From Camelus ferus (lineage: Eukaryota), in the NCBI RefSeq assembly GCF_009834535.1, contig NC_045704.1, positions 12,090,001 to 12,154,000 on the forward strand: a DNA stretch of 64,000 nucleotides, in the 5' to 3' direction. This document shows positions 1-64,000 of this stretch, in pieces (within the stretch, counting starts at the first letter, position 1; every line of letters starts with the position of its first letter). Both the position numbers and the translations under genes were made by a program. The notes beneath the pieces were generated by a model. It did not search any database, had not been told where the DNA came from, and saw only the letters and a program-made list of their open reading frames with translations.

Positions 1-660
1 TCTGGGGGGACATTGGATTTTGAAATGCTAAGGAATGTACTCTGACGTCCATTTAAACTTCATATTCCTGTATCTGGGGGCGCTAGGATTTAGTGAGGGG
101 GACCTAAGATTTTACTGTGAAAGGAACAATGGATTTGGAGACCCAGATCCTGAGTCTGGGAGTGCACCAATCAGCATTCTGAAAGCCAAGGCTTAGATTT
201 CAGGGGGCGCTGGAAGCTGAGAAGTTGACATCTTGGTTCCAATTGGTGTAGAGAGAAAGGAATCAGAGCCCCACTGGTATTTGAAGGTACACTGGGTCTT
301 GGGTGCATAGCCTTACTTGGGGTTTAGGTACATGGGGCTTTGGATCAGAGGTCAGCAGTTCCTCCACCATCCTGTTTTCCTGTTTCTGCTTCCATTCACC
401 CCACCTCCACCTCCTTTCACTGGCTCTGTCCCTAAGAGCAAGGCCCCAGGAGCTCCAGGCCCTGCCCTGTCTGGCTTCAGGCCCCAGGAAGGCTTCCAGT
501 GTGACTGAGGGCTTGCAGAACAACAGCTGCTCACTCTCCCGCCCTTTCCAAGGCTCTGCAGGTGGGAGGGGGTTGCCCAGCCCCCAGGAAACAGGGGCAG
601 GGCCTTGGCCAGCCTCTGGGTGCCAGCAGGGCAGGGGAGGGACCCTGGGGGGATGAGGGC

Positions 661-666
661 TTTAAA
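661..666 (+). promoter_or_regulatory. TTTAAA TATA-like box of KLK1
   Basis: TTTAAA 73 nt upstream of the KLK1 ATG; the variant TATA typical of tissue-kallikrein genes. Confidence 0.7.
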
Positions 667-733
667 AAGCTCCCCAGGGAGGTTCCCCAGCTCCAAGCTC
701 ACCGCCTGTCTGCGCCTGGACACCGCTGTCACC

Positions 734-3700
734 ATGTGGTTCCTGATTCTGTGCCTTGCCCTGTCCCTGGCAGGGACTGGTGAGACAGTGGGGAAGATGT
801 GGAAGCGGGGGGTTGGGCCCGATTCTTACGCTGCTCTCGTCCCTCCCACCTGGAACCCCAGCCTGCACCCCTCCAACCCACAGCCCAGCCCAGACCAGGA
901 TATGGGGCTCTTTCTTATCTCTCCCGGCCCCACCCTAAAGTCCAACCCGGCCTCTCCTTGTTGTCACCTTACTCGCAGTCCTGCTCTCATACTGGGTCCC
1001 TGCTCCTTCCCAGGAACAATCAGAATTTTCTCTTCCCCACTCAGATCCCTGTGCCCATCCACTTTACCAAAGGGGCAGATCCTGAGCCATCTGTCTCTCT
1101 CGTCCAAGAGACCACCCCCAACCCCACCAGCCTCTGGGACCCTGACCACCCTCCTCCTCTGCCCTAGGTCTCTATGGCCCAATGGTGTGGCTCTTGGGTC
1201 CCCAAATCCTGCCACGCCCTGGTGATTTTCCCCATCCAGCTATCAACTCTCAACTAGGTCCCCCAGCCCTAGCATCTGGTCCCCATCAATCCTCCCTGGA
1301 CCCCCCAATTCCACCAGATACCAGTGCTTCTTCAAAAACAGGTTTCTGGTCTGTGATCAGGTGGCCCCCTCATCCTGGTATGGGGGTTCTATGAATGTCT
1401 CTTCCTTCCCTATTTGTCCTTGAAGCTCCATTCCATACCTTCAGCCTTATCCCCCCAGGGAAAGCACCCAGAACCCAAAACCACATGCTCCTTTCCTTGC
1501 AGAATTTCCATCTTTCCCCAGACTCCAGCCCTTCTCCAACTGAATCCCTCCCACACAGCTCTGGCTTTCTGGGAATCCGCCCCCATCAGGATTCCAACAA
1601 ATACCTTCCCAGCCCTGCTGTCCTGCCCTTATCCCATGTGATTTGTGATTCTAAAACATGTGATTCTAAAAATCCCACATCAGGTGAGTTCTCTCTATGT
1701 TCTCACAGCTGCTTGGCCCCTCCTCCATTCTTGTCCTGGCCCTGCTCCCAGGGAACCCCAGATCCTTCCTGGAGACTCAGACCTTGGACCCCATCCCCAT
1801 GAGAATCACCTGATCCCGGAATGGCAATCATTCCACTCTCCCTCCTTCTGAGGTCTGTTCCAGTCTGACCCCCACCCAGTCCCAGGACCCTCACTCCTCT
1901 TAGAATGTCATTCCTGGATCACAGGACCCCTTCCCAGTCTAATCTTTTCATTCGCTCTTTGACCTGGAACCCCCAATTCTCCCAACTCTCCCAGTCCCAA
2001 TCCAAGAACCCCAAATCCCCCCAAATGCTCTTCTTGGTTTCTCTCACCCAATTCCCCAGATCTGTGTCCCTTCCAGAACCCAAAAGCCCATCCCAAGCTC
2101 TAACCATTTCCTCAGCCTGAGAGCCCCTTAATCCTACAAATCCTTCCCCGCCCAGCCTCTGAGCCCATCTCTGGGGGCCTTTATCCTTGGTTTCTCCTCA
2201 GAACCCATAGCCTCCTGTCCCCCAGTCCAAGAACCCAAATCACCCGACGTTTATACCAGGTGCTTCCTTGCTGCCCCCATCCCTGGGGTCGGCTCTGCTC
2301 TCAGCGTACAGTCCCCACACCCAGGACCAGCCACCCGCCCACACTCCCAGGGATGGCTGCAGAATTCTAAGCTCTTCCCAATACCCCTTGCCCATGTCCT
2401 CAGACCCCTGGCTCTGGTCCTGTGTCCCCATGGCCCTCCAGTCCCAGAGCTCAGCTCCCTCTCCTACCCCAGTCCCTCAGCCCCACTGCCAACCTCCACG
2501 CAACCTGACCCAGCACCCACTCCACAGGTGCTGTGCCCCAAATCCAGTCCCGGATCATAGGAGGCTGGGAGTGTGAGAAGCATTCCCAACCCTGGCAGGC
2601 GGCTCTGTACTATTTCAGCAAGTTCCAGTGTGGGGGCGTCCTGGTGGACCCCCAGTGGGTGCTCACAGCTGCTCACTGCATAAACGAGTGAGTAGGGGCG
2701 GGCGTCTGGAGAGGGGGTGTCTGTGAGCACACAGGTTAAGCCGCCAGCACCGTTCCCTCAGATAGCCTTAGGGGAGACTGCCGGACCTGATGAAGAGAGG
2801 GAGGGTTGTGGTCCAGGGTTACAAGGAGAGAGGCAGGGCTGGGACTGGATGACCCCAGGGAAGCCCTCTCCATGGGTGCCTGGGTCTCTTGGGTCTGTCG
2901 GCATAATTGTCTGTCTTTCTGGGTCTCCCTGTGCCCTGTGTCTCTGTGTCTCTCAGTGACTGGTTCTGTGTCTCTCTGTGTGACTGTGATTTCTCTTTCT
3001 CTCTTCTGTCTCCATGTCTCTGTATCTCTCCCCATCTCTGTCCACCTCTGTCACCTGTGTCTCACCTTCTATCTCTCTGCCCCATCTCTCTCTCTCTGGT
3101 TCTCTTTCTCATTCCCTCTCCCTCATCACTCTCCCCCATCCAGAGAAAAGGAAGAGGTTATCCCCAAGGAGTGTGTATGGGGAGGGGCTCTCACACTGTC
3201 CATCCCCTCCCTCCAGGACAATCATCCACTCAAGAGGGACCCAGGGAAGGGCTGGTGTCAGCTGGGCGGGGGCAATGGAAAGAAGGAGGAAGGAGAAAAG
3301 GGGAGAGGGAGCTGGGGCAGGAAGGGGACGCTGACCTTGGGCTAGGGGCCAAGCCACCCGCCTGCTGTGGAACCAGCCCCACAGCCTCAGCTGCAGCTGA
3401 GCTGGTCCCAGGCTCCCCCACTGCCCCCCTCCCCCGTCCTCCTCCCTCTTCTCTCTCACCCCCTGTCACCCCCCTCGCTACCTCTGCCTGATTTCTCATT
3501 CTCTCTTCTTACTCCCTTCTCCCTTCCTCACTTGGTCCATTTCTCACTGTCCTTCCTTGTCTGTCTTTTCCCTCCCTCTGCTTCCCTTTGTCTATTTCTC
3601 ACTGTCTCTGTCTCTTCCTCATCCTGTCTCCCGTGTGCTCCCTCTATCTCACCAGCTCCCCTCCACCTTTCCCACTCCCTCTACTGTTCTCAGCTCTATT

Positions 3701-5228
3701 TTACTCCATTTCTGTCTCTGTCTCTGTGACATTGTCACATTCTTTTATTTTCTGACTCGCTGAATTTTTTCTGTGACTCTATATCTTTCCTTCTGTCTCT
3801 GTTTCTCTTTCTCACTTTGGACCCTTCCTCATGCTCCCCTGCCCCATATCCCTTGCCCCCTCCTCCGTCATGCTCACTGTCTCCATCCTCTCCTTCCCCA
3901 GCAATTACCAGATCTGGCTGGGTCGCCACAACCTGTTTGAGGACGAAGACACAGCCCAGTTTGCCCTTGTCAGCAACGTCTTCCCACACCCTGAGTTCAA
4001 CCTGAGCCTCCTGAAGAACCACACTAACCTCCCCGGAAAGGACTACAGCCACGATCTCATGCTGCTCCGCCTGGAGGAGCCCGTCCAGATCACAGAGGCT
4101 GTGCAGGTCCTGGAGCTGCCCACCCAGGAACCCCAACTGGATAGCACCTGCTATGCCTCCGGCTGGGGCAGCACTGAACCAGATAAGTGTAAGCTGGGGC
4201 CAGACTGCGCAGCCTGGGGCCGGGACACATGGGAGTGAGGGAGGAGAGGGCTAGGAACCTGGGCTCCGGAGTCTGAGGAAGGAGGGCTGAGGAGGTGGGG
4301 TCTGACCACAGCCATGTTTCTCCCTGCCCCGTAGTCACATACCCAGATGATCTCCAGTGTGTGGACCTCACTCTCCTGCCCAATGAGGTATGTGCCAATG
4401 CCCACCCTGAGAAGGTGACAGAGTTCATGCTGTGTGCTGGAGACCTGGAGGGCGGCAAGGACACCTGCGTGGTGAGCCAGCCTGACCCCTGGGGCTTTGA
4501 GGTGCTGGGGGAGGGGACTCAGATACTGGACTGAGGGTCAGCTATGCAGGCATCTGTCTCTGCTGCTTTCCAGCTGTGGCTCCCTCTTCCCTGCCCCCTT
4601 TGCTTCCTGCACTCCCATCCAAGTATCACGTCTGTCTCTCCTCCACATCATAGTTCACCCATCCCCACCTCTGACACATACGTACTGTCCAGTCAAGAGA
4701 AAGCTTCTTGGGAGATGTGACATCCTGAGATGAGCCCTGAGGGTGGGAGGCTCCTATACATAGGTCCCACCTCCTCCTCCCCACTGACCTGTCTGCAGAG
4801 ACCATCCCCCTCCTGGATACTGCCCCTCTGGGCAGAAACTGGACCCTGAAGTCTCATCCCCATTGGCAGGACTGGAGCCACTGTCCCCTCTGTTGGAATC
4901 CCCACTGACGTTCCTCTCGGAGTGGACTATGGAGACAACTGTCTCTTTCCCCAGAGTTGGGGAGTTGCTGCTCCGATCTGGGCACCCAGGTCTGAGTGCT
5001 GGAGCTCCCCAGGCGGAACCCCGAGGCTTTGCTAACCCCTCTCATGCTCTCCCTCTCCCCCTTGCACTGTAGGGTGACTCGGGGGGCCCGCTGATCTGCG
5101 AGGGTATGTTGCAAGGAATCACGTCATGGGGCCATATCCCGTGTGGTAGCCCCAATAAGCCCGCCGTCTACACCAAAGTGATTTCACATGTGGAGTGGAT
5201 CAAGCAGACAATGGCTGACAACCCCTGA
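734..5228 (+). CDS. KLK1: Tissue kallikrein-1, 261 aa; exons 734-779, 2528-2687, 3902-4188, 4335-4471, 5073-5228
   Basis: GT-AG exons of 46/160/287/137/156 nt join in frame (786 nt). Signal peptide [15 protein letters not shown], pro-peptide ending QSR|IIGG, catalytic triad TAAHC / SHDLML / GDSGGP, S1 Asp (GGKDTC), 10 Cys, kallikrein loop with NLS and NHT sequons. Confidence 0.96.
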
Positions 5229-5254
5229 ATGCCCCTGTCCTGTCCCTTACTCCC

Positions 5255-5260
5255 AGTAAA
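5255..5260 (+). terminator. AGTAAA variant polyadenylation signal of KLK1
   Basis: AGTAAA 27 nt after the stop codon, as in tissue kallikrein genes. Confidence 0.7.
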
Positions 5261-5963
5261 ATCGAATACGCATCGAATTCGCATCCATTTCTGGTGTCAT
5301 CTGGCCTTCCAAAAGCTGGGTGCCTGCACTCAGGGCCCACCCAGCCCAGACTAGCGCTCAGAAAGGCTCAGACCCCAAGGGGCAAGGCAAGGACTCTGAG
5401 CCTGCCCTGGGGGAGGGCACGAAACGGAGAGTCGGACTCTTGCGAGGTTGGGCCCATATTTTATGATGGCGAGGAAGGCGGGAAATGTCATTGCAAGCCA
5501 CGCCTCCCTGGGGAGGGGCCTGTTCCGTCGAGGAGTGGGGCTGCGTCAAATGCTGGGCAGTGTCCTGTTGGCCTGGGGGCAAGACTGGACATCCTGGGTC
5601 TGTGCTGGTGGTCGGAGGGGGAGGAATTCCGACGATGGAATGAGGCTTCGGGCAGTGGCCAGCAAGGGCTAGACAACTGGGGGCGGGGCCTAGCTAGGCT
5701 CGGGGGCGGGGCCACACAAACTGGCCACACGGCAAAGGCAGTGCGCAGAACAGGAGGGGGCATTGTCGGACTTCCAGGGAGAGGGGTGTAGGGTCAGGAC
5801 TCTGGGCTGGAAGAGCCGCAGAGGGTGGGCCCTAGTTCGAGGGGCGGGACTTTGTTACCTGTTCTTGGAGGGTTTCTAGGGAGTGGGGCCTCCAGGGAAG
5901 CTTAATCTCAGGCGTATGGTCAAGATGAAAGGAGCTGGCCTGGCACCTGGGCGCAGTTACGTG

Positions 5964-6627
5964 TCAGTGTCCTGAGAAGCTCGGGTGCCATTGTTTAGAG
6001 AGGCTTAGGGGAGGGTCTTGGGGAGGGAAGTGAACTGGGGCACGTCCTCGGTGCACTTGGAGTCTTGGTCTGACCGCGGCTGTTCGAGCTGTGGACCTCT
6101 GGGTGCTCTGCTGCGAGACCCACCGGCGATAGCTCAACCGCCGCTCCATAGAGGTCATCCCTCTGCCCCACATGCCCACGTGGTTCAAGTAGCTCAGTGC
6201 TCCTGGGGGTGGGGACTAGGTGGGCCGTTGGACTCCGAGTTCCGCCCTAGGCTCTGCCCTATCCCTGAGGTGGATCTCCCCCCAGGTCTGCCCCATCTGG
6301 CCCTAAGCCGCCTGGAGTTCTCCCCGGGCTCCGACCCCTGCCCTGCCGAGACCCCACCCCTTCCTCCCGAGGCCCCGCCCTCACCGGCCCACAGCATCAA
6401 GGCGCCGCCGCTCCAGCACAGGTAGGTGGTCATCAGGTAGGATACCTGTGGCCTCGGTTGCAGCGTCTCACAGTTGACTACAAAGAGCGTCAGGCTGAGG
6501 ACAATCAGGAACCCTGCACTTGGGTGGGGCCAGAGATGGACACGAGGCTGGATAGGGACCCTGAGACTGCCAGAAAGAGAAGAGATCCTCTCCCATCCTT
6601 CAGGACAAGTGCGCTCTTTTGGGCACA

Positions 6628-6674
<47 letters not shown>

Positions 6675-9600
6675 ACACACACACTCACACACACTCACCA
6701 GACAGAAAGATACCAAGAGGCGGCGGAAAGAGAAGGAAACAGGAAGAGACTGAGAGAGATACCCAACACACTCCCCCACCTTAGTAAAATAAAGTGAGAT
6801 GCGCACAGAGAGTGGGACAGAGATCCCAACAGACATTCAAAGACCGAGACCCAGCAGACATCAGGACAGAAACTCTGAGAAGCATCTTCCCCAAAGCCAG
6901 AGAACCTCAGGGGAGAGATGCTGGGATAGGGAGGGTACCCCCTCCTCCAGGGTGACACTTACCAATGCTTAAGCTGAGGGAACTGAAGACAAGGTCAGCC
7001 TTGTTAAGGCGGCGGAACACTGGCCGGAAGGAGAGGCTCATGGTGGGGAGGAGGACTAGACACAGGACCAGGGCCAGCATCATGAAGCCCATGCTCATGT
7101 GGATGAGAACTGGGGGGAAAGGGGGAAATGCCCCAGAGTCATCCCCAGATACTCTCCAAGGTCACCCTCATCCCCACTGACACCCATGAGCAGTATCCCC
7201 AACAGTTACCCCCAATGTTTAGCTACAGACATCCTCAAAATCACCCCATTGCTGTTGCCAAAGTCACCTCCTAGAAAACCCCAAATGATGCCCACTCTCA
7301 CTCACGAAGTCACCCTCATGTACCCGTAAAGTCAACCCAGTCATCCCCACTTTGTTTAAAAATTGTGACTCACTATGTTGTGAAATTTATATAATATTGT
7401 AAATTAACTATACCTCAGTTTTAAAAAGCCTTCCCCATTTGCACCCTCAAAGTCATTCCAAATCACCCCACTTGTCCCAAAGTCAACCCTAGACACTCTC
7501 ATAATCAAATCCACACATACCACACAGATGACCTGAGGCACCCCCCTCACATCCTCAAGTTCACCACACAGAATCATCTCTATTATTTCTAGAATTATCC
7601 ACACACACACACACAAAGTTACCCTACTCATACTCCCAAAAGATGTCCCACAGCAACTCACATCAATGCCCTCAATACCACTCCTAGACACTCCTCATAG
7701 CACCCTCAAAGTTACCCAAGACACCTTAGTGACTTTAGTCATCTCTGAAGTCACCCTATTTCTCTTCCACTCATAACCCAAGGTTCCCTAGTGACCTCAT
7801 TCACACCCCCCAGAAGCTCCCCAAATATCCAAATGTCATCCCCATTCACACCCTCAACCCTCCCGCAGACATTCTCCAAATGTCCCCTTGTCCTCCGGAG
7901 CACACACAAGAAGTACACAACAAGAAAACTTCCAAATACTCTAAAACCAAGGTACCTAAAAGATGTAATCACACTCAGTTTGAAATTGATATTTATCCAA
8001 TTTGCATTTCAGTATGACGAGTTTCAGCCCCTTCTGAGAATTAAATCTCCTCCGTTTAGCCCTTTCCTGTTTTGCCTACTGTTGAACAGTGCAAAACTAC
8101 TTCAGCGAAGTGGGCTAAGACTTCATCTGCTTTGTTTTTGGCAAACTGCACATATATACAGAATAGCAATAGTGCTCTTGGGATCCATCACATAATCCTG
8201 GTTGAGGGCTTTTCATGACATATCCTGCCATCTGGGGCCACAGAGGTCATCGTGTGACTGTGGATGAGCCCATCACAGTGCCCCATGACCCAGACCAGGG
8301 TGATGGGCTCAAAGATGGGCACATGATCAAAACCAACCAATCAAGCTCTTCTCTGGGACTTTTTTCTAACTGAAGTTGTCAGGGACCAGCTCCTTCTCCT
8401 TTAGCCAAGAGGATTATGAACTTGGAGCTGCCTGAGCCTTGGACCCAGCCTCATGGGTGACAGGAGACCTGAAAGATAAAACTAAGAAGAGAAAGCAGAC
8501 AAGAGAAAGAGAGTTCAGATGACATTCAAGTCCCTGGCTCTTGCCATCCCAGAGATAAGCCCACTCTTGTAGTTTGGTCAGAAGGAGTGGCCATTTGCTG
8601 CTTACCTCCCCACCGTGCATTTTGCCTTCCTGCCTTTAGCCACTCTGAGCCCCAGTTAAGTAGCCAAGAAACAGACAGTAATGTCTGATGAAATCACCTG
8701 GACCCTGAATGCAGCCATGCCTGAAAGCATTTCTGTCCCCACCTTTTTCACTGGGTGAGCCCATAAATTCCTTCACTCAAGCTAGTTTAATTTAGAGTTT
8801 CTATCACTTGTGACTCAGAGACTTCTGAGTAATTCAGGTCTCTTCTGTAGGTTGGCAAGGAGCACAGGATTCAATACTGCCTGCCTACCACCCACCAAAA
8901 TCACAGTCAGGCCCTAAAACACACACACACATATATATATATAAAACCAGAATTGAATGTTCACCAAAAATCTAGAGGGAGAAGTGCTTCCCAAAGCTAA
9001 GTTAGTAAAGTCACAGAGACAAAGGTGGAGAATTTAGACTATATAAAAATTCTAAATTTCTGCACCTCAAAAAATAATTAAAACCTTCATAACCTAACAT
9101 GTTAGTTCTTTATGCCAACCATAACGCTCTGTATATTCTTAGCATTCAATAAATGGTGACTCACCTTTAAAAGAGAACTATAATACTGACTGTGTGTTTT
9201 TAAATGATAAATATATGTATACACATACCTCTAAGTGTATATATGTATGTATAGTCATATGTGTATATACACATATAGCGATTTTCTCATATGTGCAGAG
9301 AATATGACTAGAACACGCAAGAGCTTAAAAACGGTTTAGCAACATTGGTTGCCCCCCAGGGCGGGGATCTGGGAGAGATTCAGCCCAAAAATGAGAGAAG
9401 TTAGCAATTTTTTAAATGTTGAACCACATACATATACTACCTGTTCAAATAAAATAAAAGCCATTTAAATTTAAAATAAGGAAAAATTGCAAATACCAAC
9501 TACTATATATAGGACAGATAAACAACAAGTTTCTACTGCGCAGCACAGGGAACCATATTCAATATCTTACAGTAACCTATCATGTAAAAGAGTTTGAAAA

Positions 9601-12590
9601 GGAATGTATGTATGCACATGCATGACTGAAGCATTATGCTGCACACCCAAAACTGACACAACATTGTAAACTGACTCTACTTCAATAAAAAAACGAAATT
9701 TAAATAAGAAAAAGTTTAAAAATCACACACAGTTAACATTTTAGAACAAATGAGGCATATAATGAATATACACCATTCTTTTTTGTCTTCCCAGCACCTT
9801 TGAATACCAGTCCTGTTGGAATTTCCCAACCTATGTATCTGCACTTCCCAGTAAGGAAACCAGCCTGTCTTACAGCTAGGACCTCAGCATGCGATGAGGC
9901 TCCACCAATAAAATAGAGCCACGCTAAACTTGGAATCAGCAGCCAGAAGTAGGTGGGAACTCAGTTCTAGTGAGGTTGGCTGCAACTATCTCCAGGCTCC
10001 CGGTGTAGCAGAGAAAGAGGTTCCCCAGTGGAGTCCAGGCCTGGAGATACTGGGATCCACAGGTCAAGCTGCAATGTGCATGCCCAGCCAGCCAGTCCTC
10101 CAGGACTCTTTGGGCATGGTCTTAATCCTGAAAATATAAATCTATTTTCTGCTTAAACCAAGCTGAATTGGCTTCTGTTGCTGGTCATGAGACTCCTGGA
10201 TTCTGTAGATGGAGTATCTAACAAAGCCTTACAAAATGTCACCAACCCTCCTGAAGCACTGCTATTCTGCGCTTGGGAGTCTACCTCCCAAAGTAATTGT
10301 GCTCAAATAAAGTATTGTAGACATACGGGGACATTGTGCACAGTTGCGTTTGCCCACCCAGCTTCCATTCCCACTCTTTTGGCAACAGCGTCTTGATACT
10401 GTTCGGAGGAACTCTCCACTCACCCTCTGTCCTTGTGCTTCTGACAGAAATGACCCCTTCCATTGACTCTTAAGAAAAGCACCTGATCCAGACCCAGCCA
10501 ATCACAGCATGACATCCTCCTGACCACAGCAAACGGTTCACAGAGCAGTGAGAAATTCCCAGGCAGTGAACCTGACCCCCCTCTGACTTAATCCTGAGAC
10601 CTTTGCTTGAGGGCCAGAGGAGACAGCTTATTCTCTTTTTTCCATGGTTGTTTACAGAAAAAAATGGGACCCGGAAGCTGCTGGACAGCCACATTGCCAC
10701 TGCATGGGCACAGTTTGCCTAAGGGCCCACCTACAGAGGAAGGCTTCAAGGAGAGATGGCAAGAGACAGACACCTTTTGAGCACCAGATCCAGCAGTACC
10801 TGAACCAGGATCAATGTATGGCTCCCAATTTTTCTATAACTTGAAACCAGCTTGAGTTTGAGAGGTATAAGAGAAAGAGATTCTCAAAATAAACAATTAA
10901 GATTAATCTTACACAATGTTCAGGAAGTCTTAAGGAGCACTTGAGATCCAAAATGAAGGTAGGTGCGTTGGCTGGAGAAAAAGAATTCTTATAATAAGAA
11001 CACGGGACCAGGCACTGTTCTAATTCCTTTCTGTGTTTTAACTCACGTCTTCCTCAAACATGATTAGGTACTGCTATCACTGACATTATAAAAATGAGGA
11101 AACTTGTGGCACACAGGAGTGAAGGAATCTGCCCAAGATAACCCAGCTACCAAGTGGCTGAGACAGGATTTGAACCCAGGCTCTCTGGCTCCAGGGTCTG
11201 GGCTGCCTCTGTGGCAATGCTCAAAAGCCCTGGAAACACAGACATCTACAAGGAGGCAAAATGTTTCTCAAGGAGCCGGAAGCCTCCTGTTATCTTTAAA
11301 AAAAAAAAAAAAAAAAACTTTTAAAAAGTGTGTGAGAGAGAATGATGGTGCCTTTAACCATCTAATCTTCAGGCCACGTGTAATGCCCTTCTTTCCATGC
11401 ACAGTGACAGTCCCGATTTCTCTAAGTCATATGTAATTCCAGGAAAACCCTCACAAGGCCTCCAGAGAATCTCCAGAGACCCTCTCAGGAATACTGAAGA
11501 CTCCCCCCTCCCAGGAACACCCAAAGAGATTCCCCCAGAGATTCTCTCCCTTGATAATCTCCGGAGACACCTCCCCCAAGAGCACCCTATAGCCTGTCCA
11601 GGCTCCTACTGACCGGTGACTTGGCCCAGGCTGACACACTTGTGCTTCCTGCAGTCAGTCCAGAAGCCCAGGTAGCCCGTGTAGGAGCCCTGCAAGTAGG
11701 CCATACGCCCATCCAACACACTGAGCACCATCAGGGTCGCCAGGATGCTGAAGACGAGACACCAGCCCCGCAGGACGAACTTGCGGTCCTCCTCCCAGGA
11801 AGAGACGGGGTCCACTGGGAAAGAATAGAGTTCTGGGGGCCTGGATCTGCCTGCATCACTCTGTTTCATCCTAATCTCCATCATGGAACACAGTCATATC
11901 TCTGCCTCCACCCAAACCTTGCCTTTTACCCTATTCTCAATTCCCTTCCACCCATAGCCATCTTTCCCATCCCCACCCAAACCCCCATTCCAACTTCATT
12001 CCCCTCTCTGTTTTCTGTCCCATCCCCAGGACCATCCACAACCCCATGCCATCCCCAGTATGCTTCCTAAATCCCAAACACTACCCATTTCTATTTCTAC
12101 TCCTAACACACAACTCAGCCCCCATCCACATCCCACCCTGAGCCCAAATCTACTTGTTCTGTCTCCAGCCTCATGCTCTCCTTCCTAGTCCTCAAAGCCC
12201 AGCTCTGTCTCCACTCTCAGCTTCATTCCCCTTACCACCATCCCTGTCACAAATCCCAACCTAGGACACAGAAAACAATGACACAGGTTCCAAAGTGTGT
12301 TCACCAGGCCAAGACCCATGGCGTCAAAGGAGCGAACATGGGCGGTGCACCCAACACCCACCAAGCACTGTGATCTGCCAACCTTCCCAGTTGGCAGGGA
12401 CCCTGACCCCACACTGCTCGCTTACCTCCAGAGCCACACTGGACTTCACAGGGTCCCTCTCACACACCAAGAGGCCACCTTGGGGCCTCTCCTCCCTGAG
12501 TTGAAGCTCGGATTCCTGCTGCTCCCTCCACCTAGGGCTTTCTTCTTCCACCTTTGCCCAGACTGCCCTAAACACCCTCACTTCCAACAT
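5964..12590 (-). CDS. Gene A: four-TM PMP22/claudin-superfamily protein (TMEM202/LIM2/NKG7-like), about 301 aa; exons 12590-12426, 12260-12236, 11814-11614, 7109-6963, 6513-6385, 6202-5964
   Basis: All junctions are GT-AG and phase-compatible (0,1,1,1,1; 906 nt). TM1 FVLRGWCLVFSILATLMVLSVL, ECL1 motif YLGFWTDCRKHKC, TM2 LIHMSMGFMMLALVLCLVLL, TM3 LVFSSLSLSIGFLIVLSLTLFVV, TM4 YLMTTYLCWSGGALMLWAGALSYLN. The four 3' exons are solid; the first two exons are less certain. Confidence 0.75.
6632..6698. repeat. (CA)n microsatellite with CT interruptions
   Basis: Directly visible. Confidence 0.95.
8170..8830. mobile_element. Old ERVL-type solo LTR remnant (LTR16/LTR33-like)
   Basis: Motifs such as gggcacatgatcaaaaccaaccaatca and ataaattccttc resemble old ERVL LTRs; family recalled, not searched. 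Confidence 0.35.
9500..9700 (+). mobile_element. LINE-1 3' end (artiodactyl/camelid L1)
   Basis: gcacagggaaccatattcaatatctt...gacacaacattgtaaactgactctacttcaataaaaaaa; near-identical to the copy at 34305-34592. Confidence 0.75.
10990..11200 (+). mobile_element. MIR SINE
   Basis: MIR core aatgaggaaac...aggatttgaacccaggctctctggctcc. Confidence 0.65.
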
Positions 12591-12841
12591 CACTTCCTCC
12601 ACATTCCTTTCCGGAGCTCCCCCAGCCTCAATTCTTAATCAGGTTCCCTATTAAACACTCCCATAGTGCAGTGTGCAGTTCTCTCTCACAGGGCACACCA
12701 TCGGCTTGGGATTGGTTATTTCACCATTTATTTCCCTACCAGTCTTCCATGAGGGTAGGGAACCAATTTCTTCCATTTTCCGCTGCACCGCCATTGCCTG
12801 GTATGAGAATTTGCTCTCTTTTTTTAAATTTACTTTTTGGT

Positions 12842-12958
12842 GGGGAGGGTAATCAGGTTCATTTATTTATTTATTTTTTAATGGAGGTACCGGGGATTGA
12901 ACCCAGGACCTCGTGCATGCTAGGCATGCACTCTGCCACTGAGCTGTACCGTTCCCCT
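12842..12958 (-). mobile_element. tRNA-Ala-derived camelid SINE (vic-1-like)
   Basis: Reverse complement of agctcagtggcagagtgcatgcctagcatgcacgaggtcctgggttcaatccccggtacctcca with A/B boxes and A-rich tail; one of at least 8 copies in the window. Confidence 0.85.
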
Positions 12959-13194
12959 CCCCCCAGCCTTTGCTCTTGAAAGCGTGCATGAATAAATGAA
13001 TGAATGGATGCATTAGCGGTATCCAGGAATAGTAATTCCTTTCTCTTCTTCTGTGGTACCTCTCAATGTGGATTTCAGAAGAAATTGGGTCTCTGAGTCT
13101 GGAACTCAGGAAGGAGCTTAGGGGATGGAGAAAAAGTTTTAGAACTGAAATCAACATCCATGAAATGTAAAAACTTTCAACAAGTTTTTCTTAC

Positions 13195-13310
13195 AGTGGG
13201 TTCTAAGTGCTTTTATCAGCCCATTTCATCCTTACAACAACCCTCTGAAGTATCATAATCTCCTCTCACAGATGAGGAAACAGAGGTACAGAGCAGTTAA
13301 ATAGATATCC
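13195..13310 (+). mobile_element. MIR fragment
   Basis: catccttacaacaaccct...acagatgaggaaacagagg. Confidence 0.6.
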
Positions 13311-14389
13311 ATGTAATTAAAGACATAAAAGTTTGTGGGTTTTGTTTTTTTCAAAATATCATCATTAAAGGCAAAGGAGAGGATGAGGAAAACAGCAGTT
13401 TGGAAAAATCCCCTCTCTGACTGGAAAGGCAGCACATACTGGTCAGGACGCCTGCACTTCTGCTGACCTCTCCGGAGCCTTTCTCGATCTGTGGCTGGGT
13501 CTGCTTCCTCTCCCCAAGCCCAGACTGGAGGTCTTTGAGGGTAGGGAGCAGGCCTAATCTTCTCTGAGTCCCTGAGACTCAGGGACAGGTGAAGAGAGAC
13601 GGAGACAGAGACAGAGACAGAGAAGACAGAAAAGGAACAAGAATACACATGGAAATTGAGACGGGAATAAGGGGAAGAACTTGATTCAGAGAAGGCCCTG
13701 GCTGGGATGAGGGGGAGACAGGTAGGAGGAGTGAATGATAAATTCAGATCACAGGCTCTCCAGAAACTGCAAGAATTGATCTCAGAGATGGCCCGTGACC
13801 CAGCCCTGACTCAGCCTCGCCTAGCCCTACTCTGGCCCCTGTTGTCTTCACCTTGACCCCTCCCTTACCCCTTAACCCTACTCTGACCCCACCTACCCTG
13901 GCCCCTCTCTGATCCTGCTCTGTCTCCACCCTGATCATTCCCTACCCTCTATCCCACCCTTGCCCTGTCCTGACACCTCTCTGACCCAGCAGTGACCCCT
14001 TCGTAACCCAATCTTGACCCTACCAAGACCCTACACTGAGCCCACCCTGACCCAGCCCAAGCCCCCATGTCTCTCACACAGGTCTAGGGTGGAATGTGAG
14101 TCCATGGCTAATGTCTCTACCTCCTGGAACCCCTCCAACTGTCATGGAACCCCCCCCTGCCCCCAGCTCCAGGTCAGATTGAAGCCCTGAGGCCTGACTG
14201 TGGACAGCAAGAGAGACCAAGAAACACAGAAGAGGGGACAGAGAGATTCAAACCCCAAAGGACACAGCCTGAGCCCCGGGAGAGACCAATGGACTTCCAA
14301 GTGGCCATGGAGATGCCTGGAAGGAAGGGCTGAGGCAGTTGGCAGGCTGTTGAGTACATCTGGGGATTGGCCAGACCTCGCATGTCCAC

Positions 14390-17300
14390 ATGGCCCAGAG
14401 GTCCCAATCTGGCCACCAGAGTGCTCTGCCAGAATTCCTTCCAGCAGCAACTAACAACAACCAAGGCAAGACCCAAGACTCGTCATCAACTACCTTCAGG
14501 CCCCGAGTCAGTACCCAAGACTCTCAGCCCACTGTCCAGAGTCACCAAGTCAGTATTAAAGACTCTCAGCTCACTGTCCAGAGTCACCAAGTCAGTATTA
14601 AAGACTCTCAACCCACTGTCCACAGCCGCCGGGTCAGTATTCAAGAACCCCTGCCAGTTGTCCACAGCCGCCGGGTCAGTATCCAAGAACCCCTGCCAGT
14701 TGTCCACAGCCGCCGGGTCAGTATCCAAGAACCCCTGCCAGTTGTCCACAGCCGCCGGGTCAGTATCCAAGATGCATCATCCATCAGTCACCAAGTCAGT
14801 GCTGAGGACGTGCCACCCATCACCAGCAGTCACCGGGCCAGTGTCCAAGACACACCGTCTGTAATCTACAGTAGCCATTTCAAAACCCGAGATGTCCCAT
14901 CTGTTTTCCATACTCACCGCTTCAGTATCCAAAGCCCTTTGTCAGTGACTCGCACCCCCCGGGCCAATGTAAAATCAGTTACCTGCAGTAGTCAAGTGAG
15001 TATCCCGCCAACAACCCAGAGTCCCCACTCAAGCCTTCAAGTCTCCAGGTCAGTCCGGGCCAGAGTCGATGTCCCCCCATCAATTACTCACAGCCCAGAG
15101 GCCAGTATCAAAAGTAATGAATCAATCATCTGGACCTCCCAGGAGAGCTTCAAAGACACTTTGGATGGTCCCCAACACAACCCAAATACCCCAGAAAGCT
15201 ACCTCTACAGTTCACCATCAGGCAGCTCCACTGAGGGCAGATCTGGCAGGTAAGAGGCAGGGGTCCAGAGAGCTGGTCAGCTTTGGGGCTAGAATTCTGG
15301 GGGAGGGGTATCAGGAAAAGCCAGGGACCAGAGGCATAGTCGGTATAGCAGAGATTGGAGTTTAGAGTTAGGGTGTGGCTGGGCTTGAAAGCTGGATCTG
15401 AAGGCTTGCTCTGGGTGGGGACTGGCATAGAGGCTGGACCTGTGATTCAACCTAGAGAATAGATTTGGGGGTGGCAAGGCCTGGAAGCTAGATCTGGAGG
15501 CAAGGGAGCCTAGAGGCTGAACCCAGGTGAGCATGTCCTAGAGGGAGATACAGGGCATGGAGAACAGACATAGGCAAAATAGAGTCTGAAGGTTAGACTT
15601 GGGGGGACAGGGTCTGATAGCTGGACCTGGGGTGGCTGGGCTGGGTGGCTGGACTCAGTGCTGACACTGGTAATGGGCAATCTGCTGCAGGTTTCGGGAC
15701 AGGTGTAGACTCAGCCATTCCCAGCTGCCCATGGGCTGGCGGCTGCTGCATGAGGCCAAGAAGATCAGTCACCAGCTGAGCCTGGTGCTGAGCCTGGCCG
15801 GCATGGTGACCATCGGTCTCATCTCTCTGGGCCAGCACTGGATCCACTTCCAGGTGCCACTGATGCCCCCTGGGGATGCTGCTGGCTACCCCACCATCCT
15901 CATCAATACCATCTTCTTTGTGCAGTGCCCTGACACCTCCTGCCAGAATGAGTACGACCAGAATGCTTGTAAGACCTACCCTACACTCACTGTTCCTGGG
16001 ACTCATCTCTCCTCTTTGTCCCAGGGACCCTCTTCTGCCTTCCCCGGATTGGTCCTCACTGCCCTGGGCTAGTTCTCCCCTCTCCATGACAGTTCCCACT
16101 ACCCTTGAATAGTCCCCCTTTCCCCCAAGACGGTCCTCACTGCCTATGCTCATTCTCACCTACATGATACCCATCCTCACAATTCTCATGACCCTAGCAA
16201 CTGGTACATAATCCTGAGGCTTTTTCACCCCAAGGAATCTGTCCTCATCACATCAAATTAGTTCCTCAATGCCCAACCCACTTGTCACTGCCCAAGAACC
16301 TGTCCTCAATGACCTAGAGGCATCTGCCTCAATACCCCATCTCTAGAGCCCAATTTCAATTTCCTTAAAATAGGGATGAAGAATTTTCAAGGGAGAGGAC
16401 TTAAGACTACTTCCAGACTCCCCGGGGACCCTCTCCCCCATGCTCAGGGCCTCAGGGCCCATCTTGGTGTCCTGATTTTCTTCCTTCCCCAGACTTACTG
16501 GACTTTGCCTGGGCCTTCCTCCTCATTGCAAGCACTTCCAGCTTCTGCCTCTGCATCATCCTCATAAACATCGTCTTCTTCACAAGCACCAACACGCCCA
16601 TGCTGGACTTCTCCAGTGTCATCATCAGCATCCTGACAGGCATGGCACTGAGACCTGTCCCTGAGGAACCAAGTAGAGGAGTTCCCTGCCCAGTGCCTCT
16701 CCTGATAGCCAACCTCTCCCCACCACACTCCAACGCCATCCTCATTTTCACCTTCAACCCCAATCCCAGTACTATCTCCCTCCAAATCTCCAGTCCACCC
16801 CAATAAAAAATATTAACTTCCAACCCAACCCCATCTCCAGTCCAAGTCCACTCCATCACCAACAGATCTCAAAATCACTCACATTCCCTTCTGTGATATC
16901 CATCCCCATCCATACCCCCACTCCAATTCTATCTTCTTTCCAATCGCCAAGCCCTTTACAAACATCAACACAACTCAACTCCATGCCTAACCCTCCTCAA
17001 GACTCATTCCAAATCCAAACTACCCCTCTTACCTGTGAATCTCAACCCAACCCATTCCCAACCTCATGGTCTTACCAGTCTCCAATCCATACTCATCCCC
17101 AACCACAACTCATCCCCACCCCTCAAACCAGCCTCAGCCTCAGTGTCCATCACTCAGTCTTCAACTATCCAATACTCAACCCTGTGTCCAGTTCCCACCC
17201 CATCCCGTCTCACCAACACCAGCAGCTCAGTGATTTTGTTCAAGCTACTTAATTTTTCTGAGCCACAGTTTTCTTATCTGTAGGATGGGATAACATTTCC

Positions 17301-18999
17301 TACCATGTGGAGATGTAGTGAGGATTGCATTAGAAAATGTCAGTAAGTGATGGTAGCAATTTAACTGTGCCTGCATCTTTATTGTGATAATCCTCCCACC
17401 CCCACCCAAATAACTCATAATTGCTATTCTGATTAGAATAGTTTAGTTTCCATTTGCATGCCAAACCACACTTTTTAGAAGAGAGGGGCACTTAATTTGG
17501 AAATGAAGAATATTGTGTTCCTGTCTCCTGTAATAATTGATCACAACTTTCAATTGCATCAAGAGAACATTCTTAGAGAGTAATAGTGAGGCCAAGAATA
17601 GAGAACAGTCCACTTCCTTGTTATTAAATGGTATTTACCCAGTTTGTCTAGTAACTCCTCCTTATTGTTTAAATACAAGGTACAAAGGGTAGAAAACATC
17701 TCAGTTTTATGTCATCTAAAACAGAACATTTTTCAATAAGAAAATCATTTCTGTCCAATGTCCCTTTCAATTAAATGCAAAACACCTCCTATATTATTTT
17801 TCAATAACATAAAGAAAAAAATTACCCAGTATTCCACTACCTGAGGAAAAAAATGAATCTTTTCCTTTTCACAAATTATCTTTAATTCATGTCATTTCAA
17901 AATAAAGTTCCAATGTCCAGAATGACTAAGTTCCTTCAGAAGCCCAAAATTAAAGATCCAATACAGTGATGATAATCAGGCCCAATTCCTGAGGGCACAT
18001 TGTGTGCCAGGAAACATGCTGATCTCAATAACTCCTAATGACAGCCCAAGGAGATGGGTCCTATGATTATGCCCACTTTACAGATGAGGGAAATGAGGCT
18101 CAGAGGGATGGAGTGGCTGCCCTAAGATGGGACACAGAAGCAGGACAAGAAGTCCAGTCTGTCAGCCCCAAAGCCTGTGGTTTTAGACACCACCAGTGCC
18201 TGGTTCAAGACCAAGTCTTGCCCTTCCAATGTCCTCCACCATGACGTTGTCAGGAGCCTGTTTTCCAGCCTGTGAGCAGACGTTCAGGGAGGTGAAAGGA
18301 AGTGGGAAAATAATGAACAAGACCTTGGCAGCCACACAGCTATGGGCAAGGGTTCTCACACACCTGATGCTGGCCTCCTAACACCTGTACTCACGCAGGG
18401 ATCAGCATGATACTGTGTATCCTGTTCTACTTGATGCAGGCCCATGAGTACCTGCAGGAAGGCATGACCTACGAGCTGGGGTGCAGTTTCTACCTGGCAT
18501 GGATCGGCGTCTTCCTCTTCCTGATGACTGGTCTGGGCCGGGCTGGGGTTGGGTTTGGGGTTTGGGCATGGGTTCAGGGAGGCAGATGGGGACTGGGTGG
18601 GACAGGGTTTGGGAGGGGGATGGGATTGCAGAGAGGGTTAAGTAGGATTGGACTGAGGAGGGAGATGGGGTTGGGGATGGGTATAGGGCTGGATGCACGG
18701 GTGGGGTTGGGTTTGGACTGGGGAATGGGTTGGGCGCAATGTAGAGAATGGTCCTGGGTTTGGGTTTGAAGATAGGGGTCAGGGACAGTGTTGGGGATGG
18801 GGCGGAGTTTGGGTATGAGCATGGATTTGGGATCACAGTAAGGGGTGTGGCTGGGCTTGGGGAAAGAACCAGGATCAGGCTCAGGCTGGTGAACCTTGCG
18901 CCTCAGCCCGCTGCACTCTTCCTTCCTTCAGGTTTCTTTTCCTATCTGAACTACATGAACTTCTGGTCCCTCCTGGCGATCCAGGCCATCTGGACTTAG
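14390..18999 (+). CDS. Gene B: four-TM PMP22/claudin-superfamily protein with a long Ser/Thr-rich repeat N-terminus, about 494 aa; exons 14390-15249, 15691-15968, 16493-16639, 18399-18530, 18932-18999
   Basis: In-frame splice chain (phases 2,1,1,1; 1485 nt); intron 3 is GC-AG. TM1 HQLSLVLSLAGMVTIGLISLG, ECL1 HWIHF...FFVQCPDTSC, TM2 YLLDFAWAFLLIASTSSFCLCIILINIVFF, TM3 VIISILTGISMILCILFYLM, TM4 FYLAWIGVFLFLMTGFFSYLN. The 147-nt TM2 exon has the same length as that of gene A. Confidence 0.75.
14531..14771 (+). repeat. 42-bp coding tandem repeat (14-aa unit xVxSxxVSIxxxxx)
   Basis: Units start at 14531, 14573, 14615, 14657, 14699 and 14741; degenerate units continue to about 14940. Confidence 0.9.
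17225..17370 (-). mobile_element. MIR fragment
   Basis: caagctacttaatttttctgagccacagttttcttatctgtag. Confidence 0.55.
17990..18200 (+). mobile_element. MIR fragment
   Basis: gcccactttacagatgagggaaatgaggctcagag. Confidence 0.6.
18531..18860 (+). repeat. G-run-rich degenerate (GGGNTT/GGGATG)n intron tract
   Basis: More than 25 GGG/GGGG runs, e.g. ggggttgggtttggggtttggg. Confidence 0.75.
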
Positions 19000-19899
19000 G
19001 GCACAGGAATGACCCTACCTCCCTGCCAAGGAGCCTGCTCACAGCTCCCCACCAAGCACCTGACAACCCTGCTCTCCAGCCTTACCCACACTGAGAGTCT
19101 CTTCCCTTTCCAGTCGCCTCTGAATATTCCTCTCCCAACTCAGATTAATAATCTGTATTTTCAAAGAATCTGTGTTTTTCACCCAGAATGTTCTTTGAGC
19201 TCAATACCTCGAAGTGTTCTTGGGAAGTGGCAGGCCTCCCTGGGGCCATCCCTTGGGCCCTCTGGGGAGAGGGGCAGGTGTGGGAGGGACTCAAGGGGAA
19301 AGAGACAGGAGGCACCAGCACACAGAGCAGGTTCCTGATTCCTGCCATAGAGATGGTGCTCAGTCAGTATGTCAAATAGCTGATGCTTTTAAGCCAAGCT
19401 CTTTGGGCTTCATCCTTCCCATCTGTGACCTCCAATAATTTGCCCCTCCCAAGGTTAATTCTCTTTGCACCCACACTTCCTCCTGCCTTTCCCAACAGCT
19501 CCTGTCACTGTCTCCATTCTTCTCCCCAACTCCACCCCAAAACAAAGATGTTCTTTTTTTCACTTAAAATTTTTTTTTCTATGGGGTCCCATTCCTTCCT
19601 TATTTATTTATTTTTAAGGCTGTCATAGGTAGCCAATCTTTGCAGATGGTCTGGGGCTACGAGTCATTTACTAAACGGGGCAGGGTTGAAACTCAAGTAC
19701 ACAGTTATATCAATGTCTAGGTCTCCCTGCAGGGCCCCCGCCTGGGGGGGGTCCCATTTATCCCCCTTTCACACAATGGTTAAGGAGGCAGGTTTTGAAT
19801 CTAGTGCAGCCACTGACTCACTCTATGACCTGGGAGCAAGGGGTTGAACCCATTTGGACCTCAGTTTCCCCAACTGTAAAATGGAGATAATGGTAGTCT

Positions 19900-20275
19900 A
19901 GTTGTTCCTCTGTATCCGAGTGGGATTGGTTCCAGGACACGCCCCCCTCCCCCGGCTTCGGATAACAAAATCCAAGGATTCTCAAGTCCCTTATAAAAAA
20001 TTGCAGAGTATTTGCAATTTTATACAAGGGATGATGCACATCTTTCTGTATATTTTAAATCATCTCTCAATTATAATATGTAATACAATGCAAATGCTAT
20101 TAAATAGTTATAAATATAATGTAAATGCTATGTAAATCGTTGCCTGGGCACACGGCAAATTCAAGTTTTGGTCTTGGGAACTTTCTGGAACTGTTTTTTT
20201 CCCCGACATTTTCCATGCGCAGCTGGTTGAAATGTGCACGTGGAACCCGCTTGTGGGGAAAGCCAATGGTACTTC
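19900..20275 (+). mobile_element. MER2 (TcMar-Tigger) DNA transposon
   Basis: gggattggttccaggac...aaaatccaaggattctcaagtcccttata...ggttgaa...ggaacccgc matches the recalled MER2 consensus. Confidence 0.75.
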
Positions 20276-20389
20276 AATCTAGATAGAGTTTAGGCCATAG
20301 TATGTGCTCTCTAAGTGTTGTTACAATAATCCTTCCTCTTGTCTCCCACAGAAGGCTCTCAAATGTGCTCATTTTTAATAAGAAGTGAG

Positions 20390-20950
20390 CTGCAACTATG
20401 AGCCAGACACTGGGTCTATAGGAGTGGTCAAACTAGACACAAATCCTAGTCTTTAAGGAATTGACATTTCGGCAGAGAGGCAAAAACGAAAACAAAAACA
20501 AGCAAAAAACCCATGCCCACAGAAAGATATGTGAGAGGATAAGAGCTATGAAGAAAAATACAGGAGAGAAAGGGTGACCAGTCTGGAAAACAGAGGGCCT
20601 GTTATATAGAGTGAATGGGTGGGGAGCTCTAGGCTACGGTGACATCTGAGCAGAAACAGGACTGAAGAGAGGAAGAGGGCCATGGGGATAGACTGGATGG
20701 GAAAGTTCCAGGCAAAGACAATAGCGAATGCAAAGGTCTTGAGGTAGAAATGACCTTGGCAGTTCCCAGGAAGACCAGGGAGGCCACTGTGCTAGTGTAG
20801 CCTGAGCAAGGGAGACAGAAAGGGGAGACGAAGGCAGAGAAGGAGCAGGGACTGGGTCACTCTGGGCCTTGTGGGCTACAAGGAAGACTTTGGTTTCCTC
20901 TGAGTTACGCAGGAGCCAGTGAAGGAAATGTCTCATTTTAAGAGCAGAGT
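20390..20950 (-). mobile_element. L2 LINE remnant
   Basis: ccagacactgggtcta...ttccaggcaaagacaatagcgaatgcaaaggtcttgagg...ggaggccactgtgc. Confidence 0.6.
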
Positions 20951-21325
20951 TCAGGTCTCTTCCTTTTACTTCAGACCACAGGCTTCACGGAGGAGTCTCT
21001 TCAGTAGAAGGAAGAAAACAACCCAAACGACCAGGGGGACCAGCTAAACAAAATATATTCTATTCACACAAGGGAATGCTTTGCCACTGTTTAAGGGATG
21101 AGGTCGCTCTGTGTACTGATGTGGAGAGACTATTTATGGGACAAACTAGAGTGGGAAAAAAAGCATCTTTATCCATAACACGCGCGCTCGAGTATCCATA
21201 AAGGAAAAAGTCCACACCAAACTGTAGACAGTGATGATTCTGGTCAATGGGTTTGAAGCAGTAGAGAAGTTTCATTGTTTTATTTTTGAAAAAATTGTTA
21301 CAATCATGTCACTTGAAAAGACACC

Positions 21326-21456
21326 GGGGGGGGGGGTAGGGTATAGCTCAAATGGTAGAGCGCCTGCTTAGCATGCATGAGATCCTGGGTTCAATCCCCA
21401 GTACCTCCTCTAAAAATAAATAAATAAACCTAACTACCTCCCACTACCCTCCAAAA
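21326..21456 (+). mobile_element. vic-1-like SINE with an 11-bp TSD
   Basis: tRNA-Ala-like head; target site duplication GAAAAGACACC at 21315-21325 and 21457-21467. Confidence 0.88.
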
Positions 21457-21519
21457 GAAAAGACACCCAGATTTCCAACCCTGCCAAGAAGCCAAGCCCC
21501 CAACTCTTAGACAATCCAA

Positions 21520-22520
21520 ACCAGGGGTGTACCCCAAATCTGGCCCCCAAACAGCCCCAGGAGTCCAGGCCTCCTGCCCCTTCCTCAAACCTCCAGCCTC
21601 CGGTCCCGCCCCTCCCCCTCACCGCGCAGGCTCGGCCTCTAATTCTGCGCCACGCGACTCTTTCCCAGAACGCCCACCTGTCAAACTCCGTACTGGGTCC
21701 GGCCTCCCACTCTGCGGCTGGGACGTCGCCGGGGCCTGCCCCGCCTCTGCAAGCGCAGCTAGCGCCACTGCAGTGCTGGAAATTCCAGTTGCTTCCCCTT
21801 CTGGCCCCGCCCACACCCGGAAGGGGGCCTTCCCCTTCATGGCCCGCCTTTGGTGCTGTTCACAGAATTGCCTGACCCTCATGACAGGAGAACGGGTCCC
21901 AGTTTTTCCTTGCCCCTTTTCTCCGTCCCCAGGGACAACATCCCACCGTCTGGTCGGGAAGATTCTAGAGGAGACAGGTAGTATTCCCTTCCATAAGCAC
22001 CGAAGCGGGGTTTCCGACACCGGCGTATGTGCTGGACGCCTCGGTGTGAAGCCCGGTCTGGCGCTGGGGGGCAGGCCGCTCGCACGGCGCGCTCTATAAA
22101 GCAGGACACGCTGCAGCCTGCACACGCGGTGGGGAGAGCGAGTGTGAGGTGAGCTTTGTTTTACTATTGGGTCTTTTCTGGGTTTTGCGGTGGGGTGTGC
22201 GTTGGGACCTGGGTCGTGCGTGTCGCGTGGTGCCCAGGACTGCAGCAAGGGCGGCCACTATGTCGCGTGGGCCGAGTCTGGGCCCAGCTAGCCTGAGTGT
22301 TACTTGCGGGGCGGGCAGTGGCGTCCGGAGAGGGTGGGGGCTCTCTGGGGGCGCTCAGGGGGTCGGGGAGGACTCCTGCCGCCGAAGCGAACCGAGGCCC
22401 CCAGGGCTAGTTCCTCTTTCTCTGCACCGCAGCCTGGCTACGCCATTTCTGCTGCCCACGTCGCAGGGCTCCGCCATCTTGTCCATGTCGGGGGCGGGGG
22501 GTGCAGGCAGGGGGCTAGTG
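21520..22520. promoter_or_regulatory. CpG island promoter of the SNORD88 host / gag gene, with TATAAA at 22095-22100
   Basis: CpG-dense, GC boxes, CCGGAAG ETS-like site, TATAAA followed by a strong donor GAG|GTGAGC at 22149. Confidence 0.75.
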
Positions 22521-23837
22521 ACATTGAATATTTCTTTGTGAAGTTTTCCACCCCCTTTCTCGCTACACGTACTCTCCTTAGGAAATCGCTTTTGTATTTT
22601 TGATTCCACGTGGCTGGCATTTTTGTGCAGCATAGAACAAAGCCTGTGGGAGAGGTAGAGGCAGGATCTCAGGAGTTACTAAGGAAGAAGTGGGAGTGAG
22701 GTCTTTAAGTACTGTGTTGTTTCCGAGAACTAGATAGAAGTGGTTTTAGGAGAAAGTTAGTGAGGCCTTTGTTCACTTTTAGGAATTATCCTCACACGGC
22801 CACTCAAATATCAGAATTTTGAAATCACTTAGAACCTCATAGTTTTATTAAACGTCAGTCCTGGGGCTGATCGGTCCTAAGATCTTTTTGGACATCAGTT
22901 GCTTGACGCCTGAGCAATGCAGCGCCCCTGGCAAGGAGAGCCAGCCCACGAGCAAATAGCTGATTTTCTGTCTCCCCACAGCAACCCAGCAAGAATCCCT
23001 TCTGAGTTTCTCCCTTCAGTCAACCGTCTAGAAAACTGTTGAGTTTACACTTACTCTTGCCAAGTCACAAGTGGAATTTCTCGTCCATTCATCTTTGGAG
23101 TGCGCCCTCTTTTGCCATTGTCCGATATATCCCTTTTTTCACGCCCTTTTTTCCTTTTTATTTTTCAGATCCTCAAACATACGGGGAAACAGACATGTTT
23201 AATAGTTACAACATTTCACCAAGTTTGCTTTTTTGTCCTTAGTGTTCTGAAAGTATATTTCTTATTTCATCCAAAATAGTTAATACTTGTGTCTCTAAAA
23301 TAACGTTTTTCTAGGTAATGACAGTGCTGTTGTCACCCTCAATGAGATTTGTTCCTTAATGATACCATCTTCTATCTGCTTAGTGCTCATAGTTCCTAAA
23401 TCATCTCCAAAACGTCTTTCGCAGTTGACTTGTTCAAAAACGGTTGTGCTTAAGGGTCTCTGGTCATTGCTTACACTTCTTATATTTTAGGTTTCTTTTT
23501 CTCCCTTTATTCCCCCACAACAGGCTCTTCCAAGGGATTTCCATCTTAGCTTTCGCTGTATAGAGTTAGCAGGTACAGCCAGTGCTAGAAATCTGCAGAA
23601 CTGAGACAAGAGGAGTAGTGAGTAGTGAGCAGGGTCTCAACATGTAATGGGTTTGGAGACAGTCCCTTGTGGACCTGTGAGACTGGGGAGGTGGGGGCAT
23701 CTTGGTGTCTCCATAGGGAAAGCTGTGGGCATTTGTACCCTCCTGATGGTTTTTTGTGTTTCTCAGTCTCTAAGTGCTGTTAGCTTGGCCTCTGTTCCTG
23801 AAGGTGAGTGGCCTTGGGATCTGGTTGCAGAGGGACC

Positions 23838-23933
23838 TGGGCTCCAATGATGTCCAGCACTGGGCTCTGATCACCCCTGAGGACACAGTGCCCCCCAAGG
23901 ACCTTTGACACCTGGGGATCTGAGGTGCCCTGG
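23838..23933 (+). ncRNA. SNORD88C: Box C/D snoRNA SNORD88 (88C-like copy)
   Basis: C box ATGATGT 23847, guide AGCACTGGGC + D' CTGA, C' TGAGGA, D box CTGA 23920-23923, terminal stem; guide complementary to 28S GCCCAGUGCU. Confidence 0.88.
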
Positions 23934-25352
23934 TTTTGATGTTCTCTGGACCCCCAAACTGTTTCCTCTCCCACTCTCACCAAATCCTTCCTGTGTTACA
24001 GGTGTGTCTTCAAGCTGAGGGGCCACCCACCACCACCCCATCTTGGTAAGACCCCTTATGCCTACTCCCTGACCCACTCAGATCTAAAATAACTCACCCT
24101 TGTTTTCAGTGCCTTCACATCAGATACCTCTGGGACCTAATTTATATGCCAGCAGTCATGCTTGGGATTTACCTAGCTCTGCTGTTCTTGGGCTTAGAGG
24201 TGTTAATCAAGTGATTGCTCTCCTGAGCCTCAATTACTCTGCCTGTAGAGTGGGCACAACACATCAGGAACAGATGGGCCCCTAGGCCTCTGTGCAGTTG
24301 GGTGGGGGGTAGTGATGTTTCCTGCCTTCACAGGTGAGGGTTGGATAAGGCGAGGAGTACATGGGCTGTGGAAGGGGAAATATATATGGTCATTTCTCAG
24401 TGTCCATGGGGGATCGGTTCCTGGGGCCCCATAGATACGGAGGGTAATGTGTATGTATTTGGGTTTCAGGGAAAAGGACTAATCAGAAAGCTAATTTTCA
24501 AACTCAGCAGAAGAAAAGAAACAGCAGGGCTGGAATCATTATCACTCTTACAGTGGGGAGCGGCAGCGGGTGTAGACTGAATACAGTGTCGCCTTCAGCA
24601 AAGATTAGGCAGTTTCCCCATGAATCATATCTCTATAAACTGATACAGTTATTAAGGTTACCCTCAATTTACACAGTAGCCATTGTCAAAGGATGTGGTT
24701 TATCTGGAGAATGTTTCAGGAGTGTTTCAAAGAGCTAAATCATCAGATAAGTTGGTATGTGTGTTCCCCAAAAAGAAACAAGTGTTCTGAGCTCTAGGAG
24801 GCTTTTTCTCTGTCCCTTGGGTGTGGGGAGCGAGGAGGATCATGGCTCTGGTGGAACAGTCCTGACTTCTCAATAGAGTCTGGACCCAAATCTCCATTCC
24901 CATTAATAAGGTTGATTTCTGATAACAGATGGGAACGATTGTTTTCTAAATACATAACAGAGAGAACAGAAAGGGTATTCTCTGAGGTTCTCAGAGGTTT
25001 AGACTCCTGCCGACAAGCACCTTAGGGATGAGAGCTGCGTGCCGTGAAGGGTTAGCTCAGAATGCAGCTCATCAGAGTGTCTTTCTGGGGGGGCTCATCT
25101 CTCCGTCCTCTGCGGAGCTCTGAACCTCATCGCGGACTGAGGAAATTTCCGGGGAAGTGTGGAGTAGGGAGGGGGCCCGTCGGGCAGGGATATGTGAGGG
25201 GGGCAAGGAGAAGCAAAGCAAGACAGCAGGATAGGGAAGCCCTAAGGGACACGTAACATCTATCGATTTCCGAGGCAGCGCTGTCCAACAGAGCTAGCAA
25301 GATGGAAACGTTCTATGGTCTGGTTGGGGGAGGGAGGCAGTTTAAGGGCACT

Positions 25353-25449
25353 GGGACCCCCATGATGTCCAGCACTGGGCTCTGATCTCTGGTGAGGACA
25401 TGGTGCCCCCGCCCCGGGACCTTTGACCCCTGGGGTTCTGAGGGGTCCC
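25353..25449 (+). ncRNA. SNORD88A: Box C/D snoRNA SNORD88 (positional 88A-like copy)
   Basis: Perfect stem GGGACCCC/GGGGTCCC, C box 25362, same guide and D', D box 25438-25441; A/B naming is by position only. Confidence 0.85.
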
Positions 25450-25849
25450 GCCTATAGGGAAGGGTGGATGGGGGCCATGGTTTCCCTGCACCCCACCAAC
25501 CCTCTCTTGGATCCCCCACCCTTTCCTGTCTGCAGGTGGTTCCTTCAGGAGTTGAGCAGCCTGGCCATCCCTCGGTAAGAACAGAAGAGACTCCCCTTGT
25601 TAATACCATAGTAATCGTTAGACTTACAAGATTCTAAATTTATCGTTCATTAAATCTATAGGGTTAGCTCAGAATGCATGGTAATAGGTCCTGGGTTCGA
25701 TCCCTGCTGCAGAGATGGTTTGGGGAGGGTGGTAAGAGATTGTGAATGCAGGAGGGGCTAGGATTAGAAACAGGCCAACCCAGGGGTGGGGAGGTTAGGG
25801 GCTTTGCAGTGAGGTGTGTTCAGTCAAGGCTCCTGAAGGGGCCATATTT

Positions 25850-25945
25850 GGGGACCCCCATGATGTCCAGCACTGGGCTCTGATCTTCTGTGAAGACACA
25901 GTGCTCCCCCAGGACCTTTGACACCTGGGGATCTGAGGGGCCCCC
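25850..25945 (+). ncRNA. SNORD88B: Box C/D snoRNA SNORD88 (positional 88B-like copy)
   Basis: Stem GGGGACCCC/GGGGCCCCC, C box 25860, guide, D', C', D box 25933-25936. Confidence 0.85.
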
Positions 25946-26146
25946 AGCTCTGTGGAGGGATGGGTGGGGGCTGTGGTTGCCCTGTGTGCCTCCAACCTCC
26001 TCTTCCCCACCCCCACTCCTTCCTTTCTGCAGGTGGTTCCTCCAGGCGTCCCAGAGCGCCACCATTCCTCTGGGTAAGAACAGAAGTTCTCATGAATGCC
26101 ATAATAATCATATTTATTTTATAGTTAACAAAATGTAGAGATTATG

Positions 26147-26351
26147 GGGAGGGTGTAGCTCAGTGGTAGAGTGCATGCCTAGCATGCAGAGGGTCCCAGG
26201 TTCAATCCCCAGTACCTCCATTTTTTTTTAAAAAAAAAAAGCACCTAATTACCTCACCTCCCCAAAGAAATATTTTTTAATAAATAAAATTTTTTTAATG
26301 TGAAATTATATTTTTTTAATGCTCAAAAAAAGAATAATTGAAAAAAATTTT
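26147..26351 (+). mobile_element. vic-1-like SINE with a 15-16 bp TSD
   Basis: TSD AATGTAGAGATTATG(G) at 26132 and 26352; inserted in the last intron of the host gene. Confidence 0.88.
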
Positions 26352-26529
26352 AATGTAGAGATTATGGTAATAGTATAAAGGCAAATGCTGAGCACGTAAC
26401 TGACCGGGCACATTTCTAAGCACTGGATTCATTTAATCTTCACAGTAACGCCATGATGTTGGGGGTGGGGGAAGCTGCTACAGGAGCAGCTGGTGTGGGG
26501 GGAGCGTTGCATTGGGACATCCAGTATCA

Positions 26530-26620
26530 GAGCACCCATGATGCCTAGCACTGGGCTCTGATCTCCCATGAGGATACCGTGCCCCCCAGGACCTTGACAT
26601 CCGGGGGTCTGCGGGGCCCA
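26530..26620 (+). pseudogene. Fourth, degenerate SNORD88 copy (D box CTGC)
   Basis: ATGATGCCTAGCACTGGGCTCTGA...TGAGGA...CTTGACAT...GGTCTGC; guide and D' intact, D box mutated at 26612, weak terminal stem. Confidence 0.75.
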
Positions 26621-26740
26621 GCTCCAGGGAGGTGCCTGGTGGCCGGGTGTGTGGGGCTATTTCTCTGTGCCCTCCCTGCAGCACCCGTGGCCGCGCCCCT
26701 CCCGGCCTCTTCCCGTCCCCCAGCTGGAGCAGCCACAGCC

Positions 26741-27607
26741 ATGGCCGAGAGAGCCCTGGCGCCCACCCAGGTGGGGCGGGGCGACCGCTACTACACGTAC
26801 ACTGAGCTCCTGGCCATCGCGCGGCGCTTCAGGCAGAACCCCAATGAGCTCATGATCACCTGGATCCTGCGGGTGTATGACCAAGGGGGCCCAGCGCTGT
26901 CCCTGAATTCCGGGGAGCTGGCGCTGCTGGGCGACCTGACCAGTGATGCCGTCTTCAACTACCACTGCAAGGCCCTGCGGGGTGGCTGCCGAACGCTGCT
27001 GGCCTGGCTGCTGCTGGCCTGGCGCCAGCGCTGGGAGTCCTTCCTGCACTTCGAGGCCACTGAGCTGCCTTTCCGGCCCTGGACCACCATGGAGGAGGGC
27101 ATCCAGCTGGTGCGCGAGCTGGGCATGCTGGACTGGATCTACCGAGAGCCACCCCTGCCCAGCGAGCCTGAGCGCCCGGCGCCCGAGGACGTGCCCTTCA
27201 CGCAGGGCCTGCAGCGGCGCCTGCTGACGGCCGCTCCCTCCGAGCTGCGGCTCTCGCTGGTCAGCCTTCTGGTCAAGGGCATGACGGTGCTGGAGGCGGT
27301 GATGGAGATCCAGACCATAGCCGATGTTGGCCTGCTCTGGCGCCAGAGCCAACCTGGCCGCACCAAGCTCATGCTGGGGCCCAACCCAACGCGCAAGGAC
27401 CTCATGGGCTGGCTGCTGAGCCACGGCGTGCCCAGGGAGCGGGTGGACAAGCAGCCCACCAAGGTCCTCCTGGAGCTGTACATCAAAGAGGCCAAGCGCA
27501 GCCGCAGCCATGCCGCCTACGGGCTGGAGGAGGAGCAGCCCCCGCCTCCCCCATACTCTGACCAGGCCAGCGGAGGGGACCCGTCAGTGCCCGTGCGCCA
27601 CGACTAG
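26741..27607 (+). CDS. C19orf48: Intact single-exon ORF, 288 aa, ERV-L/Fv1-like Gag capsid-derived protein (C19orf48 orthologue)
   Basis: Acceptor CCCCAG at 26718-26723, Kozak GCCATGG. Motifs YTYTELL..RQ..E...WILRVYDQGG..L...E...LG.L..D..FN, LLAWL...W..RW, EEGIQLVRELGMLDWI, PEDVPFT..L...L..AAP and WLLSHGVPRERVDKQPTKVLLELY align colinearly with recalled HERV-L/MuERV-L Gag. The internal MTVLEAV..EIQ and EE.PPP.PY.DQ match the recalled human C19orf48 peptide. Confidence 0.88.
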   Translation: MAERALAPTQVGRGDRYYTYTELLAIARRFRQNPNELMITWILRVYDQGGPALSLNSGELALLGDLTSDAVFNYHCKALRGGCRTLLAWLLLAWRQRWESFLHFEATELPFRPWTTMEEGIQLVRELGMLDWIYREPPLPSEPERPAPEDVPFTQGLQRRLLTAAPSELRLSLVSLLVKGMTVLEAVMEIQTIADVGLLWRQSQPGRTKLMLGPNPTRKDLMGWLLSHGVPRERVDKQPTKVLLELYIKEAKRSRSHAAYGLEEEQPPPPPYSDQASGGDPSVPVRHD

Positions 27608-28290
27608 GCCCCAGGGTCCAGCTGGTTCTCAGAGCGGGGCAGGGAGGCTAAATCCCAGGCGAGCCAACTGGCAGGGAACAGGGACATTGGAGGGGAGGCC
27701 CAAAGCCTCGGCAGGGTCTCCTGTGTGCCCCTGAATGGACTGAGGGACGCCCCTGGCCACCCTGTGGGCCTCACTGGCCAGAGCTGGAGATGAACGGCTC
27801 CTGGCCGAGAGCTGCCGCAGGATTCGGGGAGAGTCTGCTACATTTCATTCTGATACACTTGAGCCCAGTGGGTGTCGGGGGGTTGGTACCCACCGCTCTG
27901 CCACCTGGGCCCCCAAAGCACTGCAGGCCAAGTGGGAGAGCCCGAAGCCCACGACATGGAAGCACCTGGAAGTTTGCACACTTTCTCAAGGCTTGTTTTA
28001 AATGCAGTATTTTAACCTGTTACTTTTTCAGCGTAGAAGGGGTTTTAGGGAGGCTCTTTCCCCCCTTTGTGATGTCTTTTCTCTTGAGACCTTTTTTATG
28101 CAAGGCCTTTTCTCTTTTAAAATGGAACTTTGCCCTTTGCTCACCTGGGGAAGGTGCAGCCTGTTTCTTCCGGTTCCTCTAGCTGGGTGTGTGGCTGGAG
28201 TGTCTGCTAAATGCCTGGGTGAGGAGTGCTGGGGCCCAGAACCCCAGCTTTGTGGGGATGGACAGCCCTGGCAGACAGTGCCAGGCACCC

Positions 28291-28296
28291 ATTAAA
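28291..28296 (+). terminator. ATTAAA polyadenylation signal of the gag/host transcript
   Basis: ATTAAA followed about 20 nt later by a GU-rich tract (ctgtgtgtgagctgtgctgtttgg). Confidence 0.55.
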
Positions 28297-28877
28297 CACC
28301 TCGCATGTCCCTGTGTGTGAGCTGTGCTGTTTGGCTGGGTTCTGGTGTGGAGCTGGAAGGAGAGCCGTCCCCCAGTGAGGCCAGGGTCCCCAGGCACAGA
28401 TGGACAGCACCCCCAGTGGTGTCCCCATCTCCTTAGCCATCCCAGCAGTCTGCTGAGGGAAGGGCTGCTCACAGCAGTAGGGTAGAGGAATCAACTAGAA
28501 CTTTCTTTGGGTCTTCTGTGTATCTATAAACAAGAGGCTCCCCCAGGACCCGGAAGTGCAGAGGGCATTCCTGGGGTCCTGTGACCGTCACGCAACTCCC
28601 CAGGCAGGCAGGCTTAAACAGGTACCAGTGTGCGTGTACGGATGTGCAAATGTGTGTGTGGAAACACTGCACAGCAGTGCAGGAGCGCACACGTATATGT
28701 ACATGCACGTGTGTCACAACATGCACACGCTCAACTGCCCGTGGCTTCCAGGCCAGGCAGCCCTCCCTGCCTTCCCCCGACGCACACAGTAAGTCACAGA
28801 AGCCAGGGCAGCAGGTGACGAACAGATGTGTTGGGATCCAGTGTGTGTTGTGGGGAAGGGGTGGTGCCCGATCTGGC

Positions 28878-33060
<4,183 letters not shown>

Positions 33061-33589
33061 TTCCACACAGCCAGACGCTGAGCTCAGCCCGCTGTCTGTG
33101 CCGCAGCCCCACCTGCTCATTACCCGGCCTGAGCCACCCCCCCAGGAGAGCAGGTCCCAGCACGCCTCCCCCTGGAGCCCGATCCCCCGGGGCCTTCGTC
33201 AGCCTTGGATTAACCCATGGAGTAACCCACTTCATCTTTACCGCAACCCCAGGAATCATCTATCTGATCATCACCCCCTCCATTGCTCAGATGGAGAAAG
33301 CGAAGCACAGCGCGGTTAAGTAATTCGCCCACAGGAACACGCTAGTGAGCAGCAAAGCTGGGATTTGAACCTGGGCGCCCTTAAACTGGGCATAGAGGGA
33401 GGGAGAGACCCCTGCCCCTGCCCCACATTCTAGACTCCTCCCTCCCCATGCCACCCATCACCGCTGAGTTGGTTCTTTTCCACACCCCTTAAATACTGGG
33501 GCTCTTTGAGGCTCTCTTGGGCCTCCTGGTGATTCTGTCTTCTTCCCGAGCCACCAGCAACTGGCGAACCCACGTGGCCCAGCGATCGG

Positions 33590-33810
33590 ACCCCTACACC
33601 ATGGAGTTGGACAGGTTGGGTTCAAATCCCAGCTTTGCCGTTTATAAGCTGTGTGACTTTGGGCAAGTTGCTGCACCTCTCAGTGTTGTAGTTGCCTCAC
33701 TCATGAAATGGAAGCACAGTCTGTACCTCAAAGAGGTGCTTTGAGGATGAATGAGTTCAAATACATTCAGCCTTTAAAACAGGCTTTCGCAGAGTGACTG
33801 CTCAATAGCG
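33590..33810 (-). mobile_element. MIR SINE
   Basis: gggttcaaatcccagctttgcc...tgtgactttgggcaagtt. Confidence 0.7.
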
Positions 33811-33829
33811 TTAGTTATTGATGCCAGGA

Positions 33830-34270
33830 AACAAATTTCTCTAAAGTTTAGTGGGTTAGGACAGTAGCCATTAATTATGCCTCACAGTTTTTGTGGGCCA
33901 GGAGTTTGGGAGTGCCTTAGCTGGGTGAGTCACATGACTCACGTGGGCTGCAGTCATGTGAAAACTCGACTGGGCCTGGAAGAGCCACTTCCAGGCTTAC
34001 CGATGTGGCTGTTGGCTGGAGGCCTCAGCCCCTGACCACATGCACCGCCTGTAGGACTGCTTGAGCCTCCTCACAGCATGGCCACCAGCTTCCCCCAGAA
34101 TGACTGAGCCAAGAGATAGCAATGTCTTTTATAGCCTCACCTCAGAAATCACCCTCTGCCGTTTCCACCACGTTCTGCTGCTTATACAGGTCAGCCCTGT
34201 TCCACGAGGGAGGGGACTTCACGGGGCCTGAAGAGCAGGAGGTGAGACTCTTTGGGTTAGGGTTAGGGAG
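33830..34270 (+). mobile_element. MaLR/ERVL LTR remnant (MLT-type)
   Basis: ctcacagtttttgtgggccaggagtttgggagtgccttagctggg...cctcacagcatggcc. Confidence 0.5.
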
Positions 34271-34304
34271 GCTGGCTGCATGGTAATGTTCTTTAAATAA
34301 ATTA

Positions 34305-34592
34305 AAGATGTCTTGTCATAGAAAACAAATTCATGGTTACCAGGGGAGAAAGGGTGGGGTGGGAAGGCATAAAATGGGAGTTCCAGATTTGCAGATACTA
34401 ACTACTGTATATAAAATAGGTGACAATTTTGTACCTTGTTGCACAGAGGAATATATCCGATACCTTGTAGTAACCCATAATGACAAAGAATATGAAAAGG
34501 AATACGTGTATGTACGTGTATGACTGAAACATTATGCTGTACACCAGAAACTGACACAACATTGTAAATTGACTATACTTCAATTTTTTAAA
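34305..34592 (+). mobile_element. LINE-1 3' end (camelid L1)
   Basis: aaacaaattcatggttaccagggg...gacacaacattgtaaattgactatacttcaa. Confidence 0.8.
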
Positions 34593-34609
34593 AAGATATC
34601 TTGTCAGCC

Positions 34610-34950
34610 CACTTCCTGAGTCCCCCTAAAATTGGTATGTTGAAACCCTAATCTCCAAGGTGGTGGTATTAGGAGGTGGGACCTTTGGGAGGTGATTAGG
34701 TCAGGAGGGTGGAGCCCTCATGAGTGGGATTAGTGCCCTTATAACAGAGAACCCAGGAGCTCCCTGGCCTCTTCCACCTCATGAGGGCACATTGAGAAAT
34801 TGGCCATCGATAAGCCAGGCTCTCACCAGGCACCGGATCTGCCAGTGCCTTGATCTTGGACCTCCAGCCTTCAGAACTGTAAGAAATATATTGGTGTCGT
34901 TTATAAGCCACCTCGTCTGCGGTATTGTGTTATAGCAGCCTGAACAGACT
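34610..34950 (+). mobile_element. MLT1A-like MaLR solo LTR
   Basis: ccctaaaattggtatgttgaaaccctaatctcc...gggtggagccctcatgagtgggattagtgcccttat...cagccttcagaactgtaagaaa...atagcagcctgaacagactaag. Confidence 0.75.
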
Positions 34951-35339
34951 AAGTAAGACAAGCCCCATCTCGCAAGGTCCTTGACGTAATCACCTCTGCA
35001 ATGTCCCTTAAGCCACGAGAGGGAAATACTCAGAAGTTCTGGATTAGGGTGTGGGCAGCTTGGGGCCGTTATTCAGCTCACCACACAGGAAAACACGAGT
35101 GGCTTTCTGCACCCCTCTTACCCACTTCTCACCCTTCCTCGTCCTGCTCTGTGCCCTAGAGGAAGCCTCTGACTTCAGCTGCGTCCTGGCCCCCCTGCTC
35201 TCGGGGTCCCTGCTGGGGTCAGCCACTGATGGAAGCAGTAGCTCCAAGGATGCAGGGCCCTGACGGTAGCGTAGCTTCCTCTGGGGCCCCTGACCCTTGA
35301 GGTCCTGGTGACATGGATCTCTCCCTGCCTTTTGATCCC

Positions 35340-35900
35340 TAGGGGTGTGTATTGATCTGCTAATAAACGACCACAAGCTGGCTGGCTTAGACACCAGAAA
35401 CTATCGTCTCCCAGTTTTGGAGGCCAGAATTTCAAAATCACGTTCTCAGAAGAGGGGGGTGGGGAGAAGGAGGGTAGAGCTCAGTGGTAGAGCACATGCT
35501 TAGCATGCACCAAGTCCTGGGTTCAATCCCCAGTGCCTCCATTAATAAATAAATAAATAAACCTAGTTATCTCCCCCCACCAAAAAAATCCTGTTGCTAA
35601 AAAACAACAATAATAAACAAACCAAATAAGAAAAAAGAAGAGAAAAACTCAAGGTGTCGGCAGGGTTGGTCCCTTCTGAGGGCTGCAAGGAAGGAGCTAT
35701 TCCCTGCCCGTCCCCAGCTTCTGGTGTTACTGACAACCCTTGGCTTATAGAAGCATCAGTCCGGACTTTGTGGTCACGTGGCCTTCTCCGTGTGTCTGTT
35801 TCTGGGTCTCTTCTGGGACACCAGTTATGACCGGATCTTAAGTTGATTTACGTCCACAAAGACCCTATTTCCAAATAAAGTCACATTCACAGGTAACAGG
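35340..35900 (-). mobile_element. MLT1 MaLR LTR interrupted by a vic-1-like SINE (about 35461-35650)
   Basis: The LTR text (accacaagctggctggcttag...caaggtgtcggcagggttggtcccttctgagggctg...ccaaataaagtcacattcacagg) is split by a SINE head and tail. Confidence 0.65.
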
Positions 35901-36572
35901 GATGAAGACTCAAACCAGTCTTTTTGGGGGACTCAGTTCAGCCCCGACTGGGTGGTCTCAGCTCCCCGATTTTGCTAAGCCCAGTGCTGCACTGTCCTGC
36001 CACCTCTGAGCATGGACCCTGCATTGGACTCTCTCCAATTAAACCCTTTTGAGCTGCGTCTGCTGCTTCCTGCTGCAATGCTGAGAAAGAACACCCTTCC
36101 AGATTTTTAAATGCACATTTTTTCCATATGTGTACTTTTTTTACACAAGTGAGATCACAACTCACGTGCAATTTTGTAACAATCTCCTCATTTTTGTGTC
36201 AATAACACTTTCACCTCATCTATACCCACTCCTTTCAGAGGTCCCTGATATCTCCCCAGATATCTTTTGCAGCTGGTTTATCCAAACCAGAACCCAGTTC
36301 AGGGTCACCCACCAAATCTGGCCGTATGTCTCTTATGCATTTGTTTAAATATAGCGAGTCCACTTGCTTTGATTTTGTTTTGTTTTGTTTTGTTTTGGGA
36401 CAAGGACTTGGAGAGACCATGCCAGTTGCCCTGTTCAATATTTTGCCTTCTGGAATTTTCTAGTTGGTGCCCAAAGGTAATAGGCGATTCTTATCCTTTC
36501 CAGGATTTGCGTTGTATAAAGTCACTGGGAACGCGGGATTAGCAAATACGGAATCATTGCTGCTGGGGAAAA

Positions 36573-36617
36573 TGTGTGTGTGTGTGTTTGTGTGTGTGCG
36601 TGTGTGTGTGTGTGTGT
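36573..36617. repeat. (TG)n microsatellite
   Basis: Directly visible. Confidence 0.9.
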
Positions 36618-37692
36618 ATCACATGGATTATAATCTTAAATCCTAAAAAAATACTCATTCTGGTAGATTCCTTTTTTTTAATTTTATTTTACAAACTAGG
36701 AAATTTGCCTAAGGCCACCCCACTCGCAGGTGCCAGAGCTGGGGTTCAAACCCATCCCACTGGCCCCAGAGCGGGAGCTCCTCACTGAGCACCACCTGCT
36801 CCAGTCTCCGGCCTCTGGACCTCCCTCTGCTGAAGATCTAAAGCCCGAGAGCAGAGAAGCATCACCTTGATCGACCTCAGCTGGGAATGTGCACCTTTTG
36901 AGACTCAAAATTTTAGCACTCCATGCAGAGATGGAACTGCGGAGAAGGAGGGCTGACGGCCCTTGCTCCGCTGCCCTCTGTATCTCAGGTAACCTGGAAG
37001 TTAGTTCTAAAGGTGTGATGGACAGAAAGAAACATAGGTGTCTACAAAACTGTCAGGAGGGCTGGCTGAGCAGAAGTCAGGGGCCGCTGGAGGGCTGTGG
37101 GAGACAAGGGCGTGTCACTGTCCCTGTGGCCCAGAGATCAGGAAGCTGCTGCCTTTGCCACGATTCCTACTGTTATAACTGCTGCTCCTGCCCCCAAAAC
37201 TGGCGGCCAGGCTCTGGGATGCTCAGTTTAATCACTGCTACGTCTCTCCATCTTGTACTGGAGGAAATTTTGCCCAGGCCACTTCACCTGCTCTGCTGGC
37301 CTCCAGCCTCCGCCTGCTCTGACATATTTCTGGCACCCAGAGCTGACCCCCTCCCTCCCTGCTCCCAGGCCTCCCATGGCTCCCCAGCACCCTCCACAGT
37401 GGTGGTGGGGAGGGAGGACAAACACTTCAGTGTAGGGTTGCAGGTTTGAGCTCTTTGATCTCAAATGTCCCATCCCAAGTCCAGATATCCCCCTGTGACA
37501 TTCTGCATGCCCCTTCACCCAAGCCTCTGCCCCAGGGTCCCCTCTACCCAGAATGCCCTTCTGTCATCACCATGGCTGCCATTCTGGTCTCCCGGGCAAC
37601 CCCCTCTCAGGTTCTGCTGACGGATCTTCCTTCTCTGGCTGAGAGGTCCAGGAAAGGGAAAGGGAGGTCAAGCAGCTCTTCAGCTGAAACCC

Positions 37693-38007
37693 ATGGCCAT
37701 GAACTTTCAGGAAGTGAGGAGGGGCCCAGCAGGGGGAGGAAGGCCCCGGGCAGGGGTCAGGGGGAGGGAAGAGAGGGAACGGGACCTGACCTCTGACCCC
37801 TCCACCCAGAACTGTGACCCTGGCCATAGCCGTATTCACCATCCTCGCCTCCATCTACTTCTTCAACAAGGTGAGTGGGAAGAGGGCAGAGGGGGTAGGC
37901 TGGAGCTCTGTTGATTTGGCCTTCATTTTACCATATTGGCTGTCTCTTTCTCTCCCATGTTTCTGTGTATCTCTCTGTCTCTTTTCCTCTCTTAGGCTCA
38001 GCAATGA
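37693..38007 (+). CDS. SMIM47: SMIM47-like single-TM micropeptide (…TVTLAIAVFTILASIYFFNK|AQQ*); exons about 37693/37699-37713, 37810-37870, 37996-38007; start/frame unresolved
   Basis: Hydrophobic mini-exon with AG acceptor and AAG|GTGAGT donor, last exon GCT CAG CAA TGA, AATAAA at 38076-38081, and position between ACP4 and GPR32. The simplest exon 1-2 junction is off by one base. Confidence 0.55.
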
Positions 38008-40876
38008 GAAGACACAAGATCCCTGATCCAAGAGCCCCGCCTCTTCCTGGACCATGGCTCTGGCCTCTGAGACCAAATAAATGTAACTGAATCAGCACAT
38101 CCTGCTCCGTCTCCCCACCCTAGCAGGCACACAGTCTCGGGCCAGCTCTGTCTGAGGGCCAGGCGTCTGGGTCAGAGAGAGGAGGCCTGGACTCCCGGGT
38201 CTGGGGAAAGTAGGGGCAAATGGCTGGGGCTCTCAGGTTGGAGGCTAGAGCCTAGAATCTGAATTCAGTTTTGAGGGATGAGTAGGAGTCTGTCAGGAAC
38301 ATTTAGAGACGGGAAAGGACAGTCCAACTTTGGGTGCAGGAGCACAGAGAGGAGAAGGAGCAGGGCTGACTCACCACCTGCTGCCAAGACAGCTGCTGTG
38401 CGCTTCAGATTTGTTCCTTAACCTTGGTCCAGTGGGCCCCCAAAGGCCATAGCAAGGACACCCTGAGATCAAAGATGTGAATAGAATTTTCAAGCTGCAC
38501 AGGGTCTCTGGTTGCCGTCTTCATTGCTATATTGTATCCACACATCTTCCTCTTTTCTTAGAAAACTCCTGTTCTGCCTTCAATACCCACCGTAAATGCT
38601 TCTTACTGTAGAAGTATCCAGACCTCCAGACACACAGTCAGTTACCTGTTCCCTCACTAGCCACCTCCTACCCACTCCTTGTCTCCCCTCCCAGTGGGTG
38701 AAGTGCCCTGGGTGACACCCCAGCCTTTGGTTGAGCTTCATCCACTTTCTGATCAGATAAACAGTTTCATTTCAACTCAAGAGCTGAAAAGGCAGCCTCT
38801 GAGTAGGGTCACTGAACATCCTGGTTTCCCAGGAAAGGCCTAGCAAATTCTAATTAGAAACATATTTATAGCCTCAATATAACCTTGGTTTGCAGGTTAC
38901 AAATATTTGGAGCCAGTTGTTTCAGCATAATTGACAATAGCAACCTCTAATTCTCAAAAGCAGTCTCATTTGGAAGATAGTCTTACTTATAGGAGACCTT
39001 GGTTGCAAAACTAAGAGTAACCACACGGGGGCGGTGTTGGACCATGTTCCCAGACAGAAGTTGGCCTGCCGGGCTCCAGCAGGGAAGCTGGTTTCCCCAA
39101 AAGCAGAATTCTGAGTCAAGGGCAACAGAGGGGTCCTTGAGGCTTCGTCCCCTCTCCCAGACCTTTCTCTCTCCCTGGACCATAGCCCTGCCCCCTATCT
39201 CTGTCCCCCAGTCCTCACAGGAGTCGTTCTACAAGCAGAGCTGACCCGTACTTTTCAGCTCACAGCTCCCCACAACCCCTCTGGGACGAGTCCCAGCCTC
39301 TCAGCAGGGCATTGGAAACTGCGTGTGACCTGATGTCCTCCAGTCTTTTTTAAAAAAATCTCACCCACCTCCTACACCCCCTGTGTAGCATATCCTTAAC
39401 AACATATTAGTCAGAGGTAGTGGGGGGATAAACCACCCCAGTGCCTTTGCACATGCTGTGGCTCACAGTCTGAAGTGCCCTTTCCCACTTCTGTTTTGTC
39501 AGCTACCCCTGGAAGGCTTCCTATAATCAGATGGAAGCTGCTTGCCTATCCTGCCCTCCTCCATTCCCACTACCTTCCCTCCCACCCTTCCTGGCTGTGA
39601 CTGGGAGCATGAGGGTGGGAGTGCACAGAATAGGATCTGACTCCTGCTGAACCCCAAGCTTGGGTCTTGGCTATTCATGTTTGTAAAACAAATAAACACA
39701 GAAAAAGAAGTCGGTCTTTGCGTCCCTCCTCCCCACACCCACCTCCAGTGTTTTCAGCCATTTCGTGCTGGGTTTTTCAGTCCCCTGGGAGCACTCAAGG
39801 TTGCATTTGCACAACCACAGGCACTTGAAGATGGACGGTGCTTAGCCCGCTGCCTGTGGGAATCTCTGGGGAGCTTTTGAAATTCTCAGAGCCCTGGACC
39901 ACTTAAACCACGAAGCCTGGGGATGGGGCCTGGACATCGATTGGATTTTAAAAGCTCCCCCAGAGATTCTAATGCACAGACAGGTCAAGAGGCATCACTG
40001 TAATGCGTTTTCCAAAGATGGGAGAGATAGATTTTCCCCCTTGGAGCTCAGTGCATTTCTGAGGTAGCTCCATGGATACATCAAACGACTCAGAACATGG
40101 AGCAAAAATTAACCTTTAGTTTGGAAACGTTTGGCAGTTTGAAATCCAACAATGGCAAACAGCATTTCCCAGGGGCAGGGGGCACCGGAGGGATGGTTAA
40201 GGGGCATGTGCATATTTCAAAAGGCAGCCAGAGAAGACAAATGACTGGTGTCCTGGGGACTCAGAAAATCCGGTAGCCCAAGTGCTGGCCCGTTAATCAG
40301 TTCCACCTACGGGACAAAGGTATCCCGCTGTGCATGAGGCTTTCCCGGGTTTAGCTCTGAAAGTCCCATCTCCCAGCTATTGTATTGCTCTGTCCCGGGA
40401 TAACTGGGATGGTTGGTCACCCGCGTTCCAAATTCCTATCCCCTGTCTATCCTGTCTTTAGATCCAGGTCCATGTCCGTCTGTCTGTCTCTCCCCACTCG
40501 TTCTCCTCTTGTTCAGTTGGAGACTAGTTCTGTCTCCATCTCCTGCTGGGTCTTTGTATCTTTTTCTGCCTCGTCTCCCACCTGGTCCCTCCCCAAGCCT
40601 GACCTGTCCCTCATCTCCTCTCCCCGCCTTGGCCTCCGTCTGCCACCGCGTCTCTGTGACTCCATCACATCTGTGTTGGCGCCTGTTTGACCCTCTGCGC
40701 ATCTCTTCTTCCGCTTTGCCTGCTTTCTCTCTGGGTCCCTGTCCCTTCTCTCTGGTGGCCGCCCCCCTCTCTACACCTCTCTCTCTCTCAGCATCTCACC
40801 GTCTCCGAAGTTTGAGGAGATAGGAGACACCCCTTCCCATCCCCCAAAATGTCCCCAACCACCCAGGAATTTCCCT

Positions 40877-41920
40877 TCAGGTCCTCACAGTATGCCTGGG
40901 GCTTCGTCCTAGGTATCTGATCCCACCCATCTCCTCCTCCTCAGACTCCCCCCAACCTTGGCAGGAGCAGAGGGCCCTGCACAGGCGCTGCCTGAAGGCT
41001 TGGTCCCCGCACACGTAGAGCAGAAGGTTGAGACAGCCACTGGCCCCCACCAGGCGAGCCCCAGTGGTCTCAGCAGCACACAAACCTCCGTCATGTCTAG
41101 CCCGGCCTCTCGCGTCCCCAACCACAGCAACAGAAGCAGCAGGTGGAAGGGGACTGAGCAGAGAAGCAGCACGGCCCCTGTGGCCCAGGGCATCCCCAGC
41201 AGCCAGGGGCCTCCCTGTGGGCCTTGCCAGCTGCAGCCTGGCCTTTGGGAGGCCGTGGAAGATGCGCTGCTCCCTAAAAAAACCAAACACCAGCTGACTC
41301 AGTGCAGGGCTGGAGGGTGGGTGGGGAGGCTCCCCACCGGGCTGAGCCTCTCCCTTGCTGTCCTGTTATAAGGGTCCACTCTGTTCACCTGGCTCCCCAA
41401 GGCTCTCAGGGCTGGCGTGCCCAGGACCAGCAGAAAGAGCCAGAACCCACCGCCCCAGAAACCTGCCCTCCGGCCCGCACGGTGCTTCAGCGCCCAGGTG
41501 GGCTGGAGCACAGAGGTGTAGTGGTCGGTGGCCGTGCGGGTCAGCAGGCAGCCGCTGGCCTAGAAGGTGAGGAAGGCGAGGCCGGGATCCGGGTGGCAGA
41601 AGGTGTCACCCAGGGGCCAGCCGGAGTGCGTCCAGGTGAGGGTCAGTGGCAGGAGGATGGTGAAGGCGGCATCGGTCAGGGTCTGCTGGCCGAACCAGGT
41701 GACCGACAGAGGGGAAGGCAGGAGAGGTCCTGCCACTTGGATCACCAGGCTGTAGCTGACCGCCTCCAGGAGGGAGGAGGTGAGGGGGGCCAGGGAGTAG
41801 AGGAGGAAGAGGGCAGCCCCCAGTGGGCACAGGGCTCCGGCAGGTGACGGCTGCCAAGTCTCTGAAGGGTCCTCCGTGGGCTGAATGGTGCTGTGGGGAC
41901 CCCACAGGTCTCCAGGTTAG
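40877..41920 (-). pseudogene. Intronless chemoattractant-receptor-type (GPR32/FPR/CMKLR-like) GPCR relic
   Basis: TM2 LTDAAFTILLPL, WPLGDTFC, TM3 AFLTF*ASGCLL..ATDHYTSVLQPTWALKHR, TM6 LLLCSVPFHLLLLL, TM7 SGCLNLLLYV..DQAFRQRL. In-frame TAG at 41560-41562, frameshifts, truncated TM5, no ATG in frame. Confidence 0.75.
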
Positions 41921-43259
41921 CAATTCCCATCCCCTCAAACTTCTCCTGGTCCTCCATCTCAGGGACGGCCTCACCATCTACCCACACCTGGGGCGCTGGC
42001 CCTCCCCATCCTTCCCCTCACCTCCCACAGTCTCACTCTGATCCCTCTGCCCTGCCCCCTCCACCCTGTCTGCATCACCCTGGCCCAGCTCAGGCCTCCA
42101 CATCATCTGGCTGGACTCTCAGCCTCCTCCTGGGCCTCCCTGCCTCCAATCATCCTCTCCAGTCCATCTGAGCCACGGCTCCAGAGTGGACCTGCCCCTT
42201 CCCCTGCTCACAGGCCTCCCATGGCTCCCCAGTACCCCTGGCCAAAGTCCCAGCCCCTCAGCCTGGGGTGGAGACCCTGGGTGGTCTGGCCCACTCTCCC
42301 CTGCACCCCTTACCCTGTCCTTATCATCACATCATCGCATCAAACCATTCCCAGAACTAGCCTGTCGCTCCAGTTCCATGCCCTTCACCCCTGCTGTCCT
42401 CCTGCATTCTCTCAAGAAACCTGTATCCTTCAAGGACTGCTGGGTCCTGGCTGTGCTAAGCCCCACGAGACGGCTACTCTTACCAGCTCCACCTTTCAGA
42501 CAGAGAATCTGAAGCTCAGCAAGGGACAGGCACTTGCTCAAAGTCAAAGCAGGCAAAGCAGAGACCCAGCCTGGATTTGCACTCACACCTGGGATGGGAA
42601 CACAGGGGGTCCTGCTCTGTTTTCAGACCTCAGCTTACACATTCTGTTCCCTCGTTGTCCTGAGCTCACCAATGAGTGGGAGGCAGGCGTCTTCCAGGGT
42701 GTCTGAGCAGGAGCTGGCAGCCTCATCTCCCCTCGAGGACCCGAGATGGGGAGGTGTGGGCAGCTCACAAATGGAGAGAAATCAGAGGGGCCACCATACA
42801 GGGTCTGAGCATGGGCCACACTCTCCCCATCTGTGGCCTAAAGGATTAGCTTGTTGGCCTGGGTGCTGTCTTCCCATCGCCCCTCCCACCCCCCACCACC
42901 CCAGGATAAGGTCTGAGCCCTTCAGCCTGGCATTTGCTGCCCTCCCTGTGGTGGCCCCACCCACATCACCAGCTGCCTAGCTTACCACTTCCCTTCCTTC
43001 TGCTCTGGAGTTCCTAGAACAAGCCACCTAGTTTCATGCACACATGCACACACTCAGCCTTTGTCCATGCTATTTCCTCATTCTGGACCACTTTGCCCTA
43101 TCACTTCGGCCAACAAACTCCTACTCATGCTTCAAAACCCAAATGAGGGTCACCATCCCCAGAAACCCTTCTCTGACTACTGCTCACCTGACTAGACTAA
43201 TCAAATATCACCTTCATTGAATGTAGGGTCTCTGAGACGGGGTTCAAGCTAAGCCAAGG

Positions 43260-43480
43260 GCAGGAACTAAGTGTTAGCAGTGTTCTATGACCTTCACATG
43301 CACCATGTTAATTCATTCTTCCAAGAACCCTGTGAGGATGGTACTCTTGCTGTCCTCATTTTATCAAGGGGGAAAGCAGAGGCAAACTTACATAACTGAG
43401 CCATCATGTAAATGAAACAACTGAGAAAAGAATCCAGGTTGACTGACTCCAGGATCTGAAGTCTTAACCATTGGATGATT
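43260..43480 (+). mobile_element. MIR SINE
   Basis: attcttccaagaaccctgtgagg...cattttatcaagggggaaagcagagg...gaatccaggttgactgactcc. Confidence 0.6.
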
Positions 43481-43939
43481 TTGCCTAAACCAATACATAT
43501 TGAATGAATAAATGAATGAATCACCCTTGAACAACCAACCCACACTGCATCATGGTGTGTTCATAAAATAAATGAACGAATGCATGTATTCCCATCTCCA
43601 GATGGCAAACTCAGACATCAATTCCCAAGGCAAATGTTCCCCTCCTCCAGGAAGCCCTCCCTGACTTTTCCAGGCAGAGTCCTCCTACAGCCTCTTTCCC
43701 TTCTACTGATCCTTTAATCTCTCCAGACTGGAACTGTCTGTGCCTTGTCTCCTGTGCCAGCCCGGGAGCCACCCGGAGGGTTGACTCATATCTATGTCCC
43801 CAGTAACCCCCGGCTTAGGACCAGGTGCTCAGGAGGCCTCAGGACATATTTGCTTTTACAGCCAATGGCCTGGAGACAGACCAGGAAGAAGATGAGGTTA
43901 AAAGCTAACCTCCATGTAGGATCCCCCCAAGGGATCCCC

Positions 43940-44420
43940 ATCACCCTCCCCACTGTTCCTTAACCGTCCGTCACACTCCCGCCTTCAGGCCTTTGCACTC
44001 GCTGTGCCCCCTGCCTAGGATGCCCTTTCCCACGCACCCTCCTAGCCAGCCTCATATCATTCAGATCTCTGCTCAAGGTCCCCTCTTCCAAGTGTCTGAC
44101 AGCAGCACCCCTCATCACTTGCTCTCCTCTTTTCCCCGCCGTAGCACTGATGATCATGTATTGGTTTTCATTTTTGACTTTGTTTAATTGTCTTCACCCC
44201 TCTCCCCTGCCCCAATGCTGAAATGGAGAAATTCCATAAAAGTCGGGGTTTTCGTCCTGGAAATTTGTCCAGTGCCGCTGGGGAGCCATGGGAGGTGTGT
44301 GAGCAGAAGAGGGGTAGGGTCAACAGTGGGTTTAGAAGGACCCCTCTGGGGCCCCGTGGGGGTGGATAGAGACTATGCCTGGCACATAGTAGGTGCTCAA
44401 AGAATATTGCTGGATAAATG
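43940..44420 (+). mobile_element. L2 LINE 3' remnant
   Basis: ggcctttgcactcgctgtgccccctgcctaggatgccc...tgcctggcacatagtaggtgctcaaaagaatattgctggataaatg. Confidence 0.7.
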
Positions 44421-44444
44421 GATGGATGAGTGTGAGTAGGGAAC

Positions 44445-44885
44445 TCCATGCCCACTGTAGTAGGGAGATTCATGGCCCCAAATGTGTCCATGCCCTAATT
44501 CCCGGAACCTGTGGGGAAGTCACCTTATATGGCAAAGGGGAATGAAGGCTAGAATGAAGACTGCTAGTCAGATGACCCTAAAAGAGGGAAATGGTCCTGG
44601 ATTATGCAGGTCAGCCCATTATAGTCACCAGCATCCTGATACGTGGAAGAGGGAGGAAGAGAGAGATTTGAAGACGCTACCTGCTGGGCTTTGTAGACTG
44701 AGGATGGAGTCGTGAGCCATGAAAAGGGGCGGCCTCCAGGAGCTGGGAAAGGAAAAGAGATGGAGGCTCCTCTAGAGCCCAGAGACACCTATTTAGGACC
44801 TCTGACCCCCAGAATCATGAGCTAAATGTGTGTTGCTTTAATCTACCAAAGTGGGAACTTGTTACAGCAGCCATAGCAAACCAAT
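44445..44885 (+). mobile_element. MLT1D-like MaLR solo LTR
   Basis: atggccccaaatgtgtccatgccctaattcccggaacctgtg...tctagagcc...ttgttacagcagccatagcaaaccaatac. Confidence 0.75.
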
Positions 44886-46029
44886 ACACCCATTTCCTAG
44901 ACTGGCAGTTGGAGGCTCTCTGAAGGCCACACAATCAACTGGTGAGTTTGTCTCTGGGGTCAGGGAGGGTAGGAAGTTGGGGGCAGGCCTCAGGGATAGG
45001 GGAGGTCTGGACCCAGGATGGTCAAAAGACAGGCCTGGAGGGAGTGGCCAGGCTGTAGGGGGAGGGGTGGGGCCAGTGGTGGGGAAATAGGAAGGAGCTG
45101 GGCTCAGGAAGGGACTGTGGGTCTCTGCTCTGCCAGGCTTCAACCTGTGGCTTCTGTTGAGGGATTGGGGGTAGGGGTGGTGAGAGGAGAGGGAGAGGAG
45201 AGGGGGACCCATCACCAGCCTCTGCCTACATTCACTCCCTCCCTCCCTCCCCACTTTCGGCTTCTTACCACACTCCCCTTCTCCATCCCGCAGCCTGGCC
45301 CTGCTCAGGCCTATTCCTCTTTCCCTAGACCCTTCCCCTCAGTCTTCTCTTGGTCTCTGTCCACCCCTACAGGTCCCCAGAGGGGCCTTTCTATACCCAG
45401 GGTTGGCACTACCCCTCTCCTTCTCACACACCTCCCATGGCTCCCCAGTGCCCCTGGACAAAGTCCCAGACCCTCAGCCTGTTCCTCCACTGTGGTCCAT
45501 CAGAGCTCCCCAGTTCTACCTCACATAGGTTTCCCCTTGAGCTCTGGGCACCACAGACCTGGTACTGCTCTGTCACAGCCATGACCACCTTGGTTCTCAC
45601 CATCCATGCCCATCTCTGCGGCCAGCCTGTGGCCTCTTTGAGATCCGGGTCCTAGTCTGACTCCTCCAGAGTCCCCAGCATCACACCCCTCTCCAGAGAG
45701 GAAGCATACAAGGGGGTCCTCATTTTCAAGTGAATGATTCCATTAATACTCTATAAACCCATGTCAATGGTTAGTATGAGACAGAGAAGGGTGAGACAGG
45801 ACATCATTCATCACAGAACGCATCCCAGGCATGAAGGACCCAGAAGCAATGAAACAGACAAGAGTGCAAGGCTGTCATGTTGCCCTTCCTTTATTTTATT
45901 CCACATGAACGAGATTGGGAACCAGGAGACCCACAGCACAGCTGGCTGGGACTCCCATGGTGCTGAGTTTGAATCCCAACCCTGACATCTTGACCCCACC
46001 TGAGACCTCGAGCAAGTAAGTCTCCACCC

Positions 46030-46440
46030 CAGCAAGGCTGCACGAGGATAAGAAAGCATTCAGGTGCTCAGGCAACAGGAATAGAACCTGTGACTTGGCA
46101 GCCGCAGGGGGAAGGTTTCAGGTGTCAGGGGGTGACAGCTATTTTCCGACACTTGAAGACAGTCCTGTCTGTCTCCCACGGCTGGGAACAGCTCAAACCA
46201 GGCCAGGTTAGGGGCGCCCCCCACCCTCCTTGCTGAGAGAAACAGAGGTAGTGATTAAGAGCACGTAATTGCCTCCCTCCTGCCTGGGAGGTAAATATCT
46301 TTCTGTGGGAGCCTGCTGTTCAGGACTGTCTTTCCTAGTCTGTGAGCACAGAGGCAGCCGTTGTCAGGCATGCTTGGATTCCCAGGGGATGGGGGAGATT
46401 TGTACCTACTGTGTGCTCGGTCAGGACTTATAGTGACAGA
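46030..46440 (-). mobile_element. Probable old ERV solo LTR
   Basis: Starts with TGTCA on the minus strand and has LTR-like composition; family not identified. Confidence 0.35.
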
Positions 46441-47699
46441 GTATGGTGTGGAAGTGGAGACTGTGGGCTCTGAAGGATAATGTCAACCCCTCCTCTGGAA
46501 GGTTGGCCCCGCCCACTCGAATGTCGGCCCCTCCCCCAGAACGTTGGCTCCTCCGCATTCAAATATCGGTCCCGCCCACAGGAAAGTCTATGCCTCCAAG
46601 GTGGGGGTCTTCGTCTCCTTCACCTTTCTGACTTTGGTACCATTCCCCTGACAGGTAATCAATAAACATAATTGGATGGATTAGTGGGGTCAGACTGCTC
46701 AAGTGCTGACTACCAGCTGACTCGCTGTGTGACCTCTGGTGAGTGACTTTACCTCTCTGGGTTTCAAATTGCTTCATCAATGGGCATGATCAGAGTAGCG
46801 CTCTTACAGGGTCAAGATGCTGATTTCGGGAGTCCACAGGTTTATAAAGCTTCGGACAGGACCTGGTGCCCAGAACATGATCAATACCTGTGAGCTGTCC
46901 TTTTGGGATGAATGAAGGAGTGAATCTATTCCTTGAGTCCTCATAGAAATCTTATTAGAGAAGGATTTTCAGTCCCTGTTTGACGGAGTAAGAATCTGAG
47001 GTTTAGGGCGTCTTCCACCCCCACCCCCTTCACTGACGCTGATCAAGGAAATGCTGATTCCCTTACCGGGCCACGCCGAGAGGCTGTGCTTTCTCTGGGT
47101 CTCTAAACCCACCTTACCAACCATGACGGGTACTCTCCAGTCAAAGACCAAGATCTTCCCCAAGAGATTCCGGCAGCGGCTGTGAAAACCACAGTCTCCT
47201 TGAAAGACTACTTAACCTACATTCATTAGAAAATCAATGCAAATTAAAAACCTCACCGGGATCCCACTATTCTCTGAGAAGGCGGGGAGATCAAAGAGGC
47301 TGACAGTGTGGTTGTGTTGGCGAAGCTTTGGGAAACTGCCTTTCCAAGAGCCCTGTGGCGGAGTCTGGCAACATCTAACACACCCTCTGACCCTGCCAGT
47401 CCCCGAGGAAAGATCTATTCTAACAGATGACAAGAGTGATAATAGCAAACACACCACATCTCCAAGGGGCCAGGCACCGAACTAAGTTCCTTACCCACAT
47501 TAATTTAGCATGTAATCATCACAGCGACTTTTTGAGGGATGTACTGTTAGATCGCAATTTCACACAGGTGGAAACTGAGGCATGGAGAGTGGAAGCAGCT
47601 AGATCGTGGTCACCCAGCTATAAGCAGTCGTCTTCTTGGAGTGTCCACTGAAGTTCACGAGGACAAATGTAAAAGAATATTATTGTTGGAGACAGAGAA

Positions 47700-49390
47700 T
47701 GAAAGAACCAGTTTCTTCACATTATTCACTTTTTTCTTTTTTGTTAATTTCCTCATTATTATCTATCCATGCTTTCTTTCAAATTTTACTGCATTCATTT
47801 TATTGTGCTTTATCTAGCCTCTTGAATTGTTCGCTTTGCTCATCTCCTTTCAAATTAGCATTTTTCTAATTAGCATTCAAAGCTATAGCTTTTCCTCAGA
47901 GTATAACTTTGGCCCTACCTCACAAGTTTTGTTGTGTAGTGTGCTCATTTCTAAATAAATGGCACTCCAGTTTCATTCTTCCATTTAATCCATGAGTTAC
48001 CTAGAGGGTGTTTTGAAATGTGCAAAGCAATCTGAGTGTTTGTGGTTATTCTTTGTTATTATTTTCTCATTTTGAATGTAGTCCGTATTACTTCTTCTTT
48101 TGGAAATCAACCTGTGCTGTGTTTGTGACCCATAGTACACTCTTGTGGTGGGGGGGTAGGGAGAATATCATTGCAGGACTCTGATTTTTTTTTAATACTG
48201 TGAAGTCCATTATTGGGACAACTAGTAAATTTGAATATAGATTGTTTATTAGACAATGTCAATGTTAAAGTTCTTGAAGGTGGTGTTGATACTATGGTTG
48301 TGCTGGAGAAATGGCCTTGTTCTTAAGAGACACAGATTAAAGAATTTACAGGTGAAATATCTTAAAGTCTGCACCTACTTTCAAAAAGTTCAACATTTTC
48401 TAGAGGTGCCTCTGACCAACAACTGTGCTGAGAGCTCCTTCCCTCAGCCTCCCAGACTTCACATCTCCCAGGGGGTCTGTTCATCACTTGGGTGTACCAT
48501 CGTATGTACATATGTATGTATGTATATAGAGAGATTAGATAGACAGGTGTATATTTAAAGAGAAGAAGAGAGAAATACACAGATAAGTAGAGAGAGAGGA
48601 GAGGCTGACAGAGACAAAGACAGAAATAGAACAATAGGGAAATATACCGACAAAGAGAAAGAGAAAGGAAGAGACGGGAGGGAAAATATATGAGAATGGG
48701 CAAATATTAACATTTGATAGATTTAGTTGAAAGGTACATTGCATTATTCTTGTAACTGTAGGTTTGAAATGTTTCAAATGAAAAATTTGAAAGGAAAAAG
48801 GCAAGGCAAAAAATTACCAGTAAACATTAAGGTAGAGATTATCTTTAAAGGAGATAGAAGAGTGTTTGGGAGTGGGAGGGAGAGGAGTGCTGGGTTGGCT
48901 GACAGTGTTCTATTCCACAACCTGTGAAGTTGCATGAATGTTCACTCTGTGATAAATCAATTCCTCCACTCTTGTTTCTGTGTTGTTTGGAATGGGTTAT
49001 ATTGAATAATTTTTAAGTTTCAATAATGTCATTGAAGCATTTTCAAAGCAAGCTAAATGCTCATCAACGGGGGATGGATAAAATACCTTTGGGCACAGTG
49101 CATCCAAACCAGGAAATATTTGACAACCAGCACTGAAAAATTATGTCAGATTTCATGTAGTATATGCAACCATCTCCAAAATATCCTTTTAATAAAACAC
49201 ACATGCACACACAATGTAAGATAATGTAAACACATGTTCTGTTTGAGCCAAAAATTCTTCTGCATACATGCCGAGGATACCTGGAAGGATACACAAGAAA
49301 CTGACAACAGTCTCTGGTGAAAAAAGATGGAATGGAGGGTCTGGAAGGAGTGAAAGAATCATTTTCTTTTTCACTATGTGCCTACATTAA
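47700..49390. mobile_element. Old L1M fragments
   Basis: AT-rich L1M 3'-end text (gattgtttattagacaatgtcaatgttaaagttcttg; ctggaaggatacacaagaaactg). Confidence 0.55.
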
Positions 49391-49396
49391 AGTTTT

Positions 49397-49526
49397 TTTG
49401 GGGGGAGGGGCAAGTAATTATGTTTATTTATTTTTATTTATTTATTTTTAGAGGAGGTACTGGGGATTGAGCCCAGGACCTATGCGTGCTAAGCATGTAC
49501 TCTTCCACTAAGCTATATCCTCCCCC
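49397..49526 (-). mobile_element. vic-1-like SINE
   Basis: Reverse-complement tRNA-Ala-like head, flanked by taaagtttt on both sides. Confidence 0.82.
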
Positions 49527-49779
49527 TAAAGTTTTGTTTTTTAATAAATCATTTTCCCCAGCTTATTTTTTAAGGTGCTTCTATCCTCCATAATATTTGG
49601 ACATTGTATCATTTCATCCTCTCTTCATCCATGAAATATGAAAGCATTTGGTCCAGTATTACAGAGAGAACCGAGGCTCTGAGTGGGGAGTTCTTAGGGC
49701 TAATCAGAGCAGGACCAGAGCCATTTCTTCTGATTATGAACAAGTAGCATGATAGCTTTTGGTTCAGGTTTTTAAAAAT

Positions 49780-50830
49780 GTTTGCCTCTACCTAGAATCA
49801 AGGGAATTGTCCACTGTTACCAGGGACCACTTGGATTTCTGTTCCTGGAAAGGAGTATTTATTATACACATCAGTAGGGCTGCTATGGGTTTCAAGTAAC
49901 AGGAAACCTGACTCCAAACAGCTTCAACAATAAGGAAATTTATTACTTTGCTCACACAAGTTCCAAAGGTTGGCAGCATAATAGTTAAGGTATAGATTCA
50001 GCTGCTATAACAGAGACACAAAATAACAGTCACTGCAGTGAACTAGAAGTCAAAGTCTCTCTCTTCACAGCGTGGATGTAAGCATTCCAGGGCTGGTATG
50101 GGGACACAGTCACTTTCCATATGGTTCACCACTGCAAATGCTGTGGCAGGTTGCAAAAATGGCCCCAGTTCTGCACACCTTCCTGTATCTATGCTCCTTT
50201 GTGATGTCACTTTGCAGATTTTCCCCTTGGGAGGTGGAATCTATTTCCCCACCCTTGAAATTAGTCACATTGTACAAAGTGCCAAGTGTAGATCTTATGC
50301 TCCCCATCTTCCTCTTGGAACCTTCTGCAGCCACCATGTAAAGAAGCCCCAGTTAGCCTGCAGGACGATGAGAGCCATAGTTCTATCTGTCTCATCATCC
50401 TAGCTGACGGTCAGCCACCCCTCCCAGAGACAAAGTCACTTAGCTCACCCATAGCTGACTACAATGCCTGAGGAAACTCAGCCAAAACAAAAAACTGCTC
50501 AGCTGAGCCCAGACCAAGTTGATAACCCAAAGAAATCATAAAAGGTTATGATTTTAATCCTGTAAGTTTGGAGATGTTTGTTACACTGCAAAGCTAACTG
50601 ATACATCTGCATTCTAGACAATGAAAAGGGGGAAATGGAGGAATGGAGGGCAGGCACATTTCCATTAAGGGTACTTCAAGGAAGTTACAGTGATTACTTT
50701 TACTCACAACCTATTGGCCAGAAAGCAGTCACATGGCCTTATCTAGTTGCAAGGGGCAAAGGAAAATGTTTCTCTGGCTAACCATGTGCATAGTTTAAAA
50801 CAAATTAGGAGTCTTACCATAAAGGAAGGG
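49780..50830. mobile_element. Nested MaLR (MLT1) LTR fragments
   Basis: gggtttcaagtaacaggaaacctgactcc...; gccaccatgtaaagaagcccc...; cacaacctattggccagaaagcagtcacatggcc. Confidence 0.55.
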
Positions 50831-50965
50831 TTAGAATGGATACTGGGGAAAAACTAGATGTCTTTAATGGAGAGATTTAGATAAGAGATCTCCAGGAAGA
50901 CTTCCTGAAAGAAGAGGCAGGATTTGACAGATTCTTGGAAGTCAGCCTAGGGAAAGGGCTGCAAA

Positions 50966-52084
50966 CTAAGCAGGAGGGTTTCCAGGTTTTACCTGAAGGT
51001 TTCCATTATCTCCCGAGGGCTTCAACTCAGGGACAGGCTGACTGAGAAACCCCTCCTCACCAAATGCTCTGGCCAGGGCAAAAGGCAAAGACTGGAAAAT
51101 TTTTTCTTAGAAATCTCTGCCAACAAAGACATAGAGGAAAGTGTTGAGGCTGCTGTTGAAACAACCCAGGGAGAATGTAGCCCAGACGATAAGCAGCATC
51201 CTGGGGTCGGATTCCTTTTGCTCTAACAATTGGACCAAGCGCACCATGTTAAACAGGAACCAGGAGATGAAAAAGGCACTCACCAACACCAGCAGCAACC
51301 TCTTTGGCCAGCTAACATGGACCCAGCCCTCCCACCGGAGCCTGGTGCAGATGAGGTGAGCACAGGTACCGATGATCGCCAAGGGTACCAAGAAACCCAG
51401 CAGGAAGCGAATGACAGTCTTAGTCACTTGCCTCCCCCAAACTATTGGCTTCCAATCCTGGGAGTTCTCCTCCCCCTTATTGTCTATGTCGAACTTGAAG
51501 TAGCAGTAGAAACATTCTTTCAGTGTTCCAGTGGCCTGGAATTTCAAGTACGGAGAGGAAGCAACAGTAGCCAAGGGGCCACATGCCAACAGCCAGCCAG
51601 GTTGCCTGCTGTACGGTGTGGTGGTTTCGTGATCAGACAGGGTAGATGACAGAGATGCAGTGGTCCACAGAGATGAGGACCAGGAGGCAGACACTGGTAA
51701 AGAAGTTGGTCAAGAAGGCCATGTAGAGCTTGCAGGCCAATTTGCTGAGGAACCACTGGCCACTGGCTATGGTGTATATGGCGATGGGCAGGGACAGTAA
51801 GAAAGACGTTGGCAAGGGCCAGGTTGAAGAACCACATGGTAGTGACAGTGTGGGCCAGTCGGAAAACTGTCATCCAGAGCACCAGCCCGTTGACCACTAT
51901 ACCAACCACAAAGGACACAGACATAATGGCCATGGTCAGTGGGCGGAGGCACCCCACCTCCTCAGGATGGCATTTGGAAGCAGAGGTAGAATTCATCCTT
52001 CTAGAATAGGAAGGACCATATGTTAGTGCTACGTTACTGTTCACTGCTTTTCAGAGCCCAGGGTTCCCTCTGACACTCCTTCAT
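50966..52084 (-). pseudogene. GPR32: GPR32 pseudogene
   Basis: Colinear with recalled human GPR32 (EEVG.LRPLT, NGLVLWMTVFR, ISVD.CISV.YPV, GTCAHLI, KRLLLVLVSAFF, NSSLN.FLYVFVGRDF). Indels in the N-terminus, frameshifts near 51800 and 51568, TGA at 51633-51635, TAA at 51107-51109. Confidence 0.9.
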
Positions 52085-52279
52085 TTAATATATTTTTATT
52101 GAGTGCTTATTATGTCACTCTGATATTGCTCTCTGTTCCGGAAGTGAGTCATGTAACAAAACAGACCCGCCTAGAACTTACATCCTAATGGGGAACATCA
52201 GATGGGAAACACAATATATATAATAAATAAAACCATGATATACTACTTTAGAAGATTAAAAGTGCTGAGGGGCAAAAAT

Positions 52280-53460
52280 AAGGAGGGGCCTCTGACTTTT
52301 GGTTAAGTTGGAGTAGCTTTGTCAGACAAATAGTCTGGCAGATAAATTATAATATCTGGACAAAATGTTAAAAGTCAATCCACAGTTTGAAGACATTGGA
52401 GAGTGATCAAAATCAAGCATAAACTGAAGGAGAATCTACCTCGATGGGGGAACTGCATGAAGTCACAGTTGTGAGTTTGCATCTTTTGTGTGTGAGCGTT
52501 TTGCAGTTGCTGCATCCTCACTGGCTTGAGGTGTGAGAGGACTGAGTTATGGCAGATCAGTCAGAAAGACAGTGAGAAGGGAGGGAATTGTGGAAGGAAG
52601 GGGAGCCCCAGGGAAGGTTAACTCCAAAATCTGCATATGAAATCCATCCAAATCCTTAAATGACTGAATTATTTATGTTCAGAGGAGATCACAGGATGCC
52701 TGGTGAAGAGAAACAGTTGGAATTTGAAGTAACTGAGCAGAGATTTCAGTTGTTTCCCACCACAGAGATTAGAGTTTGGAGTTTGAGTCCAGCCAACTTA
52801 ACTGCCTGCTAGAACAAGGAATCACTCTTCAGAAGAACATAACACAGTGCAGAGTCTCTACAATATATCATGCATAATGGCCAGTATCCAGTTAAAAACC
52901 ACTATACATGTGAAGTAACAGGAAAGCATGAGCCATATATTCAACAAAGAAAGGAATCAATAGAAAACAAATTCAACATAACATGGGACATTGCAATACA
53001 CAAAGACATTAAAGCACCTAATACAAATATGTTCAAAGACTTAAAGGGAAAGATATGCATAATTAGTGAACAGTTGGGGAATCTTAGTAGGAAAGAGATA
53101 TTATGAAAAAAGAGTCAAATTAAAATTCTAGAGCTGAAAACTACAATTGAAATGAAAATTTCACTGGCTGGACTTCACAAAAAATTCAAAATGAAACCAG
53201 TGAACTAGAAGATAGAGCAATAGAAATTATCCAACCTAAAGAACAGAGAGAAAAAATATTAAAGAAAAATGAATAGAACCTCAGAGACCTGTAAATTAAT
53301 ATCACTCAGTTCAGAAGGAGAGGAAAAGAAAGTGGGAGAGAAGTGTATCTGCAGAAATAATGGCTGGTAATTTACCAAATTTGGTGCAAGGCATTAACTT
53401 ACAGATCCAAGAATTTCAATAAATTCCAAGCAAAATAAATAAAAGAAAATTATACCCAAG
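52280..53460 (+). mobile_element. Old L1M 5'/ORF1 fragment
   Basis: tcaaattaaaattctagagctgaaaactacaattgaaatg...gaagatagagcaatagaaattatccaacc...tatacccaagcacatcataat. Confidence 0.7.
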
Positions 53461-53479
53461 CACATCATAATCCCTGCTC

Positions 53480-55300
53480 TTGTCTCCCGTGCTAAAACTG
53501 TGTTCCTTTCTACCTCCTGGCCTTTGCACCTGCTGTTCTCTCTATCTGGAACACCTTTCCTTTCCCTCTGCCTTTTAATTTTACTCATTCTTGAGATGTC
53601 AGCAAAATTTTCCCTTCCTCCCCAAAAGCCTTCCCTGACCATCTTGACTGAAGCAGACCCTCTGGTAGAAGCTTCTCATATACTACAAGATTGTAAGGGG
53701 TAGCAATTAGACCCAACTCTGTTAGACTCTCTGATCAAGAGTCTGACCAAGACTCTGAGCTCCATAGTGGCGAGGCCAGTACATAGCTTGTTCATTAGAC
53801 CCTAGCACATAGTAAGCACTCAATAAATAATTGATAAGTGATTGGCTAAGGAGGAAAATCTCTCCCTTGTCCCCAGAGGATGGATTCAGTCATTTAGCCT
53901 AAAAGTATGCATTGAGCCCATAGTGTATGCCATACACTCTAAGCACTGGGGATGCAGCAGTGATGAAAATAGTCAAAGAGCTCTTCCCTGGTGGAGCAGA
54001 CATCAGAGGCATGAGAAAGTTCTTCACCTGGAGGAGGTGTTCCAGAACTTTTCATCTCTTTTGTCACCTCCTCCTCACATACCCTGGCCACACCTCAACT
54101 ATCCTTGCTTCCAAGCCCCCACCCTCTGAGCTCCCTAAGGCCCCTTCCTCCAAATCCCAGTCCCGTGTCACCATTTCCTGTGTCCAAGGGCGAGGTTCAG
54201 GCCAAGGGAGCTCTGTCTGTCTCCGTCGTCTGTCTTGGGTAGTCGCTAGCCTTGAGCCTGTGTTGGGGTTGGGGGCATGTGACAGGAAGACGGTCAATGA
54301 GTTTTGGAGCAGATAAGGCACAGGAAAGAGTCTCGAGCAAGAGTCATGATGACCCCAGAGATCAATATCAGAGCCCGGAAAGCGTCATTAGATGTGGATC
54401 TTGATAAGCCCTTGGGGCTGGGAGCTTGGGGGCCGCTAAAGAGGAGAGGGGCTCCAGAGACTGTTTCACTGCATCATTCCCATTCTTCTCACTTGTACTT
54501 TCTTGTATCCCACCCCCCTGCCCCATCTCAGGAAGGGAACTCAATTTACTCTTCCTTACTTTGGGGACCTCCAATTGTCCTTTTCTTCAGAAATGATGGT
54601 GCCTCTAATGGTGGATAGGGTTTTTCCTTTTTATGAGCCCCCCCCCCCCAAATGTGTCTTCTCCACCAGTTTTCCCAATGTATGTTATGTATGTATGTGT
54701 TGGGGGTTGGTGGTCCACAGAATTCCAAGTTCTACAGGAATGTCCCCAGATGTCCAGGGTCAGTAAGGAATATGTGACAAAGCCCAGCCCAAGCATCAGA
54801 ACTCCCCATATAATCATGAGCAAAACACATGGTGGTTGTTTTAAGCCTCTAAGATTTGGGATTGTTTGTTTGACAGCCATGGCTGACAGTATACATGGAA
54901 AACAGCCCCTTTCGTTCAACCTTCATTAACCATGTGTCAAGGACTGGCTGTGTCCCAGGCACTGGGCTGGATGTTTGAGAGAGGAGAGTAAACACACACA
55001 GACTCAGGCCCTGCCTGCCTACAGGAAACTTTGAGCACTGGGAGAGACAGACATGAAACAAACACACTGACAAACAAATGTATTTATTTACAAGTGAGGC
55101 TAAGGATTCTGAAGAAAAAGAAGATACTTTGATGAGGGTTTCAACAAAGGAAATGGTGTCAGGGCAAGAGGTTTGTGGAGGAAGTGACACTCAGGGTGAG
55201 ATCTGAAGAATAATAGGGGTTCACCAGGCCAAGAGGGAGGGAGGAGTGTTGCAGAGAGTAGAAGTGGCATGTGCAAATGTCCTGGGGATCATACCTACTT
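53480..55300. mobile_element. Patchwork of L2 and LTR fragments
   Basis: L2 motifs gcctttgcacctgctgttctctc, tagcacatagtaagcactcaataaata, ccaggcactgggctgg, gagatctgaagaa. Confidence 0.5.
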
Positions 55301-55579
55301 TTCCATACTTGTCTGGGATGACAGAGACTTTTCTCCTTCTTATCTTGTTGAGATTTCTTTTGCCAGCATTTGGAATGGCTAGAATTTCCTAAACCAAGCA
55401 CTCAAATTGCCTTAGTTGAAACTAAGAGAAAACAGCAGACCTATTATAAGGCTCAAAATACAAATATAGGGAAGAAATATACCAGAGGGACTCCTAGAAA
55501 ATAGAATATGAAGCTTGAAATGTTTTCACCTATGCAAAAGAAAGCAAAGAAGCCAGCTTTGGGAAGGTCCAATAGCTTA

Positions 55580-56375
55580 AGAAATCAATTCCATTGAGAT
55601 TTAATTTACATATAATAAAAATTTCCCATTTTTAGTGTACACTCATTTGGTTTCTTCTAAAAGTGTACATCCATGTAACCATCACTGTAATTGAGATCTA
55701 CAACATTTTTATTCCTCAAAGTTGCCTCAAGCCCCAACTGGTCATTGATCTGCCTTCTGATACTATAGGTTAGTTTCCCTTTTCTTTTTTAGGTTTCATA
55801 TAAATAAAATCAGACAATTATGTACTCCTTTTAAGGTTTCCAGATTTAGCACATGAAAATACAGGATGTGGTGGGGAGAGTATAGTTCAGTGGTTGAGTA
55901 CGTGCTTAGCATGAATGAGTTCCTGGGTTCAATCCCCAGTACCTCCATTTACTAAGTAAGTAAATAAACCTAATTACCTACCCCACCAAAAAAGGGAAAA
56001 AGTGCCCCCAAAAAAAGAATTTCAAAAAAAGAGAAAATATAGGATGCCTTACTACATTAGAACTTCAAGTAAACAACATATTTTTTAAGGATTTCTTGGG
56101 ACATATTTATACTGAAAAAATTGTTGTTGATCTAAAATTCAAATTTAGCTGGAAATCCTGTATTTTATCTGGCAATGCTTATATCTTTATCTCTGGTTTC
56201 TTTTGCTCAGCACAATGTTTTTGAGATTCATCCGTATTCTGTGTTTCAGGAAGTTCTTCCCTTTTCATTGCTGGAGTAGTACTCCATTGTATGGACATAC
56301 CAATGTACTTATCCATTCTCCTCTTAGTGGATGTTTGGGTTGTTTCCACTTTGGGGCTTGCAATGCACTGAATGT
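55580..56375 (-). mobile_element. L1M 3' end interrupted by a vic-1-like SINE (about 55872-56030, + strand)
   Basis: atgtaaccatcactgtaattgagatctacaac...tttttgagattcatccgtattc...ggatgtttgggttgtttccactttgggg. Confidence 0.65.
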
Positions 56376-56518
56376 NNNNNNNNNNNNNNNNNNNNNNNNN
56401 NNNNNNNNNNNNNNNNNNNNNNNNNNNNNNNNNNNNNNNNNNNNNNNNNNNNNNNNNNNNNNNNNNNNNNNNNNNNNNNNNNNNNNNNNNNNNNNNNNNN
56501 NNNNNNNNNNNNNNNNNN
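56376..56518. other. Assembly gap (143 N)
   Basis: Directly visible. Confidence 1.
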
Positions 56519-57704
56519 CCCTGGCCCCTTTCACCATGTGAGGACACAGCAAGAAGATGGCAACTAGGAGGCAGCTTTCACCAGACATTGAATCTGCCAG
56601 TGGCTTAATCTTAGACTTCCCAGCCTCTGGAATAGTGAGAAACATATTTCTACTGTTTATAAACCCCTAGCCTATGGTATTTTGTCATAGCAATCCAAAC
56701 ATACTAAGTTCTGAATTAAGCTCTGTCTGTCCAAGCTCAATACTGAACAATTTTCTTTCCCTACAGATGATGCTGGCACCCATGAACTTGTGGTCGCTGC
56801 AGACACATGTCACAGAGGACCTGGAGAATTAATTGCAAAGAGAGTTTGTGGGAGATGGACATGGGACTCTGATCCTAATAAGCCTCTGGCATGCAGAGCC
56901 CTCAGTCTTGTCTCCCCTTCCCCCCAACCCCATGTTTCCCAGGGCTGTCATGACAATGAAATTAATTAATACATGCAAAGCACTAGAAGAGTGCCTGGCA
57001 CAAAGTAGGTGCTCAAAACTTGTCAGCTCTCATGATTAGCATGAATATTTCTTCCACAGAATTTCATGGAGTATTTCACCTTCTGCATTTCACGGACTCT
57101 AAGACATACTATTTTTATAGGCACCACAAAGAAAGACATAGCCTATAAAATACAACACAGTGCTTTTTACTATTGAGAATTTTACTTTATATTTATTGAA
57201 AGATCTCTTCTGGATAAATTTTGTGTAGACACAAAAAGGGAAATGTAAGAGAAATAGAGCATTTGTAAAGTTTATTCCTGATCAAGGGCCTTTTTTGTTG
57301 TCTGAAGAATTTCAGACACATGTAAAAGTAGTCAAAATAGTGTAATGACCGCCACACATACCCATCATTTAACTTCAATGATCTTGTTTCATCTGTCTTC
57401 CTGCCCATTCTCCCCAAACCAGTTTCTTTGGAGGCAAATTCCAGATATATCATTTTTATTGCAAAAATTTCAATTTATGACCCTCAAAGAAGCTCCTTTG
57501 AAAATGTACAATAGCATCGTTGCACCTTAAAAAATTAACAATTCCTTAACACGTACAAAAATTAATTCTGTGAGTTTTCATATTTCTAATTGTCTCCTAA
57601 ATAACATTTTTCGAGGGCACTCAACTCTTCTGGGTCACTCAGATCATTAGTATTCATGTATTTCTATACACACCATCCTCCATGCCACCTAGATTAGGGG
57701 TAGA

Positions 57705-58025
57705 CAAAGTTTCTGTAAAGTGCCAGTGTAAATAATGTTGGCTTTGTGGGCTATGGGAATTGCATGAAAAGTACTCAGCCCTGCATTGTGGAAATCTGTT
57801 ATCCACAGATAATAGGGGAATTGCTGCGCGTGGCCGCGTGCCAATATAACTTTATTGATGGACACTCAGTTTTCAATTTTGTATGATTTTCATGTGTCAT
57901 GGACACTATTCTTTTGACTTTGTTCAATCAGTTAAAAAATGTAAAAACCACTCTTAGCACACGGGCTGTACAAAAAAAAAAAAAAAAAAAAAAAAACCAG
58001 GCAGTGGACCATGGTTTGCCAACTT
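57705..58025 (+). mobile_element. MER58B (hAT-Charlie) DNA transposon
   Basis: aggggtagacaaagtttctgtaaag...ccaatataactttattgatggacac...aaaaatgtaaaaaccactcttagc...atggtttgccaac. Confidence 0.75.
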
Positions 58026-59499
58026 AGATGCAGGTCTGGATTGGGTAAGGCAGTGTTTCTTTAAAGATGACAGGGGAAAACTAAAAAAACATCGCTACTG
58101 GGCCCTTGAAGTAGCTTTGCAATTACGGGCACTGGCCTATTACTGATTTCTATTTCCAGGGCATTTCCAAACATGACTTATTCACCACTGATCCCCCCAC
58201 GCACACCCAGTTGGTTCCCAGGGGCTCAGAGTGCCCCACAGTTATCTGCAGGAGTTCGTGCCTTGCCAGGAGCAATCGTGCAGTGCCAGCCATTGGAAGA
58301 TGCCTCCCGGTTTCAGAGGGGTCAAGATATGAGACAGTGTGCTTCTTAGAATAGATCAAATATGGTAGATTTTTGATGTTCTCCTTTATCAAAGCCAGTT
58401 TCTTTTTCTAAGGGGAACACTTGCAAGCAGCTGGTAAGAGGATAATTATTCTCACCAGGCTACCCTCTGCCTGGATTTGGGGATTGCTTCTTGCAATGCT
58501 GAAATCCTAAATAATATATTCAAGTGGGTAGTTTTGTTTTCCATAATTGATTTCTAGATGTAAGTATTTCCCCCACTGCTATGTATTCTTTAATCCGTTA
58601 AAAATTATAATATCTCATGCAGTGATTGTCACATGCTCACTCAAATTCCATCTCAGCAGAAATTTAAGTTTTTCTCTGCACCCCTCCCCCTCCACCACGT
58701 GTTTTGCTATTATAAATAGTGATGCAAATAACACTCTTGAGGATAAAGCTTTCTTCCATGTTTAGGATTATTTCTTTGGATTCCTAGAAGTGGCCTCCAA
58801 AGAAGAAAAGATCTTACTTTGTTTTCCAGAAAGCTGTGAGGACATACAACAGGGCAGGTCTCACCTACCAGCTCTGGGTCTTCCAGTTAAAAAATTTCCC
58901 CTGGTTGTTGACTTACTGGAATGGTTTTGATTTCTTGTGTGATGACATGTCTTCCTGAAATGGTTTGTTACTCACTATAATCCTTCTTTGGGGAACTGTC
59001 TCTTCATGTATTTTGCCCACTTGCCTCCTGGAATCCAACTGCTGTGTTCCCTTTCCTGTCACTTTATATGATAAGATTATTAATGCTATTTCTGTCACAA
59101 GGCACAGTGTTTTTTCAAGTCTATTCCTTCTCTTTTAATTTCAGTGTGAGTTGTTTTTTATACACAGAGCTTTTAAATTTAAGGTTGTCAAATCTGTATC
59201 CCTCATACAAGAAAAAAGGAGAAAAAAATCTACTTTAAGTATTTTTTTTAATTAAGGCATTATTTGCATACAGTACAATTCACACTTTTAGATGCAGTTC
59301 TGGGGTTTTGACAAATGCATACATTGTGTAACCGTCACCGCAACCATGACATGGAACCAAGAACCCCCAAATTCACTTGCACCCTTACATACTTTGAGTA
59401 TTTTAAAACCCAAGAAAACTGAAAGAATTGACATGATGAATAGGCAATTCTGTTCTCCTAACCATTCTGTGTTTTAAATGTTGAACCCAAATTTAGAAG

Positions 59500-60620
59500 G
59501 TCTCTAGCAGATGCAGTAACAACTGGTGCTATTATTGACACCATTATACAGCCCAACATATGCATAATAGGAGTACCAGAAGGAGAGAGAAAGGAATAGA
59601 AAAAGGCTTTTGAATAAATAATGGCTGAAAATTTCCCATATATATTACACCAACCTACACATCACAAGCTCAATGAACTCAAAAAAGACCCATGTAAAGA
59701 GACCTACTATCAGATATATCCTAGTACAAATGTTGAAAAATCAAAGAAAAGGAGACAATCCTAAAAGTAGGAAGAGAAAAAAAATGTGTTACATATACAA
59801 AGAAACCCCAATAAAATTAACAGCTAATTTCTCAGCAAAAATGATGAAGGCTGGAAGGCAGGCGTACAGCACCTTCAAAGCACCCAGAGAATGAAACCAT
59901 TAACCAGCAAAGATATCTTTCAAAAGTGAAGGCAAAATAAAGACATTCTTAGGTAGACAACACTGAGAGAATTGGTTGCTGGTAGACCAGCCTGATAAGA
60001 AATAGTAAAGGAAATTCTTCAGGATGAAAGCAAAGGAATTCCAGATGGTAACATAAATCCACAGAAAAAAAAAAAACTAGTAAAAGTAATTGTGTAATTA
60101 TAAAAGACAGTATAAATGCATAATTTGTCTCCTGTAGTCTCTTAACTGATTTTAAAAACAGTTGTATAAAATAATATGTACACAATGTATTGTTGGGCCT
60201 ATAACATATAGAAATGTAATACATTTGCTTGTAACAACACAAAGGAGGTGGGTGGGAGGAAAGCTATATTGGGCTGAGGAAATGACTACAGATGGTAAAG
60301 TACTAATGATAACAATATATTGTTGGATTTGTAACATTAATGTGCATTAAAAAAATTCCACAGAAAGAGAAAAAAGGGAATAAGGCTATATAGGAGTAAT
60401 GATTCTATATCTCACTGAAATTAAACTAGTATAAATCTAAACCTGATCAATTAAAACGTGTATGGTAAGTCCCAATGCAACAATTAAAAAAATAGAATAT
60501 ATAAAGAATTCTTACAACTCAGTAACAAGACCCAATTTTTAAAAAGTAGGCAGCAGATCTGAATAGGCATTTTCCAAAAAAGATATATATATATATATAT
60601 GGCCAAAAGCACATGAAGAT
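59500..60620 (+). mobile_element. Old L1M ORF1/ORF2-junction fragment
   Basis: taggagtaccagaaggagagagaaagg...ataatggctgaaaatttccc...cagctaatttctcagcaaaaatgatgaaggctggaaggc. Confidence 0.7.
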
Positions 60621-61807
60621 GGTAATATTTTATTTAGGATTTTTTTATTCACGTGAGAAATGGAAATAGATATTCCTTGTTTATGCTGCTCTTGACGTTT
60701 TTGTATTAACATCGTAGTAACCTAAAATAAGTTAGGGAGTGTTGCTTCTTTTTCTAATCTTAGATTGTGACTGTATTTGGAAGGGGGGGGGCCTTTAAAT
60801 AGGTGATTAAGTTAAAATGAGACTGTTAGGGTTGGCCCTAATTCAAGCTGATTGGTGGCCTTATAAGAAGCGGGAATTTGGGTACGTTGTTATGGCATTT
60901 CTAGCACATTGATACAGATATCATTGCTATAAAGCTCAAAAGCAAGCAGAACTAAGTCATATGCTGTGTAGGGATACACATGTGTGCTCAAGTGATTAAT
61001 CCTGAGTATCAAGTGCAGGATAAACACAACTCAGGTTAGTCATTACAGGTGGAGGGGAAACAAATGGGATAAGGAGAGGATGCCTTAACAGAAATGTCTT
61101 ATTCCTAGATACAGTGGTGGGTTAATGAGTGGTCCTCACTATTCAGTATTCACCTCTCTGTTATTTCACATGTATCAGCTATCACAAAATTGCCAAAGAG
61201 ATTGTTTGTAAGGCAGAGCTAGGGTTCCACTTCCTGCCACCTCTGTCCCCCGAACTCCACCCTAGCTGTGGCTTCCTGCCCACAAGTCTGCCAAAAGCTG
61301 TCACTGCTCAGGATCAGAAACCGAAGTCCAGTTGTGTTTGGAATCGGTGGAAAGAGAGGTTGAAAGGGGAAGATTACTTGCTTTCCTACATGAATTTCCA
61401 AAACCTAAGCTCACAATGCCATCTGCTCACACAAACCACCTGTCCTTTGAAAAGAAGCCTTTTACTCCTGGAAATGAGGAGGCTAGCATTTTAGAAGGAG
61501 GTGGTGGCTTGGGGCTGGAGCAGAGGAGAGGCTGTTCAAATGAATGAATGGAGAACAGGGGACCAGCATGGGGAAAACCTGAGGAAGCAGGTAAGGAGTC
61601 AGGTTCAAGGCAAACCACTGACCACAGAAAAGTAACTTAAAACAAAATTAGCCATCCCATGCTTCGCACCCTTCTTTTAATTGATCCTTAAAAACGAAGG
61701 ACACACCTCACCTCATATATTCTGATGGAGAACGTATAACCCAAATCGAATCACCTTAAGGAAACATCAGGGCAACTCAAGTGAAGAATTTCTATTTCTT
61801 AAAAAAG

Positions 61808-61990
61808 GGAGAGGTTGAGAGGATATAGTTCAAGTGCTAGACCACATGCTTCGCATGCGCAAGGTGCTGGGCTCAATCTCCAGTACCTCCTCTAAAAACA
61901 AATAAACAAACAAACAAACCTAATTACCTCCCCCCAAGTTAAACATAAATAAATAAAAATTTTTTAATGTTTTTAAAAGGAACACTGTAA
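61808..61990 (+). mobile_element. vic-1-like SINE
   Basis: Diverged tRNA-Ala head, cagtacctcc, tail acctaattacctccccc. Confidence 0.75.
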
Positions 61991-62329
61991 AAAAATTAAA
62001 ATTTAAAAAAATAAATAAGTATGGGGGAGCTGTTCTTCCAAGATGTCAATATCATAAATACAGAAGTGTTCCAGGTTCAAGGAGATGTGACAACAAAAGG
62101 GAATACTTGACCCCAGGCTGGACCCTGACCAGGAGGGGAAACGTGCTATGAAGGACAGCATTTGGGTCAATCTGACAAAGTATTACGTAAATGTTACATT
62201 TACTGAGGTTGATTACAGGGGTTATGTAAGAGAATGTCTCTATTCTTAAGAAATACACACACTGAAGTGTTTAGGGGTAAAGGGCCATGATGTAATGAAT
62301 CCTTAAATGTTTCAGAAAATATATGTCTA

Positions 62330-63070
62330 TATTGAGAAATGAAAACCAGCTAGGACTGTAAAACTCTGCCCCGCCATCCATCTAGGGACACAGATAAAGC
62401 CAGCTGCAGCACTAACGGGAGACCTCTCCCGAGGACACACTGCAGCTGTAATATCTTAACAACCCACTTTGTGAGGGACTAGGGCTATCTTACTCACTCA
62501 AAAACTTAGTTCTCTAAAATCACAGGCTTTTGGAAACTTTGGAAACTATTTGAAAGTGTATCTATAAGAATAAAGTAGCTTGCCTGGAAGATCTAAGTCA
62601 CTGTGACACAGACAAGAAGCCTCAATTTCCAGCCCTGATAACAGAGCTTTAGATAGAGTTTTTAGACACAACATGCTACATTTATCTTCACTTTGTAGTT
62701 TCCAAGGAAACAGGACCCTGAGTCCACTTTGAAGTCCAGACCTGATGTTGACTCACTTATACAAATACCTCCTTGGCTCTGAACATGTCACTTAAATTTC
62801 ACTCAAATTCCTCTCCTACCCTAAGTCCTATAGCTAAGTCGCAGCTCCTCCTTTGAGATGTGGTCCCTTCCACTGCAGTGGGTCAGTAAAACTGACTTTG
62901 GTTTGTCCCTGGTGATTGGATTAGGATGGAAGGGTGGGTGAAGGATGGCTGGCTGGCTGGATGGATGGTTGGATGGATGGCTAGATATATAGATAGGTAG
63001 ATAGAGTGAAAACAAAGGAAAACCTTATCTAAAACCAACTCAGGAAGCCCTAAAGGGAAAGTTCTCATGC
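62330..63070 (+). mobile_element. Probable ERV solo LTR
   Basis: LTR-like segment with agtaaaactgactttgg poly(A) context, followed by a (GGAT)n tract. Confidence 0.4.
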
Positions 63071-63254
63071 CCATACCACGCATTGCAGCCTGCATAACCG
63101 GAAGGAAGAAGGAAGATAAAAATTATTTTAACAAAGCCTGTTCATATAGAATTCTTTGTACAAAATCCTCTCTGTATCAACTTCTTTTTTTCCCCCTTAA
63201 GAGAGAAATTTCTCTCTTCCTTCTCTTTTTTTCTCTTTTTTTCCCATCTCTTTT

Positions 63255-63403
63255 CCTTTATTTTAGCTTTAAAAAAATTCTTTTTAATTTTTTTCCAGGG
63301 GTAGGTAATTAGGTTTTATTTGTTAATAAAAGTACTGGGGATTGAACCCAGGACGTCATGCATGCTGAGCATGCACTCTGCCACTGAGCTACACCCACTC
63401 CCC
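63255..63403 (-). mobile_element. vic-1-like SINE
   Basis: Reverse-complement head gggagtgggtgtagctcagtggcagagtgcatgctcagcatgcatgacgtcctgggttcaatcccc. Confidence 0.8.
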
Positions 63404-63419
63404 TTCAACTTCTTATCCA

Positions 63420-63765
63420 TGATGATAAGAATGTTACTTTCTTCTTTTGGCACAAGGGAGGACATTTTTCACATGGGAATTTTATCTCTTAGTTATAAGA
63501 AAAGGAAGGAGATCCCTCCCTGCTCCAGCAACAAGGCACCAACCACCACTTGCAGCCAATAAGAAACCACCACAGCCTACAATTCTTCTCCAATGGACTT
63601 TTCTTCAAAACAACCCCCCTCAGTTTCCTCCTAAAACCTAATAAAAGCTGACTTGTTCTTCGCTTCTTTGAACTTGCCTGTGGTTCAGCATAGCTTTCTT
63701 GTCCTGAACTGCAATTCCTCTGCTATTCCCAAATAAACCCATTTTGCTAGTAAAAGAACTGGCTA
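63420..63765 (+). mobile_element. Probable ERV1-type LTR remnant
   Basis: gcagccaataagaaacc...cctaataaaagctgac...cctgaactgcaattcctctgctattcccaaataaaccc. Confidence 0.45.
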
Positions 63766-64000
63766 TTTTATTTTTAAGGTTGACAATAGATCGATTATAA
63801 TAAAGCTAAAGCAATGGAGTGAGCTGTTAACAATAAATAAATCTGGGTAAAGAGTATATAAAATACAAGATATTATTTGTATTTTTGCAGGTTATCTGTA
63901 AATTTGAAATTATTTCCAAGTAAAAAGTTTTTTTTTAAAGAGGCTAAGTGGGTTTGGGCTAGTATTTAGCAAACTTTTTGCAGGCAAAGGGAGAATTTTT

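What the first reader, a model, noticed from the sequence alone, without database searches (positions are those of the whole stretch)
26741..27607. Candidate domesticated ERV-L (Fv1-like) gag gene hidden in the C19orf48/SNORD88 locus
Seen: an intact 288-codon ORF with a host-type splice acceptor, strong Kozak and poly(A) signal, overwhelmingly G/C-ending codons and retained CpGs. There are no adjacent LTR, PBS, pro or pol sequences. Knowledge: its motifs align colinearly with the capsid region of class III HERV-L/MuERV-L Gag (YT.KELL...Q..GE..W.WILRVWD.GG; EEGIQRLREIGM.EWI; PEDIP.T.ALR.R..RAAP; WL..HGVPR.EID.KPT..LL.LY, recalled), the family that gave rise to the mouse restriction factor Fv1. 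ERV-L proviruses are normally decayed and not GC-rich. Inference: an old, independently co-opted capsid gene under purifying selection. It may be an Fv1-like antiretroviral factor, or an Arc/PEG10-style capsid that packages RNA.
Basis: partly seen in the sequence, partly recalled or inferred. Interest (0 to 1): 0.95.

Follow-up and report, generated by a model that had tools for sequence, protein, structure and literature searches.

The report
Ancient Fv1-like gag gene in SNORD88 host
The last exon of a snoRNA host gene (the C19orf48 counterpart) in this camelid sequence encodes a real 288-residue protein that descends from the rear half of an ERV-L-type retroviral Gag. It is related to the mouse antiviral gene Fv1 and has been kept at this locus across placental mammals, but databases only auto-label it "Fv1-like" and its function is unknown.

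Summary
An intact ORF lies at 26741-27607 (+), 288 codons, with GC3 0.89, CpG o/e 0.60 against about 0.30 in the flanks, and a good Kozak context. It sits in the terminal exon of a gene whose introns carry four SNORD88 copies.

The retroviral origin is confirmed by sequence:
- A profile of its orthologues hits a bona fide rodent Fv1 (E 1.7e-21; pairwise 32% identity, E 1e-23).
- The same profile hits a Gag (E 1.3e-20) that lies directly upstream of a pol with RT, RNase H, integrase and dUTPase.
- No LTR, pol or N-terminal gag remnant is left in the window.

Orthologues exist in Laurasiatheria, rodents, armadillo and tenrecs. SNORD88 lies just upstream in all six other loci where it could be checked. 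Pairwise dN/dS is 0.21-0.69, and was significantly below 1 in all nine pairs bootstrapped.

The protein matches only the C-terminal, virus-binding part of Fv1. It lacks Fv1's N-terminal coiled coil, has no zinc knuckle, and carries a conserved C-terminal PPxY. Fold searches found no significant capsid match.

It is not "hidden": NCBI names the orthologues "Friend virus susceptibility protein 1-like" and Pfam files the C-terminus as DUF5535. I found no paper describing it. The most likely mechanism is a truncated-Gag decoy acting on ERV-L-like Gag or capsids; this is inferred, not shown.

The parts
26741..27607 (+). Coding sequence of the Gag-derived protein (288 codons plus stop)
   Evidence: Intact ORF. 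Pfam DUF5535 E 1.6e-53. 57 homologues, many named Fv1-like. dN/dS 0.21-0.69.
26786..27319 (+). Residues 16-193, the region homologous to the C-terminal (virus-binding) part of Fv1
   Evidence: BLASTP against Lophuromys Fv1 residues 217-391: 32% identity, E 1e-23. Profile hit E 1.7e-21. pLDDT is mostly above 85 in the second AlphaFold model.
27281..27580 (+). Residues 181-280, Pfam DUF5535. This part is also Gag-derived.
   Evidence: The alignment to Gag P0086 runs to residue 251. DUF5535 is matched only by the 20 placental orthologues in alignment A3.
27545..27556 (+). PPPY (PPxY) motif in the disordered C-terminal tail
   Evidence: Present in 35 of 58 orthologue-set proteins. The tail 259-288 has pLDDT below 50.
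26724..28296 (+). Inferred terminal exon, from the acceptor (alternative start 26682) to the first poly(A) signal, ATTAAA at 28291
   Evidence: Mapping of the Camelus ferus model P0001; sequence. The 3' end was not verified.
26530..26619 (+). SNORD88 copy 4, in the last intron, 62 or 104 nt before the acceptor
   Evidence: Rfam, 83 bits.
25852..25943 (+). SNORD88 copy 3
   Evidence: Rfam, 99.2 bits.
25354..25448 (+). SNORD88 copy 2
   Evidence: Rfam, 95.6 bits.
23839..23930 (+). SNORD88 copy 1
   Evidence: Rfam, 100 bits.
26033..26073 (+). Short upstream exon with no ATG (cag|G...G|gtaag)
   Evidence: P0001 mapping and sequence. Part of duplicated unit D4.
25536..25574 (+). Short upstream exon with no ATG, a paralogue of 26033-26073
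24002..24045 (+). Candidate short exon 71 nt after SNORD88 copy 1, with no ATG
   Evidence: Splice-site reading of the sequence. Inferred.
22000..22500 (+). CpG-rich promoter region and first exon of the host gene. TATAAA at 22095-22100; exon 1 ends near 22148.
   Evidence: GC 0.67, CpG o/e 0.82. P0001 exon 1 is 100% identical.

Best explanation
Shown: this is a genuine protein-coding gene. It is a single coding exon forming the 3'-terminal exon of the SNORD88 snoRNA host gene (the C19orf48 counterpart) of a camelid. The protein descends from roughly the rear 55% of the Gag of a class III (ERV-L-type) retrovirus. Everything else of the provirus is gone. The gene has been inherited at this locus since before the placental radiation and is under moderate purifying selection. 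It is a relative of mouse Fv1 but not its orthologue.

Inferred (about 0.4-0.45 likely): the protein works as a Gag decoy. Its helical Gag-derived core (residues about 16-260) would bind Gag or capsid assemblies of ERV-L-like or other retroelements and disturb them. Because it lacks the N-terminal multimerising part, this would resemble truncated or defective Gag inhibitors (Ty1 p22, sheep enJS56A1 Gag) more than full Fv1. The exposed PPxY in the tail would link it to WW-domain/NEDD4-type ubiquitin ligases. Riding on a snoRNA host transcript would give it broad, housekeeping-type transcription. In the exon model read here, its ATG is the first AUG of the spliced mRNA. The confidence figure refers to this mechanism; the identity part I hold at about 0.95.
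For: - Identity. Pfam DUF5535, E 1.6e-53. A profile of 20 orthologues searched against 1.8 billion representatives gives 309 hits. They include 'Fv1 restriction factor [Lophuromys flavopunctatus]' at E 1.7e-21, and P0086 at E 1.3e-20. P0086 lies directly upstream of a 1129-aa ORF with RVT_1, RNase_H, rve and dUTPase.
- Pairwise BLASTP. 32% identity, E 1e-23 to Fv1 residues 217-391. 29% identity, E 5e-23 to P0086 residues 226-478.
- Age and orthology. Named orthologues come from camel, carnivores, ruminants, hippo, bats, rodents, armadillo and tenrecs. SNORD88 lies immediately upstream in six other loci. The NJ tree gives one clade that roughly follows the species tree.
- Selection. dN/dS is 0.21-0.69, and the bootstrap 95% CI is below 1 in all nine pairs tested.
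- Truncation. Fv1 residues 76-215 align to the N-terminal part of Gag P0086, which the window protein lacks. Nothing of it is found in the window.
- Tail motif. PPxY is present in 35 of 58 orthologue-set proteins, in a tail predicted to be disordered.
- Precedents for Gag-derived inhibitors: Fv1 (PMC3948346, PMC7313476), Ty1 p22 (PMC8458377, abstract seen) and defective JSRV Gag (PMC8922424).
Against: - No functional, expression or translation data were available.
- Fold searches of both AlphaFold models against PDB and BFVD gave no significant hit. The best retroviral Gag hits had E about 1.2-2.4, so capsid-like architecture is not structurally confirmed.
- The coiled coil that the literature calls essential for Fv1 restriction is absent.
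- dN/dS around 0.4 is compatible with many kinds of function, and no test for positive selection was run.
- The gene has decayed in some lineages. One degenerate copy spreads the homology over three frames with only a 118-aa ORF left. Cetacean, vespertilionid bat and elephant entries are partial or low quality. So it is dispensable in part of the mammals.
- The PPxY motif is missing in tenrecs and some bats.
Confidence: 0.45

Rival explanations
1. The Gag-derived protein has been re-used for a purely cellular job unrelated to retroelements. One example is a PPxY-bearing adaptor for WW-domain ubiquitin ligases or a trafficking or vesicle factor, in the way Arc, PNMA and RTL genes were re-used.
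For: About 100 My of retention with fairly even constraint along the protein: regional dN/dS is 0.34-0.64. A conserved PPxY sits in a disordered tail. Expression is tied to a housekeeping-type snoRNA host gene. No sign of an arms race was tested or seen.
Against: No zinc knuckle or N-terminal membrane-binding part is present, so there is nothing to support an RNA-packaging particle. The gene has been lost or degraded in several lineages, which is more typical of defence genes than of core cellular genes. There is no Pfam link to Arc, PNMA or retrotransposon Gag families.
Confidence: 0.33
2. It acts exactly like Fv1, as a multimeric factor that coats the capsid lattice of incoming retroviruses after entry.
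For: It is homologous to the very domain of Fv1 that carries the virus-binding specificity (PMC7313476, PMC3948346). This rival is a special case of the defence reading above.
Against: The N-terminal coiled coil, described as essential for Fv1 restriction and multimerisation (PMC3948346), has no counterpart. The protein starts at the equivalent of Fv1 residue about 217. The N-terminal extensions in some gene models are not conserved.
Confidence: 0.1
3. The ORF is kept open for transcript-level reasons, for example to avoid nonsense-mediated decay of the snoRNA host transcript. The protein itself would have little or no function.
For: It lies in a snoRNA host gene. Long ORFs arise by chance in this GC-rich DNA. 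It has decayed in some lineages.
Against: dN/dS is significantly below 1 in every pair tested. Many residues are invariant across 20 orthologues. Indels are in frame. Selection for openness alone would leave dN/dS near 1.
Confidence: 0.07
4. It is the orthologue or direct ancestor of rodent Fv1, rather than an independent co-option.
For: Fv1 is the sister branch of the orthologue clade in a rough NJ tree. Ensembl/UniRef entries even carry the name 'Friend virus susceptibility 1'.
Against: Fv1 keeps about 140 residues of N-terminal Gag homology that this gene lacks in every species. Fv1 lies next to Miip and has degraded LTR fragments in some genera (PMC7313476). Its insertion is dated to about 45 My in Muroidea (PMC8922424). 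Fv1 is 43% identical to MERV-L Gag (PMC3948346) against 32% to this protein.
Confidence: 0.03

Closest known systems
Fv1 (Friend virus susceptibility 1), rodent restriction factor
   Same: Both are ERV-L-type gag-derived host genes with a single ORF and the rest of the provirus lost. Sequence homology is significant over residues 16-193 against Fv1 217-391 (32% identity, E 1e-23). That is the part of Fv1 that determines virus specificity (PMC7313476).
   Different: The locus differs: SNORD88 host gene versus next to Miip. The age differs: placental-wide versus about 45 My in Muroidea (PMC8922424). There is no N-terminal coiled-coil domain. There is an extra conserved C-terminal part (DUF5535) with PPxY. 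It is expressed as the last exon of a multi-exon snoRNA host gene. No function has been tested.
Gag of class III (ERV-L-type) endogenous retroviruses, e.g. P0086 in locus L003
   Same: The two are colinear over residues 10-251 against Gag 226-478 (29% identity, E 5e-23). Neither has a zinc knuckle: 0 of 42 long relatives have one.
   Different: This gene lacks the first about 225 Gag residues, the pol with dUTPase, and the LTRs. It has high GC3 (0.89) and is under purifying selection.
Human C19orf48 / Pfam DUF5535
   Same: The locus type is the same: C19orf48 hosts SNORD88A-C next to the KLK cluster (PMC11306581, PMC4689925). The window protein matches DUF5535 at E 1.6e-53.
   Different: From memory, not tested here: the human annotated product is only about 117 residues, corresponding to the C-terminal part. 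A comparable degenerate state, with a 118-aa ORF left, was seen in an unnamed species.
Ty1 p22/p18 and sheep enJS56A1 Gag (truncated or defective Gag inhibitors)
   Same: This is an analogy of design. Each is a Gag-derived protein lacking part of Gag that interferes with the Gag assemblies of related elements (PMC8458377, PMC8922424).
   Different: The element families are unrelated. Those proteins are encoded by the elements themselves or by recent ERVs. Interference by the window protein is only inferred.
Arc, PEG10, PNMA and RTL (domesticated Ty3/Metaviridae gag genes)
   Same: All are ancient gag domestications conserved in mammals.
   Different: The origin differs: retrovirus class III, not Metaviridae. 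There is no Pfam hit to their families, and no nucleocapsid zinc knuckle or protease.

Membership tests
ERV-L-type (class III) Gag-derived genes | Significant sequence homology to the Gag of an element with gag-pol and a pol-encoded dUTPase | tested here: met
   Profile E 1.3e-20 and BLASTP E 5e-23 to P0086. Its neighbour ORF has RVT_1, RNase_H, rve and dUTPase.
ERV-L-type (class III) Gag-derived genes | Capsid-like all-helical two-domain fold resembling solved retroviral or spumaviral Gag domains | tested here: inconclusive
   The AlphaFold model (pLDDT 80) is all-helical with lobes at 20-133 and 155-259. Foldseek against PDB and BFVD gave no hit with E below 0.3. Retroviral Gag entries appeared only at E 1.2-2.4.
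ERV-L-type (class III) Gag-derived genes | Major homology region | not tested
   The literature places Fv1's MHR overlapping Mus residues 247-276 (PMC3948346). If Lophuromys numbering is similar, that maps to about residues 46-75 here. Family-wide near-invariant residues D47, L55, L63 and G64 lie there. No Mus Fv1 sequence was in hand to check.
Fv1 gene (orthology and working design) | Homology to Fv1 protein | tested here: met
   E 1.7e-21 (profile) and 1e-23 (pairwise), 32% identity.
Fv1 gene (orthology and working design) | N-terminal coiled-coil multimerisation domain, essential for restriction | tested here: not met
   The protein begins at the equivalent of Fv1 residue about 217. Fv1 76-215 aligns to Gag but has no counterpart here or elsewhere in the window. 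The requirement is stated in PMC3948346.
Fv1 gene (orthology and working design) | Same chromosomal locus (adjacent to Miip) | tested here: not met
   The locus here is the SNORD88 host gene. The Fv1 locus is described in PMC7313476.
Fv1 gene (orthology and working design) | Capsid-specific post-entry restriction of retroviruses | not testable with these tools
   No functional data. The test lies outside what this report may propose.
Pfam DUF5535 (PF17687) | Score above the gathering cut-off (25 bits) | tested here: met
   179.7 bits over residues 181-280. All 20 orthologues match, and none of the 53 distant Gag relatives do.
SNORD88 host gene (C19orf48 counterpart) | Same-strand SNORD88 copies in introns immediately upstream of the coding exon | tested here: met
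   Four copies at 83-100 bits in the window. The same arrangement is seen in L001, L002, L005, L006, L008 and L009.
Arc/PEG10-type capsid genes (Metaviridae gag) | Match to retrotransposon Gag, Arc or PNMA families, and/or a CCHC zinc knuckle | tested here: not met
   No such Pfam hit even at E up to 10. No CCHC pattern in any orthologue.

The most novel reading that the evidence does not exclude
This is a placental-wide, roughly 100-My-old truncated-Gag restriction factor, older than and independent of Fv1. It would police ERV-L-type elements, or incoming viruses with similar cores, by poisoning their Gag or capsid assemblies. It would be expressed constitutively by piggy-backing on a snoRNA host gene, and would have been lost in primates and some other lineages.
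Probability: 0.25. Interest if true: 0.8.

Novelty: new member of a known kind. Interest (0 to 1): 0.6.

Why it matters
Fv1 has long been treated as a rodent-only case of a gag gene turned into an antiviral factor. [quoted passage not shown]

A second gene from the same Gag family, far older and kept at one locus across placental mammals, would show that ERV-L-type Gag was domesticated at least twice. It would also give a natural comparison for which parts of Gag are needed.

It would tie the poorly understood C19orf48/DUF5535 family to a concrete origin. It is also an unusual case of a snoRNA host gene whose only conserved coding exon is of viral descent.

The practical caveat is that the homology is already visible in automated database names. 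A large catalogue of co-opted gag genes that I could not read (Wang and Han 2020) may list it.

Tried and rejected
Searches and look-ups that led nowhere:
- Sequence search of the ORF and of the 73-sequence profile against PDB chains gave only chance hits to bacterial G5 domains.
- DNA for the armadillo, tenrec and marmot genes could not be fetched because the files are too large or not on record. Synteny in Xenarthra and Afrotheria is therefore untested.
- I looked for spliced transcript contigs among short Logan contigs. All those fetched were genomic.
- Literature searches for C19orf48 with Fv1 or gag, for DUF5535, and for Fv1-like/homologue terms found no paper describing this gene. One search call failed on a term-length error.
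- Wang and Han 2020, Young et al. 2018 and Boso et al. 2018 are not held.

Readings rejected:
- Chance ORF: rejected on conservation and dN/dS.
- The antisense 284-aa ORF as the real gene: it has no family hit and is not conserved open.
- A recent ERV fragment: rejected because orthologues share the locus.
- Fv1 orthology: rejected on architecture and locus.

Full report
**Observation**

The window holds an intact ORF from ATG 26741 to TAG 27607 on the + strand, 288 codons.
- GC is 0.68 and GC3 is 0.893.
- CpG o/e is 0.60, against 0.29-0.31 in the flanks.
- The start context is gccATGG.

Length alone proves little in this GC-rich DNA:
- Shuffles of the local 3 kb reach 348 stop-free codons.
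- Three other ORFs of 287-331 aa have no family hit.
- A 284-aa antisense ORF overlaps this one.

The antisense ORF has no Pfam hit. It is open for only 115-191 codons in six of seven orthologous loci.

**Gene context**

Rfam finds four SNORD88 copies on the same strand, at 23839-23930, 25354-25448, 25852-25943 and 26530-26619.

I mapped the annotated Camelus ferus protein P0001 onto the window. It is about 97% identical to the window protein over the shared part, so the window is probably a Camelus or a close relative. Reading the splice sites then gives this structure:
- a CpG-rich promoter, with TATAAA at 22095;
- a first exon ending near 22148;
- short ATG-free exons at 24002-24045, 25536-25574 and 26033-26073, each 71-89 nt after a snoRNA;
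- a terminal exon starting at 26724, or alternatively at 26682.

In this model the ORF's ATG is the first AUG of the spliced RNA. This is inference, not transcript evidence.

In human, SNORD88A-C lie in introns of C19orf48 next to the KLK cluster (PMC11306581, PMC4689925).

**What the protein is**

- Pfam gives DUF5535 over residues 181-280 (E 1.6e-53) and nothing else.
- The word-indexed protein search returns 57 homologues, 52-92% identical. They come from camel, dog, cats, bears, ruminants, hippo, many bats, marmot, beaver, jerboa, armadillo and tenrecs, with partial entries from elephant, rhino, donkey and cetaceans.
- Many of these are named by NCBI or UniRef 'Friend virus susceptibility protein 1-like'.
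- A profile of 20 orthologues (A2) searched against 1.8 billion representatives gives 309 hits at E up to 1e-3.
- Among them is P0083, 'Fv1 restriction factor [Lophuromys flavopunctatus]', at E 1.7e-21.
- P0086 (521 aa, E 1.3e-20) lies on its contig directly upstream of a 1129-aa ORF with RVT_1, RNase_H, rve and dUTPase. It is therefore the Gag of a gag-pol element with a pol-encoded dUTPase. I recall that placement as typical of ERV-L; I did not verify it.
- Further relatives come from koala, birds, turtles, a snake, Xenopus and a sturgeon.

Pairwise BLASTP comparisons:

| Pair | Aligned residues | Identity | E-value |
|---|---|---|---|
| ORF vs Fv1 (P0083) | 16-193 vs 217-391 | 32% | 1e-23 |
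| ORF vs Gag (P0086) | 10-251 vs 226-478 | 29% | 5e-23 |
| Fv1 vs Gag (P0086) | 76-404 vs 78-418 | 28% | 1e-29 |

The window protein is thus the rear half of such a Gag. It matches the part of Fv1 that carries virus specificity. It lacks the N-terminal part that in Fv1 holds the coiled coil needed for multimerisation and restriction (PMC7313476, PMC3948346).

tblastn of Gag relatives and of the pol ORF against the window finds only 26708-27481. No LTR-like repeats flank the ORF.

**Age and selection**

- SNORD88 lies immediately upstream of the ORF in all six other loci with enough upstream DNA: L001, L002, L005, L006, L008 and L009.
- A rough NJ tree puts all orthologues in one clade ordered tenrecs, armadillo, Boreoeutheria. 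Fv1 is the sister branch and a koala Gag is next.
- Nei-Gojobori dN/dS over eight coding sequences is 0.21-0.69.
- The bootstrap 95% intervals are below 1 in all nine pairs tested.
- All regions of the protein give 0.34-0.64.
- GC3 is 0.74-0.95 in all orthologues.

The gene is not universal. An unnamed species carries a copy in which the homology is spread over three frames and only a 118-aa C-terminal ORF remains. A tamarin entry is partial. No mouse, rat or human full-length entry appeared, although the word-indexed search excludes proteins shorter than about 158 residues. From memory, the human C19orf48 product is a C-terminal remnant of about 117 aa; I did not test this.

**Anatomy of the protein**

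- With a 73-sequence alignment, AlphaFold gives mean pLDDT 80. The value is above 85 for most of residues 20-200.
- The model is all-helical, with lobes at about 20-133 and 155-259 and disordered ends at 1-14 and 259-288.
- The tail holds PPPY (residues 269-272). A PPxY is present in 35 of 58 orthologue-set proteins. Tenrecs lack it but have a P[ST]AP in the linker.
- There is no CCHC knuckle in any orthologue or in 42 long relatives.
- Foldseek against PDB (both models) and BFVD (improved model only) found nothing significant. A few retroviral Gag or CA entries appear at E 1.2-2.4. PDB sequence searches found nothing.
- A capsid fold is therefore not structurally confirmed. 'Gag-derived' rests on sequence and on the genomic context of relatives.

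**Mechanism**

Shown: a Gag-derived, conserved coding exon on a snoRNA host gene.

Inferred: the most economical function is binding to Gag or capsid assemblies of related elements, as a decoy. Its truncated design is closer to Ty1 p22 (PMC8458377) or defective JSRV Gag (PMC8922424) than to full Fv1. PPxY would offer a link to WW-domain ligases. I give this about 0.45.

The rivals and my estimates are:
- a purely cellular role, 0.33;
- a strict Fv1-type lattice binder, 0.10 (the missing coiled coil argues against it);
- an ORF kept open for transcript reasons, 0.07 (dN/dS below 1 argues against it);
- orthology with Fv1, 0.03.

The last is contradicted by architecture, locus, dating and identity: 43% for Fv1 versus MERV-L in PMC3948346, against 32% here.

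**Novelty**

- The homology is already implicit in automated names, and the C-terminus is a Pfam DUF. DUF5535 matched none of the 53 distant Gag relatives in A3.
- No paper in the searchable library connects C19orf48, the SNORD88 host gene or DUF5535 with Fv1 or gag.
- A catalogue of 177 co-option events (Wang and Han 2020, cited in PMC8922424) could not be read and may include it.
- I file it as a new member of a known kind: domesticated retroviral gag genes.

For the degenerate copy I printed only counts and outer bounds.

Noticed in passing
window 51110-51694 (-): A 195-aa ORF matches only the rear half of the rhodopsin-type GPCR profile (7tm_1 positions 114-260, E 2.5e-08). The adjoining upstream ORF has no hit. 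It may be a truncated or pseudogenised receptor gene.
   Followed up: partly
window 21337-21429, 26148-26240, 35469-35561 and four further tRNA-model hits: Seven hits to the Rfam tRNA model. Three of them form a repeat family with A-rich tails, so they look like tRNA-derived SINEs rather than tRNA genes. One sits in the last intron of the host gene.
   Followed up: partly
window 23832-26621: The snoRNA-plus-exon units are tandemly duplicated: exon pair 25513-25573 and 26010-26070, with about 497-nt spacing. This camelid has four SNORD88 copies, where the human gene is described with three (A-C).
   Followed up: partly
window 14390-15253, 31455-32450, 32457-33323 (+): Three ORFs of 287-331 aa without any Pfam hit. 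They are probably chance ORFs in GC-rich DNA, and a useful yardstick for how little ORF length alone means here.
   Followed up: partly
window 56376-56518: A run of 143 N (gap or masked). It was left untouched.
   Followed up: no
proteins P0110, P0199-P0201: ERV-L-like Gag proteins deposited as 'hypothetical protein [Klebsiella pneumoniae]' on contigs of 0.5-5.6 kb. This is most likely vertebrate DNA contaminating bacterial assemblies.
   Followed up: no
proteins P0135 and P0215-P0217 (chicken 'synoviolin' isoforms) and P0124: Gene models join an ERV-L-like Gag stretch to host domains (RING/TPR in one case, Sushi/EGF in the other). They could be annotation chimeras or real fusions.
   Followed up: no
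proteins P0041 and P0046 (tenrecs): The two tenrec orthologues lack the C-terminal PPxY. They carry a P[ST]AP motif in the inter-lobe linker instead, which is a different late-domain-type motif at a different place.
   Followed up: no
L010-L012 (unnamed species), about 235-1050: A degenerate copy of the gene. The homology to residues 30-270 is spread over three reading frames and only a 118-aa C-terminal ORF is still open. No SNORD88 lies within the short upstream stretch held.
   Followed up: partly
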